NCBI GenBank assembly: GCA_965261735.1
Contig: OZ253470.1
Coordinates: forward strand, 3,232,001-3,296,000
Source of the DNA: Alphaproteobacteria bacterium
Lineage (GTDB): Bacteria > Pseudomonadota > Alphaproteobacteria > SHVV01
Direction: 5' to 3'
Length of the DNA stretch: 64,000 nucleotides
In this document: piece after piece, positions 1-64,000 of the stretch
How the letters are laid out: every line of letters begins with the position of its first letter
Position numbering within the stretch: the stretch's first letter is position 1
The notes under the pieces: model-generated
What the model was told of the DNA's origin: nothing
The model's input: the letters and a program-made list of their open reading frames with translations, nothing else
Database searches by the model: none
Made by a program: the position numbers and the translations under genes

Positions 1-306
1 GGCCGGAACCCCGGTCAGCTCGATTTCTCGATTAACCGCAACGTCTTGGAGAGAGGCGCGTGCCTCCATGTGCCGTTGAGCTTCGCCTGGATACTCCAGG
101 ATATGTTTTCGGGTCGAGAGATAGCGCTGGTGATTCTCAAGCACCTGGATCAAGGGCGCCCGTGACTTGGCCGGGATATCCGGGTTTTCCATCAGCTCCC
201 TCCCGGATGACGTGGCGCAGCCGCGATAACTCCCGTTCCACGCGCGCCTTGCCGCTTTCCAGATTGTCGAGATGGGCTCCATACGTCTCGCCGTCCGCGA
301 GGATGG
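1..306 (-). pseudogene. Fragment of a large repeat-containing protein, paralogous to 33725-34150
   Basis: 1-200 aligns by eye with 33917-34056; 200-306 reads TILADGETYGAHLDNLESG, a motif also present in 31170-34150. Confidence 0.6.
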
Positions 307-445
307 TCTCAGGCCGCGGGCTACCTCGTGTAGCGCTGCATTACTGGCGAATGGTCAGCGGCATCGCTGGCAACGTGTCCATTGTAATGTCATGAGCATG
401 CCGTTGCACGGTTTCGGGCCGGTTGACTGGACATAGCCGGGGACA

Positions 446-1498
446 CTACGGCCTCCAGCGGATAGCGGCATGCAGGCCGATATCGGGCGCGCCGCGGTGC
501 AGGCCGTCATCTTCGGTAACGGCGATCTCAAGCGTCGCGTGCTCGCTGAGTCGCAACGCGCCGCCGAGACCGATCATGACACCAGGATCGGCGAGCGGCG
601 CGACATCCGATGCACCATAGGGCGAGGAATGGGCATTGATCTGCGCCGTCAGGCTCAGATGGTCGAGGGGCCGCCAGGTCGCGCCAAGATGTCCGAAGGC
701 AATAAATCGGTTGCCAAGGTCCGGAAGTCCGCGCGGCGCCTCCCCGGCAAGCGCTCCCAGGCTCGCACTGTATAACCAGCTGCGTGTGCCGGCGGATCCT
801 GGCAGCGCGCCTGAGGTCTCCGCCCACAGCGAGGCCGAACGACCGCCGGAACCGGCCAGCGAGGCCTCATCGCCGGCCGGAAGCTTGACACTGCCCCGGA
901 TCACAAGGCCGTCGTTCGGAAAGGGCCAATGCGGCACCGCATAGCCAACCCCGAGGCTGATATCCCCGAGCGAAGAAACACTCCGGCCGATATCGTAGTA
1001 GGTTCTCCCGCCGTTGGCGTAGAACAGCGCGAGGCGGTCGCGTGGCGCGCGGTCCCTGTCGCCCTGGGGCAGGTGGAACACGTCATGCCAGGTCTCGATG
1101 AACCCGTCGAACGCGCCGGCGCGGTGGGAGAGGGCGGAGACCTCGAACAGATATTCCCAGCCCTCCCCGAACCCGTGTCTCAGGGCGAGTCCCTGCCTGT
1201 GGGTCTCGCCGTCGATCAGGACCCGCTCCGCGCTTGAGTTGGCCTCGATCAGGTGTGACGCCATATCCATCGAGGCGATCAGTTCGGACGAGCCCCGCGT
1301 CATCACGCGGGCACCCAGCGAACCGGGCACACCGTAGAGGAGCTGAAACGGGTTCAGGTTGACGATGCGCAGCGGCGTGGCAACATCACCCCAGGCCAAC
1401 TCGCCGGTGGTGCCGGCACCCGGCCACAAGACCGAGAAAGCGAGCGCGCAAACAAGGCCAAGTCCCGGCCTGCCGGCCCGGCCAGGCACAGGCTTCAT
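446..1498 (-). CDS. DUF3187-family exported protein (probable outer-membrane beta-barrel)
   Basis: Signal-like N-terminus from ATG 1498; PLRIVNLNPF, IDGET, FDGFIETWHDVFHLPQGDR and SLGDI motifs; C-terminal beta-strand. Confidence 0.7.
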   Translation of the reverse strand: MKPVPGRAGRPGLGLVCALAFSVLWPGAGTTGELAWGDVATPLRIVNLNPFQLLYGVPGSLGARVMTRGSSELIASMDMASHLIEANSSAERVLIDGETHRQGLALRHGFGEGWEYLFEVSALSHRAGAFDGFIETWHDVFHLPQGDRDRAPRDRLALFYANGGRTYYDIGRSVSSLGDISLGVGYAVPHWPFPNDGLVIRGSVKLPAGDEASLAGSGGRSASLWAETSGALPGSAGTRSWLYSASLGALAGEAPRGLPDLGNRFIAFGHLGATWRPLDHLSLTAQINAHSSPYGASDVAPLADPGVMIGLGGALRLSEHATLEIAVTEDDGLHRGAPDIGLHAAIRWRP

Positions 1499-1649
1499 TG
1501 GGACGCGGCGGGGCACCGGGGTGTTTCGCATGCGATCGGCAGGTACGGTTGGTTTACGCGGTTCAAGGACATCGACGGTGGGCTGGGACTCCGGCGCGGT
1601 TGCAAGCATGACAGCAAAGAAGATGCTGGCACGTGATCGCCCTGTGGCG

Positions 1650-1995
1650 TCAGAAAAGGCGCACGAAGCGCAATTCGCCGCCGGTGCGCTTGTAGTCGTA
1701 GAGCTGTGCATTGGTCGTCCGCACCTCGTGCACCAGCGACAGTTGCGGGCTGAAGCCCTTCCACGCGAAGACCCGGTTGTGCACCGAGGCCCGTAAGGAA
1801 CGGGTCCGGTCCTCCCGGGGCTCGCCGGTGGTCGTGAACGGGAACCAGTTGCCCTCGTAGTCCGTCCAGCGCAACTCGCCGCTGCCGCCCACGGCGAAGC
1901 CCCGCGGCAGGATAACCGAGGCGCCCAGTCGCAGCCACCGGCTGTCATGGCGCCATCTCTCCCTCTTCGGCTGTTCCCGCCCCCAGCCCAGCGTG
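1650..1995 (-). pseudogene. C-terminal fragment of a Slam (DUF560, type XI secretion) outer-membrane protein
   Basis: Ends GFSPQLSLVHEVRTTNAQLYDYKRTGGELRFVRLF with terminal Phe; N-terminus missing. Confidence 0.65.
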
Positions 1996-2090
1996 GCATC
2001 CGCCCGTATAGACCTTCCCGCTGCTGGGATAGACGCGGATGCCAATGCGGTACAAACCACCGCGCCCTTCCTCGACTCTACCGAGGCCAT
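1996..2090 (-). pseudogene. Remnant of an integrase Arm-binding N-terminus joined to the Slam fragment
   Basis: GIRVYPSSGKVY matches GVRVYPSGAKVY / GVRVYPSGRKIY of the integrases at 8780-11182. Confidence 0.55.
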
Positions 2091-2312
2091 TTTTATCGCT
2101 GGATTTGCGATCTACTGGGCGGGTCTGAGTGGCGGTGTGTCGAGGTTGTGTTTTCTGTTGGTACAAAGTGGGCAGGGCCGCGTAGCTGGGTTCGGAAATG
2201 GATTGGCTTCGTTGATTTTGGGTATGAGGGAAGTTTCGCCTGCTGGGACGTCTTGGCCTTTTTCGGTAACCGCAATTCAATCCGGTGGGAATTGGGCCGA
2301 CCGCGATCGGGG

Positions 2313-2747
2313 TCAAGGCAATGTCTCGAAGGGGTCTGCCGCCTCGATGCCGAGCGGCACGAAGTGGCGTAAATTGCGCGTCAGGATGGTCAGGCCCCGG
2401 CTGCCGGCGGTGGCCGCGATGGCTACATCGGCAAAGCCCGGCGTGTGCCCGGCGGCACGGGCCTTGTCCGTCAGCTCCCCCGCCAGGCGTGCCGCGGATA
2501 CATCGAATGGCAGCACTCGCTCGCCATAGAGATGGAGCACGACCTCAAGCCAATCGCCGAGACCGGCGGCGCGGGAAGCGGATCCAGTCCGTTGCATCTT
2601 GGCGATGCCGCCGGAGACCTCGGCGACAGTCACTGCCGACAGGAAGAGCGCATCGGAGTGCGTGTCCATCCAGTCGATCAACTCGGTAGAGCGCTCGCGC
2701 CGGCCGGGCGCCCCGACCGACAGCACGTCGGTATCAACCAGGTACAG
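2313..2747 (-). CDS. vapC: PIN-domain (VapC) toxin
   Basis: YLVDTDVLS, LSAVTVAE, DVAIAATA, LTRNLRHF motifs; frame opens at CTG 2747 after GGAG. Confidence 0.85.
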   Translation of the reverse strand: MYLVDTDVLSVGAPGRRERSTELIDWMDTHSDALFLSAVTVAEVSGGIAKMQRTGSASRAAGLGDWLEVVLHLYGERVLPFDVSAARLAGELTDKARAAGHTPGFADVAIAATAGSRGLTILTRNLRHFVPLGIEAADPFETLP

Positions 2748-2756
2748 GAGACGCTC

Positions 2757-2999
2757 CTAGAGTGCGATGTCCCGTGATGGGCTCATGTCGCGCGGCGGCA
2801 GGTCTCCTTCCTCCAGCGGGGCGGCAACCAACAGCCGGCCGAAGGAAGGAACATCTCGGAGGCGGTTCCATTCATCGACCCCGACGATGACGGCGCGGGG
2901 TTTGCCGTGGCGGGTGATGACGGAGGTCTCTCCGTGCGCTGCCTCCTCTACCAGCGCTGATAGCGTCGCCTTGGCCTCCCGCAACTGAATCTTTCGCAT
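2757..2999 (-). CDS. Phd/YefM antitoxin
   Basis: EAKATLSALVEEAAHGETSVITRHGKPRAV; directly upstream of the PIN toxin. Confidence 0.9.
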   Translation of the reverse strand: MRKIQLREAKATLSALVEEAAHGETSVITRHGKPRAVIVGVDEWNRLRDVPSFGRLLVAAPLEEGDLPPRDMSPSRDIAL

Positions 3000-3150
3000 G
3001 ACGACCTCCTCAAACGAACCAATGTAGTCAGTCTAGATCAACGTCCGCAATGGGACAATGCATATCGCGATCGGAATTCGTGCCGGGCGAGAAACTGGCA
3101 CCGGGCCACCCTGGTTTTATATGCCAACTCACATGGCGAATCGAACACAC

Positions 3151-3427
3151 GCGCTGCGCGGCCCAAGTGCCGGCGTTGGCCGGGAGAAAAATAACGCCCC
3201 ATGTGCTGAGGCATACGACCGCCTGCCACCTGGTGTTCGCCGGCGTGGACATCAACACTGTGCGTGCGTGGCTCGGGCATTCCTCCATCGATACCACCAA
3301 CATCTATGCCGAAATCAACCTCAAGATGAGAACCGAGGCGATGGCACTGTGCGATGTCGCGGAACCCGCCCCGGGGCGCCCCAGGAAGGAGGACAAAGAC
3401 TTGATGGCGTTCCTGAACTCCTATTGA
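3151..3427 (+). pseudogene. 3' fragment of a RIT-type tyrosine recombinase (RitC-like)
   Basis: TPHVLRH...WLGH...TTNIY; near-identical to 16360-16636. Confidence 0.8.
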
Positions 3428-3437
3428 GCACACCAGA

Positions 3438-3543
3438 TTATGTTGCGGCGAACCGAACTCCTTCTCCAGCAAACTCAAGGAACCGGCGGTAGCTCATCGA
3501 ACGATCCGTCAGCGCCGCAACATATGACCCCAGACAGCATAAG
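3438..3543. repeat. RIT right end
   Basis: TTATGTTGCGGCG ... CGCCGCAACATATGACCCCAGACAGCATAAG, as at 16647-16752. Confidence 0.7.
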
Positions 3544-3820
3544 AACCCCAATACTGAATGCCGGAGCCGGCGATCTTCACGCCGGTGCAGACGATGATCT
3601 CGTCCCGCTCGGGCCGCATGCGCTGCACGGCCCCGAGCGACATGACCTGGCGCGGTTGCTTGCGGGTCTTCGACTTGCCCTTGCCGGGCCAACGGACGAT
3701 CTCGCCGTCGAACGTCGACTTGTACCGCTCCACCACATAGCGGTTATCGTCGAGACCGCGCCTGAACATATGGATAAGAAAGGTGCGCGCGTTGGCGCCG
3801 GGCGCCGTGACTGTCTGCAT
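3544..3820 (-). pseudogene. Hypothetical gene (MQTVTAPG...) cut by the RIT end; second copy 16753-17029
   Basis: ORF runs into the RIT terminal repeat in both copies. Confidence 0.45.
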
Positions 3821-3910
3821 GATGCCGCCTCGGCTGTGTCTCGAAAGTGGTGGAAATTTGAGGATGGCGTAATCTCCGGGTGACAAGACAACCACCCAAT
3901 CGGCGGCTAG

Positions 3911-5557
3911 GAGCGTGCGCCGTAGAAGTTTTGATGTTGGGCGATTGGCGCGCGGCCGCCGGAGAGGTGGGATTTTGGCCCGAGTGTGGATATCTGGCCC
4001 GCCCGACTCTGGGATGGAAATCCCAGACCGGAAGGCCGGAAGGGAAGAGATTCGCGTTTCATACGCGGTCGATGGGCACTGCGCGCCCCGGATCAAGTGC
4101 GTTGGCAGGCCAGCACCTGCCTCAGCACGTGGCCACCGTCCCCATCCGCTTGATGTTCAACGCCAAGCACACGAGGTCCCACTCGCCGCGCACCTTCGCC
4201 AAGCCTCGCAGGCTGAATCGTCGGAATCCGAGCACCTCCTTGATCCACCCGTTCGGCGCCTCCGAGAGCCACTTGCGTTGCGCGTACCGGGCTTTGCCCG
4301 CGGGGCTCGCCAGTTTCTCACCCATGCGGTGCGTGGCAGGGAGCCGGGCCGGGTCGACCGCCACCTGGGACTTGCCTTCACGCCCCAGCGCTACGTGCGC
4401 GTCGATGCCGCGATCTTCCAGCTCCAACAGATCCGGCTCGTTGCAGTAGCCCGCATCGGCCAGTACCACCGCAGGCTCGACCCCAAACGTCTCGTTGATC
4501 TCGTCGAGCATCCCCACCAGCTGACCCTGGTCGCTGGCCTGTGGCCCCACCTGAGTCGCGACGATGATCTGGTGCTCCCCATCGACCGCCATCTGCGCGT
4601 TGTAGCACTGCTGGAACCCCTCGCTGCTGGTCTTCATGATCTGGCTCTCGGGATCGGTGAAATTGCTCTGCGCCTTCGGCTCGGGCTCGCCGTAGGCCCG
4701 CTTGTAAGGCCGCCCGCCCCGGGGATTGCGGTCCTGCCCCGGCTCGCGCCCGCGCTCATCGTCGCGCCCGCGTTGCGCCGCCTCCAAACGCGCTTTGGCT
4801 GCCTGGATCGCCGCCAGGCGCTTCTCCCTGCGTTGCAACTCCTCGGGCAACTCGTCGCCCCGGAAATCCTCGCCCCAACGCTCGTCTTCTTCGGCGTCCA
4901 CCATCCCCGCCGTCGTCAGCAGCGCCTCGATCTCCGCCTGCAAGCGAGCCGCCTCTTTGCCCATCCGCTCATAGCTCATCGCCTTGCGCTTGCTCGCGTT
5001 CGCTCGCACCTTCGTCCCGTCGACCGAGAGCTTGCCGAACCGCGCCAGTCCCATCTCGCGCGCCACCTGCACCACCCCCACAAACAGCTCGCTGAACTCC
5101 GCCAGATGTCGGCGTCGGAACTCACATACCGTGCGATGTTGCGGGAAGTTGCCCGCCGCGAGCATCCTAAACGCTACATCCTCCTCCAGCTTCCTCGCCA
5201 CCGCGCGCGAGGAGAATGTGCCCGTCGCGTAGGCATAGATCAGCACCTTGACCATCATCGACGGCTCGTAGGGGGCGTTGCGTCGACCGTCCCCCTCGTA
5301 GGGCGCATAGAACGCCGTCAAGTCCAGTGCATCGACCACATCGCTGACGTGATGAGCCAGGTGCCCTGGGGAAACCCACTCCTGCAAGTCCGGCGGCAAA
5401 AGCAAGGGTTGGTCCGGCTGGTAGGCACGAAACGTGGTCGGCATCGGGAGTTCCCACACGCAACTGGCGTATCGGATCATACTTCCCCCTGCGCAAATCC
5501 ACCCACAACCCGTCCGCTATCAACTTTGCCGCGCGGACCTTTCTGCGGCGCACGCTC
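3911..5557 (-). mobile_element. IS1182-family element
   Basis: TIR GAGCGTGCGCCG(T/C)AGAA; CTAG duplicated at 3907-3910 and 5558-5561; empty site in the IS256 copy near 29990. Confidence 0.92.
4122..5444 (-). CDS. IS1182-family transposase
   Basis: LLLPPDL, YAYATG, VDGTKVRANAS, NFTDPES, LADAGY motifs. Confidence 0.92.
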   Translation of the reverse strand: MPTTFRAYQPDQPLLLPPDLQEWVSPGHLAHHVSDVVDALDLTAFYAPYEGDGRRNAPYEPSMMVKVLIYAYATGTFSSRAVARKLEEDVAFRMLAAGNFPQHRTVCEFRRRHLAEFSELFVGVVQVAREMGLARFGKLSVDGTKVRANASKRKAMSYERMGKEAARLQAEIEALLTTAGMVDAEEDERWGEDFRGDELPEELQRREKRLAAIQAAKARLEAAQRGRDDERGREPGQDRNPRGGRPYKRAYGEPEPKAQSNFTDPESQIMKTSSEGFQQCYNAQMAVDGEHQIIVATQVGPQASDQGQLVGMLDEINETFGVEPAVVLADAGYCNEPDLLELEDRGIDAHVALGREGKSQVAVDPARLPATHRMGEKLASPAGKARYAQRKWLSEAPNGWIKEVLGFRRFSLRGLAKVRGEWDLVCLALNIKRMGTVATC

Positions 5558-5582
5558 CTAGCACCGCCAAGGAGATCACGCC

Positions 5583-6809
5583 ATGAAGAACACTACCGAG
5601 ACTTCCGCGCTTTCGCTACTGGCCAATGACGCCGGCTATGATCCGCTCGAGGACCGGCTGCGGGAGAACATCAGATCCACGATCGAGGCCGTTTTTGAGG
5701 AGGAACTTGCGCAGTTTCTCGGGCGCTGCCGATACGGTCGAGAGGACGCGCTTCGGCAAGGGTATCGGAACGGGCACCGGGAGCGGCAACTGACGGGGAC
5801 ATTCGGGACCGAGAGGGTGAGCGTGCCGCGTGCGCGGATCGTTGAGGAAGACGGTCGGGCGTCGGAATGGCGTTCGCGGGCGCTGCCGCGCTACCAGCGG
5901 CTGACCAGAAAGGCCGAGGCGCTGATCGCTTCGGTGTATCTGTCCGGAACCAACACGCGGCGGGTGAAACGCGCGCTGTTCGGGCTCTTCCGGGGTGCTG
6001 TGAGCAAGGACGTTGTGAGCCGGGCGTGGCGCAAGGTGAAGGTCGATTGGGACGCCTGGTGCAGCCGTGGCCTCGCGGATGAGGATATCGTTCGGCTGAT
6101 CCTTGACGGCACTGTGATCAAGACCCGACTGGACCGCAAGGCCACCAACATCTCGGTTCTCGCGGCTATAGGGGTGCGCCGGGATGGCCAGAAGGTCTTG
6201 CTTTCGATCGGGAATATGGGCGGAGAAAGCCAGGCGGCGTGGCGCCAGTTCCTCGACGACCTTGATGCGCGTGGACTGAAACGGCCCGGGTTTGTCATCG
6301 TCGATGGCGCGCCGGGACTGGAGGCGGCTCTGTCGGCGCTTTGGGGCGATGACCTTCCCGTTCAACACTGCACCGTGCACAAGCACCGCAACCTTCTGGG
6401 TCATGCTCCCAAACACATGCATGACGAGCTGAGCGAAGATTACCGCGATATGATCTATGCCGACACTGCCTCCGAGGTGGAAACCCGCCGCAAGGCGTTT
6501 GTCCGCAAGTGGCGGCTGAAATGCAGGGCCGTCGCGGACAGCCTCGCAGAAGCGGGCGACAAGCTCTTTACCTTCACGCGCCTGTCCAAGAGCCAATGGA
6601 AATCAGCCCGAACGACCAACGCCATTGAGCGTCTCAACGAGGAGTTCAAGCGCCGGATCAAAACACAGACCGTGCTGCCGTGTCCCGAAACAGTGCCGAT
6701 GCTCCTCTGGGCACTCCTCGCTTCCGGCCAAATCCAGATGCGCAAAGTCGATGGATGGGAAACCCTCGATCAGCTAATCGCCGACGAAACCCTTGACCGC
6801 GCAGCCTGA
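5583..6809 (+). CDS. IS256-family transposase
   Basis: GYRNG, ILDG, VDGAPGL, CTVHK, RTTNAIERLNEE motifs. Confidence 0.95.
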   Translation: MKNTTETSALSLLANDAGYDPLEDRLRENIRSTIEAVFEEELAQFLGRCRYGREDALRQGYRNGHRERQLTGTFGTERVSVPRARIVEEDGRASEWRSRALPRYQRLTRKAEALIASVYLSGTNTRRVKRALFGLFRGAVSKDVVSRAWRKVKVDWDAWCSRGLADEDIVRLILDGTVIKTRLDRKATNISVLAAIGVRRDGQKVLLSIGNMGGESQAAWRQFLDDLDARGLKRPGFVIVDGAPGLEAALSALWGDDLPVQHCTVHKHRNLLGHAPKHMHDELSEDYRDMIYADTASEVETRRKAFVRKWRLKCRAVADSLAEAGDKLFTFTRLSKSQWKSARTTNAIERLNEEFKRRIKTQTVLPCPETVPMLLWALLASGQIQMRKVDGWETLDQLIADETLDRAA

Positions 6810-7116
6810 CCGCCGCAAAACTCAACCCGCTCGGAGAGGCGCCAAAACCAATTTCCACCACTTTCGAGACACAACCGCCGCCTCCCCTGGGATCGGTAGT
6901 TGCGAGCGGCGGGGACGCTCTCCGGGCCATCCATCCGCCGCCCTGCTCCCGGCCAGCCTCGGCCTCTTCATGGCGCGCCGGCGTGAAAGTGGCTTGTGAT
7001 GGGGACATGGTGCAACGCAGGCCAGCTGCCCTGGCGCCCAGAGTCGGCACGGGTCTGTAATATATTCGGAGATTCCGAGTATACTAGGGGCGCAAGGTGA
7101 TTTTATATTTTGGGCC

Positions 7117-7566
7117 ATGTCAGAGTCAGCGCTCATATTCGACACTCACGAGGACATCCAGGAACTGGTGAAGTCCGGCATGCCGGAACCCCAGGCTGAA
7201 ACCGTGGTGCGTCAGCGTGTCCGGCTGCTGGAACGCAACCTCGCCACCAAGGCTGATATCGCAGCAACCAACGCCGATATCGAGACGCTGCGGCTGGAGA
7301 CCAAGGCCGATATTGCAGCAACCAACGCCAATATCGAGACGCTGCGGTTGGAGACCAAGGCTGATATTGCAGCAACCAACGCCAATATCGAGACGCTGCG
7401 GCTGGAGACCAGGGCCGATATCGCGGCAACCAACGCCAATATCGAGACGCTGCGGCAGGAGACCGAAAAGCTGATAGCTCTCGGCAAGAACGATATTATC
7501 AAGTGGGTTGTTGGCGCCAATCTCGGGGTCGCCGCCTTGATCGTGGCCGCAATCAAACTCCTCTAA
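7117..7566 (+). CDS. DUF1640/CCDC90-like coiled-coil protein with C-terminal membrane anchor (4 x 18-aa repeats)
   Basis: FDT..LVKSGMPEPQAE head, ATKADI repeats, IIKWVVG + hydrophobic tail. Confidence 0.75.
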   Translation: MSESALIFDTHEDIQELVKSGMPEPQAETVVRQRVRLLERNLATKADIAATNADIETLRLETKADIAATNANIETLRLETKADIAATNANIETLRLETRADIAATNANIETLRQETEKLIALGKNDIIKWVVGANLGVAALIVAAIKLL

Positions 7567-7589
7567 TCGCCGGCCTGGATCACGCTCAG

Positions 7590-7763
7590 TCAGCATCCAG
7601 CGTGGCGCCCGCGGGCAGTATGTCCGCGCCGATGCTGGCGGCGACCCTGGCCGCCGATAGCTTGATGGAATCGCGCGCGAGATGGGCGTAGCGGACCGTC
7701 GTCTGGATTTTGGTGTGCCCGAGCAGCTTCCCGATCATGCTCAGGCTCTCGCCGAGCGCCAGG
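7590..7763 (-). pseudogene. 3' fragment of a tyrosine integrase
   Basis: LALGESLSMIGKLLGHTKIQTTVRYAHLARD; paralogous to the end of 8780-9955. Confidence 0.8.
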
Positions 7764-7764
7764 G

Positions 7765-8211
7765 TACCACGATGAGGCCTCCAGACCCCAACACGACCTC
7801 CACAAGATATGGTTGAAAAACGCCTCGCGGGCGACCAAGCCAAACCGGTGCCGTCGACAGCGCCTCTGGCTGGATCGATGTCGAAACCACCCTGGGCGGG
7901 GCGCCACGACCGGCACACCAAACGCGCCCAGCCCAAAAAGAACATCCGGCTCCGGCCCCTCAGAAAGACCGGAAGCGAATTCTCAATCAGTGAATCTACG
8001 CCGCGACCGGCGGGTTCGAGATGACTGCCTCAGTCAAATTGGGGGCGTGCCCGCCGCAGACTCGCGCCTCTCTACACGGCACCACCAAATCTGGACCCGA
8101 ACGGCCGCTGACGAATTCCGACGACAAACGCGCGCCCGGATGCCCTGGAGTTGGATTCAATCCGCTTTCGGCTTGATTACGGCACGCCCCGCCGGATCCT
8201 GCGGACGGCAC
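7765..8211. repeat. Non-coding repeat of about 450 bp, copy 1 (copy 2 at 24873-25461)
   Basis: Near-identical sequence; no convincing ORF. Confidence 0.9.
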
Positions 8212-8779
8212 CAGAAGGATAAACTTTTCTTTAAGAAAATCAGAAAGCTAAGGGAAAAGCTTGGGAAAGAGGATTAGCCCCTATACTCAGGCTCTCCTCT
8301 CGTAGGTTGAGCGGTGGCCCCGAGACGAGGCCTGCGACTTAATCTCGTACAGCGTCAAGCGCGCTTCGGCAAGCATATAAAAACCTCTCCGCCGTGTCGA
8401 TACCGGCAACGCTCTTCCGCGTCATTTGCTTTGGAGATGAGCATCCTCGGACACGACGCGCTCCCTACCGTCCAGTCGAACAGTCAGGCCAGCGCACGTA
8501 ACCACAACTCCCGAATCAGTTCAAGCGTCGAATTTCAATGACAAGTCAATCCGTTGCCAGTCGTGGCCGACGGGCACCGCAACCCAAAAATGCCCTCCTT
8601 CTCCGGCGGCGCGGCAGCGGAAGACTTGGCCGAGCCTGCCGCATTGCGCGGCATGCGGCGACACACCGGCAAGCGCAATCCGGGCGAGATCGATCCGGCG
8701 CGCCATTTTCCCCCGTGCTTAGGCCCTTGCGAATCGGCCCCTAGGGCGGAGCCGTCGCATCGATACCCTTGGCGGAGCT

Positions 8780-9955
8780 TTAAGGCAGTATGTCCGCGCC
8801 GATGCTGGCGGCAACCCGGGCCGCCGATTCCTGCACCGAATCTCGCGCGAGATGGGCGTAGCGGGCCGTCGTCTGGATCTTGCTGTGACCGAGCAGCTTG
8901 CCGATCGTCGGCAGGCTCTCGCCCAGCGCCAGGGCACGTGAGGCGAAGCTGTGGCGGAGGTCATGGATGCGTACGTCGTCGAGCTCCGCGCCCTCCCGCA
9001 CCCGATACCAGTAATAGATAATGTGGGAGAGGCGGCTGCCCGGTTTGCGTCCGGCTATCACCCAAGGGTTGCCGGCGTCACGCGGCAGGTCCGCCAGAAC
9101 TCTCGCCGCCCCCGGCGACAGCGGAACCACGCGCGGGCCGGTCTTGCTGTCGCGGAGCCGGATCTCCTTTGCCTCCAGATCCACGTCCTCCCAGCGCAGG
9201 GTCGTGATCTCGCCACACCGGCACCCGGTAAGCATCAGCAGCCGCAGCGCCGCCGCCGCATGCACCGGGAGCCGGCCTTCCGCCTCCAGCGTGTCCAGCA
9301 CCTGCCCGAGACGGCGAAACTCTTCCTCCGTCAGGAACCGCTCCAGCCTGCGCGTTCTGTACTTGGCCACAACGCGGCAGGGATTGCCGCCGCGCGGAAC
9401 CAGACCCCAGGCTTCGGCCTGATCGAGCATCCGTGACAGCGCGCCGATAGCGTTGTTCGCCGCGGTCGGCGTCTTGCGCAGCCTGTAATGCAGGCCGGCC
9501 ACATGCTCTCGTCCGAGCGCGGTAACGGCCAGCTTGCCGTACACCGGCAATATGTGCTTTCCAATCACCTTCCTATACGCTCTCGCCGTGTTCGGCTTGC
9601 AGTGCACCGCCACGTGCTCCGAAAGATATCTCTCGGCGAGCTCGGCCACCGTCGGCCCCGCGGCCGCGGGCACGCTGGGGGGCGGTTTCGGTTCATCGCC
9701 CGCCTTGATGCGGGCGATGATTGACGCCGCCCGCCGCCGGGCCCGGTCGGCGGATATCACGCCATGGCGACCCAGGGTGACGCGCTTCGACCCGCCCGGC
9801 CCGCGACTTTGGACAAGATATACCTTGGCTCCGGAGGGATAGACCCGTACCCCGAAGCCTTGGAGCTCCCGATCCCAGAAGATGATGTCCTTGCCGTCGC
9901 CGGACAGTCCGTCGACGGTGCGCATCGACAGTGACCGGTATTGCAGCTTCGCCAT
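8780..9955 (-). CDS. Tyrosine integrase with N-terminal Arm DNA-binding domain
   Basis: FWDRELQGFGVRVYPSG; TGCR; HDLRH; LLGH; TTARY. Confidence 0.93.
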   Translation of the reverse strand: MAKLQYRSLSMRTVDGLSGDGKDIIFWDRELQGFGVRVYPSGAKVYLVQSRGPGGSKRVTLGRHGVISADRARRRAASIIARIKAGDEPKPPPSVPAAAGPTVAELAERYLSEHVAVHCKPNTARAYRKVIGKHILPVYGKLAVTALGREHVAGLHYRLRKTPTAANNAIGALSRMLDQAEAWGLVPRGGNPCRVVAKYRTRRLERFLTEEEFRRLGQVLDTLEAEGRLPVHAAAALRLLMLTGCRCGEITTLRWEDVDLEAKEIRLRDSKTGPRVVPLSPGAARVLADLPRDAGNPWVIAGRKPGSRLSHIIYYWYRVREGAELDDVRIHDLRHSFASRALALGESLPTIGKLLGHSKIQTTARYAHLARDSVQESAARVAASIGADILP

Positions 9956-9985
9956 GCCTCCGCTCCCTTTCCACGAATCCGCCTG

Positions 9986-11182
9986 TTACGCCTCGGCTCT
10001 CTGCGCGGCGCTCTCCGTCCGCAGGATGTCGGCCTCGATGCTGTCGCCCACCTTGGCCGCCGCGACCTTCTCCGCATCCCGAACGAGATGAACGTAACGC
10101 GCCGTGCTCGCGACATCCGTGTGGCCGAGCAGCCGCCCGATCATGTTCAGGCTCTCGCCGAGCGCCAGGGCGCGCGACGCGAAGCTGTGACGCAAATCGT
10201 GGATCCGCACATCCTCCAGCCCGCAGCGCCCCCGCGCGTGGCGCCAGTAGCTGGAGAGCTGCGACAGATGCCTGTCCGGTGTAACCCCAGCGAACACCCA
10301 AGGGCTGCGCGGGGCGCGGGCGATCCCCGCGAGCACCGCCGTCGCCGTGGGCGTCAGCGGTACCATCCGTGCGCCCGTCTTGGCGTCGCGCAACCGCAGC
10401 TCTCGAGCCTTTCGGTCCACATCGTCCCATCGCAGGGTCAGAATCTCGTTGAGCCGGCACCCGGTCAGCATCAACAACCGCAATGCCGCCGCCGCGCGCG
10501 CCGATAACGGGCCACCGGCATCGAGGGAACACAACACCCGGCCCAACCGCCGGTACTCGTCCGGTGTGAGGAACCGCTCGCGCATGCCTTCCTTGTACTT
10601 GCGCACGAAACGGCAGGGGTTGCCGCCAGCCGGAGCCAGCCCCCAGTCCTCGGCCAACGAGAACATCTTGGACAGCACCATGAGCGCCCGGTTGGCCGCG
10701 CGGGGGGTGTCGCGAAGCCCGTAGTGCAGCGCCGCCGCCTCCGGCGGGCCAACCGAGGTGATCGGCATCGCTCCCAGTGCCGGCAGGATGTGGTTGTCGA
10801 GCGATCCGCGGTAGATCCCCGCAGTGTGCGCGTTGCAGTTCACCGCCACGTGCGTCTCCAGGTAGCGCTGTGCCAGATCGGCCACGGTGAACGCGGGCTC
10901 CGGCGGTGCCGCCACCGGGTTCTCGCCCCTCTTGATGCGGTCGATGACGGCAACCGCCTGTTTGCGCGCCTGCTCGACGGTGAGCTCGCCATGCCGGCCG
11001 AGGGTAATGCGCTTCGATCCGCCCGGGCCGCGGCTCTGCACGACATAGATCTTGCGCCCGGACGGATAGACGCGGACCCCGAAGCCCGGGAGTTCGCGAT
11101 CCCAGAAGACGGCGTCCTTTGCTTCGACGGACAGCCCGTCGACGGTTCGTTTGGAGATTGTGAGCTCGGCTCGTCTTGGCAT
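9986..11182 (-). CDS. Second tyrosine integrase with Arm domain (tandem paralog)
   Basis: FWDRELPGFGVRVYPSG; TGCR; HDLRH; LLGH; STARY; start placed at MPRRAELTISKRTVD by comparison with the paralog. Confidence 0.93.
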   Translation of the reverse strand: MPRRAELTISKRTVDGLSVEAKDAVFWDRELPGFGVRVYPSGRKIYVVQSRGPGGSKRITLGRHGELTVEQARKQAVAVIDRIKRGENPVAAPPEPAFTVADLAQRYLETHVAVNCNAHTAGIYRGSLDNHILPALGAMPITSVGPPEAAALHYGLRDTPRAANRALMVLSKMFSLAEDWGLAPAGGNPCRFVRKYKEGMRERFLTPDEYRRLGRVLCSLDAGGPLSARAAAALRLLMLTGCRLNEILTLRWDDVDRKARELRLRDAKTGARMVPLTPTATAVLAGIARAPRSPWVFAGVTPDRHLSQLSSYWRHARGRCGLEDVRIHDLRHSFASRALALGESLNMIGRLLGHTDVASTARYVHLVRDAEKVAAAKVGDSIEADILRTESAAQRAEA

Positions 11183-11436
11183 CGGATCGGGTCCCCGTTC
11201 CCCGTTCGAAACCGTTCGCTTCTCGCTGCCGATCGCCGTCTTCGGTATAGTAAGCACTACGGAAGCGATCGGGATCAAACGCGTGCGCATTGGAGCACGT
11301 GTTTGGCGCGGGGTCAATGGATCAGAGAAGAAATCAACCTATTGTAATACCGTCATTTATCATAGCTCTGCGTATGTTTGCGCACGTGTGTCGCCGAAAG
11401 TCAGTTTTGTATTGTGTATTAAGGAAAGCCTCGAAG

Positions 11437-13437
11437 ATGTCTACACAGAAAAACTTGATCACGCTCTGCATCGCGACCGTGTTCACGCTCGGGCTCGCGG
11501 CGTGCGGCGGCGGCGGCGATGCACCGGTGACCAGCATGATGGACACCACCACCACCCTTCCGACGACGATCGCGGGCAAGACCGTTCCGTCCGGAACGAC
11601 AATCACATTGCCAGCAGGCACTGACGCTCCAACAGTCACATTCAGTGCCGTTATGGACGAAACGATTACTGTCGAAGATATTGGCACCTTTACGTGTGTC
11701 AGCGCTGATGGCTGCTCGGTTGCTGTGGCGGATGACGTAGTAACGACTACCGGCGATATTCTGGTGGTATCAGTAGAAGGCGGTGTTGCTGCCCTGATAG
11801 CTGCTGCGCTGCCTCCGGAGCCGGCTGAGCTGAATGAGCTTGAAACCGCTCAAGCAGATGCAGCGGCAGCAGCGACGGCCGCGATGACGGCAGCGGGCAA
11901 CGCGGAGACATCGGCCACGGCAGCCACGGAAGCGGTGGCGAATCTCGCGACCGTGCAGACCGGCGAAACGTCGCGCGGTCTGGCCACGAAGGCCGGCGAA
12001 CAGGCCGCCCTGGCGCATGCCGCGTATATGACCGCCAAGACGGCATCCGACGCTGCTGAGGCGGCGATGGATGTGACGGCCGCGGTGCGGGCGCAGGTCG
12101 ATGCCGAGAATGCCCTGGCGGACGCCACGGCCGCCGAAACCATGGCCGGCGAGTATGGCCAAATGGCGATGGATGCCGCTGGCAATGAGCTGATGATCGT
12201 CGACACGGCCAAGACCGTCGGCGGTACGTCTCTCGATGCCATGGCCGGGTCTAGCGTGGTGACCACTGACGGCAATACGGTGGAGACAGGTCTGTTGCCC
12301 AAGGGTGACCAGCCCATGGACACGGTCATCGCGAGTGAAGGGGTACCGGGTGCAGTAGGCACGGAGGAAGACCCAAGTCTGTTTAAGGCGACCACGGCAG
12401 GTGCGGCAGAACGTAAGTTCCCCATTGGCAAGTTGGTTGATTCAGCCGACGACATGGCTCGCCTGATGATCGTTACCCAATATGCTGGCTCCAAGACGGT
12501 GAAGGTGTATGCCACGGATGGCAACACGACGGTGATGACCATGAAAGCGGGTTATCTCACCATTGATGATGACGTAGTAAACAATGGGGCCGGAGAAAGT
12601 GGGGCCGACCTGAACAACGTGGCTCTCAAGTCCGAGGGTTCCTACTATCTTGCTGGAACGAACGGCACCATTGAACCTACTGACTCAGTCGCTGCCACCG
12701 CCAAAGCAGTGGAAGTGTTCTCCTACGTCGATCCCAACGAAACCGATAATGCGGCTGGGGATAAGACATACGTGGTGTGGACGAGCGCTTTGGATCAAGG
12801 TACGACCACCACCACCACCTATACGCAAGTCAACATCCATGTCACGCTCGACCGCGATGGCGATAGCGAGACTGCAGATGACGACGTGGAGGTGACGGCC
12901 AAGATCCCCGAGGCGACGGACTACAAGCACATCCACTTCGGTGTCTGGGCTGCTCTCGGGGCAGCTGAGATGGACGGTTCCCAGGAACTCTCCGATCTCG
13001 GTATTGGCTTCGTCCAGAGCATCGGTGACGGCCTGACCGGCGCCGATATGCCGAACAACGGCGGTGCCATGTACAGTGGAAACTGGGTTGGTGCCGTGCA
13101 GAGGGCGGACGAGGACGGCAACGGCGACATTTCGCTGGTAAACAACGCCGCGACGTTGGACGCGGACTTCGACAAGGCCACGATCACAGCGACCCTGACC
13201 GGCTTAGCCACGCTTGAAGGTGCCATTGACACGAACACCTTCTCCGGGACGAAGGCAACGGTTGGGGCAGGGGCAGGTAACATGTATAACCTTGACTCCA
13301 CTGGTGAGTTCATGGGCTCATTCAGTGGCGGGTTCTACGGATCCAAGGCTGCGGAAGCCGGTGGTGTCTTCGACTTCACGTCGGAAGACAACGAGGCCGG
13401 TGCTTTCCGCGGTGCCTTCGGCGCCGACAGGAACTAG
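11437..13437 (+). CDS. Surface lipoprotein with Ala-rich stalk and C-terminal TbpB-like beta-barrel
   Basis: Lipobox LAA-C then GGGG; HFGVW, YSGNW, FSGGFYG.KAAEAGGVF, GAFGA. Confidence 0.8.
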   Translation: MSTQKNLITLCIATVFTLGLAACGGGGDAPVTSMMDTTTTLPTTIAGKTVPSGTTITLPAGTDAPTVTFSAVMDETITVEDIGTFTCVSADGCSVAVADDVVTTTGDILVVSVEGGVAALIAAALPPEPAELNELETAQADAAAAATAAMTAAGNAETSATAATEAVANLATVQTGETSRGLATKAGEQAALAHAAYMTAKTASDAAEAAMDVTAAVRAQVDAENALADATAAETMAGEYGQMAMDAAGNELMIVDTAKTVGGTSLDAMAGSSVVTTDGNTVETGLLPKGDQPMDTVIASEGVPGAVGTEEDPSLFKATTAGAAERKFPIGKLVDSADDMARLMIVTQYAGSKTVKVYATDGNTTVMTMKAGYLTIDDDVVNNGAGESGADLNNVALKSEGSYYLAGTNGTIEPTDSVAATAKAVEVFSYVDPNETDNAAGDKTYVVWTSALDQGTTTTTTYTQVNIHVTLDRDGDSETADDDVEVTAKIPEATDYKHIHFGVWAALGAAEMDGSQELSDLGIGFVQSIGDGLTGADMPNNGGAMYSGNWVGAVQRADEDGNGDISLVNNAATLDADFDKATITATLTGLATLEGAIDTNTFSGTKATVGAGAGNMYNLDSTGEFMGSFSGGFYGSKAAEAGGVFDFTSEDNEAGAFRGAFGADRN

Positions 13438-13467
13438 GTCTGCTTACCTGACCTGCTGATCACAGCA

Positions 13468-13511
13468 GGGCGCCCGATCCGTCGCCGGATCGGGCGCCTT
13501 TTTCTTTTCCC
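13468..13511 (+). terminator. Rho-independent terminator
   Basis: GGGCGCCCGATCCG/CGGATCGGGCGCCT stem followed by a T-rich tract. Confidence 0.85.
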
Positions 13512-13535
13512 TTTACAGCTCAACCGGATCGAGTC

Positions 13536-13645
13536 ATGCGCAGGTACACCAGACCGTTCGGGGCCGTGCTGGTGGCGCTGGTTCTCGCATTTGCCGTCGC
13601 GGTCGAAGCGGCGGAGACGCAAGCGCCGCCGCGCCCGCCAATCGC
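13536..13645 (+). pseudogene. 5' stub of an exported protein (possibly the cognate Slam), truncated by a RIT remnant
   Basis: Sec signal MRRYTRPFGAVLVALVLAFAVAVEA; Slam identity inferred from position only. Confidence 0.4.
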
Positions 13646-14051
13646 CGCGCAACCGCTCGAGGAACCCCTCAAGGAGACGCAGGTTGTCGTCGAGATCGCC
13701 GGGAGTTTCGATTCTCCCCGTCCGCTCGAGGAAGCGGATGAAGCGCATGAGCTCGGGTGAAGTACGACGCTTGCGCCACGGGTGCAGCCGGACAGACGCC
13801 GGGACTGCGTCACAACAGTCGCAATCGTGCTGCAGAAAGCGATCGATCGCTGTGCTCTCGACCGCTTCGAGCGGAATGCCACAGTGCGCAAGCCAGATCA
13901 GAAAGTGACGTGCAAGGCCGCGATAGTGACGGACGCGGCCTTCGGCAATCTCCCCACGGAGACGGAGATCGTCGATGAACGCAAGGATGATCGGGTCGAA
14001 GCCAACCAGTGCTGTGGTCGCCAGAAGCGGGCGTTTGGGTATCGAAGACAT
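13646..14051 (-). pseudogene. N-terminal fragment of a RitA-like recombinase
   Basis: ARHFLIWL...IDRFLQHDCDC...FIRFLERTG; lies downstream of the RIT-type end at 15227-15311. Confidence 0.6.
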
Positions 14052-14087
14052 TTGTCGTCCTCCAACTCTTGAAAAGGGAGAACGACA

Positions 14088-15192
14088 CTTGCCTATCCGG
14101 TTTACACCCACACCCACTAGGGCTTGAATGGGCGCAAACCGGATATAGGGGAGCGCGCCATGGATGTTCTCGACCGCGCCGATCTCCCATTCCCGCATTC
14201 GCTACCCGAGTTCCAGCGACTTTTCCCCGATGATGCGGCCTGCGCCGCCTACCTGGAGAAAGCCCGCTGGGGAGACGGCTTTGCCTGCCCGCACTGCGGC
14301 ACGGCGGGAGAGCCGTTCCACTTTGAAAACCGCCCTGGCGTCCTGCGCTGCCGCAAGTGCCGCCAGAACACCGGGCTGACGGTGGGAACAGTGATGGAGC
14401 GTAGCCACACTCCGCTGAACGTCTGGTTCTGGGCCGCTTATCTGGTCGCCAGTCAGACGCCCGGCATGTCCGCCGTGCAGTTTCAGCGGCAACTTGGTCT
14501 TTCGCGCTACGAGACGGCCTTTCAAATTCTCCACAAGCTCCGCTCGGGCATGGTGCGGCCCAACCAAGACAGGATCGGTGGACAGCCCAAGAACCATGTT
14601 GAGGTGGACGAAACCTGGGTTGGCGGGCGAACGCGTGGGGAAGGCCGTGGTGTTCACCACAAGGTTCCCGTCTCCTGTGCCATCGAGGTGCGTCATCGAA
14701 AGCCGGGCACCAAGCTCGACAACCGGAAAGACGGACGCTATGCCGGACGCGTTCGGCTCGCCGTCGTGCTCGACCGTAGCGCCGAGTCGCTCTGTGGGTT
14801 CGTCGAGAGCACCGTCGCGCCGCGATCGCTGATCGTTACTGACGATTGGAGCGGCTATGCTGGCCTCGGTAAGCGCGGCTATGAGCACTTCGCTGTTGCC
14901 GAGTGTGGTGATCCAGAGGTTGCCGAGCAATACCTGCCGATCATCCATCTGGTTTTCGCCAACCTGAAGACGTGGCTGATCGGTATCCACCACGGCGTTA
15001 GCCACCAGCACCTACAAGCCTACCTCAACGAGTTCACCTTCCGCTTCAACAGGCGGTTCTACCCGTTCAACGCCTTCCGCTCATTGCTCGGCATCGCGGG
15101 CGACACCTCTGCTCCAACCTATGCCGAGCTTTACTCGGGAGAGTGGCGGCACCCTACATGTAGCGGTCATGGGCGTTAACCGGATAGGCAAG
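14088..15192 (+). mobile_element. IS1595-family element
   Basis: TIR CTTGCCTATCCGGTT(T/A)AC(A/G)CCCA; 8-bp TSD GAACGACA at 14080-14087 and 15193-15200. Confidence 0.93.
14160..15179 (+). CDS. IS1595-family transposase
   Basis: CPHCG/CRKC zinc ribbon, VEVDETW, TDDWSGY, YLNEFTFRFNRR. Confidence 0.93.
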   Translation: MDVLDRADLPFPHSLPEFQRLFPDDAACAAYLEKARWGDGFACPHCGTAGEPFHFENRPGVLRCRKCRQNTGLTVGTVMERSHTPLNVWFWAAYLVASQTPGMSAVQFQRQLGLSRYETAFQILHKLRSGMVRPNQDRIGGQPKNHVEVDETWVGGRTRGEGRGVHHKVPVSCAIEVRHRKPGTKLDNRKDGRYAGRVRLAVVLDRSAESLCGFVESTVAPRSLIVTDDWSGYAGLGKRGYEHFAVAECGDPEVAEQYLPIIHLVFANLKTWLIGIHHGVSHQHLQAYLNEFTFRFNRRFYPFNAFRSLLGIAGDTSAPTYAELYSGEWRHPTCSGHGR

Positions 15193-15226
15193 GAACGACA
15201 ATACCGGCGGCAAGTAACGGCCAGGA

Positions 15227-15311
15227 TTAATGCCGAGTGAATCTGTCGAAAACCCGCGTGGATCCGCAGATTCCTGGAGGTCACTCGGCATTAAACACTT
15301 CTCGGCATTAC
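15227..15311. repeat. RIT-type terminal repeat array
   Basis: TAATGCCGAG once forward (about 15228) and twice reversed (CTCGGCATTA at 15284 and 15301). Confidence 0.6.
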
Positions 15312-15522
15312 CGTAAAGGATGCCGGCCGACTTGGCCTTCGCGCATCTTGCGCGCTCGGCCTTGCGCCGCTTTTCGCCGCAGTGCCGGCACAAGGTGCGG
15401 TCGGGCGCGGGCCTCGCCTTCCCGCACCTCGGACAAAGCCCGCTGGTAATGCGGTCGGCGGTAATGCGTTCATAACGGCGCCGCCCGCATGCACGTTCTT
15501 TCTCGGGATCTTTGTAGGGCAT
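15312..15522 (-). pseudogene. Basic Cys-rich (CxxC...CxxC) protein cut by the RIT end
   Basis: MPYKDPEKERA...GLCPRCG...LCRHCGEK. Confidence 0.5.
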
Positions 15523-15634
15523 GTTCCTCCCTTCCGCGGTTGTGGTCCGGGCGAAGGACGACCGGCCGCACATCGCAGGGGATCGCCGGTCAGCGATACC
15601 TGGCGTTCACGAACAGGCCCGTCGTTCGATCACC

Positions 15635-16752
15635 CTTATGCTGTCTGGGGTCATTTGTTGCGGCGATGACCTATCCATCTGTTTTCCTTGGAGTTGAGTG
15701 GGTAATAGCCAACATAATTGTCTCCGCGGCGCGTGACGGACATCATCGTGGCTCCCACAACGAGGAGACACGTCGTGTTCGAAGAGCTGTTCACAAAACC
15801 AAGCACTATCGAGAGGTACCGGGCTGCGCCGCTGATCGAACCGCGAGAGCGATACCTTCGGCACCTCGCAGAGTCCGGCGCCAGACGACTTACGTTGCGA
15901 CAAATCGCGTAGGATCAGGTTCGCCTGCTTCATGTTCTGGACCTGCGCGAGGGCGGGAAGGTCGCCGTTGCCCGGATCGAGGCCACAGCCCCGGAATGGG
16001 ACCGCACGCGGCGGCACAAACTCGGCCGCAGGCCACGGACTTCACGGAAATCAACGAAGCGTGCGTTGAGCAGGGTCACTCGGTGGCTACGCGATCCTGC
16101 TGTTCCTCTACAAGACCGGAGCGCGTGTATCGGAAGCCACGCAACTGCGAGTGGGCGACCTGCAGATCGGGCGCCGCGATGGCGGCCACGCACTCGTCAC
16201 CCTGCACGGAAAGGGTGGAAAGGTACGCCAATGCCCATTGCGGCCGGAAATCGAACGCGTCCTAGTGGAGCTAGTCGACGGCCGTGCCGCAGATGAAGCT
16301 GTCTTCCTCGACAGGCGCCGACAACCGTTCACCCGGTTCGGCGTCTACTGGGTCGTCGAGCGCTGCGCGGCCCAAGTGCCGGCGTTGGCCGGGAGGAAAA
16401 TAACGCCCCATGTGCTGAGACATACGTCCGCCTCCCACTTGGTGTTCGCCGGCGTGGACATCAACACTGTGCGTGCGTGGCTCGGGCATTCCTCCATCGA
16501 TACCACCAACATCTATGCCGAAATCAACCTCAAGATGAAAGCCGAGGCGATGGCACTGTGCGATGTCGCGGAACCCGCCCCGGGGCGCCCCTGGAAGGAG
16601 GACAAAGACTTGATGGCGTTCCTGAACTCCTATTGAGCACACCAGATTATGTTGCGGCGATCCGAACTCCTTCTCCAGCAAACTCAAGGAACCGGCGGTA
16701 GCTCATCGAAGGATCCGTCAGCGCCGCAACATATGACCCCAGACAGCATAAG
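15635..16752 (+). mobile_element. Internally deleted RIT element (ritA 5' joined to ritC 3')
   Basis: 31-bp inverted repeats CTTATGCTGTCTGGGGTCAT(T/A)TGTTGCGGCG; ritA-like start GTG 15775 with stop at 15912; ritC-like TGARVSE..HGKG..HVLRH ending 16636. Confidence 0.8.
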
Positions 16753-17272
16753 ATCCCCAATACTGAATGCCGGAGCCGGCGATCTTCACGCCGGTGCAGA
16801 CGATGATCTCGTCCCGCTCGGGCCGCATCCGCTGCACGGCCCCGAGCGACATGACCTGGCGCGGTTGCTTGCCGGTCTTCGACTTGCCCTTGCCGGGCCA
16901 ACGGACGATCTCGCCGTCGAACGTCGACTTGTACCGCTCCACCACATAGCGGTTATCGTCGAGACCGCGCCTGAACATATGGATGAGAAAGGTGCGCGCG
17001 TTGGCGCCGGGCGCCGTGACTGTCTGCATGATGCCGCCTCCCCTGGGATCGGTAGTTGCGAGCGGCGGGGACGCTCTCCGGGCCATCCATCCGCCGCCCT
17101 GCTCCCGGCCAGCCTCGGCCTCTTCATGGCGCGCCGGCGTGAAAGTGGCTTGTGATGGGGACATGGCGCAACGCAGGCCAGCTGCCCTGGCGCCCAGGGT
17201 CGGCACGGGTTTGTAATATATTCGGAGATTCCGAGTATACTAGGGGCGCAAGGTGATTTTATATTTTGGGCC

Positions 17273-17776
17273 ATGTCAGAGTCAGCGCTCATATTCGACA
17301 CTCACGAGGACATCCAGGAACTGGTGAAGTCCGGCATGCCGGAACCCCAGGCTGAAACCGTGGTGCGTCAGCGTGTCCGGCTGCTGGAACGCAACCTCGC
17401 CACCAAGGCTGATATCGCAGCAACCAACGCCGATATCGAGACGCTGCGGCTGGAGACCAAGGCCGATATTGCAGCAACCAACGCCAATATCGAGACGCTG
17501 CGGTTGGAGACCAAGGCTGATATTGCAGCAACCAACGCCAATATCGAGACGCTGCGGCTGGAGACCAAGGCCGATATCGCGGCAACCAACGCCAATATCG
17601 AGACGCTGCGGCAGGAGACCAAGGCCGATATCGCGGCAACCAACGCCAATATCGAGACGCTGCGGCAGGAGACCGAAAAGCTGATAGCTCTCGGCAAGAA
17701 CGATATTATCAAGTGGGTTGTCGGCGCCAATCTCGGGGTCGCCGCCTTGATCGTGGCCGCAATCAAACTCCTCTAA
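17273..17776 (+). CDS. DUF1640/CCDC90-like coiled-coil protein (5 x 18-aa repeats)
   Basis: Matches 7117-7566 apart from one extra 54-bp unit and a few substitutions. Confidence 0.75.
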   Translation: MSESALIFDTHEDIQELVKSGMPEPQAETVVRQRVRLLERNLATKADIAATNADIETLRLETKADIAATNANIETLRLETKADIAATNANIETLRLETKADIAATNANIETLRQETKADIAATNANIETLRQETEKLIALGKNDIIKWVVGANLGVAALIVAAIKLL

Positions 17777-17799
17777 TCGCCGGCCTGGATCACGCTCAG

Positions 17800-17863
17800 T
17801 CAGCATCCAGCGTGGCGCCCGCAGGCAGTATGTCCGCGCCGATGCTGGCGGCGACCCTGGCCG
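17800..17863 (-). pseudogene. Extreme 3' end of an integrase
   Basis: ARVAASIGADILPAGATLDAD*, same as 7590-7653. Confidence 0.7.
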
Positions 17864-18134
17864 TGCCCGGAACCTTCTCCGGCGCAAAAGACGACCTGAT
17901 GAGGGTTCTTTGCGGGAAGTGACGCTCAGAATTAATGCCGCACGACGCCTATCGAGCAGCCAGCGTACCGCCATCCGTTCAGCCCCATTCAATTCGCCGG
18001 ATCGGGTTGAGGCACCCGCCGGATTGGTCCATTCTGTCGTCTGGGAGACATGAAGCCGCCACGCTTCCGCTCTCCGTCCTGTTGCGCGCCGGGGGCGATG
18101 GTTCCGAAAGGCGCGCGGCGTCGCGCGCGAGGAC

Positions 18135-20678
18135 ATGACCATGTCCAGATCGATGATCCTGCCGTGCATCGCGGGGCTTTTGGTGGCTGCGGCGCTGGCC
18201 CTGCCCGCTTCGGCCGCCCAACGGGTGACGCTGGTGATCGGGAACGCTGCGTACTCGCACGGGCCCCGACTGGCGAACCCGCTGAACGACTCCAACGACA
18301 TCAGTGCTGCGTTGGACCGCGGCCAGTACCGCGATGGCAGCAAGCACGGCCGGGGCAACGTCGTGTGGCCCGACGGCCGCCGCTATGAGGGAGAGTGGCG
18401 CCAAGCCAAGGAGCACGGCAAAGGCGCCGCCGCCGGAACCCGCTACGAGGGCGAAACCCGGGATGGCAAGCCGCACGGCCGCGGCACCTACGTATTCTCG
18501 GATGGCGGCCACTACGAAGGGCAGTGGCGGGCTGGCAAGCTGCACGGTCAGGGAATTCGGACGTGGCTCGACGGCGACCGCTACGAGGGCGAATTCCGGG
18601 ATGGCAAGCGGCACGGCCGTGGCACCTACGTATTCTCGGATGGCGGCCACTACGAAGGCGACTGGCAGGCCGGCAAGCGGCACGGTCGCGGGGGCTACAC
18701 GTGGCCCAGTGGCAACCGCTACGAGGGTGAATTCCGGGATGGCAAGCGGCACGGCCACGGCACCTACACATTCTCCGAGGGTGGCCGCTACGAAGGCGAG
18801 TGGCAGGCCGGCAGTTTTCATGGTCAGGGAATTCGGACGTGGCCCAATGGCAACCGCTACGAGGGCGAATTCCGGGACGGCGAGCGGCACGGCCACGGCA
18901 CCTACACATTCTCCGAGGGTGGCCGCTACGAAGGCGAGTTGCGGGCCGACAGTTTTCATGGTCAGGGAGTTCGCACGTGGCCCGACGGCAACCGCTACGA
19001 GGGTGAATTCCGGGACGGCAAGCGGCACGGCCACGGCACCTACACATTCTCCACCGGCGGCCGCTACGAAGGCGAGTGGCAGGCCGGCGGTTTTCATGGT
19101 CAGGGAATTCGGACGTGGCCCGACGGCAACCGCTACGAGGGCGAATTCCGGGACGGCGAGCGACACGGCCACGGCACCTACGCATTCTCCGCCGGCGGCC
19201 GCTACGAAGGCGAGTGGCGGGCCGGCAGTTTTCATGGTCAGGGAATTCGCACGTGGCCCGACGGCAACCGCTACGAGGGCGAATTCCGGGACGGCGAGCT
19301 GCACGGTCACGGCACCTACATATTCTCCGCCGCCGGCCGCTACGAAGGCGAGTTACGGGCTGGCGGTTTTCATGGTCAGGGAGTTCGGACGTGGCCCAGT
19401 GGCAACCGCTACGAGGGCGAATTCCGGGATGGCAAGCGGCACGGCCACGGCACCTACACATTCTCCGACGGTGGCCGCTACGAAGGCGAGTGGCAGGCCG
19501 GCGAGCGGCACGGTCACGGCACCTACGCATTCTCCGCCGGCGGTCACTACGAAGGCGAATGGCGGGCCGACAAAATCCACGGCCCTGGGGTCTATTTCAA
19601 CAAATCCGGTGAGAGGGTTGCGGGGCAGTGGCGGGCTGGCAAGCTGCACGGTCAGGGAATTCGGACGTGGCCCGACGGCGACCGCTACGAGGGCGAATTC
19701 CGGGATGGCAAGCGGCACGGCCGCGGCACCTACGTATTCTCGGATGGCGGCCACTACGAAGGCGACTGGCAGGCCGGCAAGCGGCACGGTCGCGGGGGCT
19801 ACACGTGGCCCAGTGGCAACCGCTACGAGGGTGAATTCCGGGATGGCAAGCGGCACGGCCACGGCACCTACACATTCTCCGAGGGTGGCCGCTACGAAGG
19901 CGAGTGGCAGGCCGGCAGTTTTCATGGTCAGGGAATTCGGACGTGGCCCAATGGCAACCGCTACGAGGGCGAATTCCGGGACGGCGAGCGGCACGGCCAC
20001 GGCACCTACACATTCTCCGAGGGTGGCCGCTACGAAGGCGAGTTGCGGGCCGACAGTTTTCATGGTCAGGGAGTTCGCACGTGGCCCGACGGCAACCGCT
20101 ACGAGGGTGAATTCCGGGACGGCAAGCGGCACGGCCACGGCACCTACACATTCTCCGCCGGCGGCCGCTACGAAGGCGAGTGGCAGGCCGGCAGTTTTCA
20201 TGGTCAGGGAATTCGCACGTGGCCCGACGGCAACCGCTACGAGGGCGAATTCCGGGACGGCGAGCGGCACGGCCACGGCACCTACGCATTCTCCGCCGGC
20301 GGCCGCTACGAAGGCGAGTGGCGGGCCGGCGGTTTTCATGGTCAGGGAATTCGGACGTGGCCCATTGGCAACCGCTACGAGGGCGAATTCCGGGATGGCA
20401 AGCGGTACGGCCACGGCACCTACACATTCTCCGACGGTGGCCGCTACGAAGGCGAGTGGCAGGCCGGCGAGCGGCACGGTCACGGCACCTACGCATTCTC
20501 CGCCGGCGGCCGCTACGAAGGCGAATGGCGGGCCGACAAAATCCACGGCCCTGGGGTCTATTTCAACAAATCCGGTGAGAGGGTTGCGGCGGGCAGGGCG
20601 ACCGACGGCTGCTTCGGGAAACAAGATGGTTATTGGTTTGCTTTGGGTAAGAGCGCGAAGGCCTGCGGGTTCGAATAG
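18135..20678 (+). CDS. Exported MORN-repeat protein (about 33 repeats) with a caspase-family N-terminal stub
   Basis: Signal peptide; RVTLVIGNAAY..LANPLND; 23-aa YEGEF(W)..G..HG.G repeats. Confidence 0.88.
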   Translation: MTMSRSMILPCIAGLLVAAALALPASAAQRVTLVIGNAAYSHGPRLANPLNDSNDISAALDRGQYRDGSKHGRGNVVWPDGRRYEGEWRQAKEHGKGAAAGTRYEGETRDGKPHGRGTYVFSDGGHYEGQWRAGKLHGQGIRTWLDGDRYEGEFRDGKRHGRGTYVFSDGGHYEGDWQAGKRHGRGGYTWPSGNRYEGEFRDGKRHGHGTYTFSEGGRYEGEWQAGSFHGQGIRTWPNGNRYEGEFRDGERHGHGTYTFSEGGRYEGELRADSFHGQGVRTWPDGNRYEGEFRDGKRHGHGTYTFSTGGRYEGEWQAGGFHGQGIRTWPDGNRYEGEFRDGERHGHGTYAFSAGGRYEGEWRAGSFHGQGIRTWPDGNRYEGEFRDGELHGHGTYIFSAAGRYEGELRAGGFHGQGVRTWPSGNRYEGEFRDGKRHGHGTYTFSDGGRYEGEWQAGERHGHGTYAFSAGGHYEGEWRADKIHGPGVYFNKSGERVAGQWRAGKLHGQGIRTWPDGDRYEGEFRDGKRHGRGTYVFSDGGHYEGDWQAGKRHGRGGYTWPSGNRYEGEFRDGKRHGHGTYTFSEGGRYEGEWQAGSFHGQGIRTWPNGNRYEGEFRDGERHGHGTYTFSEGGRYEGELRADSFHGQGVRTWPDGNRYEGEFRDGKRHGHGTYTFSAGGRYEGEWQAGSFHGQGIRTWPDGNRYEGEFRDGERHGHGTYAFSAGGRYEGEWRAGGFHGQGIRTWPIGNRYEGEFRDGKRYGHGTYTFSDGGRYEGEWQAGERHGHGTYAFSAGGRYEGEWRADKIHGPGVYFNKSGERVAAGRATDGCFGKQDGYWFALGKSAKACGFE

Positions 20679-20757
20679 GTTTGCGACCAACCTGAACGGG
20701 GCAAGCCTCCGTGAGCGCAAAGGTGGCCAGCCCTCCGTCGAGCTGGTTTTCCTTGGG

Positions 20758-20795
20758 TGTCAATCGGCTTTGAAGTTTGATCCCCGATTGGAGTG
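20758..20795. mobile_element. Possible orphan IS21-type end
   Basis: TGTCAATCGGCTTTGAAGTTTGATCCCC resembles IS21 termini; no transposase adjacent. Confidence 0.35.
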
Positions 20796-21105
20796 GGCCC
20801 CTGGGGTTGGACAGGCGGCCTGAAATGACTTGACCGGCGCACTGGGCATTCGAAGGATCGACGCCCATGGCCAAGATGCCGTAATGGGGCTCGGCGCTCA
20901 CCGGCTACGTTTGAGCTATTGTCGATAGCGGAGATTCGGGTGTCGTTGCCCTTGCACGCGTAGCGTGTTCATGGGGTCTTGCCGAAAGGCGCGGCCCATA
21001 TCCTGGACAGGAAAGGGTATAATGGAATGGACGCCTCCCACCCCTGATGTTGGCCGACGGGAGGGTTGAGTTGGACCCTCGCGATCGCCGAGAGCCTCTA
21101 CTACA

Positions 21106-21212
21106 TCTATGGACGGCTCTCCCGTTGCAAGGGATGTTGATCTGAGCGACGTGGGTCAGTTGCAAACATCTATCCGGCATCACCCGTGACGGGGTGCCTA
21201 AATGGGGAATCC
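21106..21212 (-). mobile_element. Orphan right end of the IS1111-type element (partial bridge/seekRNA)
   Basis: Matches 27527-27633 with few substitutions. Confidence 0.85.
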
Positions 21213-21485
21213 AAATACCTGACCGCGGAAGATGCCGCGATCCTCGTGCAGGCTCGACTTCTACGCCGGCGGCGGCTATCCGCGGCGCCACGACTGGCCG
21301 GAGGGCGAAGAGCTGATCGGCCTGGTCCGCGGTCAGGGCCTGGGCGTCGCGGTCCTTCGTCGCGCCGTGCAGCATACTGTCCGGGCCGCGCTTCAGAGCC
21401 CGAGGTCGCGGCGGCCTCTCCCCGGGTCACGGAAATATATAAGGCAATACTTGACAAACCCACCACGCGCCTTCACCTTGCGGTC

Positions 21486-21764
21486 ATGATCGGAAGCATT
21501 CGGCACAAGGCGCTTCGCAACTACTGGACCAAGGGCCGGCGAAGGGTCTGAGCCGAGTGGACACGGAAGCTGCGCCGAATTCTCTCGGCGCTCGAAGCCG
21601 CGGACAGGCCGGAGCAGATGAACTATCCCGGATCGTGCTTTCATCCCCTGAAGGGCGACCGGGCGCGCCGATACGCCGTTCGCCTGACGGCCAACTTCCG
21701 CGTCACCTTCAGATGGGATGACGACGGCGCGGCGGATGTGGACATAGAGGACTATCACCGATGA
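21486..21764 (+). pseudogene. higB: HigB (RelE/ParE-like) toxin with an in-frame TGA at 21549-21551
   Basis: MIGSIRHKAL...*AEWTRKLRRIL...FHPLKGDR...YAVRLTANFRVTF...VDIEDYH. Confidence 0.85.
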
Positions 21765-22066
21765 TCGAGAGACATCCTTCCATAGACCCGGTACATCCCG
21801 GGGAGATCCTGCGCGAGGATATCCTGCCCGCGCTTTCCATGAGCAAGACGGCCGTGGCCGATGCGCTCGGGATATCCCGGCAGACGCTTTACGACATCCT
21901 CAACGAGAAGCAGCCGGTCACCGCCGAGATGGCGGTTCGTTTCGGCAAGCTGTTCGGCAACGGCGCCGGCTTCTGGGTAAACCTGCAACGCATTCACGAC
22001 CTGGCGCTTGCAGAACGCACGGTGGACGTCTCCGGAATACCAACCCTCGAAGCGCGGGCCGGTTGA
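21761..22066 (+). CDS. higA: HigA antitoxin (Xre HTH)
   Basis: HPGEILREDIL, ALGISRQTL, TAEMAVR, FWVNLQ; ATGA overlap with higB. Confidence 0.92.
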   Translation: MIERHPSIDPVHPGEILREDILPALSMSKTAVADALGISRQTLYDILNEKQPVTAEMAVRFGKLFGNGAGFWVNLQRIHDLALAERTVDVSGIPTLEARAG

Positions 22067-22246
22067 GTGACCGGAGCGGGCGAGAATGTTTCGAAGCTCG
22101 ATGACGCCCTCATGGGTCCCTCGACACATATCGGGTCCATAGCGTCAATGGAAGCCGAACAAGCGGCACCAGCCCCGGCGGCAGCGACACCAACTCCGTG
22201 TTGATTCTGGCCCATTGACAAGGTCACCGCATGACGGACCGCTCCG

Positions 22247-22423
22247 ATGCCCGTGATCGGATTCGTCGACCTCGACCGGCGATTTCGCGACCGGACAGAC
22301 GCGGAACTCGAGCATAGCGAACTCGAAGACGCCGAGACTTTCGCTTCCCTGGATGGGCTGGGGCTTGGCTCGAGCATTGGCTGGACGGCGCTCCTCGAAC
22401 ACGCCCGGGTCGTCCTTCCGTGA
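22247..22423 (+). pseudogene. Possible N-terminal stub of a large NTPase, ending before the P-loop
   Basis: FVDLDRRF...IGWTALLEHARVVL*; resemblance from memory only. Confidence 0.3.
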
Positions 22424-22687
22424 TCCGCTCGTGGCGCAACGCGGCCAGTCGTAAGGTCTGGGAAGGAGAGACGCCGAACCGGTTTCGCGGCCTGCACGGG
22501 TGAAGGTAATAAGCGGCCACTGAGGGGGGAGTGCGGTTGGTTGCACGCGCCGGCCTCAGTCGCCGGCCGGACGATTCCACGGCTCGGCGTTACCAATACG
22601 TCCGGTGGGGGCGTATGATTTCCGAATCTCAAAAACCCGGGCACTGTCGGATTCGAGCGACATGCGCGCGCAGGGATACGCGGCAGT

Positions 22688-23233
22688 TGGAATTCATCCG
22701 CTTCCGGAGTGCTGACGGAGAGCAAATTCGAGCGCTACCGGAACTCCCAGAGGGTGGAAAAATATATCAGTATATCAGTGGGTTAGGAGAGGCCCTGGCG
22801 GGCGCAGCGGCCCTCAAAAGAACTTATGGAGAAGGTGCCCGCCTGGCCCGATTTCATCAGGTCGATCACGCGCTGGGATCGAGTTGAACCAGGAACACTA
22901 ACACTCGATAACGTCCAGCCCCTCCCTGGCCCAGCGCTCCGGAGCGTAGATAGCCTTGGTGTGGAGCCTAACGACATTTTCAATGATTACGTTGCGCAAT
23001 ACGCGGATTTCCTGCATCACCGCCGTGGCGAGCGTCGTTTCTATGGTGCCATCGCGCGCGCAGGCGGTTGCAGCCACGTTGCGGCCATAAGCCAGCAGAT
23101 AACGCCAGCGAAGGAGGACCGTCTTGAGGTCTATTCCGACGCGAAACTACGGGACGTTTTACAGATTTCGACCAGTAATGTGGTTGAGGTTGACGTTTTC
23201 AACAAGGCAGATTGGTCGGAGATCACCAAGTAG
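22688..23233 (+). pseudogene. CTP-dependent riboflavin kinase-like (DUF120) protein, frameshifted near 22817
   Basis: ISGLGEA in one frame; PGTLTL and LEVYSDAKLRDVLQI...VEVDV in the next. Confidence 0.45.
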
Positions 23234-23573
23234 GGATCACGAACTGGGTGAGCCACGGCGTGGTGGCGTGTCATTAAAACCCGAACAAGGGATTGGCGAG
23301 TCGTCAACAAACCAAAGACCGTATCTATACCACCCGAGATTGCTCGGCAGGCGACAGTACGCCGCGTCTGGTTCGGCAGCGGCCATGATCTGAAGATCAA
23401 GGCCCTCACTGTCTGCCGCGATCACCGGTGCGGACGACAAGCTTCGGGCCGCCAGCGAAATCGCCCTTGACCGATGCGGGCGCGTGCCAAGTTGCGCGGG
23501 GCGTCTCGCAGGACAGCCGGAAGGGCCCTTTTGCGTCTTCGTCAGCCATTGCAATTGGACCGCTCCACGGTCT

Positions 23574-24740
23574 TCATTGCCCCGCGAGGAGCGACGCCAA
23601 CTCGCCCAGGCCAATCACCTCGATTCCTTCGCCCTTGGGATACCGATCGTCGCCCGAATACACGACGAAGGAGCGCTCTGGATTGAGGTCTTCCCGCGCG
23701 TGGTGGAATCCCTTGTCGAGTCTCGGCGCGAGACCGCGCTTGATTTCGACCGCCCACAGCTTTCCGCCCGGCATCTCCAGCAACAGGTCGATTTCGGCGC
23801 CGGCGGCCGTTCGGTAAAACCATGTCTTCACCCGCTCCGGTGCCGCGCCGACCAGGTTTTCCAGTACGAACCCTTCCCAGCTTCCGCCGGCGACGGGATG
23901 ACCCAGCACCGCTTCCCGGTCATCGAGGCCGAGCAGCGTGTGCACGATGCCGCTGTCGCGCACATAGACCTTCGGGGATTTCACCAAGCGCTTGCCGACA
24001 TTGGCGTGGAAGGGAGACAGGCGCCGCACCAGCAGGAGATCGACAAGCAGGTCGAGATAGCGGGAGACCGTCTTGCCGTCGACGCCGAGGCCGCGCGCGA
24101 GCTGAGCCGCGTTGAGCGTGCCGCTTTGCAGATGGGCCAGCATGGTCCAGAAGCGGCGTAACGTTTCCGCCGGCACGCGCGGCCCGAGCAGCGGGATGTC
24201 GCGTTCCAGGTATGTGCGGATAAAATTCTCCCGCCAGACTGCGCTGGCTCTGTCGCTCTCCGGGAGAAAGCTGTCGGGGAACCCGCCCCTGGTCCAAAGT
24301 TTCTCGCGCGCGTCGCCATCTACCTCGAGAACGTTGAATGGCCCCAACTCGACATAGGCAATGCGACCAGCCAAGGATTCGCCTGACTGCTTGAGCAGGT
24401 CAATCGACGCCGAGCCCAGCAGCAGGAATCGGCCCACCCGGATGTCGCGGCGGCGGCCCTTGTCGATGAGGCCGCGAAGCGTCTGGAACAGCTCCGGCAT
24501 TCGCTGGACCTCATCCAGGATCACCAGCTTGTCTTCATGGCCGGACAGGTAAAGCGCGGCATCGGTCAGTTTCTCGCGGTCCGCCGCGTCCTCAAGGTCG
24601 AGATAGACGCTCGGTCGGTCTTCGACGACAAGCTCGGCCAGTGTTGTCTTGCCCACCTGGCGAGGTCCGAGCAGTGCCACCGCCGGAAACTGGTTCAGCC
24701 GGGCGCTAACGAGCTGCGATTTATGGCGCGGTATCATCAT
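23574..24740 (-). CDS. AAA_14 ATPase with DUF4143 domain
   Basis: GPRQVGKT, ILDEVQ, ESLAGR, RGGFP, KSPKVYVRDSG, EIDLL, VEIK. Confidence 0.92.
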   Translation of the reverse strand: MMIPRHKSQLVSARLNQFPAVALLGPRQVGKTTLAELVVEDRPSVYLDLEDAADREKLTDAALYLSGHEDKLVILDEVQRMPELFQTLRGLIDKGRRRDIRVGRFLLLGSASIDLLKQSGESLAGRIAYVELGPFNVLEVDGDAREKLWTRGGFPDSFLPESDRASAVWRENFIRTYLERDIPLLGPRVPAETLRRFWTMLAHLQSGTLNAAQLARGLGVDGKTVSRYLDLLVDLLLVRRLSPFHANVGKRLVKSPKVYVRDSGIVHTLLGLDDREAVLGHPVAGGSWEGFVLENLVGAAPERVKTWFYRTAAGAEIDLLLEMPGGKLWAVEIKRGLAPRLDKGFHHAREDLNPERSFVVYSGDDRYPKGEGIEVIGLGELASLLAGQ

Positions 24741-24872
24741 TACAAATGTGGTATTCTATACCAGAAATACAAGGATAAATGAGGAGCAGCTCCCACCTAT
24801 CCTAGCAAATTCGCCATTTGCAAGGATCCAGCGGGCTACGCCAAGCGTGATCGCGGGCTGCAGATGTCAGGA

Positions 24873-25461
24873 TACCACGATGAGGCCTCCAGACCCCAAC
24901 ACGACCTCCACAAGATATGGTTGAAAAACGCCTCGCGGGCGACCAAGCCAAACCGGTGCCGTCTACAGCGCCTCTGGCTGGATCGATGTCGAAACCACCC
25001 TGGGCGGGGCGCCACGACCGGCACACCAAACGCGCCCAGCCCAAAAAGAACATCCGGCTCCGGCCCCTCAGAAAGACCGGAAGCGAATTCTCAATCAGTG
25101 AATCTACGCCGCGACCGGCGGGTTCGAGATGACTGCCTCAGTCAACTTGGGGGCGTGCCCGCCGCAGACTCGCGCCTCTCTACACGGCACCACCAAATCG
25201 TATCCGTTCGGCGAAGCCGTGATGGTCAGGGCGGACGGAGGCGGTGAACGGCCGCCTTGGCGGGAAATCGGCCGGCTGCGCGCTCCGACCTCTCGCGCCA
25301 GCCAGACGGTTCCACGGCTTGAACGAACGGATACCCAAATCTGGACCCGAACGGCCGCTGACGGATTCCGACGACAAACGCGCGCCCGGATGCCCTGGAG
25401 TTGGATTCAATCCGCTTTCGGCTTGATTACGGCACGCCCTACCGGGTCCTGCGGACGGCAC
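24873..25461. repeat. Non-coding repeat copy 2, containing a MITE
   Basis: Matches 7765-8211 plus a 142-bp insertion. Confidence 0.9.
25200..25334. mobile_element. 135-bp MITE
   Basis: 22-bp TIR GTATCCGTTCGnnnAAGCCGTG; CCAAATC duplicated at 25193-25199 and 25335-25341; single CCAAATC at 8085-8091. Confidence 0.8.
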
Positions 25462-25851
25462 GCCGCAAGGCGTTTGTCCGCAAGTGACGGCTGAAATGCA
25501 GGGCCGTCGCGGACAGCCTCGCAGAAGCGGGCGACAAGCTCTTTACCTTCACGCGCCTGTCCAAGAGCCAATGGAAATCAGCCCGAACGACCAACGCCAT
25601 TGAGCGTCTCAACGAGGAGTTCAAGCGCCGGATCAAAACACAGACCGTGCTGCCGTGTCCCGAAACAGTGCCGATACTCCTCTGGGCGCTCCTCGCTTCC
25701 GGCCAAATCCAGATGCGCAAAGTCGATGGATGGGAAACCCTCGATCAGCTAATCGCCGACGAAACCCTTGACCGCGCGGCCTGACCGCCGCAAAACTCAA
25801 CCCGCTCGGAGAGGCGCCAAAACCAATTTCCACCACTTTCGAGACACAACC
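25461..25851 (+). mobile_element. 3' fragment of IS256 type A with right TIR
   Basis: Matches 6486-6876; TGG>TGA nonsense change. Confidence 0.9.
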
Positions 25852-25988
25852 CATCGATGAGGTCTACAACTCACGACGTCTCCACTCCGCGCTCGGATAT
25901 CTGAGCCCGGTACAGTTCGAGGATCAACATGCCCGGCATACGGTCAAGGCCGCCGAGTGATCCTGTCCGGACATAGGGGCGCACTCCA
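25852..25988 (+). mobile_element. 3' end remnant of an IS3-family element
   Basis: [19 protein letters not shown], then a terminus ending GGGGCGCACTCCA. Confidence 0.75.
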
Positions 25989-26051
25989 ATTGACACCAAC
26001 CCGGCTATAGCACCACGCCCAATGCAGGCCCGGTCTTAGCCAGCCGGGGAA

Positions 26052-26987
26052 CTACTGGCGTGTCGCGCCGAACGCACCGAGTATCTGGCTATGCTCGAAG
26101 ACCCCGCCGGCTTCCTCGTGGTTAGGACCGTAAAATTTACCCTCGATCACGTTTCCCTCTGATCCTGTTTTGAAACCGCCATCCGTCACCGGGAGGGCAC
26201 TCCAGGTAATGTCGGCGCGCTGGCTATGGTCATCAAGATCGAAGATATTGGTGAAAGAAATGCTGACCATCGGGTTCGCAAAATCTACGATGGTGATCTC
26301 GGCATCGCCCTGGATCTTATGACCACGCGCCACCGTAGCGCTCACGTCCGCGCCGACAACGACGCCGGTCCAGGTGCCGCTTCCGCCTTCTGCAATCGGG
26401 TTGGTACCCGTCGCATCGCCGACCGAGTAGCTGTGGCCGAACGCCGTGCCCTGAAGGATGCCTCCGTTGATCTCGTCAGTCTCGGAGATGAAAAAGCTGT
26501 GCTCAAGCCAGCCGCCATAGCCAAAGTAGTCAAACGAAGTGCCAGCAATCCGGCCCTTCCCACGGCCTTGGGCAAGAGACACACCACGATGACTTGAAAC
26601 GGCTTGATATTCGATGCCCGAACCTCGGAAATCCAAGTTCGAGAAGGTCAGGGACAGCCCGGTAGCTAAAAAACTTGACGTGCATTCGGCACCGCTGCAA
26701 AAGCTCTTGCCGCGAGAGGGAGAGCCAACATTAACGAAAACAAGAAGATCGCTCAAAAGCAACGAATCCGCGGCCCGAATTAATCGGTCCACGTTCGGGC
26801 CAACGTCCGCTCTGGAAAAGGCAGGAAGTTCCCCACCGACGAGCGACCGCACCGTCGCTGGGTTCAATGGCCAGGCAATATGGGAGACCGGCGCAACGTC
26901 GCCGCTGCCTCCACCACCACCGCTGCAAGCGGCGAGAAGCAGCAGGACAGAACCGGCGAACGTGGAACACAGAAAAATGCGGGGCAC
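26052..26987 (-). CDS. TbpB-like surface lipoprotein (short form)
   Basis: Lipobox LAA-C then SGGGG; GYGGWLEHS, ATGTNP, WTG, IEGKFYGPNHEEAGGVF, GAFGA. Confidence 0.8.
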   Translation of the reverse strand: MPRIFLCSTFAGSVLLLLAACSGGGGGSGDVAPVSHIAWPLNPATVRSLVGGELPAFSRADVGPNVDRLIRAADSLLLSDLLVFVNVGSPSRGKSFCSGAECTSSFLATGLSLTFSNLDFRGSGIEYQAVSSHRGVSLAQGRGKGRIAGTSFDYFGYGGWLEHSFFISETDEINGGILQGTAFGHSYSVGDATGTNPIAEGGSGTWTGVVVGADVSATVARGHKIQGDAEITIVDFANPMVSISFTNIFDLDDHSQRADITWSALPVTDGGFKTGSEGNVIEGKFYGPNHEEAGGVFEHSQILGAFGATRQ

Positions 26988-27544
26988 GAAAACGCTCCTA
27001 TTATAACTGCCTCGACCACCTCGGCCGTGCTTCCACTACCGAAACCATTGCACATGCGGATTTTAGTGATTGCGGACAGTGATTTCACAAAGTCCCGGAC
27101 AGTTCTGACTGAGGGGACCTTGTTACTGACAACCTTGATTGTCTTCGGGTTTGGTTGTTTGGGTCAAGTCTGTTGTGGATTTTTAGGTGCGCAGGATAGG
27201 GGTCTGGTCATCGCGCGAGGTGCCATCGCGGGTGAACGACCCTGCGACGGTCGTCAGATCGTGCCCGCGGCAGAGTTGCGTGCGCAATTGACACAACTCC
27301 CGCTCCGTCGGACGGTGATCCTCCCCCATTGGATTGGTCCATCCTTAGGTTTGGGAATGAGGAGGACCAGCGATGGCAAGGAAGCGTTACAAGCCGGAGG
27401 ACATCGTCAGCCTGCTGCGGCAGGCGGAGGTTCTGCACGGCCAGGGCATGTCGATGGTGGACGCGATCTGACAGCTGGGAATCAGCGAGGTCACGTATTA
27501 CCTCTATGGACGGCTCTCCCGTTGCATCTATGGACGGCTCTCCC

Positions 27545-27750
27545 GTTGCAAGGGATGTTGATCTGAGCGACGTGGGTCAGTTGCAAACATCTATCCGGCA
27601 TCACCCATAGTGGGGTGCCCAAATGGGGAATCCGCGCGCACCCGCCTCTACAGCTGGTAGGCCTCAGAGGCCTCGATAATAGTCAGGCTCGTGGCGCGCC
27701 GGTCCGACCTGTGCAGCTCATTTCGTCATCGTCTCGCAACCTCGTAGTGG
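27545..27750 (-). ncRNA. Predicted bridge RNA / seekRNA
   Basis: Two stem-loops whose internal-loop segments match the target and the donor junction (see findings); transcript ends unknown. Confidence 0.75.
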
Positions 27751-28673
27751 GCCCTCAGCCAGCGGCGCGGTAGGCTCCGCCGCTCCGAAGCACGGCCCAG
27801 ATGATCCGTGCGTTCTTGTTGGCGACGGCCACCGTGGCCCGGTTGAAGCCACGCCGCCGGTGAAGCTGGTTGACCCAGGTGTTGAAGGGATCCGCCTTTC
27901 CTGCCGCCGTGCGGACGACGGATCGGGCGCCATGCACGAGCAGGGATCTCAGGTGCTGGCTGCCGCGTTTGGAGATGCCGAGCAGGACGGTGCGCTGACC
28001 GCTGGAGTGCTGGCGTGGGACAAGCCCGACCCAAGCGGCGAGGTGGCGGCCGTTCTTGAACTCCGTACCATCGCCGATGGCGGCGATGACCGCGGTGGCG
28101 GTCTTGGGCCCCACCCCCTTGATGCGGGCGATCCGCTGGCAGTCCTCCGACGCGCGGAACACTCGCTCGATCTTCTTGTCGAAGCTGGCGATCCTGAGAT
28201 CCAGGTCCCTGAACAGGTCGTGGAGTTCGCCGATCGCCTCGCGGGCCAGGGCGGTCAACTCGTTCTCCTCATCGGTGAGGATCTCCGGAATCATCCGACG
28301 CGCCCTGGTGATGCTCTTTGGGAAGGCGATGCCGCGATCGAGCAGGAGCCCGCGGATCTGACTGACCACGGCGGTGCGGTGGTTGACCATGCGCTGACGA
28401 GCCCGATGCAGAGCCTGGATGTCCTGCTGCTCGATCGACTTCTTCGGCACGAAGCGCATGTGCGCCTGTCGGGCTTCTGGCGCCGCACGAAGGGCTTCAC
28501 GTATTGGGGGCTGATAATCTTCACCTTGTGCCCGAGCTCCTCGAACTTCCGTTGCCAATAAAAGGCCCCGGTGCAGGCTTCGATGGCGATGGTGCAGGGC
28601 TCGATCTGGACGATGACCTGGAGCAGCTGGTCGCGCATCACGCGACGCTTCAGAATGAGGCGGCCGTTACGGT

Positions 28674-30067
28674 GGTTGTGTCTCGAAAGTGGTGGAAATT
28701 GGTTTTGGCGCCTCTCCGAGCGGGTTGAGTTTTGCGGCGGTCAGGCTGCGCGGTCAAGGGTTTCGTCGGCGATTAGCTGATCGAGGGTTTCCCATCCATC
28801 GACTTTGCGCATCTGGATTTGGCCGGAAGCGAGGAGTGCCCAGAGGAGCATCGGCACTGTTTCGGGACACGGCAGCACGGTCTGTGTTTTGATCCGGCGC
28901 TTGAACTCCTCGTTGAGACGCTCAATGGCGTTGGTCGTTCGGGCTGATTTCCATTGGCTCTTGGACAGGCGCGTGAAGGTAAAGAGCTTGTCGCCCGCTT
29001 CTGCGAGGCTGTCCGCGACGGCCCTGCATTTCAGCCGCCACTTGCGGACAAACGCCTTGCGGCGGGTTTCCACCTCGGAGGCAGTGTCGGCATAGATCAT
29101 ATCGCGGTAATCTTCGCTCAGCTCGTCATGCATGTGTTTGGGAGCATGACCCAGAAGGTTGCGGTGCTTGTGCACGGTGCAGCGTTGAACGGGAAGGTCA
29201 TCGCCCCAAAGCGCCGACAGAGCCGCCTCCAGTCCCGGCGCGCCATCGACGATGACAAACCCGGGCCGTTTCAGTCCACGCGCATCAAGGTCGTCGAGGA
29301 ACTGGCGCCACGCCGCCTGGCTTTCTCCGCCCATATTCCCGATCGAAAGCAAGACCTTCTGGCCATCCCGGCGCACCCCTATAGCCGCGAGAACCGAGAT
29401 GTTGGTGGCCTTGCGGTCCAGTCGGGTCTTGATCACAGTGCCGTCAAGGATCAGCCGAACGATATCCTCATCCGCGAGGCCACGGCTGCACCAGGCGTCC
29501 CAATCGACCTTCACCTTGCGCCACGCCCGGCTCACAACGTCCTTGCTCACAGCACCCCGGAAGAGCCCGAACAGCGCGCGTTTCACCCGCCGCGTGTTGG
29601 TTCCGGACAGATACACCGAAGCGATCAGCGCCTCGGCCTTTCTGGTCAGCCGCTGGTAGCGCGGCAGCGCCCGCGAACGCCATTCCGACGCCCGACCGTC
29701 TTCCTCAACGATCCGCGCACGCGGCACGCTCACCCTCTCGGTCCCGAATGTCCCCGTCAGTTGCCGCTCCCGGTGCCCGTTCCGATACCCTTGCCGAAGC
29801 GCGTCCTCTCGACCGTATCGGCAGCGCCCGAGAAACTGCGCAAGTTCCTCCTCAAAAACGGCCTCGATCGTGGATCTGATGTTCTCCCGCAGCCGGTCCT
29901 CGAGCGGATCATAGCCGGCGTCATTGGCCAGTAGCGAAAGCGCGGAAGTCTCGGTAGTGTTCTTCATGGCGTGATCTCCTTGGCGGTGCTAGCCGCCGAT
30001 TGGGTGGTTGTCTTGTCACCCGGAGATTACGCCATCCTCAAATTTCCACCACTTTCGAGACACAGCC
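28674..30067 (-). mobile_element. IS256 type A, intact copy
   Basis: Same TIRs as 3832-6876; 8-bp TSD GTTACGGT at 28666-28673 and 30068-30075. Confidence 0.95.
28741..29967 (-). CDS. IS256-family transposase
   Basis: Same protein as 5583-6809 except QRC versus QHC. Confidence 0.95.
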   Translation of the reverse strand: MKNTTETSALSLLANDAGYDPLEDRLRENIRSTIEAVFEEELAQFLGRCRYGREDALRQGYRNGHRERQLTGTFGTERVSVPRARIVEEDGRASEWRSRALPRYQRLTRKAEALIASVYLSGTNTRRVKRALFGLFRGAVSKDVVSRAWRKVKVDWDAWCSRGLADEDIVRLILDGTVIKTRLDRKATNISVLAAIGVRRDGQKVLLSIGNMGGESQAAWRQFLDDLDARGLKRPGFVIVDGAPGLEAALSALWGDDLPVQRCTVHKHRNLLGHAPKHMHDELSEDYRDMIYADTASEVETRRKAFVRKWRLKCRAVADSLAEAGDKLFTFTRLSKSQWKSARTTNAIERLNEEFKRRIKTQTVLPCPETVPMLLWALLASGQIQMRKVDGWETLDQLIADETLDRAA

Positions 30068-30764
30068 GTTACGGTTGACGCCATGGAGTTGGAACACAGT
30101 CTTGGCGATATCGATGCCGAGTGTCTCGATGGTCATGGTCTCCTCCTCGATACGTTCAGGCCCTCAGGATGAAGCGGTGGAGGGAGAGCCGTCCATCCCA
30201 TTAGCTGGCGCAAGGAGTACGGCGGGATGAGCGGCGATCAGCGTCGCCGCCTCAAGGAGCTTGAGAAGGAGAACGAGCGGCTGCGCCGCGCGGTCTCGGA
30301 CCTGACGCTGAACAAGCAGATTCTCAAGGAGGCGGCCCGGGGAAACTTGTGAGCCCCTCGCGTCGTCGCCAGTGCATCGACCATGTCCGTGGCCGGCTCG
30401 GGATCTCGGAACGGTGTGCCTGCCGGGTGCTGGGGCAGCACCGCTCGACCCAGCGCCGTATCCCGCGCGGCCACGACGACGAGGATCGTCTGGTCGCGGA
30501 CATGATCGAGCTGGCTCGCCGCTATGGCCGTTACGGCTATCGCCGGATCGCGGCTCTGCTGCGCGACACCGGCTGGCAGGTCAAACGACAAGCGGGTCGA
30601 ACGCCTGTGGCGGCGCGAGGGGCTGAAGGTGCCCGGCAAGCAACCGAAGCGGGGCCGGCTCTGGCTCAACGACGTATCCTGCGTCCGGCTCCGCGCCGAG
30701 CGGGCCGACCATGTCTGATCCTATGACTTTGTGCATCACCGGACCCATGATGGCCGGGCCTTTC

Positions 30765-30970
30765 GTATCCGAGATAGTGGTAGCGGGCGACGAACTCGTT
30801 CCAGAGCTTGCTCTCCCGGGTGCCGCGCACGACGGGGCGCAGGTCGAGCGGACGGACCTCGCCGAGGGTCGTCGGGGCCGGGAACAGCGGCGGTTCGGTG
30901 TCCAGCCCGAAGACGATCGGCCCGGGCCGGTTCTGCTGTCCCTGCGGCGCCGGCAGGGCGATCAGACCGT
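30765..30970 (-). pseudogene. DUF4338-domain fragment (transposase-associated)
   Basis: LPAP...ESKLWNEFVARYHYLGY. Confidence 0.55.
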
Positions 30971-30994
30971 CCCTGTGCATGGCCAGCATGGCGG

Positions 30995-31154
30995 CCTGAC
31001 GCGCTCGTTCCGGCTCAACGCCTACAATCGCGCCTTCACGGTGGAGGGGTTCAGCCCGCAGGTCTCCGTTGTGCAGGAGGAGCGGACCTCGAACGCGCAG
31101 CTTCACGACTACAAGCGCATCTACGGCGAGCTGAGATTCGTGCGCCTGTTCTGA
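30995..31154 (+). pseudogene. Second Slam/DUF560 C-terminal fragment
   Basis: NRAFTVEGFSPQVSVVQEERTSNAQLHDYKRIYGELRFVRLF, paralog of 1650-1995. Confidence 0.65.
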
Positions 31155-32275
31155 CGCCATAGGACAGCGTAAGCCGGTCTTTCGGAGACCACCCAGCCCT
31201 TGGGAGGCGCGGCAAGCCTCCGCTCCCGTCGTGGCATGGGAACGCCGCGATGCCCTAGCGCAATACGGTTTAAGCATTGCCGAGGTGCCCAGGCGCACGG
31301 AGACCGTGGAGCGGAAGGCGATTGCTTGGCCATCTCAAGCCGGCGCGGAGGTGGCGCTACCTGTACGCAAGCAGAGCCTGCGAGTCCGTGATTGGCCGGC
31401 GACTTACATTCGCATGCTCCAATGCCGGCCCTTGCTCTGCTGCTGCTTTTCGGCCTTGCGCTCGGCGCGCTGTTGCCGCAACTCCCGGAGCTTGTCCGGA
31501 TCGTCGAGCAGACGGGCGACGCGCTCCTCGTGCATTCGGAGGCTCTCACCCTCGCGTTACCCTGCCAGGGTCGCCGCGAGATGGCGGTCGTCGTCTTCTA
31601 GCACTTCGCGCACCCGCGCGAGCGCTGAGCCGAGGCTCTCTTGCGCGTGCGCGATGTAATCGAGGTGGATGCCGTAATTACCCGGGTCGTCCATGAGTTC
31701 CTCGCAGCGGCCCACCGCAATGTCAGTCAAGTCCCGCCATGTGTCGTAGTCCTCATGGCCGGGAACCGCCACGCCCCGCTCGGCCGCCTCGGCCACCAGC
31801 GCCTCGCGGCGGTTCAGCCGGCCCGCCATGTATTCGCGGCAACTGTCGAAATAGTTGCGGTTCGACACTGCCTTGCCGAGCTGAGCGAGCACAGCGCTTA
31901 TCTCCGATTCGACGCCGCGATCCAGGAGCATGTTCTTGGAGACGGAGTCCAAATCCCCGTGCAGACGGTCGTAGCCATCCGTGTAGATGACATGGACGCC
32001 CTCCTCCGCGGCGCGCTCCACCTGACGGTTCCAGTCCCGCTTCAGTCCCTCCGATCGCTCCAGGGCCTTCCGCGCGAAGGTCGCGGTCCGCAGCCGATCG
32101 TGGTAGTCCTGCCCGCCAACGAGGTGGCCAATGGCGCGGCCGAAGCGGGAGAGCGCCGCCCGCACCGGCGCGCCGCTGCCGGACATGGCCCGCGCCGGGT
32201 CCGGCGTAGCGCCGTCATCCAATGCGAATCTGGGACCAGCCATGTGGAGGAACCGCTGGCGCCGCAGCTCGCGCG

Positions 32276-33724
32276 GGTCGTGTCCCAGGACGTGGTGTAG
32301 GAGTTGTTGGAGCCTCTGTTAGCTGTGGGTAGGCGGCTTGCCGTAGCGACCGCCGAGAGTCTGGCGTAGGCAAGCCGGCTATCCACAGCGGAGGCCATCG
32401 CGGTTCCGGTTTAGGGTTGGGCTAGTGCAAACCAACCTGACCCGAAGGAGAACCACGATGACCCAGGACATGATGACCCTGCGCGCGCTTTTGGAGAAGA
32501 GCTCCGATGCCGATCTGCTTTGCGAGATGATCGGCTTCACGGCCGAGCGGCTGATGGCACTGGAGGTTGAGGGCCTGACCGGCGCCGGGCACGGCGAGCG
32601 CTCGGCGGATCGTATCACCCATCGCAACGGCTACCGCGACCGGTCCTGGGAGACGCGGGCCGGCACGGTCGAGCTGAAGATCCCGAAGCTGAGGAAGGGA
32701 AGCTACTTCCCGGGCTTCCTGGAGCCGCGGCGGATGGCCGAGAAGGCGCTGGCTGCGGTGATCCAGGAGGCCTACATCCAGGGGGTGTCGACCCGCTCGG
32801 TCGACGATCTGGTTCAGGCGATGGGGATGTCGGGCGCCTCCAAGAGCCAGGTCTCCAGGCTGTGCGGCGAGATCGACGATAAGGTCAACGGCTTCCTCGA
32901 TCGACCGCTGGAGGGCGACTGGCCCTATCTGTGGCTCGACGCCACCTACGTGAAGGTGCGCCAGACCGGACGCATCGTCTCGGTCGCGGTGACCGTGGCT
33001 GTGGCCGTCAACGACCAAGGCCGCCGCGAGGTCCTGGGCGTGGCGATCGGCGCGTCGGAGGCCGAGACCTTCTGGACCGAGTTCCTGCGCTCGCTGGCCC
33101 GGCGCGGGCTGCGCGGCGTGAAGCTGGTGATCTCCGACGACCACAAGGGCCTGAAGGCCGCCGCGACCCGGATCCTCGGCGCCACATGGCAGCGCTGCCG
33201 CGTGCACTTCGCCCGCAACCTGCTGGCCCATGCCGGCCGCCAGGGCCGGCGCGTCGTCTCCGCCTTCGTCGCCACCGCCTTCGCCCAGGAGGACGCCGAC
33301 AGCGCGAAGGTCCAGTGGCGCCAGGTCGCCGACCAGCTCAGGCCCAAGGTGCCCAAGCTGGCAGTTCTCATGGACGAAGCCGAGCACGACGTCCTCGCTT
33401 ACATGAGCTTCCCCAGGGAGCACCGCCAGAAATTGCACTCCACAAACCCGATCGAACGGCTCCATGCCGAGGTCAAGCGTCGCACCAACGTCGTCGGTAT
33501 CTTTCCCAACGAAGCCGCCATCACACGGCTCGTCGGCGCCATCCTTCTCGAGCAGAACGACGAGTGGGCCGTCTCAAGGAGATACATGACGCTGGAATCC
33601 ATCGCTCCGCTGAGCGATGGTGTCCCCATCACGCTGCCCACCGTGGCAGCCTGAACGTCCCGGCCCTACCCGCCGGGAGCCGCGTAGAGCGCAACGCTCT
33701 TACACCACTCCGCGGGACACGATC
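32276..33724 (+). mobile_element. IS256-family element type B
   Basis: TIR GGTCGTGTCCC / GGGACACGATC; 8-bp TSD CTCGCGCG at 32268-32275 and 33725-33732. Confidence 0.95.
32458..33654 (+). CDS. IS256-family transposase
   Basis: [44 protein letters not shown]. Confidence 0.95.
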
Positions 33725-34504
33725 CTCGCGCGCCTTCCGTTCGGCCAGTTCCTTGTCGTCGCCCCGGATCGCCCCGCGAAGGTCCGAAAGCGCTCTTGTC
33801 ATATGCGTTCCGGCCTCCACGATCCTGTCAAGGTGGACGCCATAAGTTCCCTTGCCGGAGAGGATGGCCTCGCCCGCCGCCGTCAGGCGCTCGGCCTCCT
33901 GCCGCCAGTCCGCGTAGGCCGGAACCCCGGTCAGCTCGATTTCCCGATCCGCCGCAACGTCCTGGAGGGAGGCGCGTGCCTCCATGTGCCGTTCCGCTTC
34001 GCCTGGATAGTCCAGGATATGTTTGCGGGTCGAGACAAATCGCTGGTGATTCTCAAGGACCTGGATCAAGGGCGCCCGCGACTTGGCCGGGATATCCGGG
34101 TTTTCCATCAGCTCCCGGATGCGCAAGATCATGTTCATGTAGCCCTTGGCGTAGAAAGAAGGCGCAAGGCGCGTGGGAGGATCGCGGCCACGGTCCCTGC
34201 TGCGGGAGGTAACAGGTGAACCCACACCGCCACTGAAGCCGCCGATTCGGAAGGCTTGACGACATGCCGGGCAGGCGCGTGGGACGCCGGGAAGGGGCAC
34301 AAAGGGCCGGAGACATGGATTCCGGATTGCGACGGAACGGACTGCGACTTCCGTGCCTGTGTCCAGGAGGGACGCCTCGGGGAAAACGCGCCATTGCGCA
34401 AGAAGCATGGCGCGGTCCGCGCGAACGGCGTAAGAAAGCCGCCGGGGAGAAACCGGAAAATCAGGCAGGCGAACCCGGCCTGGTGACGCCTGTCGGGAGC
34501 GGCC

Positions 34505-35284
34505 ATGCCGGAAAAGTCACGATCGCAGAGCTTGGCGGTTTTGATCGACGCCGACAATACCAGCGCGCGCCACGCGCACGCGATCTTCGAGGAGATCGTC
34601 AAGCTGGGCGAAGCCAACGTGCGGCGCATCTACGGTGATTTCTCGGGCACACGCCTTGCCGGCTGGAACAAGGAGATACAGTCGCTCGCAATTCTGCAGC
34701 ATCAGCAGCGCAGCAACACAACGGGCAAGAATGCCTCCGACATCGCGCTTGTGATCGACGCCATGGACCTGATGCACAAGGGCAAGCTCGACGGCTTTTG
34801 CCTCGTCAGTTCCGACAGCGACTTCACCCGTCTGGCGCAGCGTCTCAGAGAGGACGGACTCGTGGTCTACGGTTTCGGCGAGCGCAAGACGCCGGAGGCG
34901 TTTCGTAGCGCCTGCAACCGGTTCATCTATGTCGACAACCTGATGGAGGCCGGAGCGGACAAGGAGAACGGCGAGGTGGCGTCTCCGGCTGCGGCGAAGA
35001 AGGAGCCTCCATCAAAGGCCGTGAAGATCATCGCCAGGGCGATCGAGGACTCCGACGACTCCGACGATGACGGTTGGGTGAATCTCGGCGGCGTCGGTAG
35101 CCGGATTACCGGCGCGGCGCCGGACTTCGACGCGCGCACCTACGGGTGCCCGAACCTGAGCACGCTCGTCGCGAAATCCGGCGGTTTCGAGATCAGGAAG
35201 GGGCCGGGCGCAGCGGTTCATATCCGCCGCAAGGAGGCAGGCCGCAAGGCGGCGGGGAAAGCGGCGGCAGGTAGAGGCAAATGA
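34505..35284 (+). CDS. NYN (LabA/DUF88) domain protein with OST-HTH domain
   Basis: LIDADN, RRIYGD, GKNASDIALVIDAMD, SSDSDF, PDFDARTYG. Confidence 0.9.
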   Translation: MPEKSRSQSLAVLIDADNTSARHAHAIFEEIVKLGEANVRRIYGDFSGTRLAGWNKEIQSLAILQHQQRSNTTGKNASDIALVIDAMDLMHKGKLDGFCLVSSDSDFTRLAQRLREDGLVVYGFGERKTPEAFRSACNRFIYVDNLMEAGADKENGEVASPAAAKKEPPSKAVKIIARAIEDSDDSDDDGWVNLGGVGSRITGAAPDFDARTYGCPNLSTLVAKSGGFEIRKGPGAAVHIRRKEAGRKAAGKAAAGRGK

Positions 35285-36048
35285 GAGAAAGCGCCGGCTG
35301 CGGGCGAAGAGTTCTGGAGCGGGGTGGCGATTACACCGGTTTTGAGGGGACGCGGTCACACTCTTTCCTCGCGTTGAGGAAGTCAAGAAAGCCGTTGCCG
35401 GATCGTGTTCCCCGGCGACCGTGCCGGCCTTTCCATGAACAAGAACGCGCTCCACTATTTCTGGGTCAAGGTGGCATCGTCTCCGGCGCTTCGGGCAGGA
35501 CGGGGCAAATGTCACCGTCGAGCATGGCCTTGAAGCGCTCTGATCATCTGCACGGTGAACTCTCCGTCGTGCGGTGGTCGGGAACAACGACGATATCCTC
35601 CCCCGGACATCCGACCGCCGCCCCGCTCACGGCCCCACTCGGCCTCTCGGCGGCGCGGGATGCACCGGTCGGTGACGGCGGTAGCAGGGCGTCGCGATGC
35701 CGGACCGGCGCCAGTTCGCCGGAATCCCGACAAGTGATGTGCTCGAATATGGTGTGCTCACAGGGACACGGCGCGGGGTCGCGGCCGGTGCGGCTCACCC
35801 CGGCGGAACTGGGCGCCGATCCGCAGCCAGCCATTTCCGATCGTTCCCGGCCGAGGCTTGAACCCGATCCGGTTTCTGTCCATCGTGTCATTTCAATCAC
35901 ACCATCGCGGAGCCAGGTTCGGCGGCGCGGTTTCGCCGCCGAATCCCGGGGCGCATCGCGAGGAGGAACGGGCAATTCCTGCGCATTCCACCGCCGCCGA
36001 CCCGAACGCGGGCACTGGTCGGGGAGCGGATCTCCACCTGGCCGGGCT

Positions 36049-37155
36049 TGTTGGTAGCGACCGTAAATTTCCCATTTGTAACGACCCAAAATTTCTCACT
36101 TTGGGCTTGTCGCTGAAGGCGTCCCGGGCCGCTCTGTTGGCTTTGCCAACAGAGCGGGATCGGTGCGCGGATGTACAAATGGGAGACCAGGATGTTGTTG
36201 AAGCACTATCTGGACCGGGGTGTCTCGAAGGCGGAGCTGTCGAGGCGGTTCGGGGTGAACCGTCGGACGATCCACAATTGGGTCGATACCGGCCAACTGG
36301 ACCGGGATCTGGCGGCCGGTGCGCGAGGGTATTCGCCCCGTCCGCCGGTGGCCCACAAGCTGGACCCCTACAAGGCGATCATCGACGCCCGTCTTGAGGC
36401 GTTCCCGAAGCTGTCGGCGAAGCGGCTTTTCGATGAGGTCCGCGCTGCGGACTACCCGGGCTGCTACTCTCGCGTGAACGACTACGTGCGGGCGACGCGA
36501 CCGCGCGAACCGGTTGAATCGCTGGTCCGGTTCGAGACGCCGGCGGGGCGTCAGGGCCAGGTGGACTTCGGTACGTTCACGCTGCCCTGGGGCCGGCGCC
36601 ATGCCCTGGTGATCGTCCTCGGCTTCACCCGGCTGCTGTGGCTGCACTTCTATACTCGGCAGACCATGCCGGTCCTGATGGAAGGTCTGGAGAGCGCCTT
36701 CGACCGGTTCGGCGGGGTTCCGGAGGAGCTGCTGTTCGACCAGATGCGCGCCGTGGTGCTGTCCGACGACCGTGGGGCCGGCGGCGGCCTGGTGCTGAAC
36801 GAGGAGTTTCTGCGGTTCGCCGCGCACTGGGGGTTCATGCCGCGCTCGTGCCGACCCTATCGGGCCCAGACCAAGGGCAAAGTGGAGCGCCCGATCCGCT
36901 ACATCCGCGAGAGCTTCTTCTACGGCCGCTCGTTTGCGAATGACAACGATCTCAACGAGCAGGCCGTGCGCTGGCTGGAGGGCACAGCCAACGTCCGCCG
37001 GCATGCCACGACCGGGGAGCGTCCTGTCGACCGCTTCGAGCGCGACGAGCGAGCGGTGCTTCTCCCCTTGGCGAACCATCCCTATCGACGTCTCGGCGTC
37101 CGGCATGCTCCGGAGCCCGCGCCGCGGCGACTGCCGGCAACCGTGAAGGTCGAGT
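36049..37155 (+). mobile_element. istA: Truncated IS21-family element (istA from 36171; no istB)
   Basis: Left end TGTTGGTAGCGACCG with internal repeat; KLDPYK, RFETPAGRQGQVDFG, FDQM, TKGKVER. Confidence 0.85.
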
Positions 37156-37328
37156 CTCGCCCTGGCTGGCGGAGTTGGAGATCGGGAGCCTGGTCGGGGA
37201 TGCCGTCCATTGCACCGGCTTGCGTCCCGCCCGCGCCGATTTGGTGGAACGGCTGGATTGGGAGACTGCCGGAGCGTATCTGGAGAAGCTGGCCGGGCGC
37301 GCGGACGAGGAGTGCGCCGCGCTGCACA

Positions 37329-39636
37329 AAACCGGATATAGGGGAGCGCGCCATGGATGTTCTCGACCGCGCCGATCTCCCATTCCCGCATTCGCTACCC
37401 GAGTTCCAGCGACTTTTCCCCGATGATGCGGCCTGCGCCGCCTACCTGGAGAAAGCCCGCTGGGGAGACGGCTTTGCCTGCCCGCACTGCGGCACGGCGG
37501 GAGAGCCGTTCCACTTTGAAAACCGCCCTGGCGTCCTGCGCTGCCGCAAGTGCCGCCAGAACACCGGGCTGACGGTGGGAACAGTGATGGAGCGTAGCCA
37601 CACTCCGCTGAACGTCTGGTTCTGGGCCGCTTATCTGGTCGCCAGTCAGACGCCCGGCATGTCCGCCGTGCAGTTTCAGCGGCAACTTGGTCTTTCGCGC
37701 TACGAGACGGCCTTTCAAATTCTCCACAAGCTCCGCTCGGGCATGGTGCGGCCCAACCAAGACAGGATCGGTGGACAGCCCAAGAACCATGTTGAGGTGG
37801 ACGAAACCTGGGTTGGCGGGCGAACGCGTGGGGAAGGCCGTGGTGTTCACCACAAGGTTCCCGTCTCCTGTGCCATCGAGGTGCGTCATCGAAAGCCGGG
37901 CACCAAGCTCGACAACCGGAAAGACGGACGCTATGCCGGACGCGTTCGGCTCGCCGTCGTGCTCGACCGTAGCGCCGAGTCGCTCTGTGGGTTCGTCGAG
38001 AGCACCGTCGCGCCGCGATCGCTGATCGTTACTGACGATTGGAGCGGCTATGCTGGCCTCGGTAAGCGCGGCTATGAGCACTTCGCTGTTGCCGAGTGTG
38101 GTGGGTCGTGTCCCAGGACGTGGTGTAGGAGTTGTTGGAGCCTCTGTTAGCTGTGGGTAGGCGGCTTGCCGTAGCGACCGCCGAGAGTCTGGCGTAGGCA
38201 AGCCGGCTATCCACAGCGGAGGCCATCGCGGTTCCGGTTTAGGGTTGGGCTAGTGCAAACCAACCTGACCCGAAGGAGAACCACGATGACCCAGGACATG
38301 ATGACCCTGCGCGCGCTTTTGGAGAAGAGCTCCGATGCCGATCTGCTTTGCGAGATGATCGGCTTCACGGCCGAGCGGCTGATGGCACTGGAGGTTGAGG
38401 GCCTGACCGGCGCCGGGCACGGCGAGCGCTCGGCGGATCGTATCACCCATCGCAACGGCTACCGCGACCGGTCCTGGGAGACGCGGGCCGGCACGGTCGA
38501 GCTGAAGATCCCGAAGCTGAGGAAGGGGAGCTACTTCCCGGGCTTCCTGGAGCCGCGGCGGATGGCCGAGAAGGCGCTGGCTGCGGTGATCCAGGAGGCC
38601 TACATCCAGGGGGTGTCGACCCGCTCGGTCGACGATCTGGTTCAGGCGATGGGGATGTCGGGCGCCTCCAAGGAGCCAGGTCTCCAGGCTGTGCGGCGAG
38701 ATCGACGATAAGGTCAACGGCTTCCTCGATCGACCGCTGGAGGGCGACTGGCCCTATCTGTGGCTCGACGCCACCTACGTGAAGGTGCGCCAGACCGGAC
38801 GCATCGTCTCGGTCGCGGTGACCGTGGCTGTGGCCGTCAACGACCAAGGCCGCCGCGAGGTCCTGGGCGTGGCGATCGGCGCGTCGGAGGCCGAGACCTT
38901 CTGGACCGAGTTCCTGCGCTCGCTGGCCCGGCGCGGGCTGCGCGGCGTGAAGCTGGTGATCTCCGACGACCACAAGGGCCTGAAGGCCGCCGCGACCCGG
39001 ATCCTCGGCGCCACATGGCAGCGCTGCCGCGTGCACTTCGCCCGCAACCTGCTGGCCCATGCCGGCCGCCAGGGCCGGCGCGTCGTCTCCGCCTTCGCCC
39101 AGGAGGACGCCGACAGCGCGAAGGTCCAGTGGCGCCAGGTCGCCGACCAGCTCAGGCCCAAGGTGCCCAAGCTGGCAGTTCTCATGGACGAAGCCGAGCA
39201 CGACGTCCTCGCCTACATGAGCTTCCCCAGGGAGCACCGCCAGAAATTGCACTCCACAAACCCGATCGAACGGCTCCATGCCGAGGTCAAGCGTCGCACC
39301 AACGTCGTCGGTATCTTTCCCAACGAAGCCGCCATCACACGGCTCGTCGGCGCCATCCTTCTCGAGCAGAACGACGAGTGGGCCGTCTCAAGGAGATACA
39401 TGACGCTGGAATCCATCGCTCCGCTGAGCGATGGTGTCCCCATCACGCTGCCCACCGTGGCAGCCTGAACGTCCCGGCCCTACCCGCCGGGAGCCGCGTA
39501 GAGCGCAACGCTCTTACACCACTCCGCGGGACACGATCGTGTGGTGATCCAGAGGTTGCCGAGCAATACCTGCCGATCATCCATCTGGTTTTCGCCAACC
39601 TGAAGACGTGGCTGATCGGTATCCACCACGGCGTTA
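37329..39636 (+). mobile_element. Second IS1595 copy, lacking both ends and interrupted by IS256 type B
   Basis: Matches 14136-15001 on either side of the insertion. Confidence 0.9.
38104..39538 (+). mobile_element. IS256 type B, second copy with inactivated transposase
   Basis: TSD GTGTGGTG at 38096-38103 and 39539-39546; +1 G near 38672 and a 15-bp deletion near 39090 relative to copy 1. Confidence 0.93.
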
Positions 39637-40365
39637 GTCATAGGACCAGACGTGATTGGGCCAGCACGGCCGCAGACGGATGCAGGATCCGTCGTTGAGC
39701 CACAGCCTGCCCCGTTTCGGTTGCTTCTGTGGGACCTTCAGCCCCTCCCGCCACCAGATGCGCTGGACCCGCTTGGCGTTCACGTGCCAACCTTCGGTCC
39801 TGAGCAAGGCAGTGATCCGCCGATAGCCATATCTGCCATACTGGCTGGTCAAGCGGATGATCGCGGCCGTGAGTGCCTCTTCATCATCCCGACCACGGGG
39901 TCTCTTGCGCTGGGTTGAGCGATGTTGGCCTGCAACAGCACAGGCACGTCGCTCGGAGATTCCCAATTCGGCCTGGAGATGATCAACACACTGCCGGCGA
40001 CGGGCGGGGCTTAGCAGTTTCCCTCAAGCGCCTCTTTCAAGATCAGCTTATCCAACGTCAGATCCGAGATCGCCTTCCGGAGACGGCCATTCTCCTTCTC
40101 CAGGTCCTTCAGACGCTTGGCCTGGTCAGTACGAAGGCCGCCATATTCCTTGCGCCAGCGATAGTAACTCTGCTCCGATACGCCGAGCGTGCGACAAGCT
40201 TGACCAATGGACTGGCCCTGCGCCAAGGCCACCTCGGCTTCGCGCAACATGCTGATAATCTGTTCTGGGGTGTAGCGTTTACGGCTCATTTTGTCCTCCT
40301 TTCGAGGGGGCAAAATGCGCCAAACTCTCTTAACAAATTTGGACCACTTTTAGGGGGTCACTCCA
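39636..40365 (-). mobile_element. 5' half of an IS3-family (IS407-like) element: orfA 40011-40289 and partial orfB
   Basis: Left end TGGAGTGACCCCC; MSRKRYTPEQ...SYYRWRKEYGG; GGGAAAC at the orfA/orfB overlap; YGYRRI, NHVWSYD. Confidence 0.88.
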
Positions 40366-40820
40366 GTTGAGCTCGGTGGTGGTGCCGGTCTGAATGCAGA
40401 TCGAGGCGCCGTCGAGCCCCTTGGCGCTCATTATGCCAAGCGCCTTGCGGCCGATGAAGCTCTGGCCGTCATAGTAGCTGACGCCAATGAAGGTGAAGCC
40501 GAGGTCGACATCGCGCGACAGCGTCCAGGTCGTGTTGCGCGACAGCACGTCGATCTCGCCCGAAGCCAGCGCCGGGAACCGGTTCTTACCGGTCAGGTTA
40601 ACGTAGGAGACCTTGTCCGCATCGCCCAGCACGGCGTCGGCCAGCGCCCGGCAATAGGCGACGTCGAAGGCCGGTCCAGTTGCCCTCGTCGTCGGTGAAG
40701 GCGAAGCCCGGCAGGCCCGTGTTGATGCCGCATTTGAGCGTGCCTGCGGCCTTCATGTCGTCGAGAGTCGCTGCCTGGCCCGGCATCACGCCTGCGACCA
40801 TGAGCGCACCGACCGCCGCG
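40366..40820 (-). pseudogene. Partial duplicate of aapJ
   Basis: Matches about 44643-45096 with a few SNPs and a 1-bp insertion. Confidence 0.9.
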
Positions 40821-40920
40821 GCTTTCTGGGTGCGGACCGGTGCTGAGACCCAGCGGCCCAGGCGTGGCGCACCAGCCGCGCAGGGGCCCGACGCGAGCGC
40901 GGCGACCCCCGCTGTCGGAT

Positions 40921-41685
40921 CTACAATATCTGGTTCAGGAACAGCTTGGTCCGGTCGGACTGCGGGTTGTTGAAGAACTCGTCTGGCGTATTCTGCTCGA
41001 CGATCTGGCCGGCATCCATAAAGATCACGCGATCGGCGACCTGGGCGGCGAATCCCATCTCGTGGGTGACGACCAGCATGGTCATGCCGCTTTCGGCGAG
41101 ATCGACCATGACTTCGAGGACTTCCTTGATCATCTCGGGATCGAGCGCCGAGGTCGGCTCGTCGAACAGCATGATGTTGGGCTGCATGCATAGAGCGCGC
41201 GCGATCGCCACCCGCTGCTGCTGGCCGCCCGAGAGCTGGCCCGGATATTTATCCGCCTGCTCGGGAATCTTGACTCGCTCGAGATACTGCATTGCGATCT
41301 TCTGCGCCTCGGCCTTCGGCCTCTTGCGCACCCAGATCGGCGCCAGCGTGCAGTTTTCCAGCACCGTCAGATGCGGAAACAAATTGAACTGCTGGAAGAC
41401 CATGCCGACCTCGCGGCGGATGGCGTCGATGTTCTTGAGATTGTGTGTCAGCTCGGTGCCGTCGACGCTGACCTCGCCTTCTTGATATTCCTCAAGCCTA
41501 TTGATGCAGCGGATCAATGTCGATTTTCCGGACCCCGACGGCCCGCAGATGACGATGCGTTCGCGCCGCGCCACCGACAGATCGATGTCGCGGAGCACGT
41601 GAAACCGGCCGAACCACTTGTTGAGCCCCGTGATCTCGATGATCGGTTCCTCGGCATTCGTCGGTTTTGTTTCGGCCGTCGGCAT
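40921..41685 (-). CDS. aapP: Amino acid ABC transporter ATP-binding protein
   Basis: [27 protein letters not shown]. Confidence 0.92.
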
Positions 41686-41697
41686 GATGCCCGCTCC

Positions 41698-42810
41698 CTA
41701 ACGTTTCGTCGTGTCCAGGCGCTTTTCGAGGTTGATCGAGTAGCGCGACATGCCGAAGCAGATGACGAAGAAGAACAACGCCGCCAGCACGTAGGTTTCG
41801 TAGTCGACCGTGCCGAGCCAGTCGGGGTTGGTCTGGAGGAGGCGCGCCTGACCCAATATGTCGAATAGGCCGATGATAATGACCAGCGTGGTGTCCTTGA
41901 ACAGGCCGATGAAGGTGTTGACGATGCTCGGAATGGAGATCTTCAGCGCCTGCGGCAGAACCACGAGCCGCATCATCCGCCCGTAGCTCAGACCTATCGC
42001 CTGGGCCGCTTCGTACTGGCCCTGGGGGATCGCCTGCAGCCCGCCGCGGATCACCTCGGCCATATAGGCAGAGGCGAACAGCGTGATCATGATCATCACG
42101 CGCATCAACTGGTCGAGCGAGACTTCCGGCGGCAGGAAGAGCTGCAGGATGACGATGGCAACGAACAGCAGGGTGATCAACGGCACACCCCGGATAAACT
42201 CGATGAACGCGACCGACAGGATGCGGATCACCGGCATGCGCGAGCGCCGGCCAAGCGCCAGCAGGATGCCGATCGGCAGCGACAGCAGAATTCCCGTCAA
42301 GCCGGCGACGAGGTTGAGCATGAAGCCGCCGAACCTGTCGGTGGTCACACCCTCGAGGCCAAAGCCGCCGATCAGCAGGAACGTCGCGATCACGGGATAG
42401 GCGAGCGAGAACCAGCGCCCGTAGCGCACGTAGGGCAATTTGCCGAACAGCAGGTAGGCAAGCGCCGGCACCAGCAGGATGACGGCCAAGTTGACGCGCC
42501 AATAGGCCCCGCTCGGATAGGAGCCGTAGAGGAACTGGTCGATACGCTGGTCAAGCCAAGCCCAACAGGCGCCCTCAGCCGTGCATTCCTTGCCGGTGGC
42601 GCCGGTGAAGTCGGCGTCGATCAGTGCCCAGTTGACCACCGGCGGCACGATCAACCACAGAAGCGCGAGCGCGAGCAGCGTCAGTACCGTACTCAAATAG
42701 CTTGAGAACAGATTTGCGCGCACCCAGCCGATCAAACCGACGCTGGTGATTGGCGGCGCCCGTTCAGGCAGCATGTCCGCCTGGCTGCGATGGAAGACCC
42801 GGTCGGTCAT
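41698..42810 (-). CDS. aapM: Amino acid ABC transporter permease
   Basis: GACW, RGVPLIT, SAYMAEVIRGGLQAI, FKDTTLV. Confidence 0.9.
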   Translation of the reverse strand: MTDRVFHRSQADMLPERAPPITSVGLIGWVRANLFSSYLSTVLTLLALALLWLIVPPVVNWALIDADFTGATGKECTAEGACWAWLDQRIDQFLYGSYPSGAYWRVNLAVILLVPALAYLLFGKLPYVRYGRWFSLAYPVIATFLLIGGFGLEGVTTDRFGGFMLNLVAGLTGILLSLPIGILLALGRRSRMPVIRILSVAFIEFIRGVPLITLLFVAIVILQLFLPPEVSLDQLMRVMIMITLFASAYMAEVIRGGLQAIPQGQYEAAQAIGLSYGRMMRLVVLPQALKISIPSIVNTFIGLFKDTTLVIIIGLFDILGQARLLQTNPDWLGTVDYETYVLAALFFFVICFGMSRYSINLEKRLDTTKR

Positions 42811-43997
42811 CGCTCCACCAGCGCGATGCGTTTGTTGTACCAGTTCATGAACGCCGAGGTGAGCAGGCTGAGCACAAGATAGAAGCTCATATAGATCGAG
42901 ATCACCTCGAGCGCCCGACCGCTCTGATTGAGGATGGTATCCCCGATCGAGACCATGTCCTGGTAACCGATGGCGACGGCGAGCGAGGAGTTCTTGGCCA
43001 AGTTGAGATACTGGCTAGTCGCCGGCGGGATGATCACGCGCAATGCCTGCGGCAGGATGATCTTGCGCATCGTCAACCCGCGCCTGAGCCCGAGCGCGCT
43101 GGCCGCCTCGGTCTGCCCCTTGGAGACCGAGAGAATACCGGCGCGGACGATCTCGGAGATGAAGGCGCCGGTATAGGCCGACAGCGCTATCCACAGCGCG
43201 ATCAGCTCCGGCGTGATGTTTAGACCGCCTTCGAAATTGAAACGCTTGGCAACCGGCAGCTCGAAATCGAGCGGCTGGCCGATGATGAAATAGACGATCA
43301 GCGGAATGCCGACGACCAGCCCGAGGCCGGTCCAACTGACCGGAAATGTCCGGCCCGTCGCGTCCTGGCGCGGCCTGGCCCAGCGGGAGACCAGGACGGT
43401 CCCGATGACACCCGCGAAGATCATCGCCAGCACGATCGCCGATCCGTCCTCGAAAATCGGCGCGGGTATGCGCACGCCGCGGTTGTTGAGGAAGATCGAA
43501 TCGCCGATCGACAGGCTCCCGCGCACCCGCGGCAGCGCCAGCAAGATCAACCACCAGAAAATGATCTGCAGGAGCACCGGGACGTTGCGGATGCACTCGA
43601 CATAGACGGCCGCCATTCGGCTGATCAGGTAGTTGTTGGAAAGCCGCAGGACGCCGGCGAGGAAGCCGATGACCGTCGCGGTGACGACGCCCATCGCGGC
43701 GACGAGAATGGTGTTGAGGCCGCCGACGATGAACGCACGTCCGTAGGTCGAGGTCGAGGAGTACTCGATGAGCCGCTGGTTGATGTCGAACGAGGCGGTA
43801 TCGAACAAGAAGCCGTAGCCGGAGGCGAGGCCGGCGCGCTGCAAATTGGCAATCGTATTCGAGGCGATGAAGGCGATGAACAGCGCCAGCCCGAGCACCA
43901 GCAGCAACTGGAAGATCACGCCTCGGGCGCGCTCGTCCGTCCACACGCGGCTGAATTCGATCCGGCCGTCGCCGGCGGCGGCTGCGTTTTTAGCCAC
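42807..43997 (-). CDS. aapQ: Amino acid ABC transporter permease
   Basis: RNVPVLLQ, PELIALW, EIVRAGI, KNSSLAVAIGY. Confidence 0.9.
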   Translation of the reverse strand: MAKNAAAAGDGRIEFSRVWTDERARGVIFQLLLVLGLALFIAFIASNTIANLQRAGLASGYGFLFDTASFDINQRLIEYSSTSTYGRAFIVGGLNTILVAAMGVVTATVIGFLAGVLRLSNNYLISRMAAVYVECIRNVPVLLQIIFWWLILLALPRVRGSLSIGDSIFLNNRGVRIPAPIFEDGSAIVLAMIFAGVIGTVLVSRWARPRQDATGRTFPVSWTGLGLVVGIPLIVYFIIGQPLDFELPVAKRFNFEGGLNITPELIALWIALSAYTGAFISEIVRAGILSVSKGQTEAASALGLRRGLTMRKIILPQALRVIIPPATSQYLNLAKNSSLAVAIGYQDMVSIGDTILNQSGRALEVISIYMSFYLVLSLLTSAFMNWYNKRIALVER

Positions 43998-44096
43998 CGT
44001 CCCGCAGCTTTACATGTCGTGCGGTTTTGCCCGCAAGCCGGTCACGCCACCGCCCCGCCCGGAGAGCGCCGAGCGGGACGACCATATCGTGAACGC

Positions 44097-45125
44097 CTAG
44101 CGGATCGGGGGCGAATAGAGGATGCCGCCGTCTTTGTAGAGGGCGTTGAGACCCCGCGCCAGACCGAGCGCGGTGTTGGGACCGAGATATCTGTCGAAGA
44201 TCTCCGCGTAGTTGCCCTCCGCCGCGATGGCGCGGACCGCCCATTGCGCGTCGAGGCCGAGCATCTCCCCCATCGAGCCGTCGGCGCCGAGCATGCGCTT
44301 GACTTCGGGAATGTCGGTTCCCATGGCCATATCCGCGACATTGGCCTGGGTCACGCCGAGTTCCTCGGCGGTGATCAGCGCGTTCAACACCCAGCGCGCG
44401 ATATCGGCCCACTGGTCGTCGCCATGGCGCACCAGCGGCCCCAGCGGCTCCTTCGAGATGATCTCCGGGAACACCATATGCGCGGCGGCGTCGGCGAAGG
44501 TCGCCTTGGTCGCGGCGAGGCCCGAGGCGTCCGTCGTATAGACGTCGCAGCGCTCCGCTTCGTAGGCGGCGCGCGCCTCGGCGTTGGTCTCGATCGGCAC
44601 CGGCTCGTAGGACAGGTTGTTGACGCGGATGAAGTCCGCGAGGTTGAGCTCGGTGGTGGTGCCGGTCTGAATGCAGATCGAGGCGCCGTCGAGCTCCTTG
44701 GCGCTCATTATGCCAAGCGCCTTGCGGCCGATGAAGCCCTGGCCGTCATAGTAGCTGACGCCAATGAAGGTGAAGCCGAGGTCGGCATCGCGCGACAGCG
44801 TCCAGGTCGTGTTGCGCGACAGCACGTCGATCTCGCCCGAAGCCAGCGCCGGGAACCGGGTCTTACCGGTCAGGTTGACGTAGGAGACCTTGTCCGCATC
44901 GCCCAGCACGGCGGCGGCCAGCGCCCGGCAATAGGCGACGTCGAAGCCGGTCCAGTTGCCCTCGTCGTCGGTGAAGGCGAAGCCCGGCAGGCCCGTGTTG
45001 ATGCCGCATTTGAGCGTGCCTGCGGCCTTCATGTCGTCGAGAGTCGCTGCCTGGCCCGGCATCACGCCTGCGACCATGAGCGCACCGACCGCCGCGATGG
45101 CGGCGGCAACCATTCTAAACCCCAT
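44097..45125 (-). CDS. aapJ: Amino acid ABC transporter substrate-binding protein
   Basis: LSRNTTWT, YYDGQGF, GTTTELN, ISKEPLGP, GNYAEIF. Confidence 0.92.
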   Translation of the reverse strand: MGFRMVAAAIAAVGALMVAGVMPGQAATLDDMKAAGTLKCGINTGLPGFAFTDDEGNWTGFDVAYCRALAAAVLGDADKVSYVNLTGKTRFPALASGEIDVLSRNTTWTLSRDADLGFTFIGVSYYDGQGFIGRKALGIMSAKELDGASICIQTGTTTELNLADFIRVNNLSYEPVPIETNAEARAAYEAERCDVYTTDASGLAATKATFADAAAHMVFPEIISKEPLGPLVRHGDDQWADIARWVLNALITAEELGVTQANVADMAMGTDIPEVKRMLGADGSMGEMLGLDAQWAVRAIAAEGNYAEIFDRYLGPNTALGLARGLNALYKDGGILYSPPIR

Positions 45126-45713
45126 TCCTGCCCTCCAGTTTCAGATTTGCATAGTACGGGTGCCGGACCGCGCACAGCCAGCAAAGAAGAATCATAAGCA
45201 TATTGCAAATTGTTGTAAATAAGCAAGTTTTTGGTATTAAGGATATTTACACTGGGATTCCCCAGATTGCTTCTCCCAGCCGCCGACAATGATAGCAGAA
45301 TGGGCATCCGACCGCAATCCGCCGTCAAAGCTGTTGAGCGCCCAGGTGGCGCTACCGCCGCTGTCGAAAACTGACGCCCACCGCGACCGCGCCCACCGCC
45401 TGATAGACGATGGCAGGCTCCATTCCAGCGGAACCTCGCCACCATCGTCCACGATACAAAGCGCGAGCGTGTGAATGCCAACAGCCAATGCTGCGTAATA
45501 AGCCTTTCATCTCCCTCTTCGATCACCTCGTCACTATGAGGCTGAGGGAGCTTGACCCGTTTTCGGTCTAGCCCGATTACGAATGCTTTACCTCCAGACC
45601 TGGACATAAAACTGCGGCGCAAAAGGCGCTCTTTTGTATGCTGAACGCCTGGGCGACGCGACCACCTTCGAAGACGAAAGAAGTGCACTCGAAAGTTGGC
45701 TAACGGGCTCGCA

Positions 45714-46469
45714 TCACGGCGGTAGCTCGTCGCCATTCCACTGGTAGAGGTTGCCGCTATCCGTGAGCGTCAAACGATCGATCAGCGCCCGCATTCCGCG
45801 GATGCTCTCGACCGGATCGAGCAAAATATCCTCTCTGTCTCCAGGTCCAAGACCGGCGCGTCCCAATACAGTATTCGCCCAACCTGGGTTAATCGATACC
45901 ACGATGACGCCCTGATCCTTGAGATAGCCGGACATGCTTTTGGCCAACATGTTGATGGCCGCTTTCGTCGTGCGGTAGACGTGTTTTTCATCACCCCACA
46001 CCAGCGAACCTCCGCCGGGCGTGGAGATACTCGATAGCGTGCTGGCCATTGTTATCATTATCCGCCGGTTCGAACACGCAACATGCGGCGTAAAGGCTTC
46101 GGACATTTTGCACGTGCCGAACAGGTTACCCTCCATGGCCCACCGCCATTTCTCGTAATTGGTCTGGCCCCACGGGTCGGACATTTCAAAATCGGTCCCC
46201 ACGCCGCCCGCGACGCCCGCATTGTTGCAGAGGACGTCGATCGCCTCGTCTTTGAGTTCGCCGGCGAGCGCCTCAATTGCGGCGTGATCGGCGACATCCA
46301 GCTTGTGGATTGTGATCCGACCATCCGCATTGTTTGCGAGCAGAGTGAGCTCGTCGGCTTTGTCCGGGTTGCGGCAACACGCCCGGATGCGCCACCCTGC
46401 CTGATCGAGCTGGCGTACCCATTCGAGGCCGAGCCCCCGATTGGCACCGGTAATAAGCATCGTATCCAT
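45714..46469 (-). CDS. SDR oxidoreductase (CsgA-like)
   Basis: TGANRGLG, NNAG, YRTTK, NPGW. Confidence 0.88.
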   Translation of the reverse strand: MDTMLITGANRGLGLEWVRQLDQAGWRIRACCRNPDKADELTLLANNADGRITIHKLDVADHAAIEALAGELKDEAIDVLCNNAGVAGGVGTDFEMSDPWGQTNYEKWRWAMEGNLFGTCKMSEAFTPHVACSNRRIMITMASTLSSISTPGGGSLVWGDEKHVYRTTKAAINMLAKSMSGYLKDQGVIVVSINPGWANTVLGRAGLGPGDREDILLDPVESIRGMRALIDRLTLTDSGNLYQWNGDELPP

Positions 46470-46821
46470 TGCTAGTCCCGCCCTACTTGCCGATCTATCT
46501 CCTAAACAATATGCAATGCGCTACGGCCCTACCAGGAAGTATCGAGCCGTCCCAGTGAAACAGCCTCCCGCAGTCTTCGACGGTAACGTTTTCAGCCCGG
46601 GGTGCGTAAGCGGCACGCCGACAGCGTTGTAGACGGCCAAGGCGTACTGATCGAGGATCAGGAAGACCAGGGCGGTCGCTGCCTGAACCGACGTCCACAC
46701 GCTCTACCCGAGCTTTGCGCCCGTATGGATGCGTGCTTCACCGGGCGTTATTCCGGCGGCGTTTGGGCGGACAACGTAACGATGTGTTTCAGTCTTGCCA
46801 CGGCGATGTAATCAGGTGGAC

Positions 46822-46859
46822 AAAAAGCCGGGCCCCCAGGTAATCCCAGGGCCCGGCTT
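46822..46859 (-). terminator. Rho-independent terminator
   Basis: AAGCCGGGCCC/GGGCCCGGCTT stem with T-tract on the minus strand, downstream of 46926-47930. Confidence 0.75.
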
Positions 46860-46925
46860 ATAGGAAATTCGGTTGGCTGCCGCTAAGTGCGAGCCGCCAA
46901 ACGCTTTCTCAGTGCTGCGTGCGGC

Positions 46926-47930
46926 TTATTGAACGTAGTCATTTGTGAACACATCGGCCGGCTTGATGTCTTTTGGTACCAATCCGACATCGGCCATCAG
47001 CGCCAGGCTCGATTTCCACGCCGCCGGCTCCATATATCCCGCCGGTTTGTCCTTGGGCGAGGCGAACAAGGGTTGATACATCTGGAGCTGCTTAAGCGAC
47101 GTATCGCGATTGATCTTATTGTCCGGACGCGCCGCGAAGATCGCATCGAGGCCTTCGGCCTGGTGACCATTGATCACGTATTGGAAGGCCTTCATGGTTA
47201 CTTTCACAAATGTGCGGATATCGTCTGGTCGTTTCTTAAGCGCTTCGTCACTCGAGATTAGACCCCAACCGGGCAACACCATCCCAGTTTCGTAGAGCAT
47301 AAAAAAATCGGACGGCCGTTCCTTTTCGATGAGGGGAATGGCATAGGCGGGCACCGTCGTCATCGCCATGTTTCCGGTGCCAATGATGTAGCTCGACATC
47401 TTCGCCGCCGGCGAAACAGCCGTGAGCTTTGCTTTGTGCACATCCGAGCCGCTCATCCTGAAAATGGTTTCGAACAACGGCGCCCATGCATCACCGGTGC
47501 TCATGATGATGATCGCGCCCGCATCGACGAGATCCTTTGGTGTTTTCCAGTTCTTCCCCTTCGGAAAGACGAAACCCAAATCGGACTTCTGCGCCATCGC
47601 CGCGATCACCTTCACGGGTACACCCTTGCCCCGCGCGATGGCTGCTGTGCTGAGGTTTATGCAACCGCCAATGTCGAATCTACCGGCCGCGACCAGTTGA
47701 ATACCGACCGCAGAGCCTTTGCCATCTTCGATCTCCACCGTAAGACCGGCATCTTTGTACCAACCTTTCTGGTTGGCCAAATGATACCAGGAATGAATGC
47801 CGCTCGGCAGCCATTCGAGTTTTACCCGGATCGGATCGGCCGCCTGTACCGGCGCCGCTGCCAATATGCCAAGCGATGCGGCGACCAAAACACCACCCAA
47901 CAGACGCGAGCCGTGCCAAAAACGATGCAT
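46926..47930 (-). CDS. NMT1/THI5-like ABC substrate-binding protein
   Basis: Signal peptide; LEWLP..H, KGWYKDAGL.V.I..G.GS, VFTNDY. Confidence 0.85.
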   Translation of the reverse strand: MHRFWHGSRLLGGVLVAASLGILAAAPVQAADPIRVKLEWLPSGIHSWYHLANQKGWYKDAGLTVEIEDGKGSAVGIQLVAAGRFDIGGCINLSTAAIARGKGVPVKVIAAMAQKSDLGFVFPKGKNWKTPKDLVDAGAIIIMSTGDAWAPLFETIFRMSGSDVHKAKLTAVSPAAKMSSYIIGTGNMAMTTVPAYAIPLIEKERPSDFFMLYETGMVLPGWGLISSDEALKKRPDDIRTFVKVTMKAFQYVINGHQAEGLDAIFAARPDNKINRDTSLKQLQMYQPLFASPKDKPAGYMEPAAWKSSLALMADVGLVPKDIKPADVFTNDYVQ

Positions 47931-48228
47931 TGTTCATCCCTCTGCTAAGTTATGAAACCAGCATAGGGACTTACCATGGTGAAGAAAAGTGATTTCGCCA
48001 CCGTCGACAAGGCGGCCTATCACGGTGCCGACTACCCCGACGGGTTCGAACCGGGCCTCCGGTATCGCGATCGGCACGGACCAGCGGGCTAGGGTCGCGG
48101 TGCTCACGGCAATTCCCGCCAATTCCAGGTGAATACCGTCCCGCACGGCCGGCAACATTGCCTCGGCAGGCAATCCGAACTACTGTCTCCTCGCAAACCG
48201 GGGTTCATTTGGGAATGTCGGTTAGATC

Positions 48229-48515
48229 ATGAAGGCCCAAGCACTGGGGATCGTCACTCGTCGCGACGTCGACGCCTTCGAGCGCGACGCCGAAACTGGC
48301 GACTGTATCGTCAATCATCTGCTCACGGTTCATTGGGAGCCGGGGAATCATACGAATGGGAGCCGTCGGGCTGTCGTCTACCGCCTAGCCGGCGACGACG
48401 TCGTGTGCGTCGAGCGCGGACCAGGCCGATCCAAACCGAAATACGATCGGGCCTGAACCCAGGCGATCCGATTCCTGCCGATCACGACCAGTTCCCGACG
48501 ATTTGGCCGCGCAAT
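48229..48515 (+). pseudogene. Internally deleted PhyH paralog
   Basis: DAFERD joined to ETGDC..H..PGN..RRA..YRL.GDD..FP.IWPR, mirroring both ends of the next gene. Confidence 0.65.
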
Positions 48516-48526
48516 GGGAGATCATC

Positions 48527-49429
48527 ATGAACCGCAACATGCCGAGACCGCTGAGCAGAGACGAACTCGATGCCTTCGAGCGCGATGGCGTCGCCCTGGT
48601 GAAGGGTATGTTCGATGCCGATTGGATCGAGCGAATGAGCGCGGCCCTCGACGTCATCCTCGACACGCCGAGCGAGCGCATGGGCGACCTCAACCCGGAA
48701 GGAAAGCCGGGAAAGTTCGTGTATGACAATTACATCTGGACGTTCAACGACGAGTTCCGTGCATTGGCGTGCGATTCTCCAGTCCCGGAGATCGCAGCGG
48801 CGGCGATGAACTCGGAGCGGGTCAACCTGCTCTACGATTTCGTTCTCGTTAAAGAGCCGAATTCGCCGCACGGTGAAACCCGCTGGCACCAGGATACCTA
48901 CGGCAACCCTTGCGAGGGAAACCAGACGATGGGGTTGTGGTTGTCGCTCGACCACGTAACGGCAGAGAGCGGTGCGGTCGAATGGGTGCGCGGTTCTCAC
49001 CTCTCGGGCCGGCGCTTCGAGCCAACGACAACCGGCGATCCCGATCGGCATTCCTTCCTGAGTGGCCACGACGCCGACGTCGCGTCCGCGCGTCCTGAGG
49101 ACCAGGTTGAGCCGATGCCCGATATTAAGAACAATCGCGACGACTACGACATCATCTCGTTCGAAACCGAGCCGGGCGATTGCCTGATCGCCAAACTCGG
49201 TCTTCTTCATGGCGCACCCGGCAATGTGACGGACCGGCGCCGGCGTGCGATTGGCTATCGGCTCGTCGGTGACGATGCGTGGTATGCGGTGCGCGCGACG
49301 GCGCGCTCGATCCGGCCGTACACCAGCCCCGGGCTGGAACACGGTGAGGCATTTCCTGCCGACGCCAATCACAGCGTGTTCCCAATGATTTGGCCGCGGC
49401 CGCACGCGCACGAAGCCGCCGCCGAGTAA
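48527..49429 (+). CDS. Phytanoyl-CoA dioxygenase family (Fe/2OG) protein
   Basis: WHQD, WLSLD, VRGSH, PGD, LHGAPGN, RRA. Confidence 0.9.
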   Translation: MNRNMPRPLSRDELDAFERDGVALVKGMFDADWIERMSAALDVILDTPSERMGDLNPEGKPGKFVYDNYIWTFNDEFRALACDSPVPEIAAAAMNSERVNLLYDFVLVKEPNSPHGETRWHQDTYGNPCEGNQTMGLWLSLDHVTAESGAVEWVRGSHLSGRRFEPTTTGDPDRHSFLSGHDADVASARPEDQVEPMPDIKNNRDDYDIISFETEPGDCLIAKLGLLHGAPGNVTDRRRRAIGYRLVGDDAWYAVRATARSIRPYTSPGLEHGEAFPADANHSVFPMIWPRPHAHEAAAE

Positions 49430-50078
49430 CCTCTCCGGCGCCTCGTTTGACGCTTATCGGGGCGCCACCTAGCATGCCCGGACCCTGGCAAGGGCAATAA
49501 TGATTAAGAGATAGTCTGAGGGGGTAGTGCCCGTCAGCAAAATGCCGCAGTTGGGTCACGAGCTGCCGTACACCGATTACGCCTGGCACGTCCGGACCTG
49601 CGGGTGAACCGGAAGGAAACGCCCCGAAAGCGGAAGTCGGCGTTGGAGAGTCCGCATTTGAAGGTGGACCGGACGGACCGCGAGCATGCCCGTTAGGTCC
49701 GGGGTTAGCCAGGAGCGGAAATTCGCGCTAGCCACCGAGAACGGCTCACTGCTCTGGTAGTCCCGCCCTTAGAAGACCGTCCCTGTGGTGCGTGCGGTCT
49801 TCGTCGCTAAGGTAGTGCATGGTCACCATGTGAGCATCGACAGTGAAGTCCGGGGCGCGACCCAATACCTCTCTGCTGTGCGCCGGCGCAGGCTGAACTA
49901 GCGCACCAGAAAGTATCGGCCTCCGTGGTGCCCCGCCTCGCGCGGGGCTTCTCTTTTGGTGCCCGCTATATCAAGCTCCGCATGTCGCTTAGGGTCAAGA
50001 CTGGCACTCCCGTGGCCGGTCTCTGAAGGTCTGCAATGGGGTCGCAAGAAACCTTCAGTTAGTAAGTACACGCTCTAG

Positions 50079-51451
50079 CAGGCTGCTAAAAAAGTCCTCG
50101 CCTTTGCAGTTGTGACATGATTCTGTGATTCCTTCGAGTGATGGAGGATGGCATGCGGGGTCGAGATCAAAGCAGTGGCAATTTATTCAGCTACGTAGAC
50201 TTGGAAGAGCGTGTTCCGGATGATCATCCGCTGCGTCTGATCCGTGAGATCGTGAACGACGTATTGGGGTCTCTATCTTCGGAGTTCGAGACGCTTTATT
50301 CCCACATGGGTCGCCCATCGATCCCGCCGGAGAAGCTTCTTCGAGCGTTACTGTTGCAGGCGTTTTATTCGATCTGCTCGGAGCGTCAGCTGATGGAGCA
50401 GCTAAACTTCAACATGCTGTTTTGCTGGTTTGTGGGGCTTGGGCTGGACGATGGCGTGTGGGACGCCAGCGCGTTCTGCCACAACCGGGACCGTCTTCTG
50501 GAGGCGGAGGTTTCGGGGCAGCTGCTTGCGGGGGTTATCCAGCACCACAAGGTAGGGGGACTATTGAGCCGGGATCATTTTTCGGTAGACGGAACATTGA
50601 TCGAGGCCTGGGCGTCGATGAAGAGCTTTCGTCCCAAAGGTGAGGACGATGGCGACGGGGGATCGGGGCGCAACGCCGCGCGGGATTTTCATGGCGAGAA
50701 ACGCTCGAACGCGACCCATGCAAGCACCACTGATCCGGACGCCCGGCTTTATCGCAAGGGTAATGGCCGGGAAAGCAAGCTGTGTTACATGGGCCATGCG
50801 CTGACGGAGAACCGCCATGGTCTGGCAGTCGGCGGCGGCGTGACCATTGCGTCGGGCACGGCGGAACGCGAAGCCGCCCTTGATCTGATCGACAGGCATC
50901 GCCCGGTGGAGAGTAGAGGCGGGCGGCGTCGGATCACGGTGGGCGGGGACAAGGGTTTTGACGTCGCGGATTTTGTCGAGGAACTGCGGCACCGCAAGGT
51001 GACCCCCCATATCGCCGTCCAGGACCACGTCACCAAGACCGGCAAGCGGCGCAAGACCAAGATAGACGGGCGCACGACGCGCCATCCCGGTTACGGCGTC
51101 AGCCAACGTTGCCGCAAGCGCATCGAGGAGGTCTTCGGCTGGGTCAAGACGAGCGCGGGATTGAGCAAGACCAAATTCCGGGGCCGCCACCGGGTCGACG
51201 CTTCGTTCACCCTGGCCTTGGCCGCCTACAACCTCGTCCGACTACCCAGACTGCTGGCGGAGGCGCCAACATGACGGGCGATACCGGCACGCCGCTGACC
51301 GCAAAGTGGCAGATCATCGAACTGGACGAAGCCCAGGGCATCGGATCGGTCGAGATTGAAGACGGTTTCACCCTAAGACACGAAATCTCATTTCATTTCG
51401 GCGATGAATCCGAGTTCAAGGCCCGGCAATGATGACTTTTTCAGCACCCTG
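50079..51451 (+). mobile_element. IS5-family element
   Basis: TIR CAGGCTGCTAAAAAAGTC / GACTTTTTCAGCACCCTG; CTAG at 50075-50078 and 51452-51455. Confidence 0.9.
50153..51274 (+). CDS. IS5-family transposase
   Basis: MRG.D, GRPSIPPE, FSVDGTLIEAWAS, TTDPDARL, GDKGFD, RKRIEEVFGW. Confidence 0.9.
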   Translation: MRGRDQSSGNLFSYVDLEERVPDDHPLRLIREIVNDVLGSLSSEFETLYSHMGRPSIPPEKLLRALLLQAFYSICSERQLMEQLNFNMLFCWFVGLGLDDGVWDASAFCHNRDRLLEAEVSGQLLAGVIQHHKVGGLLSRDHFSVDGTLIEAWASMKSFRPKGEDDGDGGSGRNAARDFHGEKRSNATHASTTDPDARLYRKGNGRESKLCYMGHALTENRHGLAVGGGVTIASGTAEREAALDLIDRHRPVESRGGRRRITVGGDKGFDVADFVEELRHRKVTPHIAVQDHVTKTGKRRKTKIDGRTTRHPGYGVSQRCRKRIEEVFGWVKTSAGLSKTKFRGRHRVDASFTLALAAYNLVRLPRLLAEAPT

Positions 51452-52141
51452 CTAGAACGCTTCGACCCAGGGGCGGAGCTCGATCTCCCAGGCCCAGGCG
51501 CTGCGGGCCTGCGCGTGCAGCTGGTAGTAGGACTCGGCGATGGCGTCGGGATCGAGGCGTGCCTCGCCCGCGTCGCGCCCGATGCCGCCATCGACGACCA
51601 CGTGGGCGACGTGGAGGCCCTTCGGCGCGAGCTCGCGGGCCATGCTTTGCGCCAGCGCGCGCAGCCCGAACTTGCCGACGGCAAAGCCGGCGGACAGGGC
51701 GAAGGCCTTGACGCTGGCGGTGGCGCCGGTGAACAGGATGGTGCCGTGGCCGCGCGCGAGCATACGCTTGGCGGCCTCGCGGCCCATAAGAAAGCCGCCC
51801 AGGCAGGCGCCGCGCCAGGCGTGCTCGAATTCATCCGCGCCGATGTCGACGATGCTTTTGCGCACGCGGCCGCTCGCGTTGTAGACGGCGACCTCGAGCG
51901 GCCCGAGCTCGTCCTCGACGCGGGCCATGAGCCCGGCGACCGCCGTCTCGTCGGTGCCGTCGGCCGCATAGGCGCGGGCGGTGCCGCCGGCGGCCGCGAT
52001 CTCGTCGACGAAAGCACCGAGCTTGGCCTCGTTTCGCGCCGACAGCGCGACGCTCATGCCGGCGGCGGCAAAGCGGCGGCCGAGCGCGGCGCCCAGGCCT
52101 GGCCCGACGCCGACGATCAGTGCGCTTCCTTGATCAGCCAT
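51452..52141 (-). CDS. SDR oxidoreductase
   Basis: GVGPGLG, FTGATAS, KFGLRALAQSMAREL, ELRPW. Confidence 0.9.
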   Translation of the reverse strand: MADQGSALIVGVGPGLGAALGRRFAAAGMSVALSARNEAKLGAFVDEIAAAGGTARAYAADGTDETAVAGLMARVEDELGPLEVAVYNASGRVRKSIVDIGADEFEHAWRGACLGGFLMGREAAKRMLARGHGTILFTGATASVKAFALSAGFAVGKFGLRALAQSMARELAPKGLHVAHVVVDGGIGRDAGEARLDPDAIAESYYQLHAQARSAWAWEIELRPWVEAF

Positions 52142-52177
52142 GTCTGTCCTCCTTGAACTTGAAAATGCCGGTGCCCC

Positions 52178-52609
52178 TCACGCGAGCAGAAAGTGGCCGT
52201 GCGCGGCCGCGATCCGGGTTGTGCGCTCCTCCTGCCACGCCTCGATGCGCACGTTGGCCACGCGCCGCCCCTGGCGCGTGATCGTGCCGTGAGCGAAGGC
52301 ATCGATTGGCCGGCCCGGCGTGAGGAAATCGATCGACATGTTGATGGTCTTGGGGATGCTCGCGTCCTCCATCTCCCAGATCAGGTGGAAGATCGCGGTG
52401 CTTTCGAGGAGCGCCCCGATGACGCCGCCGTGGAGCGCCGGTAGCACCGGGTTACCGATGTTGCGTGCGTTGTAGGCGAGCCGGCACACCAGGCCCTCCG
52501 GGCCGACCTCCAGCGACAACCCGAGAAAGCGCGCGTAAGGGACGGCGGCCATCAGCTGCTGTGGATCGCGAGCCGCCTTTGCGGCGGTGATGGCGTCGCC
52601 GAGCGCCAC
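52178..52609 (-). CDS. PaaI-family thioesterase
   Basis: GNP..ALHGG, PKTI..SIDFL. Confidence 0.88.
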   Translation of the reverse strand: MALGDAITAAKAARDPQQLMAAVPYARFLGLSLEVGPEGLVCRLAYNARNIGNPVLPALHGGVIGALLESTAIFHLIWEMEDASIPKTINMSIDFLTPGRPIDAFAHGTITRQGRRVANVRIEAWQEERTTRIAAAHGHFLLA

Positions 52610-52612
52610 GGC

Positions 52613-53068
52613 CTAGGTCGTGCCCTCGACCGGGGCGCCGACATTGAGTATGAACGTGCCGACGCTGTTGGCGACCGGCTCGTCACTGTCGGCGTGATAG
52701 GCCTCGGCGCGGGCGAAGGCGATGTGGCGCGTGACCTTGTAGCACGTGGCGCGCGCCAAGAGATCGCGGTGGGGCGTCGCCGGCCGCAGATAGTCGATGC
52801 GCAGATCGAGGGTCATGATCGGCACCGGCCGCTCGAGCGAGATCAGAACGGCGACGCCGCAGGCCGTGTCGACCAGCGTCGTGATCACGCCGCCATGCAA
52901 GACCCCCGAATCGGGATTGCCGACCAGCCATTCCTGCCACGGCAGGCTGAGGACGGCATGATCGCCCTCGGCCTCGATAAGATCGATGCCGAGCTCCTCG
53001 ACGTGGGGTATGGCGATCGGCGAGCGCCGCCGGGACGCGCTCGGTGGGGCTGGTTTGCGCGGGGCCAT
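52613..53068 (-). CDS. PaaI-family thioesterase
   Basis: VGNPDSGVLHGG..TLVD, TLDLRIDYLRPA. Confidence 0.88.
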   Translation of the reverse strand: MAPRKPAPPSASRRRSPIAIPHVEELGIDLIEAEGDHAVLSLPWQEWLVGNPDSGVLHGGVITTLVDTACGVAVLISLERPVPIMTLDLRIDYLRPATPHRDLLARATCYKVTRHIAFARAEAYHADSDEPVANSVGTFILNVGAPVEGTT

Positions 53069-53087
53069 GGCAGCTCGGCCTGCCGCC

Positions 53088-54068
53088 CTAGAGGCCGTGG
53101 TAGTCGCGGTACCAGGCGACGAACTTGGGAACGCCGTCGTCGATGGTGTGCTTGGGCGCAAAACCGACGAGCTCCTGCAGCGGCGCGATGTCGGCATACG
53201 TCTCCTTGACGTCCGCCGGCGGCATCGGCTCCAGGATGAGCTCGGCTTTGCGTCCGGTCTCCTTCTCGATGAGCTCGATCAGATGCGACAGGTGCTCGAC
53301 CCGGTTGTTGCCGATGTTGAAGACGCGGTGCGGCACCTCATCGTCGGCAATTACCGGCGGGTGGTCGAGCACCGCCACGGTGCCGGCGACGATATCGTCG
53401 ATGTACGTGAAATCGCGCCGCATGTCGCCGTTGTTGAAGACGTGGATGGGCTCGCCGGCGTAGATCGCCTTGGTAAAGATATAGAGCGCCATGTCGGGGC
53501 GGCCCCACGGCCCGTAGACGGTGAAGAAGCGCAGCCCCGTCTGGGGGAAGCGGTAGAGGTGGGCATAGCACTGGCTCATCAGCTCGTCGGCCCGCTTGGT
53601 CGCGGCATAGAGCGACTTCGGCAGCTCCACGCGATCGTGTGTGCTGAAGGGCAGCTTGGTATTGGCGCCGTAGACCGAGCTCGAGCTCGCATAGACCAGG
53701 TGCTCGAGCGCGGGTAGCCGCCGGCATAGCTCAAGGATCACCAAATGTCCGGTCAGGTTCGTCTCGAGATAGGCGAACGGGTGATCGATCGAGTAGCGCA
53801 CGCCGGCCTGGGCGGCGAGGTGGACGACACGGTCGATGTCGGTACGGTCGTGAAACTCGGCCGCCATCGCCTCGCGATCGGAGATATCGAGACGCAAGAT
53901 CGTGAACCCCGCGTGCCGCTCGAGGCGTGCGAGCCGGGCCTCCTTGAGCGCGACGTCGTAGTAGGGGCTGAGGTTGTCGACGCCAATCACGCTCTCGCCG
54001 CGGGCAAGAAGCGCCTCGCACAAGTGATAGCCTATGAACCCGGCGACACCGGTAACGAGCATCGTCAT
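53088..54068 (-). CDS. UDP-glucuronate 4-epimerase-like NAD-dependent epimerase
   Basis: TGVAGFIG, HLAAQAGVRYS, YAATK, RFFTVYGPWGRPDMA. Confidence 0.92.
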   Translation of the reverse strand: MTMLVTGVAGFIGYHLCEALLARGESVIGVDNLSPYYDVALKEARLARLERHAGFTILRLDISDREAMAAEFHDRTDIDRVVHLAAQAGVRYSIDHPFAYLETNLTGHLVILELCRRLPALEHLVYASSSSVYGANTKLPFSTHDRVELPKSLYAATKRADELMSQCYAHLYRFPQTGLRFFTVYGPWGRPDMALYIFTKAIYAGEPIHVFNNGDMRRDFTYIDDIVAGTVAVLDHPPVIADDEVPHRVFNIGNNRVEHLSHLIELIEKETGRKAELILEPMPPADVKETYADIAPLQELVGFAPKHTIDDGVPKFVAWYRDYHGL

Positions 54069-54128
54069 GCGCTGGTTGGGTGCACGTGAGGAACTGGCGC
54101 GCCACCATAGCAAACGAAGTCAACGCCG

Positions 54129-54734
54129 TCAGTCCGGTCCGGCAGTTTCTTCCAGCGCGGCGGACCGCGCCCTGGTGACGTAGCGCTGCAGTTGCTCGCG
54201 AATGCCCGTTGGCCATTCCGCGATGCGTTGGGCAAAAGCCTCGAAGTCCTGCGCGAACAACGCGCGCGATGCTTCCTCGAAGCCCGGTAGGTCGCCCGCC
54301 ATGTCCCACATGAAGCAATGCGCCGCATCGATGGCCTTGCGGGTCCGCTCCTGCGCCGCGTTCCCTTTCCGCGCCGTGTCGACCAGCCTGCGCAGGGCCG
54401 CGGACGCCCCGCCGCGTTGCTCGGCGAGCCAACTCCAGTGGCGGGGTAGGAGCGACACCTCGCGAGAGACGACACCCAGCTTGGGTCGCCCAGGCCCGCG
54501 TTTCCGGGGCGGCGCGATCAAGGGGTGGTCGGCGAGCTTCGCCAGAACCTCCGCCTTCTCGCCCGAAAAATCGATGTCCACCGGCCGCCCGGTCTCATCG
54601 TCGAACACGGCGATCCGCTCGTCCGGCCGGCGGTCGAGCCGATCCTTGCTGCGGCGCACGACATCGGCCAGGTCAGCTCTGGCAATAACGTCAGCTCCGG
54701 CAAAGGCCGCGAACATTTTCGGCTCGGAGGTCAC
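54129..54734 (-). CDS. DUF2239-family protein
   Basis: VFDDETGR.VD.D, RGPGRPKLGVVSREVSLLPRHWSWL, AGDLPGFEEASRALF. Confidence 0.85.
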   Translation of the reverse strand: MTSEPKMFAAFAGADVIARADLADVVRRSKDRLDRRPDERIAVFDDETGRPVDIDFSGEKAEVLAKLADHPLIAPPRKRGPGRPKLGVVSREVSLLPRHWSWLAEQRGGASAALRRLVDTARKGNAAQERTRKAIDAAHCFMWDMAGDLPGFEEASRALFAQDFEAFAQRIAEWPTGIREQLQRYVTRARSAALEETAGPD

Positions 54735-54749
54735 TCGTCGTCCTATCTC

Positions 54750-54812
54750 TTTCGCCCCGGGCATAATATTACCCGGGGGAAATTAGCTTGTCAATATTAC
54801 CCGGGTAATATT
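54750..54812 (-). promoter_or_regulatory. Sigma70-type promoter overlapped by palindromic operator boxes
   Basis: TTGACA (54794-54789), 17 nt, TAATAT (54771-54766); perfect palindrome AATATTACCCGGGTAATATT at 54793-54812 plus two degenerate copies. Confidence 0.75.
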
Positions 54813-54912
54813 TACTGGTCCCCGACGGCGACGACGGTGTTGTTCAAGCGGTGGACCGCCGGCCGGTTGCGCGCCTTGGCAGGTCTGCGGGAATGGCCTA
54901 TACCGGCGCGAA

Positions 54913-54950
54913 AGGCGAGGCAGGCGAGGCAGGCGAGGCAGGCGAGGCAG
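54913..54950 (+). repeat. 9-bp tandem repeat (AGGCGAGGC)x4
   Basis: Read directly; ends 2 nt before the ATG at 54953. Confidence 0.9.
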
Positions 54951-54952
54951 AA

Positions 54953-56737
54953 ATGAGCGAACAGCCGGACAAGACCGAACTCGGTGAGCTCCCCGAATGG
55001 GACTTGAGCGACCTCTATCCGGGTCCCGATTCGCCGGAGCTGGAGGGCGATATCCAGGCTGCCGAAGCCGCCGCGCGCGACTTCGTGGAGCGCTATCAGG
55101 GCCGCATCGAAACCCTCGATGGCGAGGCGCTCGGTGCCGCGGTCACCGCCTACGAGGACATCGAGGAATCGCTCGGGCGGATTTCGAGCTTCGCCTTTCT
55201 GCGGTACGCCGGCGATCTGAGCGACGGCGAGGCCGCGCGCTTCCTGCAGAACACGCGCGAGCGCCTCAACCGCATCGGCACCACTCTCCTGTTCTTCTCC
55301 CTCGACCTCATCCGCCTCGAGGATACGGAGTTCGAGGAGCGCCTGAAGGCGCCAGCGCTCGCGCACTATACGCCTTGGCTCGAGAAGATACGCGTCTTCA
55401 GGCCCTATCAGCTCGCCAATGACCTCGAAAAGATGCTGTACGAGAAGGACGTGGTCGGGCACGCGGCGTGGACGCGCCTGTTCGACGAAACGATGGCCGA
55501 GCTTCGATTTCCCGTAGACGGCGAGGACCTGACCAGCGAGCAGGCGCTGCACCTGCTGAGCGACAAGGACGCGGCCAAACGCGAGCAGGCGGCTAAGAGT
55601 CTGGGCCGGGTGTTCGGCGCCAACATCCGGCTGTTCGCCTTCGTCACCAATACCCTCGCCAAGGACAAGGAGATCGAGGACCAGTGGCGCGGCTACCCCT
55701 CCCCCGCCGCCGCTCGCCACCTCGCCAACCAGATCGAGCCCGAGGTGGTCGAGGCCTTGGTGGCCGCGGTGAAGGGCGCCTACCCGCGCCTGTCGCACCG
55801 CTACTATGTGCTGAAGGCGCGCTGGCTCGGTAAGGATAAGCTCGAGCACTGGGACCGCAACGCGCCACTGCCCGAAGCCGACGATCGCACCGTGTCGTGG
55901 GCCGAGGCGCGCGACGTGGTGCTCGGCGCCTATGCGCGCTTCTCGCCCGAGCTGGCGGCGATCGGGCAGCGCTTCTTCGATCACGCCTGGATCGACGCGC
56001 CGGCCCGTCCCGGCAAGGCTCCCGGCGCCTTCGCCCACTCCACCGTGCCCGCGGTCCACCCCTATCTACTGCTCAACTATCTCGGCAAGACGCGCGACGT
56101 GATGACGCTGGCGCACGAGCTCGGCCATGGGGTGCACCAGGTGTTGGCGGGCCCGCAGGGCGCGCTGATGGCCGACACCCCGCTCACGCTCGCCGAGACC
56201 GCCTCGGTGTTCGGCGAGCAGCTCATCTTCCGAGCCCTGCTCGATGCCGAAACCGAGCCGGTGCGCCGGCGCGTGATGCTCGCCGGCAAGGTCGAGGACA
56301 TGCTCAACACCGTCGTGCGCCAGATCGCCTTCCACGACTTCGAGCGCCAGGTCCACGACGAGCGCGGCGCCGGCGAGCTCTCGGCCGAGCGCCTGTGCGA
56401 GATCTGGCTCGCGGTACAGGGCGAGAGCCTGGGCCCCGCGTTCCGCTTCGACGACGGGTACCGCTACTACTGGAGCTACATCTCCCACTTCCTGCACGCG
56501 CCGTTCTACGTCTACGCCTATGCGTTCGGCGATTGCCTGGTCAACTCGCTCTACGCGCTGTACCGCGAGTCCGAGGCGGGATTCGCCGAGCGCTATCTGG
56601 CCATGCTGCGCGCCGGGGGCACGCTCCGCCACCGCGAGCTCCTCGCCCCATTCGGGCTCGACGCCAACGACCCCGACTTCTGGTCGCGCGGGCTCGCGGT
56701 CATCGCCGGCTTCATCGACGAACTCGAAGCGGACTGA
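54953..56737 (+). CDS. pepF: M3-family oligoendopeptidase
   Basis: WDLSDLY, GAF, HPY.LLNY, HELGH, AETAS, PFYVYAY. Confidence 0.92.
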   Translation: MSEQPDKTELGELPEWDLSDLYPGPDSPELEGDIQAAEAAARDFVERYQGRIETLDGEALGAAVTAYEDIEESLGRISSFAFLRYAGDLSDGEAARFLQNTRERLNRIGTTLLFFSLDLIRLEDTEFEERLKAPALAHYTPWLEKIRVFRPYQLANDLEKMLYEKDVVGHAAWTRLFDETMAELRFPVDGEDLTSEQALHLLSDKDAAKREQAAKSLGRVFGANIRLFAFVTNTLAKDKEIEDQWRGYPSPAAARHLANQIEPEVVEALVAAVKGAYPRLSHRYYVLKARWLGKDKLEHWDRNAPLPEADDRTVSWAEARDVVLGAYARFSPELAAIGQRFFDHAWIDAPARPGKAPGAFAHSTVPAVHPYLLLNYLGKTRDVMTLAHELGHGVHQVLAGPQGALMADTPLTLAETASVFGEQLIFRALLDAETEPVRRRVMLAGKVEDMLNTVVRQIAFHDFERQVHDERGAGELSAERLCEIWLAVQGESLGPAFRFDDGYRYYWSYISHFLHAPFYVYAYAFGDCLVNSLYALYRESEAGFAERYLAMLRAGGTLRHRELLAPFGLDANDPDFWSRGLAVIAGFIDELEAD

Positions 56738-56749
56738 GCCGGTTCCGCC

Positions 56750-58099
56750 ATGGCCGGCGCCAGGGACGAGGACCGGCTGGCCGGCCGACTCAAGCGCTAC
56801 GCAAAGGTATCGACCGCGGTCGGCGGCCTGGCCGCGAGGCTGGCCGGCGAGCGGGTGTTCGGCCTCGCGCTCGACCGGCCGCGCCACGCGGCCGAGCTAC
56901 GCCGCGCGCTCGGCGGCCTCAAGGGGCCGCTGATGAAGGTCGCGCAAATCATGTCGACGATCCCCGAGGCGCTGCCGCGTGAATACGCGGCCGAGCTCGC
57001 CCAGCTTCAGGCCAACGCGCCATCCATGGGCGGGCCGTTCGTCAAGCGCCGCATGGCGAGCGAGCTCGGCCCCGACTGGCGCGCGCGTTTCGCGTCCTTC
57101 GAGCCGGTCGCCGCCGCGGCCGCGTCCCTCGGCCAGGTCCACCGCGCCCGGGCCCATGACGGCCGCGAGCTTGCGTGCAAGCTGCAGTACCCCGACATGG
57201 CTTCCGCCGTCGAGGCCGACGTCCGCCAGCTTAAGCTCGTGTTCTCGATCTACGAGCGCTACGACAAAAGCATCGACACCAGCAACATCCATGGCGAGAT
57301 CGCGGCGCGATTGCGCGAGGAGCTCGATTACGACCTCGAGGCCCGCCACATGCGCCTGTACAGCGAAATGCTCAAGCCGGAGCGCGGCATACACACGCCC
57401 GACGTCGTCGACGAGCTATCGACGCGGCGTCTGCTTACCATGTCCTGGCTCGAGGGCCGTCCGCTGATGGACTTCGTCGACCGCCCCGCGGCCGAGCGCG
57501 ACCATCTCGGCCAGCTCCTGTTCCGGGCCTGGTACGTGCCCTTCTACCGCTATGGGGTGATCCACGCCGATCCCCACCTCGGCAACTATACGGTCGCTCC
57601 CGAGGGCACCATCAACCTGCTCGACTACGGCTGCATCCGCGTCTTTAAGCCGAAGTTCGTGCGCGGCGTGATCGACCTCTATCGGGCGCTACTCACCGGC
57701 GACGAGGCGCTCGCCGTCCACGCCTACGAGACCTGGGGGTTCGAGAAGCTGTCGAAGGAGGTGATCGACACCCTCAATCTGTGGGCCGAGTTCGTCTACG
57801 CGCCGCTGCTCGAGGACCGGCCGCGCCGTATTCAGGAGTTCGAGTCGAGCGGCGTTTACGGTGTCGAGGTGGCGGAGAAGGTGCACCGGCGCCTGCACGA
57901 GCTCGGTGGCGTTCGGCCGCCGCCCGAGTTCGTTTTCATGGACCGCGCCGCCATCGGGCTGGGCGGCGTGTTCCTGCGCCTCAAGGCGGTCATCAATTGG
58001 CACCGCCTGCTGCACGATCTGATCGATGGCTTCGACGAGGCGGAGCTCGAACGCCGCCAAGTCCGGGCGTTGAAGCGGGCCGGAATCGCGCTCCCTTGA
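56750..58099 (+). CDS. ABC1/UbiB-family atypical kinase
   Basis: AAASLGQVH, KLQYP, EELDY, HADPHLGN, LDYGC. Confidence 0.92.
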   Translation: MAGARDEDRLAGRLKRYAKVSTAVGGLAARLAGERVFGLALDRPRHAAELRRALGGLKGPLMKVAQIMSTIPEALPREYAAELAQLQANAPSMGGPFVKRRMASELGPDWRARFASFEPVAAAAASLGQVHRARAHDGRELACKLQYPDMASAVEADVRQLKLVFSIYERYDKSIDTSNIHGEIAARLREELDYDLEARHMRLYSEMLKPERGIHTPDVVDELSTRRLLTMSWLEGRPLMDFVDRPAAERDHLGQLLFRAWYVPFYRYGVIHADPHLGNYTVAPEGTINLLDYGCIRVFKPKFVRGVIDLYRALLTGDEALAVHAYETWGFEKLSKEVIDTLNLWAEFVYAPLLEDRPRRIQEFESSGVYGVEVAEKVHRRLHELGGVRPPPEFVFMDRAAIGLGGVFLRLKAVINWHRLLHDLIDGFDEAELERRQVRALKRAGIALP

Positions 58100-59016
58100 G
58101 GGCGGCGCCGGGACCGGAGCGCGGCGGCACGCCAGCGCTCGGCATCGCCTATCTCCTGTGCGCGATACTGGTGTTTGGCGTGCTCGAGGCGACGGCGAAA
58201 CATCTCAGCGCGACGTATTCCGTGCCCCAGGTCATGTGGGCGCGCTTCTTCTTCCATGCGATCTTTACGCTCGCGCTGATGGCCCCGAGCGGCGTGCTGC
58301 GTTGCCTGAGTACACGGCGATTCGGCTTGCATCTGGTGCGGTCGCTGTTGGTGCTCACGGCGACGATGTCGTTCTTCTTCGCGATCAGCTACGTCCCGCT
58401 CGCCGATGCCACCTCGGTCCTGTATCTCTCACCGCTTCTGGTGACGGCCCTCTCGGTTCCCATGTTGGGCGAGCGCGTTGGCGCGCGCCGATGGGTCGCC
58501 GTGGCGATCGGCTTCGCGGGCGTTCTCGTGATCATGCGGCCTGGTCTGGGGGTCGCGCATTGGGCGCTCTCGATCGTGCTCATCACGGCGCTGTCGAACG
58601 CCCTGTTCGTGATCATCACGCGCCTGCTCGGAGCGACCGAGCCGGCGCTGACCACGCTGCTCTACACGGCGCTCATCGGGATGGTGGCCTCGAGCGCGTG
58701 GGCCCCGTTCTTCTGGACTGCGCCCGACCTCGCCGGTTGGTTCGGGTTCGTGGCCCTGGGCGCGTCCGGCGGCGTCGGGCACTACCTGCTCATCAAGGCG
58801 CTGGAGCACGCCACGCCATCGAGTATCCAGCCCTACACCTACCTTCATATCCTGTGGTCGGCGATGCTCGGCTACGTCATTTTTGGCAATTTCCCGGACA
58901 TTTGGACCTTCGTCGGCGCGCTCTTGATCGTCGGCGGCGGCCTCTTTGCCTTCTACCGGGAAACCGCGTCGGTGCGAGTCCATCAAAAGAACGCGAGCGG
59001 GAGAGGCCCCGGTTGA
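58096..59016 (+). CDS. DMT/EamA-family transporter
   Basis: About 10 hydrophobic segments; LGERVG.RRW, GVLVIMRPG. Confidence 0.88.
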   Translation: MRAAPGPERGGTPALGIAYLLCAILVFGVLEATAKHLSATYSVPQVMWARFFFHAIFTLALMAPSGVLRCLSTRRFGLHLVRSLLVLTATMSFFFAISYVPLADATSVLYLSPLLVTALSVPMLGERVGARRWVAVAIGFAGVLVIMRPGLGVAHWALSIVLITALSNALFVIITRLLGATEPALTTLLYTALIGMVASSAWAPFFWTAPDLAGWFGFVALGASGGVGHYLLIKALEHATPSSIQPYTYLHILWSAMLGYVIFGNFPDIWTFVGALLIVGGGLFAFYRETASVRVHQKNASGRGPG

Positions 59017-59102
59017 TCGGCGATTGCGGTTTGATATAGTGCGCGCGGGCTGCGCTACGGCCTGTGGCGCCAGGACCTCACAACCCAGTCAGAGACGCTC
59101 GC

Positions 59103-59213
59103 ATGGAAATCGAACAGCAGGAGCGCGCGTGGCGCTCTTTCACGCGGCTGACCAAGACGATGATTACCCTGACGGTCGTCACTCTCATCATTTCGGCCTG
59201 GGCCCTGTTGTAG
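59103..59213 (+). CDS. aa3-type cytochrome c oxidase subunit IV-like small protein (36 aa, below the ORF track cutoff)
   Basis: MEIEQQERAWRSFTRLTKTMITLTVVTLIISAWALL; single TM; lies upstream of pnt. Confidence 0.7.
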   Translation: MEIEQQERAWRSFTRLTKTMITLTVVTLIISAWALL

Positions 59214-59322
59214 AACCGGCGGTGGCGCGCATTCCCCGGCTGTCCCGGTGCGGGTCGCCCGGGTTGATCGTGCGCAACTGAAACGCCTCTGACGTTGTGG
59301 GTCCAGCTATGCGGACACAATC

Positions 59323-60477
59323 ATGAAGATCGCCGTCCCCAGGGAGCGGCACCAGGGCGAAAAGCGGGTCGCGGCTTCGCCGGAGGCGGTGAAGAAGCTC
59401 GTGGCGTTGGGTGCCGACGTGGTGATCGAGGCTGGTGCCGGCGCAGGCGCCGATTTCCCCGATGCGGCGTACGAGGACGCGGGCGCCGCGATCGCCCCTG
59501 GCGAAGAGGCGGCGCTCGCCGAGGCGGACGTCGTCTTCAAGGTAAGGCGCCCACAAAGCGGCGCCGAGGGGACCGACGAGGTCGGACTGATGCGGCCCGG
59601 GGCCACGCTCGTCGGCCTGCTCGAGCCGCTCGCGCACCCGGAACAGGTGGCGGCCTACGCGGACCGCGGCCTCGTTGCCTTCGCGCTCGAGCTTATGCCC
59701 AGGATCACGCGCGCACAGAACATGGATGTGCTGTCGTCCCAGGCCAACCTCGCCGGCTACAAGGCGGTGCTCGACGCCAGCGTCGCCTTCGGCCGGGCCA
59801 TGCCGATGATGATGACCGCGGCGGGGACCATCGCGCCGGCGCGGGTGCTGGTGTTGGGCGCAGGCGTCGCCGGACTGCAGGCGATCGCCACCGCGCGCCG
59901 CCTGGGCGCCATCGTCAGCGCCTTCGACGTACGCGCCGCCGCGCATGAGGAGGTCGAGAGCCTGGGTGCAGCGTTCATCGAGGTGCCGCGCGCCGAGGGC
60001 GAGTTGGGCGAGGGCGCCGGCGGCTATGCCGGCACGATGAGCGAGGACTACCAGCGCCGCCAGGCGGGCCTGATCGGCGGGCAGCTCAAGCGCCACGACA
60101 TCGCGATCTGTACCGCGCTGATACCGGGCAAGCGCGCGCCGGTGCTGATTACCGAGGACATGGTTCGCGGCATGAAGCCGGGATCGGTCATCGTCGACCT
60201 CGCGGTCGAGGCGGGCGGCAACTGCACGCTATCGAAGGCCGACCAGGAGGTGACCGAGGGCGGCGTGCGGATCATCGCCCACGCCAACGTCCCGAGCCGC
60301 ATCGCGGTCGATGCGAGCAGCCTCTACGCGCGCAACCTGGTCAACTTCATCACCCCCCTGATCGACCCCGAAACCCACGCGCTCAAGATCGACTGGGACG
60401 ACGAGATCGTGCGCGGAACGCTGCTCACGCGCGACGGCAAGGTGGTTCATCCGCTGCTCCAGCAGAAGGCGGCGTGA
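59323..60477 (+). CDS. pntAA: NAD(P) transhydrogenase alpha subunit part 1
   Basis: EKRVA, PRITRAQ.MDVLSSQ, GAGVAGL, TALIPG. Confidence 0.95.
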   Translation: MKIAVPRERHQGEKRVAASPEAVKKLVALGADVVIEAGAGAGADFPDAAYEDAGAAIAPGEEAALAEADVVFKVRRPQSGAEGTDEVGLMRPGATLVGLLEPLAHPEQVAAYADRGLVAFALELMPRITRAQNMDVLSSQANLAGYKAVLDASVAFGRAMPMMMTAAGTIAPARVLVLGAGVAGLQAIATARRLGAIVSAFDVRAAAHEEVESLGAAFIEVPRAEGELGEGAGGYAGTMSEDYQRRQAGLIGGQLKRHDIAICTALIPGKRAPVLITEDMVRGMKPGSVIVDLAVEAGGNCTLSKADQEVTEGGVRIIAHANVPSRIAVDASSLYARNLVNFITPLIDPETHALKIDWDDEIVRGTLLTRDGKVVHPLLQQKAA

Positions 60478-60480
60478 GCG

Positions 60481-60774
60481 ATGGAGGCGCTGCCCGTCGA
60501 CCCCTTCGTCTTTCGCCTGACGATCTTCGCGCTGGCTATTTTCGTCGGCTACTACGTGGTGTGGAGCGTCACGCCGGCCCTGCATACGCCGTTGATGTCG
60601 GTCACCAACGCCATCTCAAGCGTCATTATCGTCGGTGCGCTGATCGCGGCCGGGCCAGAGGAGCTGAACCTGCCCAAGATATTCGGCTTGGTCGCCATTA
60701 CGCTCGCCGCCGTCAACATCTTCGGCGGGTTCGTCGTCACCCAGCGCATGCTCCGCATGTTCAGAAGGAAGTAG
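60481..60774 (+). CDS. pntAB: NAD(P) transhydrogenase alpha subunit part 2
   Basis: VTPALHTPLMSVTNAISS, NIFGGF.VT.RML. Confidence 0.95.
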   Translation: MEALPVDPFVFRLTIFALAIFVGYYVVWSVTPALHTPLMSVTNAISSVIIVGALIAAGPEELNLPKIFGLVAITLAAVNIFGGFVVTQRMLRMFRRK

Positions 60775-60780
60775 GCGCGG

Positions 60781-62166
60781 GTGTCAGCCAACCTCTCCGG
60801 CGTCGCCTATCTGGTCGCCGCCATCTGCTTCATCATGGCACTGCGCGCCCTGTCCTCGCCGGACACGGCGCGCCGCGGCAACCTCTACGGCATCGCCGGC
60901 ATGGCGATTGCCGTGGCCACCACGGTCCTCAACCCGACGGTGGTCGGTTATGACCTGATCATCGCCGGCTTTCTCGTCGGCGGCGCCGTGGGCACCGCGG
61001 TGGCGCTGCGTATTCAAATGGCGGCGATGCCGCAACTCGTGGCCGCGTTCCATAGCCTCGTCGGTATGGCGGCCGTGCTCGTGGCCGCGGCGGCTTTCTA
61101 CGCGCCCGACACTTACGGCATCGGCACGCCCGGCGCCATCAAGACCGCGAGCCTGATCGAGATGTCGGTCGGCGTGGTGATCGGCGCCATCACCTTTAGC
61201 GGATCGGTGATCGCCTTCGCCAAGCTCCAGGATCTGATGACCGGCAACCCGATCGTCTTCCCCGGCCAGCACTGGTTCAACCTCCTGCTCGGCGTCGCCA
61301 TTGTCGGCTTCGCCGCGGATTTCACCCTCACCCAGTCGGCGGCCTCGTTTTGGACCATGACCGGGCTCGCCTTTCTCCTCGGCATGCTCGTCATCATCCC
61401 CATCGGCGGCGCCGACATGCCGGTGGTGATCTCGATGCTCAACTCCTACTCGGGCTGGGCCGCGGCGGGCATCGGCTTTACCCTCGAGAACACCGCCCTC
61501 ATCATCACCGGCGCCCTCGTCGGCTCGTCCGGCGCCATCCTCAGCTACATCATGTGCAAGGGAATGAACCGCTCGTTCGTCAGCGTCATCCTCGGCGGCT
61601 TCGGGGGCGGCGACGCCAGCGCGGCGCGCGGCGATCGTGGCCAGGCGGTCAAATCGGGCAGCGCCGAGGACGGCGCCTTCATCCTCAAGAACGCGCGTTC
61701 GGTCATCATCGTGCCGGGGTACGGGCTCGCGGTCGCGCGGGCCCAGCGCGTCGTCCGCGAAATGGCGGATGAGCTCAAGGCCGAAGGCGTTCAGGTGCGC
61801 TACGCCATACACCCCGTCGCGGGGCGCATGCCGGGGCACATGAACGTGCTGCTGGCCGAAGCCAACGTCCCCTACGACGAGGTGCTCGAACTCGACGAGA
61901 TCAACAGCGATTTCGCCGCCACCGACGTCGCCTTCGTCATTGGCGCCAACGACGTCACCAACCCGGCCGCGAAGAACGATCCACAGAGCCCGATCTACGG
62001 CATGCCGATCCTCGACGTCGACAACGCGGCGACGGTGCTTTTCGTCAAGCGTAGCCTATCGGCGGGCTATGCCGGGATCGATAACGAGCTGTTCTACAGC
62101 GCCAAGACCATGATGCTGTTCGGCGATGCCAAGAAGATGACCGAGGGCATCCTGAAGGCGCTCTAG
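60781..62166 (+). CDS. pntB: NAD(P) transhydrogenase beta subunit
   Basis: IGGADMPVVIS.LNSYSG, HPVAGRMPGHMNVLLAEA, GANDV. Confidence 0.95.
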   Translation: MSANLSGVAYLVAAICFIMALRALSSPDTARRGNLYGIAGMAIAVATTVLNPTVVGYDLIIAGFLVGGAVGTAVALRIQMAAMPQLVAAFHSLVGMAAVLVAAAAFYAPDTYGIGTPGAIKTASLIEMSVGVVIGAITFSGSVIAFAKLQDLMTGNPIVFPGQHWFNLLLGVAIVGFAADFTLTQSAASFWTMTGLAFLLGMLVIIPIGGADMPVVISMLNSYSGWAAAGIGFTLENTALIITGALVGSSGAILSYIMCKGMNRSFVSVILGGFGGGDASAARGDRGQAVKSGSAEDGAFILKNARSVIIVPGYGLAVARAQRVVREMADELKAEGVQVRYAIHPVAGRMPGHMNVLLAEANVPYDEVLELDEINSDFAATDVAFVIGANDVTNPAAKNDPQSPIYGMPILDVDNAATVLFVKRSLSAGYAGIDNELFYSAKTMMLFGDAKKMTEGILKAL

Positions 62167-62188
62167 GCGCGAGCCGGAGGGCGACGCG

Positions 62189-62527
62189 ATGATGGTGATC
62201 GACAAGGACTCGGGCGTGACGACGGTGATGGTGCTGATGACGGTGAAGCCCGAGGATCAGGATGCGCTGACCGAGCTGGCTCTCGCCGCCGAGCCCCTCT
62301 TCGCCAAGCAGCCGGGCTTCGTGTCGGCGAGCCTGCACAAGAGCACCGACGGCACGCGCCTGGTGCAATACCTGCAGTGGCGCTCGCTCGCCGATTCCGA
62401 GGCGTGCATGGCGAGCCCCGATTGGCGGGCCGACGCCGGTGTTGCGTTCATGGAATTCATCGGGACCGGCAGGGCCACCATCGAGCCGCAAGCCTATGAG
62501 GTGCTCTCGACACGCGCGCCGAGCTAG
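62189..62527 (+). CDS. Antibiotic biosynthesis monooxygenase (ABM) family protein
   Basis: QPGFVSASLHKSTDG.R...Y.QW. Confidence 0.8.
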   Translation: MMVIDKDSGVTTVMVLMTVKPEDQDALTELALAAEPLFAKQPGFVSASLHKSTDGTRLVQYLQWRSLADSEACMASPDWRADAGVAFMEFIGTGRATIEPQAYEVLSTRAPS

Positions 62528-62596
62528 AAGGCCGCCCCCGCAAGAGGGCGGCCAAGTGGCGGTGCCGGATCGGGCGCGGTCGTCCCACGGAGGGAG

Positions 62597-62800
62597 CTAG
62601 ATTTCGCGCTGCGCGCGTTTGCGGGCCAGTTTGCGGGCCCGCCGAATGGCCTCGGCCTGCTCGCGGGCACGCTTGACGGACGGTTTTTCGTAGTAGTTGC
62701 GCAGCTTCATTTCGCGGTAGATGCCCTCGCGCTGCATCTTCTTCTTGAGCGCGCGCAGGGCCTGATCGACGTTGTTGTCGCGGACAAGGACTTGTACCAG
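62597..62800 (-). CDS. rpsU: 30S ribosomal protein S21
   Basis: [30 protein letters not shown]; GGAGG followed by CTG at 62800. Confidence 0.93.
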
Positions 62801-62971
62801 GTCGCTCCTCCTTCTCGCTGTGGCGCGGGTCTGCGCTCCTGAGCGGGCCGCGGTTGATACCACAGCGATGGCGCGATGTGAAGGCGATTTGCCTCGCCCC
62901 CGCCCCGTTCCGCGGCGCCGAGCGTGCGTTCACAGGTTTACCCGCACAGCTAGCGCACCCATATTAGCGCC

Positions 62972-63550
62972 ATGGCCATTCTGAAGATCGCACGCATGGG
63001 CCACCCTGTCCTCGGCCGTCGCGCGGCCGAGGTCGACGACCCGACCGCGCCGGCGGTTCGCCGGCTCGTTGCCGACATGTTCGAGACCATGGCCGATGCC
63101 GAGGGTCTCGGCCTGGCCGCACCGCAGGTCTATGCGCCACTACGCATCGTCATCTTCCGCGCCCCGCCCGACGGCGAGCCGGCCGACGATGAGGAATCGC
63201 CCGAGCCTGCCCCCCTCACGGTGCTCGTAAATCCGGTGATCGAGCCCCTCAGCGAGGAGACAAAGGAAGGGTGGGAGGGCTGCCTGTCACTCCCGGAGCT
63301 CCGTGGCCTCGTGCCCCGCTACACGCACATCCGCTATTCGGGCTTGACGCTCGAGGGGACCGCGCTCGCGCGCGACGCGCTCGGTTTCCATGCCCGGGTG
63401 GTGCAGCACGAGTGCGATCACCTCGACGGCATGCTCTATCCCCGGCGCATGACGGACTTGGCCTCGCTCGTGTACCTTACCGAGTGGAAGTACCACCTCG
63501 AGGCGGACGAAGAGGCGCCCGTGGCGGCCGGCGAGATCGCCGAGGGCTGA
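62972..63550 (+). CDS. def: Peptide deformylase
   Basis: GLGLAAPQ, EGCLS, QHECDHLDG. Confidence 0.95.
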   Translation: MAILKIARMGHPVLGRRAAEVDDPTAPAVRRLVADMFETMADAEGLGLAAPQVYAPLRIVIFRAPPDGEPADDEESPEPAPLTVLVNPVIEPLSEETKEGWEGCLSLPELRGLVPRYTHIRYSGLTLEGTALARDALGFHARVVQHECDHLDGMLYPRRMTDLASLVYLTEWKYHLEADEEAPVAAGEIAEG

Positions 63551-63574
63551 GGCGCGCAACGGAAGCACTCGCGT

Positions 63575-64000
63575 ATGCGACACCACCTGGAGAGCGAGCG
63601 GCGCGCGATTCTCGGGCGCATGCTCGAGCACGTGCCGTTCGAGGGTTGGTCCGCCGCGAGCCTTAAGACCAGGGTCGCCGATCTCGGCTACCCGCCCAGT
63701 ATGGCGGCGCGCGCCTTTCCCGGTGGCGTACGCGAGGTCGTCTCACTGTTCAACGCCGAGACGGACCGGCGCATGCGCGCCGCCCTCGCCGAGCGCGACC
63801 TCGGCGCGCTGCGCGTGCGCGAGCGCGTGGCGGCGGCGGTGCGCTGCCGGCTCGAGCTCGTGGCGCCACACCGTGAGGCGGTGCGCGGGGCGGTCGCCTT
63901 CAGCGCCCACCCGGCCAACGCGCCTGCGGCGCTTGCCGAGCTCTATCGCACCATCGACGACATGTGGCGGGCCTGCGGCGATACGGCGACCGATTTCAGC
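63575..64000 (+). CDS. COQ9-family protein (runs off the window end)
   Basis: HVPFEGWS, FPGG, RVRERV, HREAVR, DDMWRACGDTATDF. Confidence 0.88.
   Translation, partial: MRHHLESERRAILGRMLEHVPFEGWSAASLKTRVADLGYPPSMAARAFPGGVREVVSLFNAETDRRMRAALAERDLGALRVRERVAAAVRCRLELVAPHREAVRGAVAFSAHPANAPAALAELYRTIDDMWRACGDTATDFS

What the first reader, a model, noticed from the sequence alone, without database searches (positions are those of the whole stretch)
27495..27750. IS1111 bridge/seekRNA apparently programmed against the YYRW codons of IS3 orfA
Seen: removing 27503-30203 restores GTATTACC^GCTGG in IS3 orfA; joining the element ends gives TCCCATTA^TCTAT. The minus-strand non-coding segment has two loops in guide-hairpin-guide order. 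Loop 1: CUAUUAUCG (27682-27674), hairpin AGGCCTC/GAGGCCT (27659-27673), then CCAGC (27657-27653), matching the left and right target arms. Loop 2: CCCAUU (within 27629-27621), hairpin (27597-27619), then AUAGAU (27594-27589), matching the donor junction. Established: IS110/IS1111 recombinases use such RNAs. Inference: guide U residues sit at Tyr third-codon positions, so G-U wobble would accept both TAT and TAC, giving an RNA-guided element that parasitises a conserved coding motif of another IS family. Target and donor share no core dinucleotide (C^G versus A^T).
Basis: partly seen in the sequence, partly recalled or inferred. Interest (0 to 1): 0.85.

Follow-up and report, generated by a model that had tools for sequence, protein, structure and literature searches.

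The report
RNA-guided IS1111 element targeting IS3 orfA
A broken copy of a small RNA-guided jumping gene sits inside another jumping gene, and its relatives in many bacteria hit the same conserved coding spot with guide RNAs that change in step with the spot: a known mechanism with a target class I did not find described.

Summary
Window 27503-30203 (minus strand) is an IS1111-family element. It has 15-bp subterminal inverted repeats, 7-nt and 3-nt terminal extensions, no target duplication and a 228-nt non-coding region 3' of the transposase gene. It splits an IS3-family orfA at TAT TAC C^GC TGG.

This copy is dead. An IS256-type element interrupts the transposase gene, there is a deletion with frameshift near codon 90, and the right end carries a 24-bp duplication.

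Of 79 related loci, 47 have both ends. With the window copy these form 37 independent flank groups, and I judged 32 to lie at the same [YF]Y[RK]W codon position of diverse IS3 orfAs. The two loop-1 guides co-vary with the flanks (0 of 20000 permutations). One relative, L064, sits at a non-IS3 site that its changed guides match at 13 of 14 positions.

A 34-sequence consensus structure with compensatory changes places all four segments in internal loops. Guide U at Tyr third-codon positions is found at both TAT and TAC targets. The donor loop matches the end junction but is invariant, so it is untested.

The kind is known: seekRNA/bridge RNA, and ISEc21 targets IS3 orfB. I found no description of the orfA-targeting clade. 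Verdict: supported, a new member of a known kind.

The parts
27373..27502 (+). IS3-family orfA, 5' part, ending ...TAT TAC C. It carries an in-frame TGA at 27469-27471.
   Evidence: Upstream flank pieces of homologs match HTH_Tnp_1 to profile position 41. Close relatives have C at 27469.
27503..30203 (-). IS1111-family insertion sequence, including its nested IS256-type insertion.
27503..27526 (-). Extra tandem copy of the last 24 nt of the right end.
   Evidence: D1. Absent from the 47 homologs with both ends and from relatives' contigs, which leave the element at 27527.
27527..27754 (-). Non-coding region, 228 nt, 3' of tnp. It encodes the predicted long seekRNA/bridge RNA plus the right end.
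27674..27682 (-). Target guide 1, CUAUUAUCG. It pairs with the strand carrying CGGTAATAC, that is the right flank plus one base across the cut.
   Evidence: Unpaired in the consensus structure.
27659..27673 (-). Hairpin between the two target guides (AGGCC / GGCCU).
   Evidence: helix 7; 2 pairs with compensatory change.
27653..27657 (-). Target guide 2, CCAGC. It has the same sense as the left flank. The following U equals the first base of LE.
27637..27698 (-). Target-binding module closed by stems 27698-27693/27642-27637 and 27688-27685/27647-27644.
   Evidence: helix 5: 6 of 6 pairs with compensatory changes.
27583..27635 (-). Putative donor-binding module. It has an outer stem 27635-27630/27588-27583, a loop with CCCAUU (within 27629-27620), a hairpin 27619-27597 and a loop with AUAGAU (27594-27589).
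   Evidence: It is complementary to the RE|LE junction, but both partners are invariant.
27506..27520 (.). Right subterminal inverted repeat (outer copy). The inner copy lies at 27530-27544.
   Evidence: I2, I3; 15 nt, 100% complementary.
30182..30196 (.). Left subterminal inverted repeat. The 7-nt extension TAATGGG (tnp sense) lies at 30197-30203.
27755..28474 (-). Transposase C-terminal part (Transposase_20 domain, GLVPRQHSSG motif).
28468..28674 (-). Transposase residues about 21-89, in a different frame. About 10 residues around 90-99 of the intact homolog are missing.
   Evidence: tblastn with the intact L019 protein.
28674..30067 (-). Nested IS256-type (Mutator family) element with 27-nt inverted repeats. 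Its transposase gene lies at 28741-29967.
   Evidence: I1.
30059..30136 (-). Transposase N-terminal 26 residues (MTIETLGIDIAK...).
30204..30352 (+). IS3-family orfA, 3' part (GC TGG CGC AAG ...), followed by a decayed orfB.
   Evidence: HTH_Tnp_1 profile positions 43-74; HTH_21 in orfB.

Best explanation
Window 27503-30203 is a now immobile copy of an IS1111-family insertion sequence. Its 3' non-coding region encodes a two-module seekRNA/bridge RNA.

**Module 1 (shown by comparison).** This is an internal loop with two guides on either side of a hairpin. The 5' guide (9 nt) pairs with one DNA strand of the right flank plus one base across the cut. The 3' guide (5 nt) pairs with the other strand of the left flank. 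Together they specify the IS3-family orfA sequence that encodes [YF]Y[RK]W. The element enters between the first and second base of the R/K codon, always antisense to orfA, without target duplication.

**U residues (inferred).** U residues opposite third codon positions let one guide accept TAT and TAC.

**Module 2 (inferred).** It has the same guide-hairpin-guide layout and is complementary to the abutted RE|LE junction. It would hold the circular donor.

**Junction promoter (inferred).** Joining the ends would create a promoter: TTGCAA in RE, a 17-nt spacer, then GATAAT across the junction. This would drive tnp and the RNA.

The whole clade uses IS3 copies as its landing site.
For: **Family features**
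- 15-bp perfect subterminal repeats and 7/3-nt extensions.
- IS110-family RNA-guided transposase: NCBIfam NF033542, 232.7 bits; Pfam PF02371.
- The intact homolog L019 has both PF01548 and PF02371.

**Shared target site**
- 47 of the 79 related loci have both ends. With the window copy these form 37 flank groups at 90% identity, with median identity between groups of 0.39.
- By my reading, 32 of the 37 groups lie at the same codon position of recognisable IS3 orfAs.
- 16 of 29 upstream 38-residue flank pieces match HTH_Tnp_1.

**Guide-flank matching**
- Own pairs match at 12.53 of 14 positions, against 10.78 (sd 0.23) after permutation; 0 of 20000 permutations reach the observed value, over 36 unique pairs.
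- Per position: guide position 8 A-A 12 of 12 and C-C 18 of 20; position 9 A-A 10 of 10 and G-G 20 of 21; 3' guide position 5 C-C 20 of 21 and T-T 10 of 10.
- L064 sits at a non-IS3 site, CCAATACA^CTTGC, with guides CCAAUACAC and CCAAG.
- Four elements whose compared 1040-nt tnp region is identical sit in four different flanks, all fitting the one guide set.

**Structure**
- 96.1% of cells are paired. The covariation score is 0.239 against 0.138 in shuffles (0 of 500 reach it), and 0.02-0.06 in slid controls.
- All four guide segments are unpaired.

**Agreement with published IS1111 seekRNAs**
- The order (top-strand match 5' of the bottom-strand match) and the overlap of the matches in the target agree with PMC11187229, section 9.

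**Own genome**
- Eight empty orfA sites in the window's genome match the guides at 8 of 9 and 5 of 5 positions.
Against: - This copy is broken in at least three ways, so nothing here shows present activity.
- No RNA ends or strand are known. Only contigs from RNA libraries of relatives cover the region.
- The donor module shows no covariation within the clade. Both guides and ends are nearly invariant, and 4 elements have GCCAUU against AATGGG.
- For ISEc11, an 82-nt RNA carrying the target matches sufficed.
- Some elements fit poorly: L051, L020, L062 and L059.
- Phylogenetically independent contrasts are few. There are 2 for the AA guide state, both concordant, with sign-test median p 0.5; the position-3 test gave a median p of 0.125.
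- The permutation test treats the pairs as independent.
- Single-sequence folding is not better than shuffles (z -1.29).
Confidence: 0.82

Rival explanations
1. Only loop 1 is a guide. Loop 2 is a protein-binding or processing scaffold, or part of a precursor that is trimmed away. Its complementarity to the end junction is a by-product of conserved end sequences, and the subterminal repeats are read by the protein.
For: - The 82-nt ISEc11 seekRNA was sufficient and worked better than the 154-nt form (PMC11187229 section 10).
- The authors state that end recognition may differ in IS1111.
- There is no covariation in loop 2 across the 40 unique sequences.
Against: - Both loop-2 segments sit in an internal loop with the same guide-hairpin-guide layout as loop 1.
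- Together they cover 12 contiguous bases of the RE|LE junction.
- A donor-type pair arose in only 18 of 20000 shuffles.
- A second IS1111 family in the same genome has ACACACG in its non-coding region, matching its own RE|LE junction.
- Durrant et al. predict donor-binding nucleotides in IS1111 RNAs.
Confidence: 0.3
2. The shared site reflects descent rather than targeting. One ancient insertion into an IS3 spread as an IS3::IS1111 composite, so relatives are found at the same place because they were inherited there.
For: - In one metagenome-assembled genome (G001), all 8 identical IS3 copies and one 84%-identical copy carry the element. Movement of a composite could produce this.
- Flank groups of 4, 8 and 2 members exist.
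Against: - There are 37 flank groups with a median identity of 0.39, and the orfA pieces are only 6-35% identical to the first one. The elements themselves are far more alike (47-93% protein identity across the 79 loci).
- Guides track the codon differences.
- L064 and L037 lie outside IS3 genes at sites that fit their guides.
- The insertion breaks orfA, which the composite would need.
Confidence: 0.05
3. The transposase protein itself recognises the orfA DNA motif, and the RNA complementarity is coincidental.
For: The target is a conserved motif, so the baseline match of any guide to any target is already high (10.73 of 14 for non-own pairs).
Against: - Own pairs exceed all 20000 permutations.
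- All five states at guide positions 8-9 (CG, AA, AG, AC, CA) are each found with the matching target state.
- Published experiments show RNA dependence for this family.
Confidence: 0.03

Closest known systems
IS1111-family elements with a seekRNA: ISEc11, ISKpn4, ISPst6, ISPa11 (Siddiquee et al. 2024, PMC11187229; outline and sections 4, 6, 8, 9, 10, 13, 14 read)
   Same: - Subterminal inverted repeats and 7/3-nt extensions.
- Non-coding region downstream of tnp.
- Top-strand match placed 5' of the bottom-strand match, with the two overlapping in the target.
- No target duplication.
- Natural reprogramming between relatives.
   Different: - The target is the [YF]Y[RK]W coding site of IS3-family orfA, not an attC site, a REP or a short linear site.
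- A second loop complementary to the end junction is evident here.
- This particular copy is dead.
ISEc21, an IS110-type element that targets IS3-family transposase codons around the second D of DDE (PMC11187229 section 12 and the preprint legend of Extended Data Fig. 11; passages read)
   Same: A DEDD, RNA-guided element that uses a conserved coding motif of IS3-family elements as its landing site.
   Different: - ISEc21 is IS110 type, with an upstream non-coding region, reversed guide order and no long subterminal repeats.
- It hits orfB (catalytic domain), not the orfA helix-turn-helix region.
IS621 bridge RNA (Durrant et al. 2024, PMC11208160, section 12 and passages read; the structural companion PMC11208158 seen in search listings only)
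   Same: Two internal loops, each with two guides that read opposite DNA strands, one loop for the target and one for the donor.
   Different: - IS621 carries the RNA in the left end, upstream of tnp.
- IS621 needs a core dinucleotide shared by donor and target (CT; recalled from memory, not read in a call).
- Here the bases at the cut differ (C^G against A^T) in the window and across relatives.
IS4321/IS5075, which target Tn21-family terminal repeats (Partridge and Hall 2003; seen only as a citation, paper not held)
   Same: IS1111-family elements that land in a conserved sequence of another mobile element.
   Different: Their target is a non-coding terminal repeat. I could not read the paper.

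Membership tests
IS1111 family (IS110 superfamily) | DEDD (RuvC-like) N-terminal domain plus a PF02371 C-terminal domain. | tested here: met
   - PF02371, E 1.7e-25.
- NF033542, 232.7 bits against a cut-off of 140.
- The N-terminal part survives only in pieces.
- The intact homolog L019 has both PF01548 and PF02371.
IS1111 family (IS110 superfamily) | Subterminal inverted repeats of about 11-13 bp or more. | tested here: met
   15 nt, 100% complementary (I2/I3). Conserved in the homologs.
IS1111 family (IS110 superfamily) | Terminal extensions of 7 bp (left) and 3 bp (right) beyond the repeats. | tested here: met
   TAATGGG and AGA. The definition comes from PMC11187229, section 4.
IS1111 family (IS110 superfamily) | Longer non-coding region downstream of tnp. 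| tested here: met
   228 nt downstream, against about 45 nt between the left repeat and the start codon.
IS1111 family (IS110 superfamily) | GL-P----S(t)G motif in the C-terminal domain. | tested here: met
   GLVPRQHSSG in the 267-residue ORF. The motif is as given in PMC11187229, section 6.
IS1111 family (IS110 superfamily) | No target duplication; site- and orientation-specific insertion. | tested here: met
   The flanks abut without loss or gain. The orientation is the same in all homologs.
IS1111-type seekRNA | Segment complementary to the top strand placed 5' of the segment complementary to the bottom strand, with the matches overlapping in the target. | tested here: met
   The 9-nt and 5-nt guides overlap by one base. 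They co-vary with the flanks.
IS1111-type seekRNA | RNA from the non-coding region co-purifies with the transposase and is needed for circle formation and insertion. | not testable with these tools
   Only contigs from RNA libraries of relatives cover the region. These give no strand, no ends and no binding data.
IS1111 family (IS110 superfamily) | Circular intermediate with abutted ends that forms a junction promoter. | not testable with these tools
   The sequence offers TTGCAA, a 17-nt spacer, and GATAAT across the RE|LE junction. This is read and is an inference only.
IS621-type bridge RNA | Donor-binding loop whose guides co-vary with the element ends. | tested here: inconclusive
   Complementarity is present, but both the guides and the ends are invariant.
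IS621-type bridge RNA | Core dinucleotide shared by target and donor. | tested here: not met
   The window has C^G against A^T. In relatives, LE starts with T and RE ends with A, while the target bases at the cut vary.
IS621-type bridge RNA | RNA encoded in the left end, upstream of tnp. | tested here: not met
   The RNA region lies downstream of tnp.
IS3 family orfA (the target) | HTH_Tnp_1 domain, followed by an orfB with HTH_21. | tested here: met
   - The downstream piece matches profile positions 43-74.
- orfB has HTH_21.
- The intact paralog scores E 5.9e-21 and matches NF033516 in its N-terminal part.

The most novel reading that the evidence does not exclude
This clade is a dedicated parasite of IS3-family elements. 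Its guides place U at synonymous codon positions, so that one RNA covers many IS3 lineages. It can fill every copy of an IS3 in a genome (9 of 9 in one metagenome-assembled genome). It recombines without any donor-target core identity, which would make IS1111-type systems freer to program than IS621.
Probability: 0.4. Interest if true: 0.65.

Novelty: new member of a known kind. Interest (0 to 1): 0.5.

Why it matters
- **A natural rule book for IS1111-type guides.** The clade shows a 9-nt plus 5-nt guide arrangement with a one-base overlap at the cut. It tolerates rU·dG, and in some cases rG·dT or single mismatches. It needs no shared core. Several natural re-aimings are documented, which is useful to people engineering these recombinases.
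- **A second route for this superfamily into IS3.** Conserved coding motifs of IS3 elements serve as abundant, dispensable and mobile landing sites: orfA here, orfB for ISEc21.
- **Annotation.** It explains split IS3 orfA pseudogenes.

Tried and rejected
- **Rfam 15.** The search with permissive E-values over 27300-30400 found no family.
- **Single-sequence fold.** The 258-nt fold gave z -1.29 and pairs 4 nt of guide 1. I relied on the alignment instead.
- **Empty copy of this IS3 in the window's genome.** No identical copy exists, only paralogs about 70% identical. I used these paralogs and relatives' contigs as the empty-site reference.
- **Donor-loop covariation within the clade.** Uninformative.
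- **Fold of the second IS1111 family's non-coding region.** The single-sequence fold was not interpretable. Only its sequence matches are reported.
- **Tree-based independent contrasts.** Too few to reach significance.
- **The look-up of sequencing runs.** No run holds half of the sampled words.
- **Read laying.** Parts of the stretch without cover in the four RNA-library runs mean nothing, and contigs give no strand or ends.
- **Not used.** Complex prediction, structure prediction and the large protein searches; nothing in the question needed them.
- **Literature.** Searches for an IS1111 element aimed at IS3 orfA found none, within a library that lacks most subscription journals.
- **Unavailable sources.** Partridge and Hall 2003 (PMC219399) is not held.
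Full report
**What is there**

Window 27373-30352 holds an IS3-family orfA that is split after TAT TAC C (27502) and resumes with GC TGG CGC AAG (30204). The orfA also has a nonsense codon at 27469-27471. Contigs of close relatives read C at 27469.

The inserted 2701 bp (27503-30203) is an IS1111-family element on the minus strand.
- It has perfect 15-nt subterminal inverted repeats at 30182-30196 and 27506-27520.
- A 7-nt extension, TAATGGG, lies at the left end, and a 3-nt extension, AGA, at the right end.
- There is no target duplication.
- A 228-nt non-coding region follows the transposase stop codon.
- The transposase matches NCBIfam 'IS110 family RNA-guided transposase' (232.7 bits against a cut-off of 140) and Pfam PF02371.
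- It carries GLVPRQHSSG, the GL-P----SG motif named for this family in PMC11187229, section 6.

**This copy cannot move**

Comparison with the intact 338-residue protein of locus L019 gave three pieces:
- residues 1-26 at 30136-30059;
- residues 21-89 at 28674-28468, in another frame;
- residues 100-330 at 28474-27782.

About ten residues are therefore missing, with a frameshift. An IS256-type element with 27-nt inverted repeats lies between the first two pieces (28674-30067; Pfam Transposase_mut). The last 24 nt of the right end are also duplicated in tandem (27503-27526 = 27527-27550).

The genome holds no other full copy. It holds three remnants.

**Check of the observation**

The cut is confirmed in three ways.
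- The upstream and downstream orfA pieces match HTH_Tnp_1 up to profile position 41 and from position 43.
- An intact paralog in the window (40011-40313, minus; HTH_Tnp_1, E 5.9e-21) aligns without a gap when anchored at the cut, with 65 of 120 and 95 of 140 identical bases.
- Contigs of close IS3 relatives run through the site as Y Y R W R K E Y and F Y R W R K E Y.

In 20000 dinucleotide shuffles of the non-coding region, a target-type guide pair appeared 170 times, a donor-type pair 18 times, and both once. I set these thresholds after seeing the data.

**Relatives**

A scan of one genome per species with the 267-residue C-terminal ORF returned 79 loci. They come from Alphaproteobacteria, some Gamma- and 'delta'-proteobacterial assemblies, a Burkholderiales assembly and a Planctomycetota assembly.

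Fifty loci gave a pair of subterminal repeats. I dropped three of them (L052, L093, L096) as false pairs, which leaves 47. With the window copy these 48 elements form 37 flank groups at 90% identity. The median identity between groups is 0.39.

Reading the translated flanks, I judged 32 of the 37 groups to lie in recognisable IS3-type orfAs of several subtypes:
- ...TYYrWRKEYGG
- ...ATFYkWKSKYGG
- ...RATFYrWYDRY
- ...MYYsWSKEFLEAG

In every case the insertion lies between the first and second base of the codon after the second aromatic residue, and the element is antisense to orfA.

The other five groups are as follows.
- L064 is a different site.
- L037 has the DNA motif outside an IS3 gene.
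- L021 is unclear.
- L059 is off by one base.
- L083 has extra bases at both junctions.

Sixteen of 29 stop-free upstream 38-residue pieces match HTH_Tnp_1 at E up to 0.01. Six further pieces with stop codons were not scanned.

**Guides follow targets**

In an alignment of the non-coding regions, the columns of CUAUUAUCG and CCAGC vary while their surroundings are conserved. I compared 37 rows with their flanks.

Over the 36 unique pairs, own pairs match at 12.53 of 14 positions when wobble is allowed. Non-own pairs match at 10.73, and permuted sets at 10.78 (sd 0.23). None of 20000 permutations reached the observed value. Without wobble the figures are 11.42 against 9.22, again 0 of 20000. 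The result held after I dropped four rows with uncertain junctions (L059, L083, L090, L020).

Per position, on those 32 pairs:

| Guide position | Matches |
|---|---|
| 5' guide, position 8 | A with A 12 of 12; C with C 18 of 20 |
| 5' guide, position 9 | A with A 10 of 10; G with G 20 of 21; C with C 1 of 1 |
| 5' guide, position 3 | A with A 16 of 17; T with T 13 of 15 |
| 3' guide, position 5 | C with C 20 of 21; T with T 10 of 10 |

Examples:
- L045: CUUUUAUAA / CCACU at CTTTTACA^AGTGG.
- L053: GCUGUAUAA at ACTGTACA^A.
- L064: CCAAUACAC / CCAAG at CCAATACA^CTTGC, a site that is not IS3.

Poor fits exist: L051, L020 and L062.

On a tree built from 1040 nt starting just inside the left repeat (mostly tnp, guides excluded), the guide state at positions 8-9 changes five times. 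Independent contrasts are few. For the AA state there are 2, which went the same way in most pairings and never the opposite way (average 1.8 concordant, 0.2 with no difference in the target). For position 3 there are 5, concordant in 3.9 on average and discordant in 0.1. The sign tests are not significant on their own.

Four elements identical over this region (L035, L037, L038, L085) sit in four different flanks, and all four flanks fit their single guide set.

**Wobble**

Guide position 7 faces the third base of the second Tyr codon. It is U in 29 of 32 pairs, where the target has C 16 times and T 13 times. It is C in 3 pairs, and there the target is always C.

Position 4 is U in 26 pairs, with target T 16 times, C 9 times and A once.

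Elements carrying the window's exact guide set are found at TAT and TAC in both codons. It remains observational.

**Structure**

RNAalifold on 34 distinct sequences, followed by pair counting, gave these figures:
- 96.1% of cells are paired.
- The covariation score is 0.239 against 0.138 in shuffles (0 of 500 reach it), and 0.02-0.06 when partners are slid.

*Module 1.* Stems 27698-27693/27642-27637 (6 of 6 pairs with compensatory changes) and 27688-27685/27647-27644 enclose an internal loop. The 5' side of the loop holds guide 1. A hairpin lies at 27673-27659. The 3' side holds guide 2.

*Module 2.* An invariant stem, 27635-27630/27588-27583, encloses a loop containing CCCAUU, a hairpin at 27619-27597 whose tip varies with visible compensating changes, and a loop containing AUAGAU.

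Two outer long-range helices close the whole structure. One of them shows 14 GC-to-AU double changes.

The guide order and the one-base overlap in the target match what Siddiquee et al. describe for IS1111 seekRNAs.

**Donor loop**

CCCAUU is complementary to bases 2-7 of the left end. AUAGAU equals the last five bases of the right end plus the first base of the left end. Together they cover 12 contiguous bases of the abutted junction.

Both the guides and the ends are nearly invariant in the clade. Four elements have GCCAUU against AATGGG. The donor loop is therefore neither supported nor contradicted by covariation.

A second IS1111 family in the same genome (14 left ends) has ACACACG in its non-coding region, matching its own RE|LE junction. 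It also has CCGAACGG, a hairpin, then GUAAC, matching its flanks G[TC]AAC^CG...

For ISEc11, the short RNA with the target matches alone sufficed. The role of loop 2 is therefore an inference.

**No shared core**

The left end starts with T and the right end finishes with A in nearly all relatives. The target bases at the cut vary: C^G, T^T, C^T and others in transposase orientation. This differs from IS621. It agrees with the statement that IS1111 elements make no duplication.

The U that follows guide 2 is invariant and equals the first base of the left end. Guide 2 plus this U therefore matches the left junction after insertion. Siddiquee et al. report that the flanks are needed for excision.

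**Promoter**

The conserved CTTGCAAC in the right end, a 17-nt spacer, then GA|TAAT across the junction would form a junction promoter of the kind described for this family (passages in PMC12288879). This is an inference. The window's outer duplicated copy changes the would-be -35 hexamer to ATGCAA.

**Ecology**

The window's genome has eight empty orfA sites, AGTTACTATC^GCTGG, that fit the guides at 8 of 9 and 5 of 5 positions. This is expected if the element died.

In the assembly that holds L045, all 8 identical copies of the host IS3 and one 84%-identical copy carry the element. Repeated targeting and movement of a composite cannot be told apart there.

Klebsiella pneumoniae IncFIB plasmids carry a 62%-identical relative whose left end abuts ...WKKKFGG of an orfA.

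**Known or new**

RNA-guided targeting by IS1111 and IS110 elements is established (PMC11187229; PMC11208160).

Siddiquee et al. already report an IS110-type element, ISEc21, aimed at the IS3-family codons around the second D of DDE. Using an IS3 coding motif as a target is therefore not new.

My five searches found no description of an IS1111 clade aimed at the orfA [YF]Y[RK]W site, or of wobble at synonymous positions. The supplements of both key papers, ISfinder and Partridge and Hall 2003 were out of reach.

I file this as a new member of a known kind.

Noticed in passing
window 27503-27550: The last 24 nt of the right end are duplicated in tandem. None of the 47 homologs with both ends shows this. 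Relatives' contigs leave the element at 27527. The outer copy alters the would-be -35 of a junction promoter. The origin is unknown.
   Followed up: partly
window 21021-21212: A 109-bp fragment of the same element (right end plus donor loop, 95% identical) abuts CTCTACTACA^, which reads ...IAESLYY like another IS3 orfA subtype. Just upstream (21021-21042) lies the left end of a different IS1111-like element (TAATGGA-ATGGACGCCTCCCAC).
   Followed up: partly
G000 C1 4306764-4307131 (L003 about 1500-1870): A remnant in which the hairpin, guide 2 and donor-loop segment is inverted relative to the transposase 3' end. The break falls exactly where guide 1 would be. It lies next to an IS3 orfB-like YGYRR sequence.
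   Followed up: no
G000 C1 3582951-3583003: A 53-bp left-end fragment of the element (94% identical) with flank ^GTTGG.
   Followed up: no
G000, 14 places (for example C1 1544448): A second, multi-copy IS1111-family element, about 1.37 kb. Its left end reads ..CGATGGG-GTGGACGCCCC and its right end GGGGCGTCCAC-ACA, with flanks G[TC]AAC^CG... Its non-coding region has CCGAACGG, a hairpin, then GUAAC(CGAU), and also ACACACG, which matches its own end junction.
   Followed up: partly
G001 (genome of L045), loci L099-L107: All 8 identical copies of one IS3, and a ninth copy 84% identical, carry the IS1111 relative at the orfA site. No empty copy was found.
   Followed up: partly
L097 (Klebsiella pneumoniae IncFIB plasmid), about 1480-2720: A 62%-identical relative whose left end abuts an IS3 orfA (...WKKKFGG). 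Its non-coding region diverges right after the target loop, so the donor loop and right end seem lost. tblastn found relatives of this transposase, mostly under 60% identical, in at least 5000 plasmid records.
   Followed up: partly
window 40011-40313 (minus) and seven other places in G000: Eight intact or partial IS3 orfA copies with the empty site AGTTACTATC^GCTGG, which fits the dead element's guides at 8 of 9 and 5 of 5 positions.
   Followed up: yes
G000 genome-wide; 2 copies in the window (near 14306 and 37499): A repeat with a 40-nt core, GGGAGAGCCGTTCCAC..., occurs 168 times (up to 3 mismatches) in both orientations. It looks like a REP or MITE. It showed up only because it resembles the subterminal repeat.
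   Followed up: no
window 25400-25900, 28674-30067, 32425-33654, 38250-39470: Several Mutator/IS256-type transposase genes and fragments lie in the same 15 kb. The region is a dense patch of decayed insertion sequences.
   Followed up: no
run X16, contig record 10 laid on window 27527-27723: A contig from an RNA library holds the right end and both RNA modules of a relative, but continues into unrelated sequence at 27723 instead of a transposase gene. Its flank (..GTTACAACT^) fits the guide poorly. It may be a transposase-less derivative or an assembly chimera.
   Followed up: no
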